From the NCBI GenBank assembly GCA_977030845.1, contig OZ365118.1, positions 16,926,001 through 16,990,000 of the forward strand: a stretch of 64,000 nucleotides of DNA. The letters run 5' to 3'. A model generated the notes under the pieces. It searched no databases and was not told where the DNA came from. It saw nothing but the letters and a program-made list of their open reading frames with translations. Origin of the DNA: Fimbriosthenelais zetlandica. Its lineage: Eukaryota. Made by a program: the position numbers and the translations under genes. How positions within the stretch are numbered: the stretch's first letter is position 1; each line of letters opens with the position of its first letter. Shown in pieces: positions 1-64,000 of this stretch.

Positions 1-1642
1 GTTTTTTTTACTGCCCAGGAAAGTGTCCTAGCGTTTTTAACTGTCCATACAGCCTTCCCTGACATGGTTTTACCTTGTCCATTGTTATGAGCTAGAATTA
101 TGAAGGATTGAGCCTTGCTTGGCTATATGTATGCCCTTGCCAAAAAGATCAATAATGAAATAATGAATTGTGTTTTTACACCATGCCAAACTGATCCAAC
201 TCGATACCTGAATAATCTAGAATAATAAAGTAATGATATTTTAATTATGAGATTTAAAGTTTCTCTTGCAAAGCACAGCACTGCTTGTCGTCAGTCCAGC
301 ATTTCCATCAGGCTGATCCAGTCTGCAGGCCCGTCCCTCAGAGTCGGTGTTATTTCAGCCACCTAAATCTTGATGAGTTATTTTAGAAGCATCGACAGAA
401 AGAAGATTCTGTGCCATGCTCCAGCACCCAATCCTCCAAGCTCCAGCTTCAGTTGGCCACCCCCGCTCACCCAGCCCGGCTTGTGTCTCTGAGAATAGAA
501 ACTCTAGACAAGTGGGGGTCCTCACCGATGGAAAGATCATAATGAATCCAAACCTTGATCCCACCTCATTTTTACCTATACCAAATGACAACAAAGGAAT
601 ACTGTGGCAATATTCCCGGCCGGGATATAAATTGCAGGTGACACTCGGATGTCGGGAATATGATGGCAAGCTCCCGAGTCTTTGTACTTTGATTGCAATA
701 CACCATCTGCCTTAACTTCAGAGGCTGATAGAAATACAAGAATACCACACTGTTAAACCTGGCAATATTGTCCCTTCATTTGATATAGAAAAGATTACCT
801 TTCATAAGACAAATTTTCTTTTATAGACAGGGATGAAAGCTTGGTGGTTTTTTAATTGATTAGTAACAGTTCCAAATCTGAACATTTAATGACTCATTTA
901 ACCTAATTCGGAGGTAGAAATGTAACAGTGTATAGGTCCACAGGGCATATGGTTATGCAGGTTGACTGATGCACGCTGATTATAGCATTGCCGCCATTGC
1001 CTTTCTTTGTACAGGGTCCGTTTAGAAAGACTGCAAACTGCTGATAACTTGGCGCTTTGTTCATTTCCATCAAAGAGATTACACATGGGCATTTATAGAA
1101 AAACCTTCCTGCCTTATACATCATACAAGGCCTTTTGATAATGTCAAATACAAAGGAGGAACCATATTGAAAGCCGTCTTCTCTCTATATATACACAGAT
1201 TCCACACTCTTGTGCTAAAACTCTGTAGATTTAAATGTGCCAGGCTAAAGGGCCACTCTTTACAATTCAAAAGTAATGGATTTGACGATGAAGTAGTCTT
1301 CCTGAAAGGTATTTATTTGAGTTGTAAATGTCATATGGAAAACATAAAATGGTGTACCTCTGTGGAAACGACACTTCGCTAGCTCTGCTGCTCTGTGCAG
1401 TTGGCAAGCAGATTTTCCTAGAGAGCATTAGATCAAGTTTAATTGTTCTCTGCAACGTTGAACTATTCCAAAGGGCCCAAAATCTGGACTTAATGTTTTC
1501 TTTTCTTGCTTCAAATTGATCTGAGACAAAGCTGTTCTTACTCAGAACTCTGAAGGGACTGAGCGTCATGCCTGCATACTGTCCCATTTAACATTTATTT
1601 TTTATGTTAAAATTATATTGAATGTTACAAAAATGAAGTTAC

Positions 1643-1783
1643 CTGAACCATGACCACTCTGATATGTTCGCCGCGGAGTGGTTCCTTGGCCGGGGTGGCA
1701 TGCTCCGGCGCCACCTTTTGTACTGTCAGATTCATATGCAGCCTTTTCTGAGCATCCGTCTCTGACGAATTCCAGAATCCGAC
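1643..1783 (-). CDS. iGluR coding exon 9 (VGFWNSS...GEHIRVVMVQ), end of ATD and entry into S1
   Basis: Acceptor catttctcttcgcctcag| and donor CAG|gtaact; 141 nt, phase 0/0. VGxW motif and the terminal beta-strand that precedes the S1 EEP motif, whose exon I could not find in the window. Confidence 0.9.
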
Positions 1784-2460
1784 CTGAGGCGAAGAGAAAT
1801 GACAAAAAGAAAGGTACAAATTGTATCATCCCCCTCCTCAAGACACCACTTTGTAATGTTTAATTAACATTAGCAGGCTTAAATTACTGTAGGTTACATT
1901 AAATGTTGATTCATCTTGTGTAGGAGATATTTCTGGTGGGGGATAGGATACTAAAGGAGGCGGAATACATGTGGAGTTGTGAACGTGTGGTACGTGTTCT
2001 TCTACTTCTATTGTGAAAGGGAGACAGTTGGTGAGCGCTGCAGGCTAGTATATCTTGTGTCTGTACATGTCCTAAAGTTAGAGTCAAATGAGCAATGAGG
2101 CAGTCTCCAATGACAGTGGATGTGGTGACTTTTTGTGTATTTACAAGCATTTCTCTCCTGTGAATCATTATTCATTTCTGTCTATAATGACAGTCAGTAT
2201 TGATTGTCATGTGGTTTTCATTGTTTCGTTTTGTACAGAGATTATCTTAGTTGACATAATCAAATATCGAATAACAGTCTGGTTATTATCATTTTCGGAA
2301 ACCTCTCCGATCCCTTAGATTGATGCCTAAATAAGTAATGAGGTTAAACTTCTGGAGTATAGGCTTATTGACTAATATGGGAACTAAATTTAAGTTCTAG
2401 TTGAGACAGAACCTTTATGAATACAGTTAAATTCACATTGAGTTTGACACATTTTCTCAC

Positions 2461-2565
2461 CTGTTCCAGGCCGTTTTTACCCAGACCGAGGACGTCTACG
2501 ATGTAGCCCCGTCGCCGGCCATCTTGCCGGAACGTAAGCCTACCCGTGGCTCCTATGTCTCCTAT
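2461..2565 (-). CDS. iGluR coding exon 8 (IGDIGATGRLTFRQDGRRRGYIVDVLGLGKNGLEQ)
   Basis: Hallmark GxTGxxxFxxxGxRxxxxxDV motif and donor CAG|gtgaga. The only phase-0 acceptor is a rare GAG, so the start is less certain (see findings). Confidence 0.85.
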
Positions 2566-2978
2566 CTCAACAAGAAGACGGCAACAAGATTGTGTATGTA
2601 TGTGAGTTAAACCTCGAATTCTACTTAAGATACTTTTCCCTTTACTGCATTGTACATATAGGACTATCAAACAGTGCTGAAACGGATTAGGGTACAGATA
2701 CAGTAACCCTAATCAAAGATGGAGGACGGTAGGTCCGTTCCAATTGAATATCTGGGGTTTTTGGAGGATTTATTTGTGTATTTGAAAAGATAGTACTGTC
2801 ATTCATAGCCTAGACATGTATATTAGACTTACAGTTATACTTAGGCAGTTATGGAAGCAAATCCAGTGGCATAACCCCATTAAGAAACAGCCCCGTGGTA
2901 CTGGGAATGGGCCAGGCTTTTAAGAAGATATATATTATAAAATTGAATAGGGTGACTATGACATGTGTGGGTGATTAA

Positions 2979-3024
2979 GGAGAGTAGCAGGGAGAGTGGC
3001 AGGGAGAGTAGCAGGGAGAGTGGC
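2979..3024. repeat. 12-bp tandem repeat x about 3.8 (GGAGAGTRGCAG)
   Basis: Read directly; starts 4 nt into the intron after the exon 7 donor. Confidence 0.9.
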
Positions 3025-3028
3025 GTAC

Positions 3029-3152
3029 CTTCGGTAAAACACTGAGGATGTTACCCTTGCCGCTCCAGTGACAGCTCCGTCTGGACCAGTGATGGAGCTT
3101 GACACCATGGTACAGGGTCAATAGGCTGTCTGTCACAGTGGCAAACTCATAC
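3029..3152 (-). CDS. iGluR coding exon 7 (YEFATVTDSL...SCHW...VLPK)
   Basis: Acceptor accttttgtag| and donor AAG|gtacgc; 124 nt, phase 2/0. Contains the ExAxxxD helix and the conserved loop Cys followed by Trp. Confidence 0.85.
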
Positions 3153-3539
3153 CTACAAAAGGTACAACTAAATGATCGATCTGATATGGGAGATGACAAA
3201 ATCCAATCTATGTAATCACTTCCACGATATATTAATTTTACCAATATTTTAGTTTTCAACCGCAATTTATTACTGCACATGACACTGATTTAATGCGAGT
3301 CCTCACTATTTTCTGTTCCTTGGCAATTTATTCCCGTACATATCACTAGTTTTGATCATGGAAATTAACTGCAACTGTTAGGATATTGACGTGGATAGCC
3401 AAATTTGCCGTATAGCAAATCCAGATCCGTATTATGTCTTTGCTTGTACATTATCTCAACTATGAAATCTGTGCAGAAATGGCAACAAATGGGAAATTAC
3501 TTTGAGAATAGAATGTTCAGTAAGCAGAAGAAGTATTAC

Positions 3540-3655
3540 CTTGAGAAGCCTGGAGGGATCTGCCTCTCGCCTGTGAAGTCTTTTTCCACCAGTTTAAAAG
3601 TGGTAAAGTTGCCTCTTGTGTAGGTATAAGGCGCAATATCTCTGTCTTCAATAGC
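3540..3655 (-). CDS. iGluR coding exon 6 (AIEDRDIAPYTYTRGNFTTFKLV...GFS-R)
   Basis: Acceptor tttgtcatctttttccag| and donor AAG|gtaata; 116 nt, phase 0/2. YxYxxxNxTxFxL motif. Not in the ORF track. Confidence 0.88.
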
Positions 3656-4919
3656 CTGGAAAAAGATGACAAAAACCGAAGATCAGAAAACTTCAATCAA
3701 AGAGCTAGAATCTGAATTATATTATTCACAATATTTCAAAGATTTTAAACAGGAATATTTTACACCTGTGAAATCTGATGTTACATTAAAAGCCATCAAA
3801 GAAGGCCGAAAGAAGTGAATCAATTTGAATATTCAAAACGGTATTACAATAAAACTGTTTCGATTCACGACATCTTTTAAGTCTCTCTGAAATGTCACAT
3901 TTCCAGAATGATGAATAATTTCAACGGATGAACAAGTTTTTCATTTTGACATTTCAAAGTTGTTCAACTTCTGAGACGGTTTTGTTTCACCGTGATCAGT
4001 GAATTTTTGCCAAGTATTTGAAATACCGTCAGTGACCGTGAAGATATTTCAATTAGAAAAGTTGTATTGATCCTTCGTTTAAGTACTACAATATTTACTC
4101 AATGTTCTCACTCAAAATCAGCATTATTGTGATTTTGCTTTGATTAGACTGCTGGGGTCACTAACTTCACCTAGACTTGTGAAGACTACAACAAGTATAC
4201 AAGAGACTATACAAGTCGCCCAAACATGTATTTATTGCCCATCCTCTGCCATATAATCCCTGCTCAAATACTTTCCATCTTGCGCAGGAGTTTCAGCTAG
4301 TGACTTTTGACACAGGCAGATAGCGATTGACCTTGCAGAGGAGTTACATTCATGAATCTATCCCATCCTGACTTAGCCATAAAAGTGATGCATAAAATAT
4401 TAAGTGAAATCTAAGGCCAGCCTGCGCCTATAACATCCATAAAAGAGATGCGAGATAAACCGATAATGGCAAAGCTGGGCAAAAAGCTGAGGCATTGAAA
4501 AAGGTCAGGATGGTAGAGGATTATTATAATTGAGCTAGCTCTAGCTCTCTTCATGTCTGACTCTGCGATGTTCTTGATTTAATTTACTGTCGCTGTTTAG
4601 TTGCTGAACATACAGATAAAAAGTAAAATGTGAAGACAAGATCCTGATAGTCTATTATCCGTCAGATTCTCATCCTCATCTGAGGTAGGCGTCTGGAAAC
4701 ACTGTTATGTTTAGCCTTGTTTAATAGCAGTTTATAATATTTAGATACTGAGTTTTGATACAGGGCCACTGTGGCCTTATTTTGGATGACGGGCCTTAGC
4801 AAATTAGTTGTGTAGGCCTATTTAAGCTGTAGCAAGGGACACTAGATGACTGTTTAGTTGAGAAGTGGATATGCAGAACCGTCCATGGTAGAAATATGTA
4901 GTTTTAAGTGATAGGACTG

Positions 4920-4972
4920 CACTGCAGTGATAGCGAACTGCCACTGCAGTGATAGTCAACTGACACTGCAGT
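4920..4972. repeat. 22-bp tandem repeat x about 2.4 containing the palindrome CACTGCAGTG
   Basis: Units at 4920, 4942 and a partial unit at 4964. Confidence 0.8.
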
Positions 4973-7769
4973 TCTAGGCAAGAAAGAGTGGAGTTTGAGC
5001 CTGGAGTCAGTTAGGGGAGCCCATCCGGCCATCAACATCTCCTTCTGGAATGTTAGAAAGGCAATGATGTAAGTGTAGAGCAGCAAAGGGCAGGCATGTA
5101 TTCTCTACCAGTAACCCGACACCACCATTGCCTCTGTCCTAACCACGGGGGCAAAATACGAGAGAATTATACAAGTCATATCGCTGAAATCCCTTCAGCA
5201 TAAGTCACCGCAATGCCAGGGTAAAAAGGGCAAGGATTTGTCTTGTAAATGTCCCATTCTGAATTGGATGTTTCGTAGTGCTATTTGGAGGGTGCATATG
5301 ACTTGATGGCTCGTGGGATAGATGTACCTGGTATGGTACTGAATATCAAGTAATCTAAGATGGCAGTGTCGGCTTGAAGATTCCAGATTCACTTGCTGCT
5401 TGTGGAGACATCACAGATGTCCAATATTGAATCAGTTTATGGGTCTATTGACACTTTTAAGCTCTGGCGTTTAATGCATTGTTCTAAGATTATGACACGA
5501 TTGTCATAGGGCAAATCCACTGTGGTGATACATTTCTGAGCATTCCAAGTTGTTTTATCCACCAATTTCAGACTGATTTATGGCTGATTTTCCTTGTAAT
5601 CTGGAGGTTCGCTTGGTTGGAGCGTATAGCTCGATGGCTTCCTCAGTTTCTATTAACTAATCAACCATCAGGCCCTCGTGAAATGAACATAAGCCTAGCA
5701 TCTGCCAGGTTCTTTTCCCTCCTAACTTCTGACTCATTAGGGGAGGAGCAATTTCCTCCTGGATGGAACTCCTGGCTTCCCTGATTATATAAAGAATAAA
5801 CAGCTAGACTAGCTGACGCCCATTTCCCCGAGTCTCAACATCCCTTAGTTAAAGGCAGGAGCAGGCTTAGGAAAAGCAATTACCTCCTGTGCTAAAAGGG
5901 GGAGGGGTTGGATGGGATATTTAGTCAACCCGGCAATAATTAACACTAGGCTCTGTCTTAAATCAAAGGGGTATGTATAGTAGAAGGCTGATAGTATATA
6001 TTCCCCGTACATATGAACGAAATTAGCTGGAAGTAAAGTGGGAAGTTGCGAGAGCTGTATGAATTACAACCTGTATTGCAGCTTTTCAAGCTTTAAGTTA
6101 TTGTAGTGGCGTCTAACAACAACATTGAATGGTAGAGTCTTATGTTCTATTTTAATGGAACCATAGACTACCCTTGTACAATACATTACAGTCTGTATAA
6201 TCGATATATACGCCAGACTGATGTGACGTGGAATGTATTATGACACTAAAACTGAAATCTATTTGACACTCTGGATAATAACTGACAATAAATATTGAAT
6301 TTGAATGCCAAGTATCAGATTTTAAAAACTAAAGGACTGAAATGAGGCTGTGGAAATATTACCTACAAAAACTGGTCCTTTAAAACTTCCAGACAGCATC
6401 ACTTGCACGTTTTTGCATTTATATTCCAATTCCCTCAATTGAAAAGGCACATGCAAGATGAAAATTGAATTGCCAGGAAATCACGGCAGCCGATTGATTG
6501 TCTGCCAACAAATTTACAAAGCCAATATCGCAAGAATAAACATAATGGTGTGAAAGCAAACGTGGGCTGCCTCAGAGATTGGGCGCGGCTGGCTCAGCCT
6601 AATCTGCTGGAACATGGGTTTACCATCACGATACAGAGAATGCCTTTAATTGGGTTGCCACATCATGTACACTGAGCATGTAGACCCAGAACAAGCACGG
6701 CAGAGGATTGTCTGCTAATCAAAGCCCACAGGCCTGTATGATGATGGTCGAAATACCGCAGCCACAGTCACTGTCATCTAACGCTATGTGCTGTCACACT
6801 GACAGCAGGTCCCTGATAACTAGGACACATGATTAATCATGGTAAAAAGCCCACATCCAGCTCTCACTGACAGCCACCAGCCAGTCTAGCAGGGCTCCCT
6901 CTATCATTCATTAAACCCATGTCTGCTGTTTTTTCTGAGCGTTTAAAAACAAGCCATCGTCCGGGGCACCACGTTGGGCCTTGCTTCCTTTCAGCTTTTA
7001 TCCTTTCCTCTGTAGCAAGCATTAAAGCGTTGGAACAAAAGCCAGTTTCAAGCTTAAAAATCTTGTCTTTGAATCTTGGAATGATTTGTACCTTTGATTC
7101 TCTATGATGGATGGGCTGTCTGTAAGACATTGTTCACAGCTTCCCTACATACATATAGCCTGCCATTCAATCCTTCCTGGGAAACACTCTAAGCACTTGA
7201 TCTAATTCAAGTGGGTTTTGCAACATGAATCAATAAAATCTTATGGCGTGCGGAGAGCCCTTGAGGAAGGCATGGTCTTATTTCCCGAGCCCCGTAAAAC
7301 CAGAGATGTGAAGTAACTAACCGATAACATATGGTGGAAAGACCCAGCATGAGGCTATGTGCCACATGTTTATAGCCGCAATATAATCAAGCATGTATTC
7401 TGACCTCTGGCTTAGATCGATGTTTTTCATCCAATGCAATCTTCCAGAAGGCACTGGATGTAGGAGATAGGACATGACAAGGTAGATGGCTGCCCGATGT
7501 TGCCACTCGCTAGTGGTTTATTGTCCATGCTCGGGGCAGAGTCACTCGTGAGTCACTCGGGGCTGTGTGTCAAGCATTGAGAGTGTGGCCCAGAGGGACC
7601 AGCTCTTACACCTTGACTTGGGACCTGCAAACACCCGGCCAGTACAGCTGCCATTCTGAGGAGCGCGGCTATTTGAGAAATGCTTTTAATAATAAAGAGG
7701 CGAGGGCCTCTTCTCACCTGGAAGGGCTGCTTCCGACAGCTGGCCACCGAAAGGTGTCCACGGAGATAC

Positions 7770-8180
7770 GTTCAATGGAAAAGAAAGGCGAGGATGAGTG
7801 GTGGGGTTGGGGGTTGGGAGTGGGATGGGGCTGGAGTCTCTTCTTACCTCTTCTGATGGGGTTGGAGTAAGAGTCAAGAGAAAGAGCAGGAAAAGGGGGC
7901 GTGAAATAGTAATGGGAAGGGACAGGGAAGAAAAGACACCAGTACAGGTCTGAGGGAAAGGTTGAGGAAAATGTAGAAGGAAATATGCAGTGGAACCCAA
8001 GGAGGGAGAGATGCAAAGGCCATTAAACGGCGAATGAAAGATGGACTGGTTTAAAGATACAAGACTTGTAGTAAAGTGGTCGGGGAAGATCGTGGCTATG
8101 GACAAGACAGAGAATAGAAACTGAAGGATGAATAAGAGCAGGGTACCCGCGCAAGGAGAAAAGCAGGAGGAAGATATGTG
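7770..8180 (+). repeat. Purine-rich (GA) low-complexity tract with a G-run cluster
   Basis: Strong A/G strand bias, which explains the spurious low-complexity minus-strand ORFs here. Confidence 0.7.
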
Positions 8181-9950
8181 AAAAGCCTGAGTAGATGGCA
8201 CTGATGAATTGGCCATCAATACCCCCAGTGTGTGGTTACACTTTAGTAATATGAGATCCATGCAGACAGGGGCACCAGTGGAAAATGGGATTAGGACATG
8301 GTCGGTGGGGCAGGAGTAACTGGGAGCTGCTCGCGAGCTGGTCTGCTAGATTGGCTGCGTTCTTCACGCCTCTAGGTCTGGTGATTGCCTACCATGGCCT
8401 TGTGACACTGGTCCATGACACAATCGCCTTCTGATCGTAAAACATTTTCATAAAAAATATCCGTACCTCTTCCTGAGTGTTTTAACAAAGGTCTAGACTA
8501 GGATGTTGCTGGGGAAGTGGCAATTAACTTTGTACTCGGAGTACAAGAGAGCTTGTCCTGGGAACACAAGAGTTGATTCACTTTGGAACTTTATCCAGAA
8601 TCATTGAGTGATTTCCCGTCACTTATTGCCCCAACCGAGTGCATTATACCGTCAATGGCTTCTGGGAACTTGCTGCGGGAGAATATATCACAAAAGAATA
8701 TATAGCTCCCTTTTAAAAGGATCAATTATTTCATCAGATCTCGATGATTTGCGAGTGAGGAAATTAGCTGATCCAGAGCCGCATACTATTCTTATTCTAA
8801 AGCAACTGACACCGTAAAACCCAATTTATTACCCTCTCCCATCGCCTTTAACCCCGCCCCTTGGTAAGTCAAGTGAAAACTGTCAATGCCTAGCGGTGAT
8901 CACTCGGGGACCCATTAATTAGACTGCTGGGATCTTTTTATTTCTTCCCCATCAGGGACTCTGGCCACCTTAACACATAATAGCACCGACTATTTACATC
9001 AAACTGGGTCGCTCGAGCGCAGGCGCCTTCTTTATAAATTTACGACCATAGTTTATTCATATAACTACCCAACAACCACCCCCGATAATCCTAATGAATC
9101 AAAATGATCAAATTTAATTTGCAGTCCGCCTCAACAGCTCCTACTCAAGGCCTATTTTCTCTTCACTTTTTATGGAAATCATTTTGTTGCCTTGTTTTCA
9201 CAAGAGGAAGTAAATTTGAGAGCTATGGATTGTACGTGTAGGAGGGGTAGATAGACGCTTGGCAACCCGATCATGATGTGTGCATCCAATTATTGGAAAT
9301 AGTAGGTGTCCATTAAGTGTAATTTAATTACCTCATATAAATCTGCAATGTCCATTAATGTCTAATGGGCCTGAAGAAGGAAGGGCAGGTCATCAATTTC
9401 ATTAAGATTTTTCCCTTGAGTGACTAATATTTCCCCTGTGGAATTGAGATGACTTTAACTGCATTAGCATATCACTTAGGTCTTAGATTTCCCACCTCCA
9501 CATTTCAAAATCCAGCTCCAATAGACCCACTTTATATAGAGCGACTGATAATGTATGTCATTGTCACTCACTTTCCCTTTGTAACGATTTGTAATGTTTT
9601 GTAGTCCCCGTTTTGTCATGAATTGGAAGGCGATTGACCACTGAAAGGGCGCCATCCTCGTTTTACAACTTTGATTTAATCGGGTATAAAAAATTTCAAA
9701 TTTCTAAAGAATCTAAAAGTCACCAGGTGGGTTGCCTTTCAAATGTGAGTGTTGGCAATCAATTCTTTTTGGCAAGAAGCGAATTATGATCTGACTTTGG
9801 CCAGGAGTTGATATGAACTTGAAGACATTCAATAAAATCGACGATTGAATCCTCAACCTGTGAAAGGCATTTTCAGTGGATTTCCTAAGAATTATCTAAG
9901 AAATGAAGGATGAGAAAATGATATGTAAACACAGCCTGAAATCTACTTAC

Positions 9951-10004
9951 CAGGTTTGGAATGACCCACCAATAATAACTGGTCAACATACTGAGATGCA
10001 ATGC
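9951..10004 (-). CDS. iGluR coding exon 5 (ALHLSMLTSYYWWVIPNL)
   Basis: Acceptor ttctcattttcag| and donor CTG|gtaagt; 54 nt, phase 0/0. Resembles the short AxxxxMxxxYYxxxxxxL exon of kainate receptors. Confidence 0.88.
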
Positions 10005-10633
10005 CTGAAAATGAGAAAGAAATTGAGTGAGAATTATTGCAGAGATATAGTTACACTGGACCTCCCATAATTGCTCAAGGAGAGGAGGCCTAAGATGTCT
10101 TATTTGTATCGACATGGGGAAGAAATAAGGTGGAAAGATAGAGACTAATGTGTTTATAGCTCCCTATGGTCGGGCCGTAAATGTGCAAGAAAGATTGACA
10201 TTATCATGTGAAACGGATCAGCCGGCCTCCCACATTCCCCCGTCTGACAACAATACTCCTCACCGCTCACCATTTCCAAAATGGAAATATGGAAAGTGAG
10301 CGCAGAGCCTGACGTGATAGCTTCTAAATATAGAAGAGATGAGAAAGCCCTGACAATCTCATTCCACCTGGACAAGTATAATTTTACAGATTGAGAAAAT
10401 GAAAAATAACCTTGAAAAGAAGATCAATTCAAGGCTAGGTTGTATCATTTGAAACACGATGCTGTCATATTATATTTTTGAACATAATCATTGACAAAAG
10501 AAGTATTATTATAGTCCAGATGCAAATTAATAATATGACAAAATATGAAACCAATTTCTTTACAAAAGACAGTGTCGTCAAAATGTCTCTTTGCAATATT
10601 GTGATTTGAGGCAATATAGCAGTTGGGCCGTAC

Positions 10634-10815
10634 CTGATTCAGGATTCTTGAAGTTAAGGACCGGCTTGTAGAGAGGACAATGTTAGGCACGTCTGTGTCC
10701 CTCAATGTGAGCAAGGCGTCCCTCAACTCCTCATCACTGGCGTTCTGGTTACTTATCTTCCAGGAACGAATCCTCATTGTATTGAAAAGTACCATCTGTT
10801 CTATCAGGTGTGTCC
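10634..10815 (-). CDS. iGluR coding exon 4 (G-THLIEQ...RILNQ)
   Basis: Acceptor tatttgtatttccag| and donor CAG|gtacgg; 182 nt, phase 1/0. LRDALLTLR...NIVL...RILNQ fits the ATD R2 lobe pattern. Confidence 0.88.
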
Positions 10816-11572
10816 CTGGAAATACAAATAATTCACACTTGAGTGGCGTAATCATGATCATGATAAACACATTTTACATGGGCATTATTAGATATACTAA
10901 AGTCTCTACACTCACCCGCGAACAAATGAGCATTGTGGCAAAAAAATTCAAAATCTACACATTGTTTTTTCCAGAAATTCCAAACTCTTAAAATCGCACA
11001 CGTTAATTTTAAATCAGAGTAGAGTAGAGAGAGAGGTGGGTGAAACTGTAGGTGGAGTGGGAGTGAGAGAGAAAGAATGAGCGACGCGGATAAGAGAGGA
11101 TCTGATAGAATTGTAGAAGTGAAGTGAGGAGAGGAAGAGGAGGAGATGAAATCTACCTTCATTTCCTGGCTAGAATTCTAATGAAGCCATCCACTCATAC
11201 TGATCATGCTAGGTGAGGACATCCTAATTGTGTCAGGCTCGCTTTTCACACACTTTATTTTAGGTGTTCATCTTACTTCCCTTCTCAAGAACAGCTAACT
11301 ATAGTAGGATACATTCCCTCAGGTCTTCAGGGCATGAGCCCGCTTTAAAAAGGCATTAAAACCAGGAGATTCTTTCAAGATTTCAATCTCTCTGTCCTCA
11401 AATGGACTCTCCCTTTAGAAACACTTGATAACATAAGAGACTGAGTGTAAAACTGTCGGTTTCGCGGAAGGTTAGTGGACGAAACCCAATATTGCCATTG
11501 GATGCAGATTGGAATGTTTTAGACCTCAGATTTCAGACAATCTGACCTTTAGAGAAATTAGTCTTGAGGTCC

Positions 11573-11808
11573 GTTGTGACCAGTCTTGGGCTCAGTCTTC
11601 TTGTAACTGCTCTGTTGTGACCAGTCTTGAGCTCAGTCTTCTTGTAACTGCTCTGTTGTGACCAGTCTTGAGCTCAGTCTTCTTGTAACTGCTCTGTTGT
11701 GACCAGTCTTGCGCTCAGTCTTCTTGTAACTGCTCTGATGTGACCAGTCTTGGGCTCAGTCTTCTTGTAACTGCTCTGTTGTGACCAGTCTTGAGCTCAG
11801 TCCTCTTG
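11573..11808. repeat. Minisatellite, 41-bp unit x about 5.8 (GTTGTGACCAGTCTTGRGCTCAGTCTTCTTGTAACTGCTCT)
   Basis: Units start at 11573, 11614, 11655, 11696, 11737 and 11778; head-to-tail, few substitutions, no spacers. Confidence 0.95.
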
Positions 11809-14800
11809 CTATGAACACCACCCACCTCTATAATGAGATTTCTGTGATGTTAAGGTATGGGTAATACTCGAGATCCGTGATGACGGACAATTCAATACGG
11901 TAATACACAGTTAATGAAGTAAGCCGTAAAGCCTTGATGTATGGACATCATATAAGATGTGATATATATCACCCTGACAATGCTCCCTGGTGGGCGGAAC
12001 AATCGACATCCCCCGTAAACACTGCTTTATATCCCATAAGAGTAATAATAAATTAATACCAAGATAAAGCCCGCCCCTCAACCAATGCTTTGTGATGCTT
12101 CTAGGTTTATCTCCAACCTCTACAACGTTAAACCCCATTCAATCAACCAACCTCTACAACCCTCTGACTTGTGTTACACAATACATACAACATTCATAGA
12201 CATTTCTTTCAAATTTGACAAAGTCATTAAGGCAGGCGTATAAAAATATAACACCCATCCATACATAAGGCAACTTCTTGAGTTTTCTCTCAACTATATT
12301 GCTTTATTTATTCCGCTAGCATTCAGCTTATTGTCCATTTCTTTATGATGCTATTGAAAAATACCCTGTAGAGTTTCATTTCTTAGACTAATTTATTGCC
12401 CAGCGCAATCAAATACAAGAAGCATGACAGGTTTTTTTCAGAGAACTGCTCTTTGCATGTATAGGTGCAAGGTTCATCACAGTCTGGGTTAAGAACAGAA
12501 AAGGCGAACGCTTCTATTAGCACTAACTGTATGTGAGCCTATGCCCTTAGAGCCAGTAGGTTAGATTACCAGTTAAAATATAGATTGCTTTTCTACGTGG
12601 TCTTTCTCCACCCATTCCCCTAAGGTAAGACTGGAGATAACTGCAGGCAGATCACAACCCCCTTACACCCAACCCTACAGTCCTATACTCCCTCTATATA
12701 GGCCTTTACAACTTAACTGGCCCTCGTACGCTATATGCTATACTCACTGTTATAAGCTATATCTCTCCCTCTCTTGTCATATATTAACTTTATATGTTTC
12801 TATTAAGACCTAACGGGACTGAATGAAGTTGGAGCACCTCGTGAAATTGATGCATTTCCCTCAAAGGAAATTTAATTCTCCCGCCCCCATGATAAACTTT
12901 CTCCATTTAGCTAGGGGCTTTTTATCGAACAATCCTCTCACTTTCTCTCTCTCCCCCAAGTTTGCCAGTATATTAGCTTGGATATTGCAATCCAAATGAC
13001 AGAATTCTCTTCCCCGGCCAAATGGTAACTGGGGGAATGGCTCCCCAATGCTCGTGTTCGCCTATAAAATGGCTATTTTCATTCAGGGCTATTAGCAGGG
13101 CCAGCTCTATATTGGCCTACCATGCACCATAGATTTGGCTAATCTACATTTTGGCTGGCTTTCTTTCCAAATTTAAATCCCCTCCCAGTGAATCTTTCCT
13201 TTAGAGTGGCTCTATGCTACGTTAGTTCATTGCATAAAGTATAAGTTATGAAACAGGATCCAGGCCACCCATACAGCCATACACAATATGTGGATTTATA
13301 GCCATGAATCGGCACCCTATTAGCAGATACATTGATAAGTGACAAAAATGAGAACCCCATTTGATACATAGCTCTTAGATCTATCATCGACCTTCTTAAC
13401 CTAGAAGTATTTCTCATTTGTTTAAAACAATAAAAGGGATCAGCGTCTAATGCATCAAATCAATGACAGGATTACAGTGGATTGAGTTTCCTAGCTCGCT
13501 CTACTCAAATCCATTTATTCCACGGCTTGTTTTTTGTCACAATGCCTCACAAGGCAGTGCTCTTATAAAGTTTGATATATAAAAAGACTTTGTCAATATA
13601 GAAGCGAACCGAAGCCAGAGAAAGATGGCTCAAAAAAGGAGGAGATCGATCAGAAATGGATCTGTGTAAAACCAGGATGAAGTTATGTGATGATGAAGGA
13701 AATTTTGTCAGATTAGTTCCTCCTTTGAGCTTAAACCCCCTATAGAGACAGTGCCCTCGGTGCACCCAGTGCGAAATCTTAAGCCTGCAGCTCCTCTGGT
13801 CCTAGTAGTAAGCCATATTATTACCAGCTTCCAACTTCATTTCTTCCCCAGAAAAAAAAACCTCCTAAGGATAAAAGAAAATAACTCTAAATTTGTATTA
13901 GTTTGGGAGATGTTTTTCCAACTCTGTTTTCGCAGAGGATCTCTCGAGTGGAAATTGATAGTCAAGGAAATGGGGATTCTAAATCTGTCCTTCACAAGTC
14001 ACTGGGGGGTTCCTGGAACTACATAGGCCATACTATTGATTTTATTCCTCCCTCTATGTCATTCACTTTTCCTGTTCTTAGGATCTCTATCAAGTTTCGA
14101 ATCTGAATACATTGCCTTTGTTTCGATGGAATTCTCAGTTCATCTTGCTATATTCCTAAGTACCAGAAGAAGTATGACTTCGAAGCAAGCCACTAACATG
14201 ATGTATTCATAGGCATGATTTTTCCCACAGTCTAATAGACTTGCCCACGGCATATTTAATGAGCTAAGGATGATTAAGTCACAGTGCCTGCAGGAAAATG
14301 ACAAGGGAATAATTAATTATTGCTTATTGAATATGAAATAACGCATATTCCCAGAGTTCCTTCTCTAGTCAAAGAAACTGGCCTTGTAGCCTAGCTGAGG
14401 GTCAATTGCGGGGGTTCAATTGGAGAAATAAAGCAGCAAATAGGGCATCTCTTGTAAAGGTAGGTACTTTTAATTGACGATCGGTGGCTCTCGTCGTGCA
14501 GGTCCGGATCGTGTCCACGACCCGGTACTGGACCACCTGTCAATCTTTTCACCCCACTTGCCTGGCTCAAGATGCCACTTTCTCGTGGGAAGGCCACCCC
14601 TGGCTGAAACATGGTATCGCTAATGTAACGTCGTTAATTGACTGATTCCCGTTTTTCTGACCTGACCTGGGACCGGAAATGTTGATACTGGAAATGTCAA
14701 TCACACCAACTTTCCCCGGGCCTGAAGTTTGGATATCAGTGAGTCTTCTGACTTGATTAAATTTAAACGGGCATCCATATTCGATACAGAAGTTTTAAGG

Positions 14801-15675
14801 TGAAAGCTATTCCCTGGAATATGTAACTGATCGTTTATAATGCGATCGATTTACCTCATAAATCCAAAACATGATATGACATTCCCCTGCCCCTGATTCT
14901 TGATATTAGAATTACTTTCTTCGAAAGACATCCATTCCTATTTGTCGTTTGGACTCCTTCAAAAAGGTTCAGAGATTTTTTTAAAATCCTTTAAAGTTAT
15001 TCATCGGAATATGGTGAACAAAAACGGGAACGTTCCGAATACAAACTTCAGCTTGGTTATTTCACAAGATAGATTTTATTTGGCCGGGATAAAAATATGT
15101 TAAATGGCCCTCGGGGGTGTATTTCAGCCAGCAATTCCCAGCTCCATTCTATCATTGATGGCAGCCATACTTTTTCCCTCTCCCCAGATTTGGGACATTT
15201 TCAGCTGGGCAGTGAATAAATAGCCATGGTTTTAGTGCTCTCCTGGCTTTATCATCAACCCACGATAATCCCCAGGAAGGGAGCAGTGGCATTTAAAACG
15301 TGGCTCTCTGGCCATCCCTCCTCCCCCACTGCCGCCCCCGCCCCCACCCCCACCCACTCCCTCAGAAGGCGGTAAGCCCCGAGCCCTGATCCCTCCTTAC
15401 AGGAGGTCGTGGTGACCATGATAATCCACATGGGATTATACTAATCTACAGATCACTGCTGTGGGAGGCCACAGTTCTCTATGGAAGGTCAAATGAAACC
15501 ATCCGCTTTATATTGAAAGGGTTGGATTTAAGATGTGGAATGTACTTTGATCATGCATTAAGGTATGGCCAAATGGGCATCCTTTGGAGGAAGGGGGGTG
15601 GGGTTGAGAGGAGAAGTTTGACATGCTGGAGGGGGGAGGGTTGGTGGTTGAAGTGTAAGTTGTAGACTGAATATT

Positions 15676-15690
15676 GTCTCTCTAATTGTT
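15676..15690 (+). repeat. Target-site duplication, left copy (GTCTCTCTAATTGTT)
   Basis: Identical to 22153-22167 and abuts the poly(T) that is the element's tail. Confidence 0.93.
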
Positions 15691-15733
15691 TTTTTTTTAT
15701 CTTTCCACCCCTCATAGAGGACGTGCATTTATT
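15691..15733 (-). terminator. Polyadenylation signal and poly(A) tail of the LINE
   Basis: AATAAA at 15733-15728 followed 29 nt later by A8 (15698-15691) running into the TSD. Confidence 0.7.
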
Positions 15734-15920
15734 AAACTTTCAGAACACTTACAGGGTATTTTTTTGTTTTTTTTTTAACAATGAATAAGAATATATCAGT
15801 TAGATAGAAATACAAAATAAAAGTTGAGGTACATTGTCCACTCTAGTTACAATAATCAAAATTACTCTTGGAAAATTTGTTTTTTGTTAGAGATATCTGA
15901 AGCCTTTAAAGACTTATAAC

Positions 15921-18900
15921 TTAACATGCCTCATATAGAAATTTTAGTAGTTCTGAATCCAGGTTTTTACAACGCTTCGAACTGATATATTCTGACCAAC
16001 ACCATAACTTCAGTTCTCTTATCCAGATTAGCAGTTGACAATTCTTTTCATAAAATAATCTACGTTTTAATATAAAATGTTTAGTGAAGATTATTAAAGC
16101 ATTTAGGAGATTCAGTTCGTGAGTTCTTGGCGTGTGGAGTATTCCTAATAATAATTCAGCGTCTGTTATACCTTTAAGATCAGGCCAATTAATTTGATTT
16201 ATCAGTGTTAACCATTTAAAGATTGATTGCCATAAATTACTTGAGTGGTCACAGGTGACAAAGAAGTGAACCAAGCTATCTACCTCATTACAGGAGTCGC
16301 AAAATTCCGAGTCAGAAACACGAATTAGATATAGGTACTTGTTACATGGACACAATCTATGTATAAGCTTGTACATGAAGGATTGTAACTTTGTATCACT
16401 AGTGACGTAAAAAGGCAGTTCATATATCTTTTTCCACAGCTCTAAATCATACCTATCTTCAAAAAAGTCAGGGAATTCAACTTTCCATTTGGCTCTATAA
16501 TTATACATCTGCTTCTTACAATTCAGAAGAGACCAGTAAAAGACTGAAGTCTGCGTATACAGTACATCAATGCATTTTTCACCCTTATGTTGAACATATA
16601 AAATGGGACCATGAATTTCGGTAAAAGTAGAGGATATAACAATTCTCCATGAGAGAGGTATAGACAATCGGATACTGAGCAAGTCCAAAAAGGTAACACT
16701 AAAACCCATATGTTCTGACAGCTCTTCAGCAGATCTGAAATTCCTGTCTCTTATGAGATCCCCAATACACCATACATTCTTACGAGCCCAATTCATATTC
16801 AAAGGCAACGATTTGCCATCACGCGTTATGTATTTATTTTCCCATATAGACTCTGACAATATTTGCTTTTCTGATACAGGCTTTTTGTAATACAACTCCT
16901 CCCATGATTTCATCAACTTTGTATAGAAACAGAAACCCTTGAAGTCATGTACATTACATTGAAATTTACAATTAAAAAACCTGAGAATATCAAAAGGCCA
17001 GTTCGTCAGTTTGATGAATATTTCCTGATATGGCTTTAATGTACCTTCGTCCTGTAAACACAGACGTCTAACCCAAGAGATATGAGCAGCTTTCACGCGA
17101 GTACTTAAATCAGCTAATTTCAAGCCCCCCTTAGCAATATCCTGCGTCAGATAATCGTAGGCAACCTTTGGTTTTTTTGAATCCCATAGATACTCTATAA
17201 TTATCTTCTTAAGTTCAGTATATACCTTACTAGGGGTATATAAATTACCAGCTAGATATCCCAGAATGGAAATAACAAGTGAATTAAGAATTGTGATTTT
17301 CCCTTTTAAGGATAACGATCTGTGGGTCCAGTTGGATATTACAGATTTCATTCTCATAAGACAAGGTTGGAAGTTAAGGGTGTAACTATCCAATACCGTG
17401 TTGGCACTCGTGAAATATACTCCTAGAATTTTTATTTTGTCTGCGACAGAAAACCCCAGTTCCTCTAATTCATTCTTAGCAAAACCTCTAACAATTAACA
17501 CTTCAGATTTCTTTGCATTGATTGCTAAACCTGAGAACTTATTAAATTGATCTAACACTGTAAGAGACGTGACAATATCTTTCATACAGGAAGCAAAGCA
17601 AGTTACATCATCTGCATAACAGGAGAGTTTAAAATGTGATCTAATTTTAAAACCTTTTATATCTTTGTGACATCGGATTTTCACAGCAAGAACCTCCAAG
17701 ACTAATACAAAAAGGAATGGCGAGAGACAGCAGCCTTGTTTGAACCCCCTACAGTTGGGGAAGTAACGAGAGGTGTAACCAGCATTAATAACACATGTTT
17801 CAGATTGATTAAGCAGAGCCCGTATCCAGTTAACAAATTTCTCACTGAACCCATAAGCTTGCAGGGTAGCAAACAAGGTACTCCAATATACGGAATCAAA
17901 AGCCTTTCTAAAGTCCAAGCCGAGAACGGCTAAATTCCTGTTAAAAGTATTTGCAAAATTTATAATATCATCCACTGCTCTTATGTTCTCTCCAATGTAT
18001 CTACCTTTTACAAATCCTGACTGATCAGTGTGTATCAAACTTGCCAAAAAAGGAGTCAGTCTCTTAGCAAATGCTTTAGTTAAAATCTTGTAGTCAGAAT
18101 TCTGCAAGGTTATGGGCCTCCAGTTTTCAACCAGAGTAAGATCTCGGTCTTTCTTAGGAATTAAATTTATAACTCCCCGACGCTGTTCAGTGCTGAAAAC
18201 ACCCCTTTCTAGGCCTGACAACAGGCTAGTACAAACCCAGTGTTTTACGTCGTTCCAGAAAAATTTATAAAAGTCTACAGATAGGCCATCAGTACCTGGT
18301 GACGTACCATTCTTTAGGGACTTTAAAGCCGTTAGCAACTCTTTTTCTGAAAAAGGCGCATCAAAAACCTTAGAATCACAAGCACTTATACGAGGTAATT
18401 CCACCTGACTAAGATAATTCTTACAATCATCCTCTGAAGGTTGTGCATTGGAGTTATACAATTCACTATAAAATTGAGCTTGCAAGTCACTAATAACCTT
18501 ACGATCAGTGGAGTATTCATTATCACTCAATTTGACCATGGACATAGTTTTCCGTTCTCCGCTTCGCTTTTCTAAGTTCAGAAAATATTTAGAGGGACGT
18601 TCCCCTTCCACTCGCCACTTAGCTCTACAGCGAAATGCTGCTCTCACCGATTTACACCTCTCTATACCTTCAAGTTCTCTCCTGACTGAGTTCAACTCTA
18701 AACCCACATCAATACCTATGTCGTCCAAGGACGACAACCTTATAAGTTCATTACTCAAGGATTCTTCCAATTCTTTTTCCTGCCTCCTTTTATTTTTTCC
18801 ATAGATAATGGAAAATTCTCTAATTTTTAACTTCAAGAATTCCCATTTTAAGACTGGGTCCATATCTGGGTCCTCAGTCTCAGCGGACTTAAATAGGTTC

Positions 18901-19703
18901 TTTAAATCTTTTACAAAGTTTTTATCATGGAGGAATAAATTGTTAAATTTCCAGAGCCCTGGACCACGACCAAATTCAACCAGTTTGATTTCACTAAAGA
19001 TTGGATTATGATCCGACCAAGTCTTGTATAATATATCTACCTTAGAGACCTTATTGAACAGGTTGTCTGAGAAGAAAATATAATCTATTCTCGATGCAGA
19101 GTCGCCTCTATGAAATGTATAACGCTTACGTTCTGGATTTTTTGCCCTCCATGCATCTATCAGGCCTAGATTTTCTATAAACGTTAATAGATTATGATCA
19201 TACAAGGACTGTGAAACACCATTTACATTTTTTCTATCCAGACTGGGAGAAAGGGCAGTATTGAAGTCACCTCCAATAATCAGATTAGTACAATCAAAAG
19301 TCGATAAAGAAGCCTCCAGAGAATCCAAGAACGCCAGTTGGTCTTGTAGGTGAGAGCCAACGGGAGCATAAAGGTTACAGATAGTAAAAACCTGGCTAGA
19401 AATTTCCAAGCTTATAATTAAGAAACGTCCCGTAGGATCTAATGTCTTCTTAGTAAGTTTGCTAGGAAATCTAGGATTAAATAAAATTCCAACTCCTCTG
19501 GAAGAAGAAGATCCATGGCACCATATACATTTCCCTCCCCATTGGTTGGTCCAGATAGACTCCATAGATAAAGATGAGTGGGTTTCTTGCAACAAACATA
19601 AGCTAGCCTTACAATCCCTTAGTCTTTGAAATACTGCACGCCTCTTCGTGGCATCATTTAGACCATTTACATTCCAAGATATTAAATTTACTTTATCCGA
19701 CAT
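15921..19703 (-). CDS. LINE ORF2p, 1260 aa from the ATG: APE-type endonuclease, reverse transcriptase and CCHC zinc knuckle
   Basis: Endonuclease motifs SWNVNGL, LQETH, GGDFN, RIDY, SDH. RT motifs SPGTDG, WRPITL, QSGF, LDFRKAFD, QGCCLSP, YADD (17607-17618). C-x2-C-x7-H-x4-C at 16251-16301. The ORF track starts at the preceding TTG (19706); the first ATG is at 19703. Confidence 0.97.
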   Translation of the reverse strand: MSDKVNLISWNVNGLNDATKRRAVFQRLRDCKASLCLLQETHSSLSMESIWTNQWGGKCIWCHGSSSSRGVGILFNPRFPSKLTKKTLDPTGRFLIISLEISSQVFTICNLYAPVGSHLQDQLAFLDSLEASLSTFDCTNLIIGGDFNTALSPSLDRKNVNGVSQSLYDHNLLTFIENLGLIDAWRAKNPERKRYTFHRGDSASRIDYIFFSDNLFNKVSKVDILYKTWSDHNPIFSEIKLVEFGRGPGLWKFNNLFLHDKNFVKDLKNLFKSAETEDPDMDPVLKWEFLKLKIREFSIIYGKNKRRQEKELEESLSNELIRLSSLDDIGIDVGLELNSVRRELEGIERCKSVRAAFRCRAKWRVEGERPSKYFLNLEKRSGERKTMSMVKLSDNEYSTDRKVISDLQAQFYSELYNSNAQPSEDDCKNYLSQVELPRISACDSKVFDAPFSEKELLTALKSLKNGTSPGTDGLSVDFYKFFWNDVKHWVCTSLLSGLERGVFSTEQRRGVINLIPKKDRDLTLVENWRPITLQNSDYKILTKAFAKRLTPFLASLIHTDQSGFVKGRYIGENIRAVDDIINFANTFNRNLAVLGLDFRKAFDSVYWSTLFATLQAYGFSEKFVNWIRALLNQSETCVINAGYTSRYFPNCRGFKQGCCLSPFLFVLVLEVLAVKIRCHKDIKGFKIRSHFKLSCYADDVTCFASCMKDIVTSLTVLDQFNKFSGLAINAKKSEVLIVRGFAKNELEELGFSVADKIKILGVYFTSANTVLDSYTLNFQPCLMRMKSVISNWTHRSLSLKGKITILNSLVISILGYLAGNLYTPSKVYTELKKIIIEYLWDSKKPKVAYDYLTQDIAKGGLKLADLSTRVKAAHISWVRRLCLQDEGTLKPYQEIFIKLTNWPFDILRFFNCKFQCNVHDFKGFCFYTKLMKSWEELYYKKPVSEKQILSESIWENKYITRDGKSLPLNMNWARKNVWCIGDLIRDRNFRSAEELSEHMGFSVTFLDLLSIRLSIPLSWRIVISSTFTEIHGPILYVQHKGEKCIDVLYTQTSVFYWSLLNCKKQMYNYRAKWKVEFPDFFEDRYDLELWKKIYELPFYVTSDTKLQSFMYKLIHRLCPCNKYLYLIRVSDSEFCDSCNEVDSLVHFFVTCDHSSNLWQSIFKWLTLINQINWPDLKGITDAELLLGILHTPRTHELNLLNALIIFTKHFILKRRLFYEKNCQLLIWIRELKLWCWSEYISSKRCKNLDSELLKFLYEAC

Positions 19704-20070
19704 CAATTAGTATTCTAGAATACAGATTTAGAGCAATTAATGTGACCTCAATGTGCATTTCTTTTGACATTTCACAAAAAAGTAATAACAAGCAATAACA
19801 TGAACATGAATTCTGACATTCAACCTTAACAAAAGTCAAACACTTATCTTTAACAGGATGTGTGTGCTTTCTCATGGTATATAACATCTCATTGTACCGA
19901 ACCTAGTACATAAATTCCTTCATTATTGTAGACTGATCATAATGATTAATAATACAGAATCATTAATGACCCAGGACATATTTCTAATCCCTTTAGATCC
20001 TCAGACGAGATCATCGACTTTAATATGGAAGTTTAAATTTAAGACCATAGTTGAAAATACATCGTCTTTC

Positions 20071-21741
20071 TTAGCCTTCATTCTTTAGCTCCTCACGAAC
20101 CACCATTAGAGACTTCCCCAGTCTATTCCCACCTGACCAAGAGTGTGGGTGCAGGGCTGACTCATCCTTCAGATTATAGCCAATACCCCATCGAGGGCAT
20201 TTGGAAGCTTCGCCCAGACGACGGTTCTCTGTAGACAAGAGGTATTCTAGGGCTGCAGGATTGCCACGAAACTTGGATAGAAGAGCCTGGTACAATGACG
20301 TTTTCAGTCCATCTTCCCACTTCTGTAGGCCAGGCGATGAACGGAGGGAATTCAGTATCTGTTTACATGTTACTGGAGAGGGAGCTGCCAAAGCTTTTCT
20401 CTGTAGGTCATCTCGGCCGACGGAAGCTGCTCGTGAGAACGCCAGATAGTGTTCCACCGTTTTGAAGAAATGAGAACCAACCTGGAATGTGCCTTCAAAG
20501 TGGTTGGAGAGTGGGGAGCTGCTTCCAAAAAATATTACTACCTCCTCCGTCCAAACATTACACAGGTTTATTGGGTTCAAGTCCGGTGGAAGTTCATGTA
20601 GATCGTAAGCTCTGTATCTCTTATCATTGATACTTAGCTCAAAGTTTATGATACGGGGCTCGTGGTATATTTGAGGCTTTTTCTTGGCTGCGGCTAATAT
20701 CATTCTTAATCGGGATAGATCTTGTTGAAGGAGAGGGGGTATATCCTCCCGTATACTGACGGATTTAAAACCCTCATTGTTCAATTTTGTTTTGCTCCAC
20801 CACACTTTATCACGACTGCTATGAGTGCAGAATCTTACCAGAATAGGCCTCGGAGAACCATCATGTCTCTTTTTGCCCAGCCTAAATGCATAATCTATCA
20901 TTACAGTAAGACCTAGCGATTTAGAGCAGAAATTAGATACCGTGCTGGCTGTGTCCTCCTGTAAGCCCGATTCTGGAATGCCTGCCAACACCAAGTTTTG
21001 TCTCCGACGGTTTGCCTCAGCCAGCAAAATATCATACTCAATGACTCGAACTCTCTCTGCCACTAGGTCTTCCAAAGGTATATCCCTTAAGGAGGCCTTG
21101 ACCAGCTTATCCACACGGCCAGAGATATTCTTGTTTATGGCAGCTATAGAACTATCATTAGCTTCTGCCAGCCCTACCACCTCATTGAGATCTTTTCTGA
21201 GATATTTGCAAGTAGCCTGGACGTTAGCTATATCTTTCTTATTTGTCTCAAGGGACAGTTCAATGCTATCTAGCTTCTTCAGTTTTTTCATGTCTTTTTG
21301 AATATCAGTGAGTACAGACATTACCTCCTGGAGTGTCGGAGAGCTCTCAGCCGAACTAGAAGATGACGATGGAGTCGTAGAGGGACCTGATTGTGATTCA
21401 CTTTTATCCATACGCTTTCCCGCTCCCGCCCCAGAGATATGGTTTTGCATGTACTCTGGGACAAAGACATTATCCACTTCTACTTGTGAGGATATAGGGG
21501 TAGAACTGATTGAGTTACCAGCGGCCTTACTAGGCGAAACAGTTATGTTTTCAGGGGTTACCAGTCCTCCGGCCCTTTTCCTCGTAGTGGCCTCGGTAGA
21601 AGGGCTCCGTGCGGCCAAGGGTTGTCGACGGTGTTGCCTTTTCCTACTTCCCTGGCCCTGCACCTCCATAAAGTCCTCCATTGTACGGGGACGACCATCC
21701 TTACTAATACTACTATTACTAGGCACAAACATATCTTCCAT
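20071..21741 (-). CDS. LINE ORF1p, 556 aa: Ser-rich N-terminus, coiled coil, L1-type RRM and CTD, C-terminal NADAR (YbiA/DUF1768-like) domain
   Basis: Uninterrupted ATG to TAA. Heptad-rich region at about aa 135-245. L1 ORF1 motifs RRQNLVLAGIPE (from aa 246), AFRLG...PRPILVRF and IREDIP. Residues 401-553 carry the NADAR motifs. Confidence 0.93.
   Translation of the reverse strand: MEDMFVPSNSSISKDGRPRTMEDFMEVQGQGSRKRQHRRQPLAARSPSTEATTRKRAGGLVTPENITVSPSKAAGNSISSTPISSQVEVDNVFVPEYMQNHISGAGAGKRMDKSESQSGPSTTPSSSSSSAESSPTLQEVMSVLTDIQKDMKKLKKLDSIELSLETNKKDIANVQATCKYLRKDLNEVVGLAEANDSSIAAINKNISGRVDKLVKASLRDIPLEDLVAERVRVIEYDILLAEANRRRQNLVLAGIPESGLQEDTASTVSNFCSKSLGLTVMIDYAFRLGKKRHDGSPRPILVRFCTHSSRDKVWWSKTKLNNEGFKSVSIREDIPPLLQQDLSRLRMILAAAKKKPQIYHEPRIINFELSINDKRYRAYDLHELPPDLNPINLCNVWTEEVVIFFGSSSPLSNHFEGTFQVGSHFFKTVEHYLAFSRAASVGRDDLQRKALAAPSPVTCKQILNSLRSSPGLQKWEDGLKTSLYQALLSKFRGNPAALEYLLSTENRRLGEASKCPRWGIGYNLKDESALHPHSWSGGNRLGKSLMVVREELKNEG
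20080..20541 (-). other. NADAR domain within ORF1p (aa about 401-553)
   Basis: Ordered motifs over about 155 aa: IFF-GSSSPLSNHF, F-KTVEHY, SP-x2-CK, W, AL-x-SKF-x2-N, YLLST, LGEAS, WGIG, W-x-GGNRLGKSLMVVREEL. These match the NADAR/YbiA consensus as I recall it (SNF...EHY...KF...LLxT...E...WG.G...GxNxLGxxLMxxR). Confidence 0.9.
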
Positions 21742-22152
21742 ATTCCAGTCCGGGAGTTTGTAGGAGGCAGGATGCTAGTGTCAGGCAGAAGGGCTACTAG
21801 ACAAGATGGCGGCAAGCGTCTCAAGCTGCAAGGGATTGTGGGAACTCACTGTTGTTAGCAACCAAGGCAGCAACGGGGGAAGCCCCAACGTCATGAACGT
21901 GACGTCAGCATCTCGCGCCATATTTCAGCCAAACCCACCATAACGGTCTCGACTAACTTCTTCTTTCGAATCCGAAGCGAGCAAACTCCATGCCTAACGG
22001 CTCTGTAGTCCAGAGTGATCCTGGTTCCTTCTTCTATAAGGCTGACCAGTCCACAGGTCCACTAATGGCTCGGAGTATGAGAAATAATGTTAAAAACGGG
22101 AGCGCTACATCCCCACCAGTACTACCGCCCCGCCACCTGGCGGGGATTAACC
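21742..22152 (-). promoter_or_regulatory. LINE 5'UTR and probable internal promoter
   Basis: Lies between the TSD and the ORF1 ATG and is CpG-rich relative to the flanks. Contains a GC box (22125-22130), a CRE palindrome TGACGTCA (21900-21907) and YY1-like motifs (about 21916-21925 and 21802-21812). L1-clade elements use internal Pol II promoters. Confidence 0.6.
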
Positions 22153-22167
22153 GTCTCTCTAATTGTT
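22153..22167 (+). repeat. Target-site duplication, right copy (GTCTCTCTAATTGTT)
   Basis: Identical to 15676-15690 and abuts the 5' end of the element. Confidence 0.93.
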
Positions 22168-24540
22168 AATTGACGTTTTATGTTTATAATTCCCTCCATT
22201 TGACTTCCCATAGAAGAGAGCCTGGTCCAGAACTCGGGTCTTGCTGGCAGGGTGAGAGTCGGCCCGTGAGGGAGCCTTGTAATTTGTGTGAGAGACCATG
22301 CTGACATTTAAATGACAGGTGTGTGTAGGCAGGTTAGCTAGCCGCCCGCCATCTTGGCCGCCGCGCCGGGTGTAAGGCAGGGATGACACCCCAATTATAC
22401 ACGTAAAGGTTGTGTCTGGCACATGTAACGACTCACCACAAGTCATTACGCTACACCATGTCTAACTTAGACCTTTCATTATGTATAACTGCCTTTTACT
22501 ACAGGTCTGTAAGCTACACTCTCAGAAAAGTTCACAGGACTGCTCCGTTAAAAAACGGGACAACACTGACAAGAAGGATCGTCATTGTCCCGTTATTCCA
22601 TTGGTTTTACCACTGTTAGTTCTTTGATTAGGTTCTAGATTGATTTCTTTCATTTGTCGATTGTATTTCAAGTTGTAGATTGAATTGTCGTCTTTCTAAT
22701 TGTGAATTGACAGCTAGTTTTTAGAGTGTAAAGAGTCAAATTCTCAAGTAAGCATAAAAGAAGGCGCAACAATCCAAACTTTAACTTTGTTCCACTCTTC
22801 AACTTCCCAAAACATATGTCTATAAGGAAAGAAAGAATGCCCTGCTATAGCCTGCCAGTAGAAGAGTGACAGAAAGGAAGAAGTCTCTCAAAAGTTCACT
22901 CCAGAGAATGAATTGGACCTTTCTTAAATGCCATCCATTAAGTCACAAAAGAGTGCAGTTTCATCCTCCGTGCATTCACGCCTCTGTCTGTGAAATGAAG
23001 GAGGTGGTGTATGGCTCTAAAAGACATATATATACTTCCCGAGTCTTCCTGCTAGATGATTCATCCACTTGAGACGACATCTGTTCCCTCATCGTCTGAG
23101 AATACGGTGATGAGGTGTTGTTCAATAGAACGTGATATAGCGCCGGGTTATTGGCGCGCATACCCAATGTGGATGGATCACTATAGCCCTGCTTCCTCTA
23201 TTATCGTCTAAAATCTTTATATTTCCATTTACGCCTGTCCGCCTAATGTCCAATCCTCTCTGAAAAATTCATAGGGCAGTATTGCACCAAAACAGTGGGA
23301 ACATGGCGTTATGGCCGCTCGCAGTCGTCCCATTTTGTTGTAGCCACTATTTTGCAATGCTTTCCACTGTATTTTTTATGGTTCAGATGTATAAACGCAA
23401 TATGTATTTGCCATGTACACCACCCTAATGTGGTTCAGTTAGGCTGTACCTTATTAGTTTCATTCCAGTTAGGGTGAAATTCACTTTTAAGTTTAAAGTT
23501 TTAAATTTCATATGTCAAGGCACCCGACTCTGATAAGCTTTCCAGTGAAACATTACCTTTGGTAGCGTTCAGCTTTTATAATTCGCCTCACTTGGCTGAA
23601 TAATATCACATATTTCTTTGAAAACTTGATACTTAAAGGACTTCCTTTTATGTTGAGCCATAGAAAATATCGCTGCGATCAGCAACAGCGGCAGTAGCAG
23701 TTGAAGACAGTATAAATGCTGCAGAAAGGACCCAATGTATGGTTTGTGAGGAGCAGCTCAACTTGGCCTGTATGGTCGGTACTGAGCAGCTCAACCTGCC
23801 TGGGGAGAGACTCGCTAGGCCCACACCACTGTCACCCACCCACTCACAGACACGGGACACAGTCAGTTTATTCAGCCTCTCAGCATAATGCTTCACAAGG
23901 CGAGCAAGTCTGAATTGAGCTGCTCCCAAACAAACCCTTGCCGAGATCTGCCTTAAAACACCTCCCAAATTACCGCCCGAAATTAACCGTGGCACACTGG
24001 AAATTGGAAGCACAAATTCTGCAATGTGATGCCCTAGTGATTGTTATGCTAATCGGGGGTGGGGGCCTTGGATAATTAAGACAAGGAAAATGGGGCTTTC
24101 ATTATAGTGCTGTTGATGATCGGCATCCATGTATTTATTAGGGCTGATTATGCTTCATTGTAGAATGATTGCGACTTGTGACTTGCTCATTAGCAAGCTG
24201 GCGGATTTCAATGGGGACAATATTTATAATTACTAATTTATACACTTTTTTGGATGATTATAGTTACAAGTAGCTCTGGTTTTGTCAAACAAATGATCAT
24301 GTATGGCTATGATCTTTGTCCAGCAGATGATCATGTCAAGTGGCTATGATCTTGCCAGTTAAGTATGAGAACTTCATGCACTTTCTCTATCAATGTGGGC
24401 TAGCAGAGTTTTGCCCTGAAGGAAATGAGTTGTATTTTGAGTGTGAATTTAGAGCCATGTGATGCTCGTTGGATAGATGATGATGTAACTTGGGAATGGG
24501 TCTGGAGAAATAATCTGTGAACTCTAGCTGCGGCATCCAG

Positions 24541-24582
24541 CTGTTATCAGTTACCTGTTATCAGTTTCCTCTTATCAGTTAG
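24541..24582. repeat. 14-bp tandem repeat x3 (CTGTTATCAGTTAC-like), each copy with a TTATC core
   Basis: Read directly. Confidence 0.75.
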
Positions 24583-25439
24583 AGGGGAGCCACCCTGCAT
24601 ATTAAAACGGCTCATTCCGTGTTAATTTGCCTGCGAATCCTCGGAGAGAACGCCAATATGGCCAGCATACAAAATACACTGTATTTGACAGTATACCCGA
24701 TATTATGATCATTATAACCCCTGTAAGTCTATTCACTATGTCTGAAACACTTGCAAGTCATCTTGGAGTACTAGTATAACTACTGCCATAGAAATTGCCC
24801 CCGAATATAAACATATGTGAGTCAAAACCATCCAAATATGAATATAATATAATACACAAGACAAAGTCTCAGAAGGAATATGAACCCTTTTATTTGTATG
24901 AGAATGTTTCTGTCTGGATTTGCATTAATATGTCTACTGTTACTGTCAGCATTACCACTCAGCTTCAATATTGTGGAGTGTTGTCAACGATCCACAGATC
25001 GAGTCACTTCATATGGTGTGACACTGCCGGGAAACACTAAATCACGTCACTGTACTCAACGTATTGTTAGAGAAAATAACCGGCAAATATATAAAGAAAA
25101 CTTGATCTATTGGCTTGTACACATATTTCACCAATCTCCTCCACTCAAATAATATCGTGAATTACATCTGAAATTGGACATAAAGCCATTGTTTCCAGGC
25201 CTGAGGCTTAGTTAAGGCTTTAACATTCATCTTTAAGAGGCGCCGTATCTACTGGAGGCAGGCAAGAGTCAAAAACGAGTGTCTGGCAAAAGGATTCTTT
25301 GGCAAATAAAAGACTTTGAGATGTATAATACATGAAGGCTAGGAGTACCTTGGGGAGTCACAATGCAATTACATGGGATCACAGACTGACCTGCCTGCCA
25401 CATTAATTCTCAACACTGATCTAAAATGTCCCCCGATCT

Positions 25440-25790
25440 CTCCAGCCCAAACACACTCCCTCTACTCTCTCCTTCTCTCTCCTTCCGTCTCATTCTCTCT
25501 TCTTTCTCTCTCTACCATTATCTCAATTTCACTCATTCTTTTCTTCTCTCACTTCACTCTTCCACTCTTCTCTCACTTCCCTCTTCAACTCTAGCGTCTG
25601 GTCTCGTTGTGATCTAATTTCTGTGATATTCAGTTCTATCCTCGACCTGTCTCCTATATCTGTCTCTCTTGGTGTTTGATTGTCTCTGCTCCTCTTGCCT
25701 CTCCTGTCTCCATTGTCTCTCCCTTTATCTCACCTCTAATTTCTGTGCTATTCTAGTTCTATCCTCCTGTCCTCTAGCCCTGTCTGTCAT
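25440..25790 (+). repeat. Pyrimidine-rich (CT) low-complexity tract with an internal direct repeat of about 30 bp
   Basis: CT-rich; TCTAATTTCTGTG..TATTC..AGTTCTATCCTC occurs at about 25613 and 25735. Confidence 0.7.
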
Positions 25791-28700
25791 GGTGGTTCTG
25801 TCTATTTTATGTCTTAACCATTCCCACTGATGTACTTTCTTTCATTCGCGCGAACAGCAGAGAGGCAATTCCTAATCCTACAAAGCAGGATATTGAAAGA
25901 CTGTGAAGTGGCTTCCTACTGAGTGGGACTAATATAGTGTAAAAGCACAGCACAGCTCAACATATGCATATATGACAATATGCTGATAGGGCTGGCAAAA
26001 CGAAATATATTCCTCTTTACTCAGATTTGAGGAGAGTTTGAATATATACAGCACGAAATATGGATAAATAGTTGAATGGTCTAATGCAAATTTATACAGA
26101 AATGGTTGCAGTCGAAACTGATGTTATTTTTCAGTTGAACTTAGACAATAATTTTGCACTGCCTTACTGAACTATTGATTCCGGGGTCAATACATTTTGT
26201 GGTTCAGCCTTTGATCAATTGTGGTTAAATATTCACCGATAGCCCAGGGGGATTTAGTATTGGCAGACAGTGAACAAGAGAGAGAAAAAATATGAAGGGT
26301 ACTGATTAAGATTGGTACCATTTTGGTCTTGGTTAGTTTATATACTTCCTATTGTCCAGGTAATGTACCTATAATAATTCAATTTGAGTTTTTTTAGATT
26401 CATACATGTCTCCCAAATCTTCTAGACATTCCCACATGTGTCTGAACACCCTTTATATACCGTAAAGTTAATCGTTTTAGTCAAAGTAGGTCGTCCCCTT
26501 TCCTCATCTCTCGACTCAACAAGAATTCCATTTAATCAGGGTAATAGATTTAAATTTTCACCACATGAGGATGGTCGTGGAAACACTAACGAATCATGGT
26601 AGTTAACACTAATATTTGGTTTGTCCAAATTACAAAATTAATGGGAATGTAAAGGTTTACAAAAATAGCATTTGTACAGAAAATTAATTGCATTTGAACA
26701 CTAATGGCATTTGCTAAAAAATGGCATTTAAGGAGCAGTGTGTAGATGTTAAATATTGGGGTGTACAGTAAGAGGTAACTGGGAGCATGATATACCGCCC
26801 ATCGTATTACTCAACTCGTTATGATTCAGGCAAGTTTTTTTTATCCTTAGCCCGAGTCCTCTGGGAGGATCAAGTATGGGAAGGGCATGCTAATTCCCAA
26901 TTTGCGAGGTTTGCACGTGTTGCCAGCACTCATTGCCTCCAACCAATTGCTCCCCGCGACCCACCCCACCAGCGGCACAGCCAACACAACATTCATTTGC
27001 TTCCCAATTAAAACATCAAAAAATGACTCCATTGGGTCGCCGGTAGACTGCATTGACGATCCAAAGCCCTATAGTCAATATCCTTTAGAGATGAAAGACA
27101 TTTGGTATGTCACTGGCTGTGAGCAATCCTTGAGATAAAGTTAAGCTAAATGTTATCCATTCACTATATGAATTGTATTTGATTCCCTTGATGAAATGCT
27201 TCCGTATTCAGGTCAAGACACAAGGGAATTATAATTAAACATTTAATTGGATCTTGGGAGGGATTTGTCTTGCTTTGAATGAAATGCTTGCAATGTTAAA
27301 ACAATTATTGGTTGGGCGGCCAATGATGAAGGAGGGCGGGATAGTCCATGTTGTAATCAGTCTTTGACTTGGTTTGTTTCTCTGAAATCGGCGACCTGAA
27401 TGAAATCAGGAATAAATACAATATCTGAGTTGAAAGCCACGCTTTCTGTCAATTTACAATTAGTTGGCTCGTATTGCAATGCTCGCCTTCCTTTTGGAAA
27501 TAAAGCTCTGTGATAATAATGCCGTTTGCAGCCATTGAAATTGGGATCTAGAGCACTGTCAAGTTATGTTGACTTTACTTCCTGAAAAACAAGAAGTATA
27601 TTAACACTTAGTCCTTCCTACTGCGGATGATACATGTATTCCTGGAACCATTATTCCTCTTAGATATATATATTTTCTATAACATATTTTCGAGAAAATG
27701 TTTTTTGGTCCATAAAAGAATGTTAGGAATTTTTGGAAGAAATACACGTAGGCCTTGTTGTGGTTGTACTAGTAGAGAGACCTTCTAAATAAAGCATTGG
27801 ATGTTTCCACGTGCCCCCGGCCTGGTAGAATGGCCCACTCTAACAACCGACGTAATTGAAAATAAGGAAGAATTATTGAAGGTGCATTCTCTCGATTATC
27901 AAGACAGCACCAAGCCTCAAAATGAGCCGCTTCTTTTGAGATGTGTGGCACTGCTATTAAGGCCTGGGCTGACTAAGTGGATTTGCAATCGGATTAAACT
28001 CAAATTAGATGCCCATGGCTTTTCTCAATTCTCATTACCCTTTGTCATTTCAATAATAGGCCTAGGATAGTACTCTAAAGTTTCCCCTCCAGCATGTAAA
28101 TTTGCCTATTGGACTTCCCTTTGGCAGTGGGGAAGAACCATAATGGGCAGTCCATTGGGGTTTATTTTAATTATTTTCTATTTTAAGATGAGTCATCTGA
28201 TGGTAAATCGGTTTAATGGACGCGGAGCTTTATTTGGTTAATGCATGTATCTTATTAGAGGAGGATGGGGGGAGAAGCTTATGGGATAATAAAGGGGTGA
28301 ATGGGAGGTGGATGGTTGTGAGAAGGACAAGCCTGGAAGCTTGTATTAATCTGGTTATACCATGTTCAGGTTCGTGACTCCACACTATTATCACCCCCGA
28401 CACTCATGTTTATGCAAATGGATTCTGTTCTTAGGATCTACCAATGTGGGACAATGTATTAGACAAGAGCACTTAATGACACAACATGGAAATGTTAATC
28501 TCCTCCGCATGATAAACAGTTTATTAAATGCGATTTATCGATCACCATATTAATCCAGGCGCATTTATCATTGATGGAGCGGTACGATCATTCAAAACTC
28601 CAAGAATTAATCCTGAGAAAAAATCCTTTGATTGCGTTAAAAATCCCTATGGGCTATTAACATTACAAAGGATGTTTTCTAATGGGAATGGAATAGTTTT

Positions 28701-29344
28701 GTGCTTGAAATTTTGGGGACATTTATTTGAGTTTGGTTTGAAAGATGACGCTGTAAAGTTAGCATGTTTTCGACTATTGTGTGACAGTTTATGGCTATTG
28801 TTCCCCTGGTGTTCTTCTGTCTCTAGAGATAAGCAAAACTTTTGTCCGTTTTTTGCTCTGGTTTCCTTCAGGGAAGGAACCCAGTACTCTGACCCCTTTT
28901 TATGTGCCCTATTTTAAGACTATGCTGGTTGTCTCTTGAGCTTGTGGCTTCTGGCACATTATTCCATTTTTAGAATGTCAGAGAAAAGGTAGATGGGGAG
29001 AAATATGGACAGATAGATGGACAGACAGACCAGAGATAGGGATAAGGTGTGTGAAGTTAAGATATTAGCTGCAGTAGGTAACTATTAAAGGTGTTTTAGG
29101 ACAATAGTTCCACTATTATTTTGTTGGATGAAATTAATGAAATGTGGTAAGGTATGACCACTCATCAGTATTCAAGGATTAGCCTTTTCTCTGAGATAGC
29201 TCAAAGTAAATGAAACATAAATTGGACCTAAAAAGGCAGTTATGTGGTTATAAACATGATCCTTACGAGGCCTGGTCTGGACTGCCTCTCTGTACACTGG
29301 GCCTACAGCCTGTAATATGAGTTGATATGAATGCAGGACCTTAC

Positions 29345-29590
29345 CTTCAGCACTGTCATAGATAACTGCCACAGTTGCCCATTTGTAGCGTTTGGCCACC
29401 TCAGTGGCAATAAACACGATGTCCATGGGGTCCGGGGCGATGGAGATCATGTTGTAGGGTCGATATTGGTGATGCTCAAGGGGAGAGGTGACAAAGTAAG
29501 GTATTCCAAACTTCTCCGTGGCTGTGGCTAGTGGTACAACATAGGGTCCGATCATGGCTGAGATGTTGGTGGTACCAATCTCCATGTAAG
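29345..29590 (-). CDS. iGluR coding exon 3 (A-YMEIGTTNISAMIGP...KWATVAVIYDSAE)
   Basis: Acceptor tattttcctctgttgcag| and donor GAAG|gtaagg; 246 nt. Carries the ATD motifs AxIGP, GIPYF and W-x-x-VAVIYD. Confidence 0.93.
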
Positions 29591-32500
29591 CTGCAACAGA
29601 GGAAAATAGATAGTGTTGGTGGAATCTTAATAAATGGCTAATATCATCGCTCCAGTCTGAATGACCATGTAATTGGTCATTGCTATAGGTAAAAGGGCAG
29701 TTGTCAAAAGAGTATAGCTGAATTGCCAGGCAAGGACATAGGTGTCAAAGGGTGTGTGTCAGCAGTTGACAGACAAGTGCGGAATTGAATTGACAGACTC
29801 GGCATATAAAGGCGCAATCTACAGTGGCTTATGTCGGGCCTTGTCACGTTAAGACACAATTGTCAATAGTCATTTTCAGCAGTTAGTAAAAAAGGCCAAA
29901 TAAAGATTTAGCAGTTTACAGAAGCAAGCCAAATGAATATCTGATAAGAGCAAATGACAGCTGAAGAAAAAAGAATGTGATGAGATATTTAAAAAAAAAG
30001 ATGATGTTCTCCCATCCTCACCCCTGGGGGGAATATCCTTCCGCTTGATAAATGTACAAACTAGTTTGTTGGACCACATTTCTTCTCAAAAGCAATTACC
30101 CTGAAAGCCAAGGGAGGATCTATTCATAGTTAAAAGGCCAGGAGGGTAGATAGCACGCCTGCCACCCGACCGGTAATCACCAAGGAGAAGTTAGCAAGAA
30201 AATCACATTGAAATGGGGGTGGGTGGAAGAGCAATCCATAGTATAAATAAAAGAAAGCCTTTATCTTTCTTTTCCTCCTTTTATCAGACGATCATACAAG
30301 CCAATTGAGTCAAGTCAGATATATTCAATTACATTCAAATGTATTTCTTTGATTTCTTGATACTCTTGAAAAGAAAAGTCTTGTTGGAAAGTTGATTAAT
30401 AAGATTTGATATAGGTGATACATTGCTTCAGATGGTGGATTAGAGTTACATGTTTCCATGTAGGGTATGTGATGTACCAGGGAAAACATCTCAGAGGATG
30501 AGATAAAACAAGCAGTTGCTTAGACAGAAGAAAATACTTGTCAATATGTGAGAATCCAATTGCAAATGAAAATACTCATGTCCCTCGTGTTCGGATCTAC
30601 GTCAGAATGGTAAAATTCAATTCTCACCCTGCATATGAATCCGCCTAACTTAGATTACATGATTAAATTGGCATATGCAGGGAGAGATTTACCATGGCTG
30701 TTTTGCCTTTCCAATACAATATAAAGCCATTACAGGACAAGGACCCCGTGGAGTGGAGAAAGGTGGCAATGTTACCAGAGTAAATTGATAGCCCCCAGTA
30801 CAGATAAGAAATTATAACAGAAACGATGCGAGTTGAGTGTCTCCTATATATACTGTAATTCATACATATTCACAAAGCTGAATGTATAGAGGAGTGGGCT
30901 TCTATTTGTCGGTGTCAGACGTCCTCGTCGAGTTGCCACCCTCTACTTGACATTATTCGTATTGCCTGGACGGCGGAGTATTCGTGTAATAAAGGCACTA
31001 AATCATGGCACGGTTTCTCCCCTCTTCCTTAATTTGTATTCATGACATATTTGATCAATCTGGGATAGTGAGGACTTGTGTGTGATTTATCTATTTATCT
31101 ATATATGTAGTGTTTGGGAGTTGATGGGCTTGTGGAGTGGGGCAGGCTGTATGGTTAAAAGATGGCTGCTTTTACATTGCATTCCATGCATCCTATAGCT
31201 GGCTAGCTTGCTCTATTAGGATGCCTGCATCATGGCACACTTGCCATATACTACTGCCTTCTTTTTGCTTATATGAGGGAACGAACATTAGCTAATAAAG
31301 ATGGCTACTAATGGAGAAATCATGGACAGTTTTGCTAAGCCATATGTCTTGCTGGATTCCTGCAGTTTTTCCACCATAATTATGTTAATGTGTACACTGG
31401 ATTTTCTGCTGCAAGAGTAACTGCACTAGCAGGGGCTTGCTATTTGTGAGCGGTGCCTAAATTGTGCTCAATTTGTGAGTGGTATGGCAGATATGGCAGT
31501 TGAAACAATAGAAAATTCAGTCACAAGGGCGAGCGAAATTGGAATACTTGGAAGGCAAAAGAACCCCAGTGGAGCTACCCCATTTATAAGGGTATTTGAA
31601 ATGGTACCGAATGAAAAATTAATCATATCAAATAATGTGAAAATTGGCCTCAGGTGAACTGGGACTTTGGATGACCTTACTCGGCCGGATTTATAGACAT
31701 TTATGAACATAATATGTACTTCCCTCTTTGTGAGGAAACAAATATAATCCTAATTTATGACTATGCCACATAGTTCACAAATGCATCATTCAATTGTGAA
31801 TGTGACAGTTTAATATGTGCACCAGCATAGCCAGCTTGCACCGAATGACCTCCATCTTGATATAACATTTGAATATCCTGTCATATTTGTACATTACTCA
31901 ATTACTTGCTGGATTTATGTCCTAATGACATTCCGACAGACTTGAGACGAGTCCTGTACTCATAAATACCCTCCCCATGGGTGACTGTATAAATAATGAC
32001 GAGGGCTGAAAATATTCCACCTAATACTTGTACCACATGCACTAATGGGGTTTCTAACTGGTGCACATTTTACTGCTCAGTTTAGAACAAACGCATGGTG
32101 TGAATGCGGGCTGGGTTTAGATGGTGTAAGGTGGATACCAGAGTTGTGAACTCTGTCGACATATCGGCCTGACACAAGTGGCACTTTGGCACGGTGAAAA
32201 CATAGAAGGCTGCCTGCACTTGTCACTCGCCCATTGTTTACCGTCCAGTCTCGTCTGTCTGTAATCCATCTCCGGGGCTGGACCATGTTTGCCTGGCCAG
32301 GGCAAAGGTCCCGCACTTCTTCTAAAGACCAAATCTTTTCCACTCAGAAATCTCCTCCAAATCCGAAATATGAAATGCTTTTAACAGCAGAATATGATTA
32401 CAATTTGTCTACCAAAATTACCCTGTGTTGTTTCAATGTCAGTTTTATTTTTCCTTAAGTTGAATTAACCAGGTCTGGGTGGTTTAAGCTCATCTAATCC

Positions 32501-35500
32501 CCCAGTAGATGGACTTAATGATGTCTGGTTGAGGCTTGTATAGCCCCTGAGTGTGACTACAAGTCCTGAGCTAGCCGCCATGTTGGATAAGGACCCAGCT
32601 GTGTCATACCACAGGCTGCCCTCACCTCTGAACGCACCACAAATCATCCATATTGACATTTTTACTCAAACTGGCTCACAGCAAACGCGCTGTTAGATCG
32701 GTTAAACGCAGACAAACTGCGGCCTCTTGACCCGTCCCCTTCTCACCACCCCATTCACAAAACAGATGATGTCGTCCCAATACATGGTCAAGTAGACAAG
32801 AGGGGGTGGAAAATAGGCCCCCTGGTGGCATGTCTTATTCAGGCAGGAGGAAATTATTGACAGGGTCGCGTCCTGGGGAAGCCAGGAGACGGGAGGAACT
32901 GGAGGGACATAGCAGGGCACCTGAAGGGAGCAAAGATAACCCTGGTTATCAGCTTTATTCCACCCAATAAATGTAACATATTGCCACACTGGCCAGTCAT
33001 GCAGGACTTAGACACCTTGTGGAGACTTTAAAGTGTCAGAGCTATCTGTTACTGGCTGAGGCTTGAATTGGTGACAAGCTCAATGTGTCCTTGGCTAACT
33101 CCCTCCCCGCCTCGTCCGCCTGTATTTTGTCAACTGATAAATCCAATCAGTTACATGTTTACAAGCTTATGCCAGGATAAACATCCATGTCTGAATTGGG
33201 TCGCAGATGCTTATCCCACATGCATATATGTATGAGCATAGATATACTCCCAGATTGCCAGTATTGATCAAGGCATCCGACAAATCGGGATAAGTGTAAG
33301 CAAAATTCATCTTGGATAATTCAATTCCATTCAATATGGCACATGGACATTCTTATATACCGGTGTGTCAATGCTTCTACGATAGGATAAACCAGCGTGC
33401 CATTGTTAGAGGCGAGTTAGATAAATCATGCACATCTCCCAGATTCCCATGGAGCGGTTGAGCCTCATGTAACATGCAATTGATCCCTCCCTTGAGTAGG
33501 AATGATTGCAAGTTTCATGTCATCCTGACCTCCCATCAATATGATTCCTTTATAAGCCATATATCACACACCAAGACCAAGACAATGTCTCGTTGAATGG
33601 ATTCAGCACGCCACATGAATAACCATATATTGAATACCAGTGCCTTCTTTAACAAAAAATCTCATCCTGGTGCAAATGGTTTAAACCATGATTTATGGCC
33701 CTGTGTGACATCATTTTTATATTGATGAATTGCCCTGAGATAGCACGTGTTTCAATGGCAGATTTATTCCTCTATAGGAAGGTCCTTTGAACAATGAGCA
33801 TGTCTATTTTTGTTGGTGGCAGAGAGGGAGGAAACAAACCGACTGGTGTCTGGGTGATGGATGGCTTTTAGGCCCTTTGTTATTTACACAAGTTAGTCTG
33901 ATCTGGAATATATTCTCAGTTTTTTACAGTTTTTTTCTCTGAACGTGCTGTGAAGGGTGGAATACAGGCGTGCTGTGATTTGTTATCAGCGCCCCTTCTG
34001 GTGTCAGAGCTCTTGGTATATATGTGGGCCAGAGTCTTCCAATTCTAGAAACTGCCAGATGATAGATTGTCGCAGGTGTTTCTCAAAATCTAGAGGAGCA
34101 ATGTGATTCGGTTGAGGTTTGCAGCAGCTGAGTGATTGCCTTATTTATGCGTCTCGCTGATTCAGACATATGTCGCTGGCAGCGCCACTGAGATGATTCT
34201 GTCGACTAAATCAAGTTGGTGGATAGAGAGACACCCACCCACATTGGTGGAGGAGAGCCTAGAGCAGTGTCCCTATAACATGTTGACAGCCGCCGGAAGT
34301 ACAGGTCAACTTACCAAGTGTGACATGCGCAGTATGCCTTTCTCCATCTATTCTGGCGCCCTCTGGCCTGAGCAGGATAACTTTGATTTATACTCCAATG
34401 TCTTGGTGAAACTTGGACCAGGCCAGGCTGGGGTGGAATCCCCCTGATTCAGTTAAAGCAGAGTAAATACCAGTGAAGCATACGAAGCACGTTCCCTGTA
34501 TGGAGTGTGGAGCTGGGGCCAAGGAACAAGCACCCAATATCGAGTTGGCACCCTTGTACTGTATGCCCCCACATAATTACCAGAGAGAGGGAGCTATACC
34601 ACTCACAGAATCACCCGAGAGCAAGTCTGGCCCCCAACGCTATGCATGGACAGGCCCTCGTCCCTATACTCTTCAATATGAAACCCATCCGGCCCTTGGC
34701 TTCATTGCCTTTGCCCCGAGACGCTTGCCTGAAGCAGGGCCATTTGGTTTGGGTCTGTTTTGTAGGACGTTTAAAGCCCAACTTTTTGATTACAGACCAG
34801 ATTTTAATCATTTCACTGAGAAACTTAAATCACATCCCAGGGGAAGGCCGTATTGAATGACAGATTTGGAAAAAAGCTTGCCCCAGTTCTGCGGTCCACG
34901 CTTTTACAGTTTGCCTGGGCACGGATTGGGTTGGTTTAGCAATATCCTGGTAATACAGTATCAACGGAAAGCAGGTTTAATATCAAAGTCTTTTTATGCC
35001 TCTGTTGTATTAATTTCAGCGCTGCTGGATGATATGAGAAGTGTAGAATATATAGCCTACCTCGGGAGGGTTTTTACACCCAAGCTGTGGGCTTGTTTCT
35101 GGACATTTCGGTCGATGATTTGCTTAAAGATTCACCAAGGGTCTGAGAGATTGGACAGAGCACATTGGCATGTCATATAAGATACCCCGAGGCAATGCAC
35201 CAGATCCTAGCTAAGACAAAGTCGATAGAGGATCCTACCCAATGCATGCAGAAGCCTGCAACTATGCTTGAAATATGTAGGCGAGAAGACCGCAGGGGGT
35301 GGGAACCTGGATTTGCTAATTCCAAATTCTGGAGATCTCTCATCCTCCCATATAGTACTGTAGTGGCTTAGTGTGAGGGGGGCAGGACGATGTTGAACAT
35401 TATTGGAGAACAAGGGCAGGATGTCAACTCTCTCTCACTGGCTCCAAGTCTGGCAATGAGAAACTACCCACCTGCTGCACCATAAGTTGTCTTTTGGACT

Positions 35501-38500
35501 TTGACAACTCTAGTTGTCCTATTGCCCTGGAATCTCAGCGCCCCTATAGCCTGACAGTCTCTGGAATGGAATGCGCTTCTTTTTGGTTTTCATTTGTGGG
35601 TGCATTTGGCAGCATTACTGGGCAGGATGATATGTTCAGTTGCCTATAATGGTTTCAGTGAGCACAATCATAGTGGAGGTGAATGGATGTATGGGCATTT
35701 ACTCTTATCAGCCTCTTGCAGGTCTTTTAAAAAGCACAGCACATAGCAATCAATTGTATCTGGACCACAGTGGGCTCTCCCAGAACAGATCTTGGCTGGC
35801 TTTATTTGGTCTGCTGCTGAATAAATGAATCAATACCTTAGTAAATGAAAGTCCCACAGAGTATGGGGAAATCACTGCTATTCACTGACCATTAACACTT
35901 TGATGGTGACATTTCATCTCATTTTGACAAAGAAACTGTGATAGGATTGTCTCAATATGAAGGGATTGACTCAGAATGGTGTTGAGTTATCTTGATGGGA
36001 TAGATCAGAGAATCATCTTTTTCATTATAAGGCGTGATATGAATGAACACTGACAGGGGAAAAAATGGTTTTGCACTTGACTTTCTTTGTTTGAGTTGGC
36101 CATGGCCAGACAGACTGGCTCTGTCATCTTTTTATCTCTGCATTTAAAAAGGCAGTCTAGATAGTGGAAGAGATGTCTTCACCAATCCAGGCTGAGATGG
36201 TGCTCAGTGAGAGCCTGTGATGGGTAGTTATCATGTAGCCACCACTAGGCTCGACTGGAGAATTTCAGACCCCCTTAAGTCCCGTCACATGTGACAGGCC
36301 ATGTGACAGGCCCTCCCTTCATCCCTCCAATCCCCAAACTACGAGACCACCTCCTCATGTCTCCTCAAACCTGGCTACCCCAAAAAACCCACCCAATGTC
36401 CCCTCTCATCCAACCTGCCTGGCATCCTCGAGTATGCTATATTCCAGCGCTGCTGGCCTGTCCATATAAATCCTATGGGAGGAGTTTGATGGATGTGGAT
36501 CCCCTCTGTACCACATATCTGCCCCATCATAAGCTATGTCCACCTCTATCTCCCCGGGCCGACAGAGGCCATTGTCATGTTGGTGTCTGAACCTTATCGC
36601 GGATGGCCGCTTCGATGCCCTATAAAACGCGACACCTCGTAAAGGTATGGAACAAAAAGGGCTTTATCATGTCAGCATTCCCCACACTGCTCCCTCCCTC
36701 CGACTCCCACTGTATGCATTTCATAATTTTTCTATTCCTCAGTAATCTTCAGAGAACATGGAGTAATTTTGTATCATTCTTTTCCTATCTGACAACTGCT
36801 ACTCCAGCCTTTCCACTGTAGGAACTCTATTTCCGCTTGGGTCCGTCGCTATCAGGAGAAATAATCGATCCATTTTCTGCCTTCACTGTTCTTTAAACGA
36901 TGCTTATCTGTGGACGGCTTACAGCCTAAGTCACTCTGCAGTGAGAAGCGGGAAATGATGCCTTCTCCGTGACTTACATGTGGCCATTTTCTCAGCTTAT
37001 CCGCGAGGACAGGTTGCAAACATCAGGACTAGTGAAAACACGATTAGTCGGAACAATATTATATTATTTAGCCATTCCCTTGATCTGGAATCGCTGAAGA
37101 AAATGTAACATTTGTCGAGGCCGGCAAAGGCCTTATCTGTGTATGGCACGCTAAGGGGCTGCACGTTTAGGTGGGTGATAATAGACATCGATCCCTGCTT
37201 TGTGAGGTCCGACCCGCGCTGGCCAGCAGCACGGTAGCCAAGGCCAATACGGTAGCTAAGACATGCAGTGTATCAAAGGCTGCTTAGGGCAATCAAAGCA
37301 AGCCTACTGATATACCCTCCACCAAGGTGGCTGCCAGCCCTATAGCAGAATGGCTATATACTCCTTGCCAAGTCTGAGGGTTCACAGGGAAAAACTGACA
37401 TGGTATCAGGTGGTATTTGCTCAAGTGTTTAGTTGGAAATCATACGGACAAATTTTATCACCATATCGAACCAATAATTGTATGAACCTTATTAAATTAT
37501 CCAATATATGTCTCAGCATTTGACCTTTTCAGAATTTAAGATAGAAGTAGTTTTGTGAAGGTACTGGCTTGGTGCCCCGTCCCTGACTATAGCAGCAGGC
37601 TGAAGCCTTGTATATATATATGGACCAGTCCTTTGGATGATTGACTGTACCCTGGTGCAGAAGGGTTGCACCGTATGTGAGAATAGTGCTCAGTACTGTG
37701 TCACCGCGCTGCTTAATTGATAAGGCCCCCATGAGCAAACCTGGTATGCAGCCAAAGACAATTTACATCTTAGAGGAACCCCTGCCCACACCTATCACTC
37801 ATACTGTCCCACATTAGATAACTGGCCCTCAGGCCTGCCGGGGCCTGAGCCAATCCAGAAAAAACCTCTGATTGCTCTTTGTAAAGTGCTGTTGTTTTTT
37901 CAACTATTTGCCCATTTCCCAGAGCCTCTGTTTGCCAATAAACTATTTGAAATGTCTGATAAAAAATGTCGGAAGCATAAGCCGTTGCATTTACATAATG
38001 AAAATTAATATTTTTTAAACCTCCAAGGACCCGAATTTATAAGCACATTCATTGACCTCGTTTCTATTATCACCAATTTGTAAAACATCCATGTAATATC
38101 AGGAACACTTTTTGAAGTAGGAATCTTGATGAATTATTTCATTTCATGTTCATATAAAGCCTACTTTACATGCAAATCCAAGACAAGTATCCAATTTTCA
38201 AACGTTTCTTCTTTCATTTCAGCATCTGGATGACATGAGACAGCGCAAGAAAGATGACTCCATACAAGCCCCTAAGGTAATACCACTAAAGTAAATTTAT
38301 GTCACTTGATTCACGATAATTCAATTTTTATCCAAGTTATGACCATTTTTGTGGGTAATGGACGACGTTCAGCAGGCCCGACTGTCATGTTTTGTGAACG
38401 CCGACTTTGGCGACAAGTGCCAAAGTGGAAATTTTGAGCACATGCGAAGCTTTCCTCCTTCTGATCACTTAAATAGCCCTGAGATCATAGTGGTATGTTT

Positions 38501-39487
38501 CCCCCTTCCCTTGACATTGACAAGCTTGTAGACCATGCATATATGCACCTCCATATTCTAGTTTTAAGAGACAACCTTTCTTATTTATAACGCTACTTTT
38601 CGGGTCATGCTCACTTTAGTCTGGGGATACAAACCATCCGGTAGCGTGTTTTACATAAATGTTTTACTACGGCCTGCGGCTAATCATTATAAACATGAAA
38701 GGCATGAAGTCAGGTAAATGAGACTTGTCAGCATAAAACCAGGCCAGAAATAGGTTAGGTGAGAGGCGATCAGCCTGGCCTACCAGTCCAAAGCTGGCCC
38801 GCCTGGCTTGGGCGCTATTGATAGGCGCCATTTTTCTCCAAGGAAAGAAAATGAGTGGGGATTGTGGTGGGCGAGGATAAAAGCTATCAGTCTTTTAATA
38901 CCCTGCAGGTAATGTGTCAAATGCAGGCTGGGGCATTACATGGTTTTTGCTGTAATGGCCCCCCAGGCTCTTGTACGGCTGTTTACAGGGTCAGGGATAA
39001 AACATCCCCAAGATGCAAGCAAAGCCCTACTTGACAAGGCGGGGTGCAGTATAGCATGAAAAGAAACACCAGTAAAGCAATGGATTTTGGCCAATGGCAT
39101 TGGGCAGGAAATCACAGACTATCAGTGTATGGCAGTCCGGGAACATTGAAGGCCAGTTGAGGCATGTAAGTCCTGTCTGAGTGGAAGGTCTCTAACACTC
39201 ACATTCTGAGACCATTCTAATGGTGGAGTCCAATATAGGAGAGGTGAGTATCTCTCAAAATGATACTTTAGTCAGGAGATCTTCACTATCTATGACTAGA
39301 TCATTGACTCAATGTGAATGTTTAAGTATGAAAGAATTGACTAAGTTTTTGAGGCATTTCTGCTGTTTGAATCGGAAGCTGTTATATGCAGGGATAATAG
39401 CGGGAACAGAACTAGTAGGCTTAACTGAAAGAATGTCCAAAGTGACGTTAAACCCCTTTAAACAAACAAGCAAACAAACAAACTTAC

Positions 39488-39649
39488 CTTCTATGAGCAT
39501 GTCCATGGTGAACTCAGTACGGCTGTGGACATTGATAAACTGCATATCGAGATCAGCGATGTTTTTGCTGGTTTTCAGTTGATGCCAGGCCGACATGACC
39601 AGGTTCTTCCAGCCTTCTCCACTGTGACTTCCCTCATTGCTAATCACCC
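39488..39649 (-). CDS. iGluR coding exon 2 (G-VISNEG...TMDMLIE)
   Basis: Acceptor ttcttcttattcatacag|GG and donor GAAG|gtaagt; 162 nt, phase 1/1; lies within ORF 39309..39680. Confidence 0.85.
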
Positions 39650-40324
39650 CTGTATGAATAAGAAGAAAGTCTCTCATCACCTCATTCCCTATGCAAAGGT
39701 CAGCAAAATGTCAGGCGGACCGAGCCTCGGACATTCCCGCGTGTGTGAGCCGTCAGGAGGAAGTGCACAGTTTGCCTGCTCTCCTGTGCACAATGGGAAA
39801 GTCGAGGAAAGATTTGCTGACACTGGTCTGATGGTTAAAATTAGTTGACGGTGCATGCCTTGCTGTGTTTTCTACAATGGTTATCTATCACGATGTTGGC
39901 TTATACTTCTTCAGTTGTAAATCGTTTGTAGACAGACACGTAGTGCTAAGCTGTTTTAAAATGGTCTGTATTTGTCAGAATTCCGATGTATCTCAAGCAA
40001 ATAAGTTTATTGCTCTATTTGATGAACATATAATTCGTGATAAACGATAGCATTTTGTCTTGAAGCATGTCTATTTTGACTGGCTTTGAACAGAGAGGTC
40101 TCTAACTAGGTCTGACCTTGATTTAAAGTGAGCTGCCAGACAGCCCCTTAAAGTGAGAAATGGCCTCATTAAACTGTACTTAGCACGTCTCAAATGGCGG
40201 GAATAATGACTCAATAGACCAATATGAACTCAGCTCAATGTTATCACCTGATGCAAATGACTTTAGACTGTAATAAGTATATAATAGAGAAATGGTTAGG
40301 AAAGTTAAAAGAAGTTTTACTCAC

Positions 40325-40424
40325 CTGCCTTGATCTTGCATTTCACCCTGTTTTGAGACCTCTGTCCAACTACGGAAGCGGTGAGTGTGAGACAGAAAAG
40401 AGATAGCCAAGTGAGGGGTCCCAT
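40325..40424 (-). CDS. iGluR coding exon 1: start codon and signal peptide (MGPLTWLSLFCLTLTASVVGQRSQNRVKCKIKA-G)
   Basis: ATG in a good context (aagATGG), a hydrophobic signal-like stretch, and a phase-1 donor CAG|GTGAGT that fits the phase-1 start of the next exon. Too short for the ORF track. Confidence 0.8.
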
Positions 40425-43400
40425 CTTGAAGGATCCTTCCTTCCTTCCTTCCTCCTATAGCCCACGTACTGGAGGAGTTGGATCCCCCTGGATACCACTA
40501 GGTATGAACCTCCACACTGGAGCACCAACCTCACCTGGAGCAATGAGAATCTGAGGATGCGGTGGGTGGGGATCTAGAGGCAATAATCATTAGACACTCC
40601 ATGTTAATGATCCTAGTTGGCCTACTTCTGTATAGAGAAGCCTTGCTGGGATGGTGAGCCGACACGAGTCGGCATTCATCGACTCTGCTACTACTCACTG
40701 CTTCCACTGGTCTTTAAAGCCCCTTGGCCTTCCTCTCTTGCTCTGGGGCACACTGTCAATTCACTTCAAGAAGGCAGCGAGCAATGAAGAAAACTAGAGC
40801 TGAATGTCATATAAAAAGTCCTAACCAAGGCAGCGAATGTAGGTCTCTATATTGTGGTATATGTTGTGCAGCAGCCTGACTTGAAAGGCTGGGTCCTGGA
40901 TGGAGTTCCGGCAGTGATCAGGGCCGAGATCAAAGACCATGGCCATTGATTGTTCGTGTTGAGGTCCCCCAACATCAGACCTGACCGCACGCTGCTCCTG
41001 CCTCCACTGTTGATATCGCCTCCAGTGCTCCCAAGACCGGCCTTGTGTTTGTCTGCGACCTCCAGCCACTGAGTAACATGCCAACTTGGTCAGGGAGACA
41101 CTTCTAATTCCAGTAGAACCAAGGTCTGGTATCAAACCTCACTCAGTCACAACTGCCTCACTGCCGCAGACTTTTCTCCATCGCCTTGACCTTCATCAGT
41201 CTGATTACTATGGCGTCACTAGTGCAGGCGACTTAATTGAGGAGTCAGCTGTAGTTCCTGAAAGATGAAATAGATAGTGTGAGTAGAAGCACATTGAGAA
41301 AAGACCTCAAAAGGTAAAAGAACCTATGTATGACTTTCATAGAGTTCAATTTAGAAGGACGATCAAGAAAAAATAGCTCAAAGGGTTGTACATCAGTATT
41401 CTATAGCCATATGTTGTTCAGAGAACTGAAATAAATAGCCTGAGAGGTTGGTATGCAAACCTTTCGAAATATTGCATGAATTTTTACCATTTATCAACAT
41501 ATATTTTAGACAAAGGCAGCACTATACATACTGCCCTCCTTCTGTGTTATATTGAATCTTAGTATCTGCTAGCATAGTGGCCAAAGTGCCTCAAACACCA
41601 CCGTGATTCATAGCGCATATTTGCATAAAGATGCCCAGGGCATGTTAGGGTGGGAGCCTCTACCAGAATAAAACCACGGAACATGTATATCACTTATTAT
41701 AAAGCGTGTATAGCCAAACATAGCCCCCCGCCCGGTACAGACGCATTAGAATATAGAGCCTTATCTTAAGTAGATCTGTAGATATTGGGCTAATACTGGC
41801 CTTATTCCATCTCAACTCATCGTTAGTGCTAATCGTATATACACGCAGTCGATATAGCGGCCAGCCGTCTGGTCGCTTCCACTATAGTAGGGTATCGCGT
41901 GGAGTGATCTGGCACCATGATGGAGTGGTAGATGTTCTACTTATACCCCCCTCTCCCCACAATAGCTGACTATATCAAGGCAAGCATCCTTTAATCCTAC
42001 TTTGACTCGGGAAGCATGCGCCCGGGGGCATATTTTTGATCAATCAGTTGATATAGGAATAATTAGACGTTTGTACACAGAGATCAATTACGAGCAATCC
42101 ATGAAATTACAGAGCGGCTAAAGGCAGGGGAAGATTTGACGGTGTTTGTCCATCATACTATAAAACCAATTATCGAGGGTTTTAAGTGATGGAATGTTTC
42201 TTCCTTGGAGTAGAGTGTTTGTTCAGTGCGTATTCACTTCAATATTGAACACTCAGTCAATATGTATAACATATGGCTCCCTAGCTTCTTATCTTTTTCT
42301 CTCATTTTATTTCCCTGTTATACGCTTTACTTCCGTTTCCTTTACCTCCCCTTTCCCCGAGAGCCTTTTCCTTTACTTTCCAGTTTTACTGCTTTCCTCT
42401 GAACCTTATCTTCAAGCCAAGTCACATGGAGTCAGGGCACCCAGAGGAGCAGTTGTATGAGCAGCTCAGTGTATGATGTACATTTCTAAGCCTGTTATAT
42501 AGCGGGCTATATCGCACCTTAAACACACCCACATTCCAGTTAGCCTCCACGGAGGAACCCTGGAGGTTCCCAGGCCCACAAATCCACATCTCTAACACGT
42601 TCAAAGGCCAACTGGTTGTAGTATTGATGGGCGTCCGCATGGTTTTCATGGGGCCAGCTGGGGAATCCAATGCTATTTATCAATAACCGCTTCAATGCCT
42701 ACCTCTGACCACGCTCAACTGCTGTTTTCACATTGGTCAAATGCAAGGCCATTGAACAAGTCTGATGGTTAATTCTACAACTGTATAACACTGAAAACTG
42801 TAACCATTCTTTGCCTCAGTTATTTCACTTTGAGAATTGTTTGACAGTTTGTGAATCAGGTCCTATAATGAGGGAGCACTAACATCATGTAGTGATAACA
42901 GTAAAGCAATAAAACAGCTTCTGTCATTCTCTTTCGCTACAATTTCTGAGTGATATAAATTAATGAGGCTGGCATATTGCATTAGGTTGATGTGAATGCT
43001 GGCATTTTGATTTGAAGCATCACATCGTCTTTGAAAGGGCACATGTATACGAAAATTGGTAAAACATTCCACTAATTATGTGGATTGCCTGTACGGCAAA
43101 TGCCATTTCTAAGTTTTCTCTAATCGCTCTCAGAATATTTATGGTGAACGACTTAAATCTTTGTCGTACAGATTTGAGTAGGAATATGCTCATATTATTT
43201 TGAAATTTTCAAATGACTTTATGTTGAAGCTTTGTAGACTCATAAAGATGGTTAAAATTGATGTCATCATTTGGCCATCCCTCTAAAAGGCTCTAGAGCA
43301 TAGTGTATTGGAATGCTAATTCCACGGTCTGCTGTTTGGATTGTTGTTCTGCACTCGGAATAGATGTATCTCAGCTTCCCTTCTGACCAGAGTGGTCCAC

Positions 43401-44534
43401 AAATAGTCACCAGCCATAGAGGTATCAGGTTCCCTCCCTGCATGGACAAAATCCATATCCGCCCTTCAGAAAGAGCAGTAGGGTTTGGAGCCTGAGGAGA
43501 TGTAGGCCTGCCTCCCCCCAAAAAACTACTCCCCAAAATAGATGCTACTGCATATAGTACAGGCCCGGGAGGAACCCGAGACAAGGTAGAGGAGATGAAG
43601 ATGGATATCCTGTCCGAATAACGAACCCCTCTCATGTCAAGGCGGGTTCATGAGCCATGGTGAGCGGCTAAACCCTCGAGTGACAAATCCCATTGATAAG
43701 GGATAGGTAAGGTGAATAATTTATAGCGGGCGATTGGGGCCGGGATCTCTAGGTGTATTAGACATGGTGGTGGATGGTGTACAATGTCACAGTTGACTAA
43801 CCGTATGACATTTGGTTATTGATTGGAGTTTGGAGTCGGGGTAATACGCTGGTGGAGTGATCCATGTGCTTACATGGTACATCATGCTTCTAATTATGTC
43901 CATGAACGCTAGGGTGCACAGCTGTGTCACACGCTGTCACTTACTTGACTATAGGGAAGCCAGTACGATAAATGTAGCTTTGTAAGGAATGGCTGATGAG
44001 AATTCAGAGCTATCTCTGGATGTCCCGTATTCTTCCCATCGGTTAAATTCTTATCTCCTTCCACTCCAGAGTCTGTGGACTTCTCAAATACCTAGCTTAA
44101 AGCTGTTGTCTCATGTTTGGAAACCTCTCCATCTCCTTTCTTCTCATTGTTTTGCTTCATGCGTTCTTGCCAATATGATTAACTTTAAGATCAACTTCTA
44201 GAGTTTGCTTTATCGCTTGAATGTAAATGCATCATCCGAGGTTTCTAGAAGATTTTACAACTTGAGTTGAGTTCTGCAGGAAGGCCTGTAACCCTGCCTG
44301 CCTCTTTCGGCATTCTAACCTCCTTCTGGTTAAGCTTTGTGATTTTGTTTTTTAAAAGAGAACATCTTGTCAAAGGGAGGGCAGTGAATCAGAGGCAAGC
44401 ATTAAGAATTGGCATGTCATTATTCAAAAGATATTTAAACGAGCCACCTGCAAGGAATTTATGCTTTTGACGAGATGAGGGCTCACTAAAATGGAGAGCC
44501 CTTGGGCGGAACTTCCAACTCTCAAAGTTTGGTT

Positions 44535-44740
44535 GCGAGTCACTCGCCGGAAGTGACGTAATCCATCAGTGCCCGAACTTCCGGTGATTAGAATCAATCA
44601 GAAGACGGGCCGAGGTATCTTATCTTGAAAGTGATCCTCACTTGTTATGGAGCTCTTGTGACCACTAGTTAAGTTCCGCTATCATATAATCATCTTCCCT
44701 TACTGGCGAGAGCAGCTCGAGGCATGAAGCCCGCCATGTT
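44535..44740. promoter_or_regulatory. Promoter-like motif cluster (ETS-CRE composite, second ETS, YY1)
   Basis: CCGGAAGTGACGTAA at 44547-44561, ACTTCCGG at 44577-44584 and CCGCCATGTT at 44731-44740, in a locally CpG-rich patch. Confidence 0.4.
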
Positions 44741-47700
44741 TTCCTGGATATCGCCTCGCCGGAGCCGACCAGATCAGAGTACATGTTTATCCTTGCCATC
44801 AGCAGGCAGATTACTCATGATGGGACTATGAAGCGATGGGTGGCTGAGCGAAAGGAGACGCAGAGAGTATGATTTGCAACTGGGTTGGGTTGATAGGATG
44901 GAGTGTGTGTGTGTGGCAAGAAAGGGGTTTATCAGCCATAAATGGGAAAAGATGTCAGGAGGGAGAAAGAGGCACCGAGATAGGATGGGTTTGATGGGGT
45001 GGTCGGGGGGATGGGGGCTTAGGGAGGAATAAGGAGGAGGAAAATCGGGAAGTATTGAAGAGTGGGGAGAGAGAAGATATGTGATACGATCAGGCTGTAA
45101 TGGATAGAAGTCGATGGCGGGAGAACCCCCATATAATGTTCATCCTGCCTCTTCCTCTCCACTGAATCCCCCTTGTTTCTCATCCCCATTATGACTACTA
45201 GGGGGAAATCAGATTGGCTTTCATGGCAGGCCAATTATTGGCTTTATGCTTGTATTAAGTTTAATTATTGAGAAAATAACAATGTTCATGGAAGTGATGG
45301 TCTTTGTTCACCTCTTTTTCATAGTTTAATTAGATATTTCGAACTTTTCCAAAGAGCTCCTGGTCAAATTTGGCTTTGCATGTAGCAACCACCGGATCCC
45401 TGCCAGTAGATAACATTGATCAAAACTGGCAAATTGAAAATGGAAGGCATGCCTTAAGGATATGCTCCCTCAATTCCTAACTAATGAGGAGCCTGGTAGG
45501 GTTGCTGGGAGAGTTAGCCACCCGCACCGGAACCCAAGTCCACGCATGCGCAACAGGGCCCTGCTCATTAGAGGTGCCTCTGAAGTGGATACGTGGACTG
45601 TGGTGCCGACTTGCATGTCCACTCCGGGAGAACCCTTTCATCATGGGAAAGATTAAGAAAAAGAGGGAAAGGAAGAAAGAGATGGCTCTTTGCCAGGCTT
45701 AAAGCAAATGCATATTAAAAAGCATGGCGTATTATTTGACCACTTTGAAGTGGCTGCTGCAACATACGAGTTCATTGTACTTGCAATGGCAAATGTTACG
45801 GCTTGATTAAAAATATTGTCGCTATTGATAAGAGATTCCATACATAGAACCTTCTATTTCACTGTACATTAAGTTGACTTATATTTGGTAGGGTTTTAGT
45901 CATTTTGTGATATAGCTGTGATATATTTGTGATCTTGATATATCTGTAATCGTATTATTTCGTGAGAGATTGTGGAGATCTGTTTTCGGGAATGATAATG
46001 GTGTTGCTGACTAGCATATAACATGCCAGTCCCTATCACTGCTCCAAGCAACCAAATCACTGGTCCACGGATCCATTCCTTCAGGTTATGCAGCACCAGC
46101 GTGTACATTAAGCCATTCAGGTCACATTAATACAGCCTTTCCTCAATTAATTATCTTCATTAAGTGGGCTCTCATGCTGCCAAAGATGGTTAGGCTTTCA
46201 AAAAGGAGTTTTTAGGGGCACACTATTTACGCTGATGTTTTAAGTGGACACCATTCAATCAGGTGTTGGTTTATTATAATGTATCTGTTAGTCATATTGA
46301 GCACCCTGGCCCCTGTCTAGATCTATCCTGCTAACTGTACTGGTCAGTGGTTGGGCATATCTTGTCCAGAGTCGCATGGTGTTGCCATAAAGCGGCTGTA
46401 ACGCGCGACCAGGGATGGTCTATCTGACTAATGTTCGATCATGTGCCACCATACATCATTATACAGGGTGTCCAATCAGCAATCACTACCATGGCAGGCG
46501 CTTTAGGCGTCACCCTACTAAATCACATGTACCTGGCCCGTGGAATATGTATACATGGTATGCTAACCAGCGGTCATTAGTTGTACTTATTGACTGCTGA
46601 CTCAGTAGTGCTTTAAGCTTTGGAGCATTGTATTACATAAATGATTCTTGATGGAATCTTGGAACTATAATCTGGCAGGATTTAATGATTAAACTGTTTG
46701 CTTACTAACAGAAACACGCTCAGTACGGGGATGATATATTTGAGCTGGTTTTCTAATTGGTAATGCTTGTACAGGGTGTGTGCCCAGCGGTTGTTCAGGG
46801 CAAAGGTTTCCATGCATGTACCCAGACAGTGTGCTCTCACACTAGGATTACTGGGGTGAAAAATGGACATCGACCTGGCACGGCAACAAGTGTACAATCA
46901 TTCCTATTGCATTGATCAAGTGCTATCGATCGCTATTGTTACCCCGACCACACCGGTGCATTCAATCATGGCAACAGATGTAATCGTTCCCCATGGCTGC
47001 ACAAGAGTCAAACTTCACTGCCTTAATTGAGCAATTTTTTGTTAAATCAGACTCCATTTTGAAATGAATATTGATTGATTTCGCTGGTGAACCTTCCTAC
47101 TTTGATTAACTTAGCAAAGTAGACTGGCCTGAGGACATGTTGCTTTAAGTATATGAGATTATATTATGCATGAGAATTACCCCCTAGACTCCCGGTAGGT
47201 AGGAAGAATGGTAAAATAATAAAACAAAGAATTGAAAAGCACCTACAATGATTTATGATATAGAGGCAGACTGGTGAATAGATTGCCTATTATACTTATT
47301 GAACAAATACATTCTGAGTGGGCGTTTGCACAGCAAATAAAGAGCCATAACCAGCTCATATTTATATCCTTATTATCCCTTTTAGTGATACATAAGTTAT
47401 TAAGTGGATGAAATGCTTGAGACAATAAAAAGGTGTTAGTGTTATGGCGGAAAGATAAACATTAAGACTCCTGTCTCTTTAATATTAACTTCAATGAATG
47501 TGTAAGGCTTGTAGTTAAGTATGAAAGAAATATTCCCAATTTGGAACTCATGAATAACTTGAAGAAGTTCTCAGACTTCCAGACTTGCGGGTGAGAGCCT
47601 GGTGTAATTCCTCTCACAGTTGCCTTTTACTGATAAACTTCAGCTCCCATTTCACTCCACCACTAACCCTTTTGAAAAGGCTAAAATGTTAGAAGGTACA

Positions 47701-48397
47701 AGGTCAATGAATAATGGAGGAAGCATGAGAGAGCCTGGGAGATGCTACCTTCTATGTTTCACTGGCTGTGAGAACTATTCAGGTGTAGTCGCATGAGAGC
47801 TCGTGAACCAATAGTTTACGTCCCATGTGGAAGGCTGGGGGATGTGGACAAGTGGCGTGTGACAATTGGCAGCCATCTTTTGTGGGTTAGAATGGAGGAG
47901 CGGTGTGGAGAAGGGCGTTCAAACATTAACGACGCCACGTCGTTTCTCCTCACAGTCCAAACAGTGGAGACACTCAGTGGCGTACTTGACATAAGCCATT
48001 AGGCTGCGTTTCTATTGCGGAGGCTCTGGCGTCAGGGTTGGGCAAATAAGGAGGCAGAGACATCCGTGGCGTTATGGCTGGTGACACGGTGACCGGGCGT
48101 TATTAACGTTATTGCGCTTGTCACTAGAGGTCTCTGCCACCAACACCTTACACATCTCCCGATCCACTTCCTCCAAAATATTGCTTCATTTAGTGGTGAC
48201 CTCGGAAGACGTTATAACTTGACTCTGGGGAAATTACAGCTTGACCAGGCGAGGTGTTACTTAGTCTCCTAAATAACATGGGCTTTATGGCTGCAAATAG
48301 TTTTTAGCACCAAGTTCACTATTTGATGCAAAATGTATGATGCAGGAGGGAAGTCTTTTGGTCAAAATCATCAGGCGTATCTTAATTTGAAAATGTA

Positions 48398-48454
48398 AGA
48401 GATCTTTTCAAATGCAGAGATCATTTCAAATGCAGAGATCATTTCAAATGCAGA
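48398..48454. repeat. 18-bp tandem repeat x about 3.2 (AGAGATCATTTCAAATGC)
   Basis: Read directly. Confidence 0.9.
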
Positions 48455-51400
48455 AAACTTTCATTCCAAGGTATTTTTGTTGCCATAGGATGGGCAGCTG
48501 GAAAATAGCGAGAGGACTTTTTGCCTTGTCCAGTATATATAACTTACCTGATAAGCTGCAGTAAGGCAGTGTTGACTAGTGGGTTTGTCACCTAGTAATG
48601 GGACCTCCCTCTCTAGGACATACTCAATGAGAACACAAGCAATCCCACTAGGCTCCATCCCACATGTACGGGGACCTGAATTCACTCAATTCTCCAAGGC
48701 CGGCGTATCCCACACTGACAAGCGTCAGAGCCGAGGTGAGACTCCCGTCTGATTGCTGTCAATTAGTAAGAGCAAACATTCGCCAGCGATTCTTGCACAT
48801 CCCACAAATATCTATCTCTGCTACTGCATTATTGCCACAGAGCTACTATCGCTGGGCAATCAAAGAAGATAGTGTAATGTCAGCCATGGCTGCTTGTATT
48901 ATGTCTCTCTTGTGTTTTCATCAGCCTCCTCCGTATATGTATAAAAGCCTGGAGTACAGACTCCAGTGCTGAGCTTCCTTGCTCCAGTCTTCCCGACCCA
49001 GCTGTCTGTTTTACGTTAGAGCTAAGCCAACACACAACACATGTATGCCTCAAGTAGCAATTGAGACTAGATTGCCTCATCACACTATGGATGGCTCTTG
49101 GGTGTACATCAAAACAGAATCCAGTTTGTCTCCACTAATCCTGAATTGTAGCCCCAACTGATGCAATATAAGGGACTTTTCAAACGCTGCTGGCTGCAGG
49201 CAATTTCAGTTTTGTGGGTGTGTGAAGACCAGATGGATAAAAGGGGAATTGGATTGCAAACAAGAAGGGATGTTGCCAATTGGATAGATCATTAATACAA
49301 ATGTAGCTGCAGGCCATTTGGAAATGGAGTGTAATGGGTACGTATGTGACGAAACTACAATGTCCTATAGCGGAAGTGATTCAAAGCTTGTAAACTTTTA
49401 TTTGATTAATGTAGGACTGCTGACTGAGCTGCAGAACTGAAACCTACTTCTGTGCTCTTTATGTCAATTAGGCTTTATGTGTGGGAATATTCAATGTACT
49501 AAGTGAGATCCCTCTGAACCTACATGATTTATCATCAAATGTTTTTGGTTCCACACTAGCCCATTCCCCCTTGCCGCATTGATTGGCAAGACATCCATTT
49601 ACTTGCTAAGTATGTAATTCAGAGAAACAGGGCCAGAAGTGAAGCAGATTAAACGTGATTCCTTGGCTTTAAAGGTGCCCTTCTCGATGGCAAATCCATG
49701 TCAGCTCTTGGTCGCGTGGCACCAGAGCGGACACTCGTCCCCTCCCAAACCACATTACCAGGACGCCACTCACAATTGATCTCTAATAACATTTGCTCTG
49801 CTGAGGATTATCCCATGAATGGAAGACACAGCCAAGTGTAAGTTATGGTCTGTGAATCATGCATTGAATAATCTTCAGGAAGCGATTTTTTTCTGTCAGA
49901 AGGAATGCAGCAGGAATAGAAACCATTAGTGTGAGAGATTCTCAGGCTGTTTTCTTTGAAGGAAGTTCAACATGAGTGATGGCGACCGGGTGGTGCACTC
50001 TTAAACCTGTACATGTCAAATGCAGAGAATAAAGGCTTGTTAGGTTTGTTTCCAGTGGGAAGTCCCGCTACTAATGGTCCCCAGTGCTTGTATCCTGAAG
50101 CTGGAATTTGGTTCATTTAAGGGTAGAAAGTGGCAAACATTTGTTGAACCTTCAGCCTATTTAGCTGAGCTTATGAAACATGCATGGCCAAAAGAAGGTA
50201 CCAATTGCTTTCACCGGTAGTAATGGGATACCTTAGACAGGCCAGGGCTGGGAGGGAGCATTAATGGATTTCTAGGACATAGCTTTCTCTATCCCTGCCC
50301 ATCCTTAGCCTGAGAGTTACAGTGCTAGTTTTCCACCAGCCTCTTAACATTTCCTTTATTGGGGATGTCGTTCTGTTTTTCTGTAGTTAAATAATCGCAT
50401 GAAAGAAGAGCAAAAGTGGGTTTTGTATACGTTCAGCATTGCTTAACACTTGATAAGATTTGGGTTGATAAGGCAGAACAATCGGAATTATCTCATAAAG
50501 CAGGCCACTCAGAGTCTCTTGCCAACTTGGCATTAACCTTTGGGCAAGTACGTTTATTAAAATAAAAAGGAGGCTTCAAAGAAAAACAGACTGCAGGCCA
50601 AATCAAGCACTTAAGCCTTAATGAAATAATGTCATGGCTTTGCCATTTTTCATCCTCTGGAAAATGGCTTCATTGCTTGAGCTCAGATTGCATTGAGTAA
50701 CATACTTCTGGGAAAAGGACTAATAAGAGCCAAATGAATGTTGGAACCGAACACCATTAGAATGGCTGTGATGCGGAATATGCAAACAATCTATATCAAG
50801 GCTAGACAGCAATAATACAACCGGATGCTATTTTCAAGAATTGGTTCTTTTGTCATCCCATATATTTTTATTGCATTCTCTTGTCGCTAACTGGACCAAA
50901 TATTGGCTGGATGTGTTGTACTAAAGCTACCTATGGGGCCTCTTTTGGTGACAGTCTTCTCCAAACTGGAAATGACTTGGCTGCCATTAAACAGAACTAA
51001 TGAAGCTCAGTGGATCTTCCTTGATTATTTGTATCTCCAATCGCATTTCCATCTGGCCCCTCTGAGTCCGATAGTACATGTACAAAGGTACTTAAAGGTA
51101 CTAAATGAACAATAAAGGACGTTCACTGGCCTTGGATAAGGCTTTAGAGACTGCGTGGGTCAGTTTCATTTCTTGTCTTTTATGAGTTCTGAGACTTATT
51201 TAAGCCCATGTGGCTTTGGGAGTCCACCCGATGAAGTGAATGGAAAATAAATTGCGCCTAAAATAATGGTGAAACTGTCAGGACACGGCTTAAAATACTC
51301 TCTTTTGCTCCATGTCCTGATAACCTTGGCCCATCTGGCTGTGACAATATTGCCCAGATATCCTTATTGCCAATATTTCTGGTGGACGTCCTTGAAACTG

Positions 51401-54302
51401 ATACTAGTGTCATCAGGGGTGGCTACACAATCTGATAGCATTACATAACATCCATTACACGGCAGCTTTGATTTGCTTTCACCACCAATTTACTGCTTGT
51501 TCCGATTGGCAAATGTTTGTAAGCCACGATGCGGCAATACCTTCATCCCAGCCGCGTACAGACGTCTAATTGATGTTTACACCGCCATACAAATGGCAGG
51601 TCACATACCGTTAATAATCATCTGCGAAAAGATGATCATTCTTTTGTTTATTGGATGTGCTGAGTAACTAGAAGTGAAACACAAAGAGAAGACGGATTGA
51701 TGTCAGTTAAATCAGTCTCAGTCTGAACGACAAAAATTGCCAATCGGGGACGATGGCTGCATACAAATCCATCACCCAGCGATAGAATCCCCCTGTATGC
51801 AAGGAAAACACTCCCTTATTGACCCAGTGAAAAGCTTAGCTCTGTCAAAGCATCACAGATCTCATAGATAGCGAAGCATACATTGTCAATAACATAATTA
51901 GTCAGCAAATCATACCCGAAAACTTAAAAACATTGTGTCTTTTCAATTGAGTGGAGGTGGATAATGGCATGTAGTGTTTGCATCTCTATCCACCATTAAA
52001 CCCTGAGACTGACAATGAGGAGATTAGAGATATTGTAAGGCAAACCCGTGTAGGATGTGAGCCTGGGCCAAGATCTAGATCTCATTGTAAATTCATGTCG
52101 CGATTGTTTATTTTTGTGCACCGCTGGCACGCGTATGTGGTGGGTCTTCTGAGGCTTCATGTTTGATGCAAAACGAGGGGGAGCGGGGAGGGGATCATGC
52201 AAGTCCTTCAATTGTATTGCTCATTATGTTACGCATTTTGAGCTGCTCTTCTTCAGTGGACTTAACCACAGTAACATCGGACCTCATCTAGATATGCGGG
52301 GTTTGGTGTGGTGAGTTATGGTTGAATTATCAACCTGCTCTGAGATGGATGGGCTTATTTCAACATCCTGCCTGGGGAAAAATATGAGGAAGGTGCCTTG
52401 TCCTTGGTGAAGGCTCTCTTCAAAGGGCGCCAATATCCATTTATATACAGATAAACAAGCCCATGTATTAGGGTGGACTGATCTGTCATTTAATCTTATT
52501 TCAAATTATGCACATCCTTATATTCATATATGGACGATTAATAAATTATGGAGACCTTTGTTCAACATGAATTTTTGTCCCATCATTCATTTAATAATCC
52601 ATTGTATTTGCATCATAATGTCTGTACCATGTAGTCGAAATTTTACATGTGAGATATGTCAAAAAGGATAGGGAGAGGAATTATGGCCACATTGATTTTA
52701 TCTAATTTCTTTCACATGAAGTGCCGTACAAATGAACAATGTGATACCTAGGGGAAGAAAGCACTGAAAGGCTGCATAATCTACTGTCATCCCAATATAT
52801 ATCATATAAACATCTGAGTGTTCTGATAAACATTTATGTAACCCGAGGGAATGATATTTCAAATATGATCTGATAAATATTTGATAAGCCAGCGAGTTGG
52901 ACAAACGACTCAAGATGGGCGAGGTGAGATCCTTGGATTCCAGACCCATACATATTCAGCAAGTTTTTCTTGGTCTGTCCTGGTTCCAATTCATCCGTTA
53001 CATTTCCTCTGGCCATGCCATCCAGCACATGCAATATTACCAGGAATGTTTCTGTTTGGACCACCTTTGATTTGAAGATAGTGCGTAATGTTCACAAAAT
53101 ACATTAAACTGTCATGTAGCAATTGATACTCAGAATTTTCACTCACATAACTTGGGATAAAAACCTATAATGCGCAATGTCACTTAAAAGCGTGGAAGGC
53201 ACTCTAAAGACATGCAAAATTGCTTCAGGCATTCTCCCGAGTACCAACATGCTTTTACACACACATTCTCTGACATCACACATGAATTGTTCAATAGAAA
53301 ATAAGAGGTTTGCTACAGACAACTGAGATACTGCTCTTCATGTTTTATGTCTTATTCACATTGTATTGACATTATGACTGCCGGTATTCTTACTGTCTCT
53401 TCTTATTACTGTTTCAAAAAGCATGATACGTGGCACATATTTTCACAGCAGTAGCACATGTATGATTTAGCGGTCCTGGTTCTGAGAGGGCGACCAGGTC
53501 GTCAATACAAATAATCCCTTGTTTGGGCCTATGATTGATAGGAAGCTATTGGGATGATCGATTCGCCCCACGCTGTATCACAATGCTGCAAGTGGCTTCC
53601 TAGAAAATTCCTGGCCCGGCTGAAAAAAAATGGCCAGATTCTTGGTGGTGATCCATTCTGTAGGGTAATAATAAGGGCCTCCTGCCAATGACCTCCACTG
53701 AGGATGAAAGAGGCGATTGAATGAGGTAGAAGTACTCCATCATCCGTTTATATAAAATCTGGACTTGTTCTGAACTTCTGATCATTAAGTTGTCTTAGTC
53801 GTGGATCAGAAAATGTTGCCAAAGTCCGACGGAGAAAGACTTATTAGCACATTTACAAGTTATGTATGCAGTGTTGTATAGGACTCTTTGCTCCTCATAA
53901 AGTCATCTGCTGTGTTTAGTAAGATAGCCCATCATCACATAACATTAAACCCAGTCTTCCATAATCCTCTATCCATGCCATCACTATCTCCCATTTAAAC
54001 AATCAAAATTCATCACCTGCGCTTTTTGTCCTTTTTCAGCCAGCTTTAAATGACTCTAGATTGGTTCAGAGAAAAAGCAGTGTGAGGGAATATCAGCATG
54101 CGGATTGAGTAAAAAGGTGCGAAGCACCGAAGGAAATATGGCAGTGATTGCCGTTCCTGCTGCTTCCCAATGAAAAAATGATGTGCAGTAGATCAGTGGT
54201 GGACAAAAACGACATTAAGTTTTTTCACAGGGTAAATGATATCAAAGGCACGTGAGCTGCCTGCAGATGCACTGCGGTCCTTCCCGCGTCAAGCACCCTC
54301 AA

Positions 54303-54372
54303 CATGACGTCATGGTCTTCACGTTGCCATGGTGACTGGACGCCATGACGTCGTCGTTACAGGTGTGACGCA
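54303..54372. promoter_or_regulatory. CRE plus RFX X-box cluster
   Basis: CATGACGTCATG at 54303-54314, GTTGCCATGGTGAC at 54323-54336 and further TGACG half-sites at about 54346 and 54366. Confidence 0.4.
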
Positions 54373-57257
54373 TGGGCACAAAATGGAAAGTCAGTTTGTC
54401 ACTTTTTTCTGGGAATTCTTGTTTTTGAGAACTTTCCCGAGATTGAATCAATCTCGGTGGGCAGTCATTCTGCCTTGGGTTGGTTTGCTATTGGAGTCCT
54501 TAACTGGATCCCCAGGCTGGGAAGTGAAGGATCCTCACATAGCTTGTACCAAACTTGGCTGGCTCAACTTTGTCCAGCTCTGTTTCTATAAATCCCCCCA
54601 TGCAGCGATTCATTGCTACAGATTCAAACAGCCTAATATAGCCCAGGCTGAGCTCTGGTGTTTCTCAGCAAGAGACAAGACACAGATCTACAATGCAAGG
54701 GTTAGAGATCATCAACAACTGATGCTCTTCATGCTAGATCTGGATGAAGCTGCACTGCAAGCCACATCCCCTCTATGTGAACAAGCCCCTCCCTCCTTTA
54801 TCCCCGAAAAAAAACCTGACATCCAGAACACACGCCTGTTTGGACCAAGATAAACCAGAACCAAAATGTTCTATTGTTGAAGATACCTCCTGCTGCTGCA
54901 CCATGAAGATGGATTGGAATTGAAGCCTGTTCCATCCATTGAGAATTATACCTTTACATGGAATAGATTTCAACAGAGCAATGAGTTAGCTGGGAGCGGA
55001 GGCTCATCTTTGCCTAGTTGAGTGTTTTCCACTTCAGCAGATGTGTAAGAACTGATGTGTCTGTAAGAAATGGCCCTTGTAATGTGTCTGGGGGAAGTTA
55101 GCGAGCATCAACAATATGCTTCTGCCTTTGCCGGAGCTCTGTGCAGGACCGAGTCTATCCTCCGCCGAATAATGTGTTCTTAAGTGTGTAACGAGCGCTA
55201 CAAATGCACCACCTACTCTGACCGGAAACACTATGTGAAGGGTGTTTCCGGAAGGGATACACAGTACTTGTGTTCCCAATAAAGCCACTGCAAGACCTCT
55301 CCATTAACCTGTATGTTAGGGAGGAAGGGGACAAACAACTGGAAGGTAGCTTAGAGATGGATGGCAGCTTTAGCAACTTGGCGGATCCTAAATAGACCAA
55401 GCATTAATCAGCTTGCGCATTGCACTTCGTCTCTGTTGTAAAAGAGACACAGTAAAAATGGGCGGTGATATGTGGTGGTGGAGGGAGGTGTGTGGTGGAC
55501 GGGGGGAGGGAATGAAAACGCTGGCTTATGATTGATAACAACAACAAATGGGCCCAACTGGAATGGAATCTGCTGGCTTAGCATATATGCAGAGGCTATA
55601 CATCAGAAATGGCAATCAATATGATATCGCAAAGTGCATGCTGTGAAGAAATGAGACTCCATTCGTGTGCCATCTTCTCTTTCAGCGACCTGGTGTGTTT
55701 TGTTCCCAGTACATGAGCTGACGAGAGAACACATAGCACACTTATGGCGTTTGAAGAATGATGTCATGTATTATGTGCTGAGGACAATAGGCAGCTCCTT
55801 GGAACATGAGAAATATCTTTGCTGGCCCTATTAGTACTGTCATATACGGTGAAGGGCAATGTAACAGGAGGAGGGAAGTATCATAACACAGCAGGGGGGT
55901 ATCGTATTCACCTCCTGCAGTCCTTACACGGAAGAAATTCATTGTGTAAGGTGGCTTCATTGTTTCTCCTCCCTTCCTGACCCTTCCATGTATAACGTGG
56001 ACACATTACCAATATGCCATGACGAGCATAGCCGGCCATATATGGGAGGAGACAGGTGTAGAGTGTTAAACGCACCGCGGGCACTGACGGCGGTCCCTGT
56101 CGGTCGGGGAGGTGATCGCCTGTCCACCATAGGGCCACATGGGAAGAGGCTGCTGCCCCCTCACAGCTGCTAAACTCGATAGCCACACAACAACGTCGTT
56201 CATCATTGGGCAGGGACCATCATGTGTCACCATCATACAATAGATGCCGGTGGTGGGGCTGGTGTAAAACGATCGTACGCCCATACCTCAGGTCACACCA
56301 TACTTCACAACACCGGCCACTTTCCATGCTCCACTGTGATATACTACTTATACTTTTCTCCCAAGCTTCTATTTTGCTTGGCTGAAATGACCGTGGCACC
56401 TGAATCCCGCGGTTGAGTGTGTGATGTAGGTCTATAGGTTCTGGCATGGCGCTTGTCCCAGTTTACCAGACCTCATTGGCTGGCTTTGGCCGTTTTTTGC
56501 ATTTGTTTATGTCCTTCATTTTTCCCTCGCACGTTTATTCCTCTAACTCCTTCCAAAGCGCCCCCTTGAGAGTGATAGATGGGTCGACTATGACACGCCG
56601 AGGTTCAGCTTTATATTCACAAAGCCTCTTACATTTCTACTTTAATTAAAAATCCTATTAGAAGGTTATGTTTAATTCACTTGATGATATACCTGCCAAT
56701 GCTCCTGGTCCCAGCAACAGGCTTCAAGAGCCTGTACCACTTGACAAGGTTCATTTGGCAACCTATGACGCCAAAGGGATTGCATTTCATTTTTTCATGG
56801 CCATGTATACAGATGATTCCCATTCGTTTGGCTGCTTGATGGGCTTCATTTACGTCTGAAAGGCTGGCACAGTTGGCTGAAAGTGTACGTTTTATTGGCC
56901 ACATCTGGTGCTTCAGATGAATCACATTCAACAGGACATATAGCCATGTGAAGAAGTATGGCCTGTGGTGTCATATTACCTACATGACCATTACAGCTAA
57001 TGGTAAGTCTTTGTGACAGTCAATTCTTGTTGACCTACTATCACTAATATTGAAATGGCATTATATATCATTCCTTTACCCAACTATGTTTGAAAGGACT
57101 TGATGAATTGTGAATTCTTCCCTCGCACATGTCCGTGACCTGAAAAGGTCTTGAAGGCTTTAAAATTTGTGACTGGACAAATTATGTGATTGCATGCTGC
57201 CACAAGCTGCTTATTGGCCGACTACTTAGTCGATAGGCTTACCAGATCACTTTTATT

Positions 57258-57569
57258 ATGTTGCAAGTGATAAGTGAACATCTTGCCAACACAGCCTTAT
57301 TTTTGGACACAGGTATTTTCGCCATGATTGTTATGAAAGTAAAAGATGGATTACTTACTACAAGATGGACCCACATCTTTTTAGGGGATAATCCAATGCT
57401 CACCTCCAAGCAGTTACTGAAGAAACAAAAGATGTCCATGACAATGGCTGATACGATTCTTGTGAGATTTGACACTGCCTCATTGTTTCCTAATTTATTG
57501 GACTGGAACATGATGCAAAAGATACAGGGAGGTCGCCATCCTCTCAAATTCAATCACCGTTTGGGATGA
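57258..57569 (+). pseudogene. Possible decayed Penelope-like reverse transcriptase fragment
   Basis: TSKQLLKK...DTILVRFDTASLFPNL resembles the Penelope-like RT motif (ilvsfDvxsLftni). No YxDD motif was found nearby. Confidence 0.25.
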
Positions 57570-60500
57570 ATTGTCAAGTTTAAATGAAGAAAACGGTATT
57601 AAGATGTGATACCCTTGAATACAACGACCATATTTACTTTGTGTGCCTTTTTTTTCTGTGCTCACTCTTGATGCAACAAATTGGATGCAGCAGTGTATTG
57701 GACTCATGTTTCAACACACCTGAGGCCTTATGTTTGAGCTAGCCTCCGTCTCTCTGTCCCCTTCTATCCCCATTGAAGACACTGCTTTATAAAAACCATC
57801 ACATTTAAAAAGAAAGGAACAAATAAAATGAGATTAAAATTTAACAGCATAGTAAATTGTAAGGAATTCTTTGCCGATGAATATTTTCACCGATTTCCTC
57901 TTACGAAATCGGATTTTATATTGTTGTCTTATTTTGCCTCCTGAAGATTACCTTGGAGGAAAATCCCTGACATATTCTAGCCTCACTTAACGTGGTCAGT
58001 GCTGGGAATCCTATGTTTGTAAACTAGGCTAAGAAATTGACTCTATGGCTGAGCACACCCTGCAGTCCAGGGACAATTTCCATGCTGAATGTTTTGCATC
58101 TGTTTTGCAATAGGCCAAGGGATGCCCACACAAAGGAAAGTCTTGATTAGGGCTTTTTTATGCAGGCAAATGATGGCTTTTCAATGGTGAGGCATGATTG
58201 GTTTGCTATTTGGTGGGATAAGCCTTATTTTCCCCCTGCTGAGCACTGACAAGGGTTAGGACAGGATCTCTAGTGTGGCGCATACACCCGCCAATCAACT
58301 GATTGCGTATTTAGAACCATATGCGACATGCCATTAATGGCTTTTTTCATGCCTAACCCATTCCAACCCTTGAACATAAACCAAGCCATAAGAAGGCAAA
58401 TCTCCAGTCAAGCAATGCCAAGAATAAAAATAACACATTTTTGATCTGATGGGTGAGTTTTTCTTTTCCTCCCCTCATCAAAAAGCTCTTCATCTGTTTT
58501 AATTTTATCTTGCTTTTTTCCTTAATGATTTTTAACACGGATTTGAGATTGCATGGGGAATCGAGGTATTGTCACGAGGGAGAAGCGACTGAGAAATGGA
58601 GTAATTGTAAAATGAGATAAGGATGAAAAGCCTCCCAGCCACTGTCAGAAAATAAAGCCACTGGGATCACATTTTACACTGATAGTCAAGGTTTCTTTCT
58701 CCAAAACATTTTCAATAATATTATTTCTACGCCCCCAAATCCCGCTCCAGGATCTGTTGATTTGAATGGAATCTGTATCCTACAGATTGGCTGTTTTACA
58801 TGGATTTCCTTTTGCCCAGGAACTCCCAAAACCTGTTCATATGTACCTGTGCATCATCACGAATGTGTTTTTTTTCTTTTCCATTTTTGAATGAAGATGT
58901 TCCATAATTATAACTTGCTAGGATGCCTAGATTTAATTAGGCCTACAGATAGACAATAAACATCTGGCTGTTTGTGGCAGTGCATGCAGTCACCCCCATC
59001 TTATGTTTCCAACATCCCAACTGACATGAAAAGCCTCATATTGCATGACACTATTTGTAAGAACACATATTCATCACAAACTCCAACCTTGAAAATATAA
59101 TTTCCCTTCAAACAACCTCACTTCCTTAAGTCGTTTGCTGTGCGAGGCAATATTTGTGAAGATCTTTTCCTTTCGTCTTGGCATTCAATCACCAGAGCAA
59201 GTAAGCCCCAACTGACTGGGAGATGGGAATGAAGGCAGTTAGTCCTGGAAGGGGATTGAAAAGAAGAGAAAAAACACCACTCGACCTCTACATTTGCTTG
59301 CCATGCACGCCAACATTTTACCATCCGATCCTCACACGAAAGTCAACAGTCCTCCTCTTAGAGGGAGTGGATTGTAAATGAAAATGTACGGTGATGGATA
59401 TTTTCCGCAGGGCTTGTCATTTTATGACTTGCCTTAACCCTCCCTCTCAAGTGCCAAGAATCAGCATTTTAACAACCAAAGTCCTTTTTATGTTGAAAGT
59501 CTCAATGAATGACTCTGAACTACCTTTACATTATCCAGATTCTGAATAACAAGTTCATAAATACTAACTCATATGGCGGCTTGGGTTGATTTCAGCGTCC
59601 TACATTGGGACTTCTAGGACAATTCATGTCTTTTATTGAGACGCTGTTGTATTAATTACAGGCTCAATGTCCAATCTCAATCTCTACCTTTGTTCTGGCA
59701 GTCATCAAATGTCATTTCCATTGAAATATAATCGGACCGTGTCTTTATCTAGAAGAACATAACAAAATTAATATTGCCCTTTCAGGATATATTGATTAAA
59801 GAATGGTTTGGGAATGAGAGACCACCTATACGTGATAGCCATAAACTTTACCATAATCTGAAAGTATCGGATGAAGCGTTGGTAAAAACAATGTTCTTAT
59901 GGCAGCATCAAAGCTATGTTTGAGCTATGATCATAAACCTCCCTTGTATAGCTCGATCCCTGATGTGTACATGGGAGGATTATGTATACAGCCTTCTGCC
60001 TTGACCTATCAAGTGGGGAGAGTATGGGTAATTGAGTGGGCGGTGAAAAAAGATACAGGAAAAAGAAGCTTCCTGATAGTAGCGCATGTCTATAGCTTAT
60101 GGCGCAGGTGTAGCATCCCTCATGGTGATTCCAGCTCTGGTATCTTGAGGTCCTGATGGGCAGTCTTGATTTTGAGGTGAATTCATTTGACATAAGTTGA
60201 TTATTCAAGGTGTTTATTAAGCAATGCCCTCAGATTCAGCCAGCAACAGTTGTGGTTGGGAGACCTTACTGATGTATTGTGATAGGATCAGATGGCTGTC
60301 CCAACCAGCCATATGATGCCTGATAGGGATGACCGAAGACCTGGCTGGGAAAATGACTCTCCAGCTCGCCCCGATTAGACAATATATAGATTCATCATTG
60401 GCTAATGTAGCACATCTTTATCATGGAAGAGACCCTAGATAAAGGGGGCAATGAAAGGGAAGCTGACTGCCTATCGATTGGCCAGGCTATATAGCATATC

Positions 60501-62630
60501 AGACTTGGAGGAGCTTGGTGGTAGTGGATCGGCCGTATCGGCAATCTATGGTAAGATGGATGCTCGCCAATGGCTCTCAAATTTACACAGTTAAGAACAT
60601 CGTTCAAAGCACATATGGCTGGCAGGCAGAACAAGTTCCTACTCTCCCGAGGCGCCCTACACATGCTCAAGGGAAGCAGGCGCCAAAGGGTCAGACTTAG
60701 ATGTATTAATCCCCTGGGATGAATACAGATGTCAGTTGTAGTTGATAGCATTGAGAATGTGTTGGATATCAAGGGGTATCCTAGATAAAGCGGGTGGGCA
60801 GAAAGGTGGCAAGATCCACCCTCCTGGTGTTCTTCGCTCAATAAGTTGTAATGAGCTGTGAAGGCAGAATGATGTATCTATAAGGAATTTACTCATTGAT
60901 TCAGGAAAGATAACACCTCCAGCTAAGATTGTTTTCAAGCAGATAAAGTGAGAATGATTCAGGAAAGATACCACTATGAGCTAATTCCTGATGGATTGTT
61001 TTCATGGCTATAGGGGGATAAATAGCCCATCTACTGACCTCTGATCAGTGAGGACATGGGGCGAGCTCACCTATTAGCACTGTGGTCATGACTTGTGAGT
61101 CAGAGACCTTGAGAAAGGTCAGCAGTAAAGTTGCCATTTATATTCTATTGAATCAAGGCAGGTTAAATCGGATTTATAACGACCTTTATGACCATAGGCA
61201 TATCGACCGACTGGCGGAAAGAAAGAAAACATTGCTCCATGTGGACTGAGGGGCTGGTCTTCCATCCCCCCGCCTCTCTACAACTCTCCCCATCTCTCTC
61301 TATGCTCCAGGGTCAGCTTTTCTCCAGGGTGAAGACCCAATCAATACCTAGCGTCCACCCTGGAGGGGCGAGAAAAAACTTGCAGGGAAATAATGGAATG
61401 GACAGGAACAGGTTTGGTATGCAGGAGTAGGGACTGAGTAACCTTATATTCAATCTTAATCACACATTCATAGGATTTCACAGGTTCCGGGGTCACAGTG
61501 CACCATAGGAATTATGGCATTTAAATGAGGAAAAATCTGCTTTCCGTACGTGTCTATCAAATGAAGTGGGATTGATATTTTGATGGATTGGACCTAGTGT
61601 GAGTAGGCCTGTTATTCGTCCTATTTATCAGGACCGGATGGTGGATCGATACGGGGACTAGCGGATGTTGGTGCTTCCCCCTGGCAGATGTAACGATGGA
61701 AACAAACTGACACACTAGAGGCGGATTTCACCGAGTATACAAACACTTACCACTGTAATTCGCATCCGAGTATGGTCGGCGATTTTCGGAAGCTTTGATC
61801 AGTTTTGGAGTGGCTTCAATCCTGTGTTTAAACTGGTTTAAATGAGGTCAATTGAAGGTATTTCTCTAAGGAATTGAGGCTAGTCCCAGAGCTGGTCTGT
61901 TTCACTGAGAAAAGCCAACATCTGGTGAAAAAGACCACACATCCTGCATTGCGTCTAGACCTCTCCCATGGGTACAGTCAATTGTTCCACTGAAGTCAGT
62001 CCAGCATCAGTTACCCCAGCTACATTGAACAGCGGCCCCAAATTCTATCAATATCACAAATCCAATTGCGTACTTTGTTAAAAGGACAGCAATAAAAGCC
62101 TGACCTATTTCAGAGAATTCTGACCCCATGAAAAACATTGGGTGTCATCAGATGATGTTTGGGGCCCGTGATGGGGGGTGAATTTATGACCTTGGAGGGC
62201 AAATGTCATTTGTATTACTTGGCTAGATGGAGAAACTATGTAGATCTAGAAAATAAATTCCCAGTGAGTTTCAAAGTGGAGCATTGGAGGCCATCAAAGT
62301 TTATTAGGAGATGGGAGGAGGAGACAGGTTTAAATTGGATGAGATGGCGGGATGGAGGGAATACCAATGATTCTCAGACGATAGATTCTTTAACATTCAC
62401 CTCTCTCTCTTGATTACAACGTAAAGTGACAGTTTTTCTTGCCATCCCAATTCTGCGCTTCGTCTTAATGACATTGCTGTATTAACGTGCAGGGCATCAG
62501 TTGCTATAACCATCTGATCGTCGCATTTTATGAGAATTCTCGCACTAATAAGTACTTTTAAACAGTGTTTGCAGATGACATTTTATAGCACAAGTCAAAA
62601 CTTTAGTAGATTCATCGTATTAAAAGTGCA

Positions 62631-62669
62631 AGAGAACATGAGAGAACATGCAAGAACATGAGAGAACAA
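62631..62669. repeat. About 10-bp tandem repeat x4 (AGAGAACATG)
   Basis: Read directly. Confidence 0.75.
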
Positions 62670-64000
62670 TGGGTTATTTCGGGAATTCAATGAAAAAAGT
62701 AGGAGGATATTGATATCCATACTGTTTTTAAGTAGCCTAAATCCATGCACTGCTGCCATTTATATGATCAGTGTATATGTGAATGCAGCTGTTTAGGGTG
62801 GCCAGGCTCTGTTGGTGTATATATGCTCCTCCTTTTGGACACACATGTCACTTTCCCAGGCACTTATTTAGGCCCTACCCTGTGAGCCCTTTTCCTGGCG
62901 CTCTGAGACTGTTTCCCGAATCCCTCGGATAACAACTGACTCGGCTGCCTTCCTACATATCTGCATATCTCTATTTACCTCCTCTTCACCTCGCCTAACA
63001 GCGGCCCTCTGCTTTATAATAGCTAAAAATAGCAGTTGGGAGGAAGGTTCCTAACAATAGCAACTCTGATTGACTGTCAACCACATAGATACAGGAGCAC
63101 CGGTCTGTTCTTGGTGCGGGATGAAGGTTACAGATGGACGGCAGGAAACATGTCTGAAAAGAGTGTGTTCCTCATTTCCGATCTGGCTGTGAATGATCAA
63201 AGTATGGCTGATCTATATACAGACTGTGTGACACCCATGTGCCACAATGGCCCTATTCCCTGGGAACATCAAGGACCTGGTTCAACCACTGGGACCAGCA
63301 TTGATTTCTCTATAATGTGAACAGTCCACGGTGTCTGGCATTAAATCAGTGTAATGAAGTTTGCTAGGAGGTCATTGGTGTCTCAGACGGGAAACGTATA
63401 GTCCCAGGTCAGGACTCCCCCACGGTCTTTGTATCTAGGTGTTGGGAGCTTTTAGCCTTCCGAGTGAAAAACCAATCTGGTTCTCACAGAAAGTGAGTAT
63501 AAATGTGCTTTTGGGAGGATAATATCAACCAATATTGGTGTTGGCTATGTCCGGGTCTGTGCCAAAAAACTGGCTGGAATGAGCCATAAGTCAGTGAATT
63601 CAATTCATATCTGAAATCCCGTACTGTCATATAGGAGCCACTCTTCTTGCAGTATGGGACCACCCGATTGAAAAATGACTACTGTATGTCATTTACAAGC
63701 AGTACTGGAGTATAGAAATAGCTTGTTACACTCCTTATACATAGGTTTCTGAGGAGTGCATCTGCGGCATGGTCTTTACAAAGGCAACACCTAGTTTCCA
63801 TTTGGCAATCGTCCTGAAATCAATTCAGTTTTAGACCCAATCAGAAACCCGAGAGATAAGAAGAAAGGCATTCAAGGGGAAAGGATTGTGCCGGCTTGGC
63901 GAGGACAATAAAAGTGGTTTGGGTGTGGGATGTTGGTTAATCGCATAATTAGGACCCGTGCTCGCTAGCTGAGCTGCTCCCTAATACTCTAACAAGCTCT

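What the first reader, a model, noticed from the sequence alone, without database searches (positions are those of the whole stretch)
20071..21741. LINE ORF1p fused to a NADAR domain: a retrotransposon that may carry its own ADP-ribose-removing enzyme
Seen in sequence: one uninterrupted 556-aa ORF with the usual L1 ORF1 coiled-coil, RRM and CTD followed in frame by about 155 aa with the full ordered set of NADAR motifs, inside a TSD-bounded element, so the domain moves with the element. Established: NADAR/YbiA proteins are N-glycosidases. Some act on riboflavin-pathway intermediates; others are antitoxins that remove guanine-linked ADP-ribose added by DarT1. The family also occurs in phages and some RNA viruses. 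Known accessory ORF1 domains in LINEs include esterase, PHD and zinc knuckles; I do not recall NADAR as an established one but cannot check. Inference: L1 ORF1p trimers coat the element RNA, so many NADAR copies would ride on the RNP. They could erase or bind host ADP-ribose marks on the RNA or single-stranded TPRT intermediates, like viral macrodomains. Guanine-specific ADP-ribosyltransferases (pierisin, CARP-1 types) exist in some invertebrates.
Basis: partly seen in the sequence, partly recalled or inferred. Interest (0 to 1): 0.92.

Follow-up and report, generated by a model that had tools for sequence, protein, structure and literature searches.

The report
LINE retrotransposon ORF1 carrying NADAR enzyme
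A young, intact L1-type jumping gene encodes an RNA-coating protein fused to a NADAR domain, an enzyme type that removes ADP-ribose from DNA and RNA bases; the fusion is real and common in this genome, was mentioned once in the literature for oyster elements, and has never been tested for function.

Summary
Window 20071-21741 (-) is an intact 556-aa ORF1 with five parts: a disordered N-terminus, a coiled coil, an RRM, a CTD and a C-terminal NADAR domain. The RRM-CTD part matches human L1 ORF1p (Z about 12). The NADAR domain scores Pfam E 1e-22 and Z 20.6 against the Phytophthora NADAR:ADP-ribose structure.

ORF1 sits in a 6,459-bp L1-superfamily LINE (window 15689-22147) with a 13-bp TSD, an A10 tail and an intact APE-RT ORF2. 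A second copy on another contig differs by one base and has its own TSD. The element was therefore active very recently.

The fusion is not a one-off:
- This genome holds at least 152 NADAR matches, nearly all in LINE ORF1-like frames of many divergent families.
- 141 of 180 database proteins retrieved show the same RRM-to-NADAR architecture.
- The catalytic residues (E430, R/K437, E511, W475, W518) are almost invariant.
- NADAR is the most conserved ORF1 domain.

Novelty is limited. A 2025 paper (PMC12477816) notes in one sentence that Repbase Tx1 LINE ORF1 proteins of Crassostrea gigas carry NADAR domains.

The proposed function, removal of base-linked ADP-ribose from element RNA or cDNA as a counter-defence, is plausible but untested. 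Four other first-stage notes report the same fusion elsewhere in this genome.

The parts
22153..22165 (-). Upstream target-site duplication, CAATTAGAGAGAC
   Evidence: It is identical to the 13-mer at 15676-15688. The second copy on contig C19 has a different TSD, GATGAACAATAAAT.
22148..22152 (-). Five extra bases (GGTTA) at the 5' junction, not shared with the other copy
   Evidence: The two copies become alike only from 22147 onward. The C19 copy has GGG at this position.
15689..22147 (-). Full-length L1-superfamily LINE, 6,459 bp
   Evidence: It is 99.985% identical (one mismatch, at 21138) to L031:3135-9593 on contig C19, and the flanks are unrelated.
21742..22147 (-). 5' UTR, 406 nt
   Evidence: It lies between the start of homology between the two copies and the ORF1 ATG.
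20071..21741 (-). ORF1, 556 aa plus TAA stop
21337..21741 (-). ORF1 aa 1-135: disordered, S/T-rich N-terminus with a basic SRKRQHRR motif (aa 32-39) that is conserved as xRKRxR in paralogous families
   Evidence: pLDDT is below 50 here. The motif is visible in alignment A1.
21007..21336 (-). ORF1 aa 136-245: coiled coil
   Evidence: The model shows long helices at 138-245. A three-copy model forms an in-register parallel bundle with heptad-spaced contacts: score 0.65 against best control 0.00, runs agree in at least 93% of contacts, and partner pLDDT is at least 77.
20740..21006 (-). ORF1 aa 246-334: RRM
   Evidence: Z 9.1 to the human L1 ORF1p RRM 2W7A. Profile alignment to 2YKP.
20563..20739 (-). 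ORF1 aa 335-393: CTD
   Evidence: It lies inside the Z 11.6-12.2 superposition on human L1 ORF1p residues 109-323.
20074..20562 (-). ORF1 aa 394-556: NADAR domain of the YbiA type, with Glu in the last strand
   Evidence: Pfam E 1.1e-22. Z 20.6 to 8BAU and 17.0 to 2B3W. E430, R437, K460, W475, E511 and W518 align with E43, K50, K75, W89, E125 and W133 of 8BAU.
19704..20070 (-). Spacer between ORF1 and ORF2, 367 nt. It contains a recombination breakpoint at about 19853.
   Evidence: From 19853 downstream the element is 98.4% identical in DNA to the L003/L013 family. The ORF1 of that family is only about 39% identical in protein.
15921..19703 (-). ORF2, 1260 aa from the ATG: APE endonuclease, reverse transcriptase and a Cys-rich C-terminus
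   Evidence: Pfam Exo_endo_phos E 1e-16, RVT_1 E 9e-39, zf-RVT 25.3 bits (just under its cut-off). Human L1 ORF2p E 1.8e-104 over aa 5-874.
15689..15920 (-). 3' UTR, 232 nt, ending in an A10 tail (15689-15698)
15676..15688 (-). Downstream target-site duplication, CAATTAGAGAGAC

Best explanation
This is an autonomous, very recently active LINE of the L1 superfamily (L1/Tx1 group). Its ORF1 protein is an L1-type nucleic-acid chaperone made of a disordered N-terminus, a probable trimeric coiled coil, an RRM and a CTD. A complete NADAR domain with an apparently competent active site is fused to the C-terminus.

Shown here:
- the domain architecture;
- the mobility of the element;
- the spread of the fusion over many LINE families;
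- the conservation of the NADAR catalytic residues.

Inferred:
- ORF1p binds its own RNA in cis as a trimer, so each trimer brings three NADAR domains to the RNP.
- These domains hydrolyse the N-glycosidic bond of ADP-ribose attached to guanine or cytosine bases on the element RNA, on the nascent cDNA or on the nicked single-stranded target.
- This keeps reverse transcription and integration from being blocked by base ADP-ribosylation. It would be a counter-defence or self-repair function, like that of phage NADARs against DarT1.

My confidence is about 0.95 for the architecture and about 0.4 for the base-ADP-ribose hydrolase and counter-defence mechanism.
For: Architecture:
- Pfam NADAR E 1e-22.
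- Z 20.6 to 8BAU and about 12 to human L1 ORF1p.
- Profile hits to 8BAU at 6e-22, YbiA at 2e-10 and L1 ORF1p at 5e-4.
- ORF2 matches human L1 ORF2p at E 2e-104.

Activity:
- Two copies differ at 1 of 6,459 bases and have different TSDs.

The fusion is a lineage trait:
- At least 78 ORF1 matches and at least 152 NADAR matches over the Pfam cut-off in this genome, mostly without internal stops.
- 35 intact ORF1s with RRM-to-NADAR were recovered from the loci fetched.
- More distant ORF1 relatives also run into NADAR.
- 141 of 180 database proteins share the architecture.
- A Logan contig carries an ORF1-NADAR followed by an APE-RT ORF2.

Constraint:
- Between families pS is saturated at about 0.8. 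pN is lowest in NADAR (0.48), against RRM 0.52, CTD 0.54 and coiled coil 0.58.
- E430 is kept in 35/35 genome and 141/141 database sequences, and E511 in 35/35 and 138/141. R/K437, W475, K460 and W518 are nearly invariant.

Trimer:
- The three-copy model scores 0.65 against a best control of 0.00. In the tool's calibration this mark was reached by 21 of 30 proteins solved as pairs of one chain and by 0 of 23 solved as single chains. The runs agree in at least 93% of contacts and partner pLDDT is at least 77. The tool warns that a pass may come from memory of the solved L1 ORF1p trimer.

Biochemistry of the family, from the literature:
- All NADARs tested remove guanine-ADPr from DNA and RNA, and YbiA/NADAR types also remove cytosine-ADPr (PMC11125620, PMC11833690, PMC12945103).
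- Phages use orphan NADARs against DarT1 (PMC11825919).
- CARP-1-type DNA ARTs are mainly found in bivalves (PMC12945103).
Against: - No enzymatic or expression data exist. No sequencing run holding the element was listed.
- No nucleic-acid ADP-ribosyltransferase was shown in this genome. PF01375 found nothing, but its control was silent too. The ARTC genes found look like secreted or GPI-anchored ecto-ARTs.
- The residue equivalent to K50 is Arg. In E. coli C7 NADAR the K95R mutant kept in vitro activity but did not rescue cells (PMC11543638).
- This family alone has Cys (C515) where relatives have Asp or Asn, the equivalent of D130 in 8BAU.
- NADAR/YbiA enzymes can also act on small molecules such as riboflavin intermediates.
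- The one published comment proposes RNA processing rather than defence (PMC12477816).
Confidence: 0.5

Rival explanations
1. The NADAR domain is catalytically active but serves routine RNA or NAD-metabolite processing for the element rather than countering a defence. Examples would be removing NAD-derived adducts or by-products from the RNA intermediate, or acting on a small-molecule N-glycoside.
For: - PMC12477816 suggests processing of the RNA intermediate, citing predictions made for RNA-virus NADARs.
- E. coli YbiA cleaves riboflavin-pathway intermediates (cited in PMC11543638).
- The catalytic residues are conserved, which fits any catalytic role.
Against: - NADARs were inactive on phosphate-end RNA and DNA ADP-ribosylation (PMC11833690), which removes several RNA-end processing ideas.
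- Fusion to an RNA-coating chaperone argues for a polymer substrate rather than a metabolite.
Confidence: 0.25
2. The substrate is base ADP-ribosylation, but it is made by microbial genotoxins (ScARP/Scabin-like toxins of symbionts or pathogens) and not by a host anti-transposon system. The element only protects its own intermediates from environmental damage.
For: - PMC12945103 argues that metazoan NADARs protect against G/C-ADP-ribosylating toxins of Actinomycetes.
- No host pierisin-type ART was found here (uninformative because the control was silent).
Against: - It is unclear why a germline-transmitted LINE would keep such a function across hundreds of copies and many families, when a single host gene would protect everything.
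- CARP-1-type ARTs are endogenous to bivalves and some other invertebrates (PMC12945103).
Confidence: 0.12
3. The NADAR fold is used without catalysis, as an extra nucleic-acid- or ADP-ribose-binding module that extends the CTD of ORF1p.
For: - The domain follows the RNA-binding CTD directly.
- R79 and Y84 of 8BAU, which contact ADP-ribose, are not conserved.
- C515 replaces the usual Asp or Asn in this family.
Against: Both catalytic glutamates, the Lys/Arg and both tryptophans are nearly invariant across 176 sequences that are otherwise 25-45% identical. A mere binding scaffold would not be expected to keep them.
Confidence: 0.08
4. The fusion is an artefact: an assembly chimera, or a chance read-through of a LINE into a host NADAR gene.
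For: None found.
Against: - Two independent copies have the same ORF.
- Dozens of divergent intact families in this genome carry it.
- The same architecture is present in unrelated public assemblies.
Confidence: 0.01

Closest known systems
Tx1 LINE families of Crassostrea gigas in Repbase whose ORF1 proteins carry YbiA-family NADAR domains (noted in PMC12477816, Genome Biol 2025)
   Same: Both are L1/Tx1-group LINEs with a NADAR domain in ORF1, and in both the function is unknown.
   Different: - The paper gives one sentence and a supplementary alignment. It offers no structure, residue analysis, copy census or activity data.
- I could not compare sequences directly, because Repbase was not available, and I could not establish whether this genome is an oyster.
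- Here the fusion is shown across many families, with near-invariant catalytic residues and a very recent insertion.
Ectocarpus Gypsy LTR-retrotransposon lineage with a NADAR domain at the N-terminus of Pol (PMC12477816)
   Same: A retrotransposon carries a YbiA-type NADAR domain.
   Different: The element class differs (LTR against LINE), the host protein differs (Pol against ORF1) and the origin is probably different. The Ectocarpus domain is 54-58% identical to bacterial NADARs among the top hits of the paper's Table S1.
Phage NADARs (T4 gp30.3 type) and orphan antitoxin-like enzymes that neutralise DarTG1 (PMC11825919, PMC11125620)
   Same: A mobile genetic parasite carries a NADAR enzyme. 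The proposed logic is the same: undo base ADP-ribosylation of the parasite's own nucleic acid.
   Different: - Phage NADARs have His at the last-strand position, while this one has Glu (YbiA type).
- The phage enzymes are stand-alone proteins, and the attacking ART (DarT1) is known.
- Here no attacking ART has been identified.
Human and mouse LINE-1 ORF1p (PDB 2YKO, 2YKP, 2YKQ, 2W7A, 2LDY)
   Same: The order coiled coil, RRM, CTD is the same. Z is about 12 over 180 residues, and a parallel trimer is predicted.
   Different: Mammalian ORF1p ends after the CTD and has no enzymatic domain. Sequence identity is about 20%, and Pfam Transposase_22 does not detect this protein.
Esterase (SGNH) and PHD accessory domains in ORF1 of CR1/L2-type LINEs (from my own knowledge, not checked here)
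   Same: These are precedents for an enzymatic or reader domain carried by a LINE ORF1.
   Different: The fold, the chemistry and the presumed substrates (lipids, chromatin) are all different.
P. nicotianae NADAR (8BAU) and E. coli YbiA (2B3W)
   Same: The fold is the same (Z 20.6 and 17.0). The Glu/Lys(Arg)/Glu/Trp active-site set is shared.
   Different: These are stand-alone cellular proteins, about 26% identical to this domain. The adenine-contacting residues R79 and Y84 are not conserved here.

Membership tests
NADAR superfamily (Pfam PF08719 / DUF1768) | Profile match above the curated cut-off over the whole domain | tested here: met
   81.5 bits against a cut-off of 35.1, E 1.1e-22, profile positions 10-163 of 163.
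NADAR superfamily (Pfam PF08719 / DUF1768) | YbiA fold | tested here: met
   Z 20.6 with rmsd 1.9 A over 161 residues to 8BAU, and Z 17.0 to 2B3W. Foldseek E 7e-9 and 1.3e-6.
NADAR superfamily (Pfam PF08719 / DUF1768) | Catalytic Glu that coordinates the distal ribose (E43 of 8BAU, E88 of E. coli C7 NADAR) | tested here: met
   E430 aligns with it. It is kept in 35/35 genome and 141/141 database relatives.
NADAR superfamily (Pfam PF08719 / DUF1768) | Basic residue that coordinates phosphate (K50 of 8BAU, K95 of E. coli C7 NADAR) | tested here: inconclusive
   The residue here is R437. Relatives have R or K in 28/35 and 137/141 sequences. K95R kept in vitro activity but lost in vivo rescue in E. 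coli C7 NADAR (PMC11543638).
NADAR superfamily (Pfam PF08719 / DUF1768) | ADP-ribosyl-base N-glycosidase activity | not testable with these tools
   This needs a biochemical assay.
YbiA family of NADARs (as opposed to the BC4488/DarT1-linked and phage families) | Glu, not Asp or His, in the last strand (E125 of 8BAU) | tested here: met
   E511 lies in the GEAS motif and aligns with E125. It is kept in 35/35 and 138/141 relatives.
DarT1-associated NADAR antitoxins (DarG1) | Asp at the catalytic last-strand position, and a neighbouring DarT1 gene | tested here: not met
   The position holds Glu. The neighbouring gene is a LINE ORF2 and not an ART.
L1-type (type II) ORF1p | RRM followed by the L1-specific CTD | tested here: met
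   Model residues 200-396 superpose on human ORF1p residues 109-323 with Z 11.6-12.2. The RRM-CTD structure 2LDY gives Z 8.3. Profile E 5e-4.
L1-type (type II) ORF1p | N-terminal coiled coil that forms a parallel trimer | tested here: inconclusive
   A three-copy model scores 0.65 against a best control of 0.00 and shows heptad-spaced, in-register contacts. The tool warns that this may reflect memory of the solved L1 trimer and that its calibration used two copies.
L1-type (type II) ORF1p | Match to Pfam Transposase_22 (PF02994) | tested here: not met
   No hit at E<=1. Homology is seen only by the family profile and by structure.
L1 superfamily of LINEs | APE endonuclease plus RT in ORF2, an A-rich tail and variable-length TSDs | tested here: met
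   Pfam APE and RVT_1. Human L1 ORF2p E 1.8e-104. A10 tail and TSDs of 13 and 14 bp.
Tx1 clade within the L1 group | Placement with Tx1 references in an RT phylogeny; many Tx1 elements insert at specific sequences | not tested
   No reference LINE sequences were available. The two insertions lie in unrelated sequences, so this family is not strictly site-specific.

The most novel reading that the evidence does not exclude
Base ADP-ribosylation of nucleic acids, by endogenous CARP-1-like or other ARTC enzymes, is a retrotransposon-restriction mechanism in lophotrochozoan animals. A large radiation of LINEs has answered it by fusing a NADAR ADP-ribosyl-base hydrolase to ORF1p. This would be an animal counterpart of the bacterial DarT1 against phage-NADAR conflict.
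Probability: 0.2. Interest if true: 0.85.

Novelty: new member of a known kind. Interest (0 to 1): 0.58.

Why it matters
If the NADAR domain is active on the element's own RNA or cDNA, these LINEs would be the first retrotransposons known to carry an enzyme that reverses a nucleic-acid modification. It would also imply that base ADP-ribosylation acts on retroelements in animals. That idea is now directly testable. The domain boundaries, the catalytic residues to mutate and a very young, intact element are all in hand.

The census also carries a caution. Many "animal NADAR proteins" in databases may be LINE ORF1 products rather than host genes. This bears on published taxonomic surveys of NADARs in metazoans.

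Tried and rejected
- Word-indexed protein search with the full ORF1 found nothing, probably because low-complexity N-terminal words dominated. Restricting it to aa 215-556 gave only 5 unnamed Logan proteins. A profile search gave 26, all unnamed.
- Taxon range could not be established. Cluster look-ups named only Haliotis rufescens multi-NADAR proteins. AlphaFold DB rows came without organisms. The Atlas search points to Annelida for the nearest clusters, but only on a few records.
- dN/dS could not be estimated. Pairs are either under 3% divergent or saturated at pS about 0.8, so I used the pN ranking of the domains and residue invariance instead.
- Expression: no sequencing run was listed for either kind of search.
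- Host ARTs: PF01375 gave no hit, but its controls were silent, so the result is uninformative. PF03496 and PF01129 found about eight ARTC-type genes. One of them (L069) looks like a secreted ecto-ART with a hydrophobic C-terminus, closest to rat ART2. This neither supports nor refutes DNA or RNA targeting. CARP-1 itself could not be searched because no tool-provided sequence or profile was available.
- An apparent resemblance between the two flanks near 22700 and 15690 was not confirmed by BLAST.
Full report
**1. The observation**

The window holds an uninterrupted 556-aa ORF at 20071-21741 on the minus strand. Pfam places a complete NADAR domain at aa 408-553, with E 1.1e-22 and 81.5 bits against a cut-off of 35.1, covering profile positions 10-163 of 163. 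No other family reaches significance.

An AlphaFold2 model was built on an alignment of 15 family members (A1). Mean pLDDT is 75. Residues 1-133 are disordered and most of aa 160-556 is above 85. Foldseek and VIA-align give two independent sets of top matches.
- The C-terminal 163 residues superpose on the Phytophthora nicotianae NADAR:ADP-ribose structure 8BAU (Z 20.6, rmsd 1.9 A, 161 residues) and on E. coli YbiA (Z 17.0).
- Residues 200-396 superpose on chains of the human LINE-1 ORF1p trimer (Z 11.6-12.2, human residues 109-323). That region covers the end of the coiled coil, the RRM and the CTD.

A profile of A1 finds 8BAU (E 6e-22), YbiA (2e-10) and human L1 ORF1p (5e-4) in the PDB. The ORF1p alignment runs through the characteristic NLxLxGxPE and PRxIxVRF RRM motifs. 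Pfam's own L1 ORF1 model does not detect the protein, so the L1 relationship rests on the family profile and on structure.

The domain map is:
- disordered N-terminus, aa 1-135;
- coiled coil, aa 136-245;
- RRM, aa 246-334;
- CTD, aa 335-393;
- NADAR, aa 394-556.

A three-copy model of aa 136-400 gives a parallel, in-register bundle with heptad-spaced contacts. The score is 0.65 against a best control of 0.00. In the tool's calibration this mark was reached by 21 of 30 proteins solved as pairs of one chain and by 0 of 23 solved as single chains. The runs agree in at least 93% of contacts and partner pLDDT is at least 77. The tool warns that such a pass may be memory of the solved L1 trimer and that its calibration used two copies.

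**2. The element**

ORF1 is followed, after a 367-nt spacer, by a 1260-aa ORF2 at 15921-19703. ORF2 has an APE endonuclease, a reverse transcriptase and a Cys-rich C-terminus. It matches human L1 ORF2p at E 1.8e-104 over aa 5-874.

A second copy on contig C19 is identical over 6,459 bp except for one base. That base is window 21138, which changes Ile202 to Leu. This comparison defines the element as window 15689-22147.

The two copies have unrelated flanks and their own TSDs:
- the window copy has CAATTAGAGAGAC, 13 bp, at 22153-22165 and 15676-15688;
- the C19 copy has GATGAACAATAAAT.

Each copy has 3-5 unshared bases at the 5' junction and an A10 tail. They are therefore independent and very recent insertions of an active, not site-specific LINE. 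They are neither a segmental duplication nor a domesticated gene.

**3. The fusion is a lineage trait**

Searching the whole genome (447 Mb) with ORF1 gives at least 78 matches. Many are intact frames of 460-670 aa that align to the end of the NADAR domain at 24-43% identity. In the loci fetched, each is followed by an APE-type ORF2.

The Pfam NADAR model finds 152 matches over its cut-off, out of 483 first-look candidates. About nine in ten have no internal stop and most lie in open frames of 300-860 aa. A search with only the coiled coil, RRM and CTD finds further, more distant ORF1s. Where I fetched them, these too continue into NADAR or were cut by a frameshift. I found no clear sister family that lacks the domain, except one deletion derivative (L056).

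An exhaustive HMMER search of 1.84 billion representatives gives 175 proteins at E<=1e-30. One of them lies on a Logan contig next to a 1260-aa APE-RT ORF2. Nearly all are unnamed Logan or ENA predictions. The Atlas search points to eukaryotic clusters, most commonly Annelida, but on few records.

Four other first-stage notes of this scan report the same fusion elsewhere in this genome.

**4. Is the NADAR domain functional?**

I used the residues defined for 8BAU and E. coli C7 NADAR in PMC11543638 and the alignments. The correspondence is:
- E430 = E43
- R437 = K50
- K460 = K75
- W475 = W89
- E511 = E125, the last-strand Glu that marks the YbiA family
- W518 = W133

Across 35 intact genome paralogues and 141 database relatives:
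- E430 is invariant;
- E511 is kept in 35/35 and 138/141;
- position 437 is R or K in 28/35 and 137/141;
- W475, K460 and W518 are nearly invariant.

One oddity is that the equivalent of D130 is Asp or Asn in relatives but Cys (C515) in this family only. In 8BAU that residue makes only a water-mediated phosphate contact.

Synonymous sites between families are saturated (pS about 0.8), and within-family pairs are too close, so dN/dS cannot be estimated. The nonsynonymous difference is nevertheless lowest in NADAR (0.48), against RRM 0.52, CTD 0.54 and coiled coil 0.58. The domain is therefore at least as constrained as the RNA-binding core of ORF1p.

**5. Mechanism**

Established biochemistry from the literature:
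- Every NADAR tested removes ADP-ribose from guanine in ssDNA and RNA.
- NADAR and YbiA types also remove it from cytosine.
- They are inactive on thymine-linked and phosphate-end ADP-ribose (PMC11125620; PMC11833690; PMC12945103).
- Phages carry orphan NADARs that neutralise DarT1 (PMC11825919).
- CARP-1-type guanine-specific DNA ARTs are reported mainly from bivalves and also from some cnidarians, sponges and other bilaterians (PMC12945103).

The inference is as follows. An ORF1p trimer coating the element RNA would hold three NADAR domains beside the RNA and the TPRT intermediates. Hydrolysis of base-linked ADP-ribose there would keep the template and the cDNA readable. I rate this counter-defence or self-repair reading at about 0.4.

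The rivals are:
- a catalytic role unrelated to defence (0.25);
- protection from microbial rather than host ARTs (0.12);
- a non-catalytic binding module (0.08);
- an artefact (0.01).

On the host side I found no pierisin-type hit, but the control was silent, so this is uninformative. I found about eight ARTC-type genes, including a tandem cluster on contig C11. The one I examined is a 290-aa protein with a signal peptide and a hydrophobic C-terminus, closest to rat ecto-ART2. Their targets are unknown.

**6. Comparison with what is known, and novelty**

Full-text searches found one relevant paper. PMC12477816 (Genome Biol 2025) reports a NADAR domain at the N-terminus of Pol in an Ectocarpus Gypsy lineage. 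[quoted passage not shown] So the fusion has been seen before, in passing.

This report adds:
- the structural confirmation of both halves of the protein;
- the residue-level case for catalysis;
- the scale of the radiation in one genome and in public data;
- evidence of very recent activity;
- the explicit counter-defence hypothesis.

I file it as a new member of a known kind. I could not decide between Tx1 and L1 sensu stricto, because no reference RT sequences were available. I also could not identify the host species.

**7. Other observations**

- The element is a mosaic. From window about 19853, which is 150 nt upstream of the ORF2 ATG, it is 98.4% identical in DNA to another family (L003, L013). 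The ORF1 of that family is only about 39% identical in protein, and its 5' part shows no DNA similarity. The 5'UTR-ORF1 module has therefore been exchanged recently between lineages, and both modules carry NADAR.
- A second group of families places a 100-400-aa Pro/Thr/Gln/His-rich tail after NADAR.
- Two loci suggest a different endonuclease type next to a NADAR-bearing ORF1. This was not resolved.

Noticed in passing
window 18735-19853 (breakpoint at about 19853) compared with L003:3470-4587 and L013:2704-3822: The element is a mosaic. Downstream of about 19853, in the ORF1-ORF2 spacer, it is 98.1-98.4% identical in DNA to another LINE family. The ORF1 of that family is only about 39% identical in protein, and its 5' UTR and ORF1 show no DNA similarity. 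This points to a recent exchange of the 5'UTR-ORF1 module between lineages that both carry NADAR.
   Followed up: partly
L034-L053 (for example L039:1094-2884, L040:1307-3475, L053:1551-4031): A second, large group of ORF1-NADAR families has a short N-terminus and a 100-400-aa low-complexity tail rich in Pro, Thr, Gln, His and Ser after the NADAR domain. NADAR is therefore not always C-terminal. Pfam finds only NADAR in these proteins.
   Followed up: partly
L056 (677-aa frame from 1659, +) and L036 (- strand): L056 is a deletion derivative. The ORF1 RRM-CTD runs in frame into an endonuclease that begins ...LNVRS.... L036 has a NADAR frame followed by an ORF2 that begins ...LNIRS.... This endonuclease start differs from the WNVNGLN start of the element studied, so a second LINE clade may also carry a NADAR-bearing ORF1. 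Full elements could not be fetched.
   Followed up: partly
P0013, P0148 (Haliotis rufescens XP_048255699, XP_048255702) and P0053 / L033:1734-4961: These are very long predicted proteins with tandem NADAR domains: 4240 aa with 7 matched stretches in abalone, and 1075 aa with 5 on an ENA contig. They match only the NADAR part of ORF1. They may be host multi-NADAR genes or merged gene models.
   Followed up: no
L069:1351-2223 (-) = G000:C25:30507182-30508054, and G000:C11:49557685-49568790: The genome encodes about eight ARTC-type (Pfam ART) ADP-ribosyltransferase genes, including a tandem cluster on C11. The one examined has a signal peptide, R/S/ExE-like motifs and a hydrophobic C-terminus, and is closest to rat ecto-ART2. 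Their targets are unknown.
   Followed up: partly
window 20197-20199 (ORF1 codon 515): This family alone has Cys where 32 of 35 genome paralogues have Asp and database relatives have Asp or Asn. The position is equivalent to D130 of 8BAU, which makes a water-mediated pyrophosphate contact.
   Followed up: partly
window 21625-21681 (ORF1 aa 21-39): A short motif, ME..ME...xRKRxR, is conserved in the otherwise disordered and variable N-terminus across paralogous families. It may be a nuclear localisation signal.
   Followed up: no
(PMC11125620) set: Published surveys list NADARs in molluscs, annelid-like taxa, cnidarians and amphioxus as animal genes. Given hundreds of LINE ORF1-NADAR copies in one genome, part of that signal may come from transposons.
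   Followed up: no
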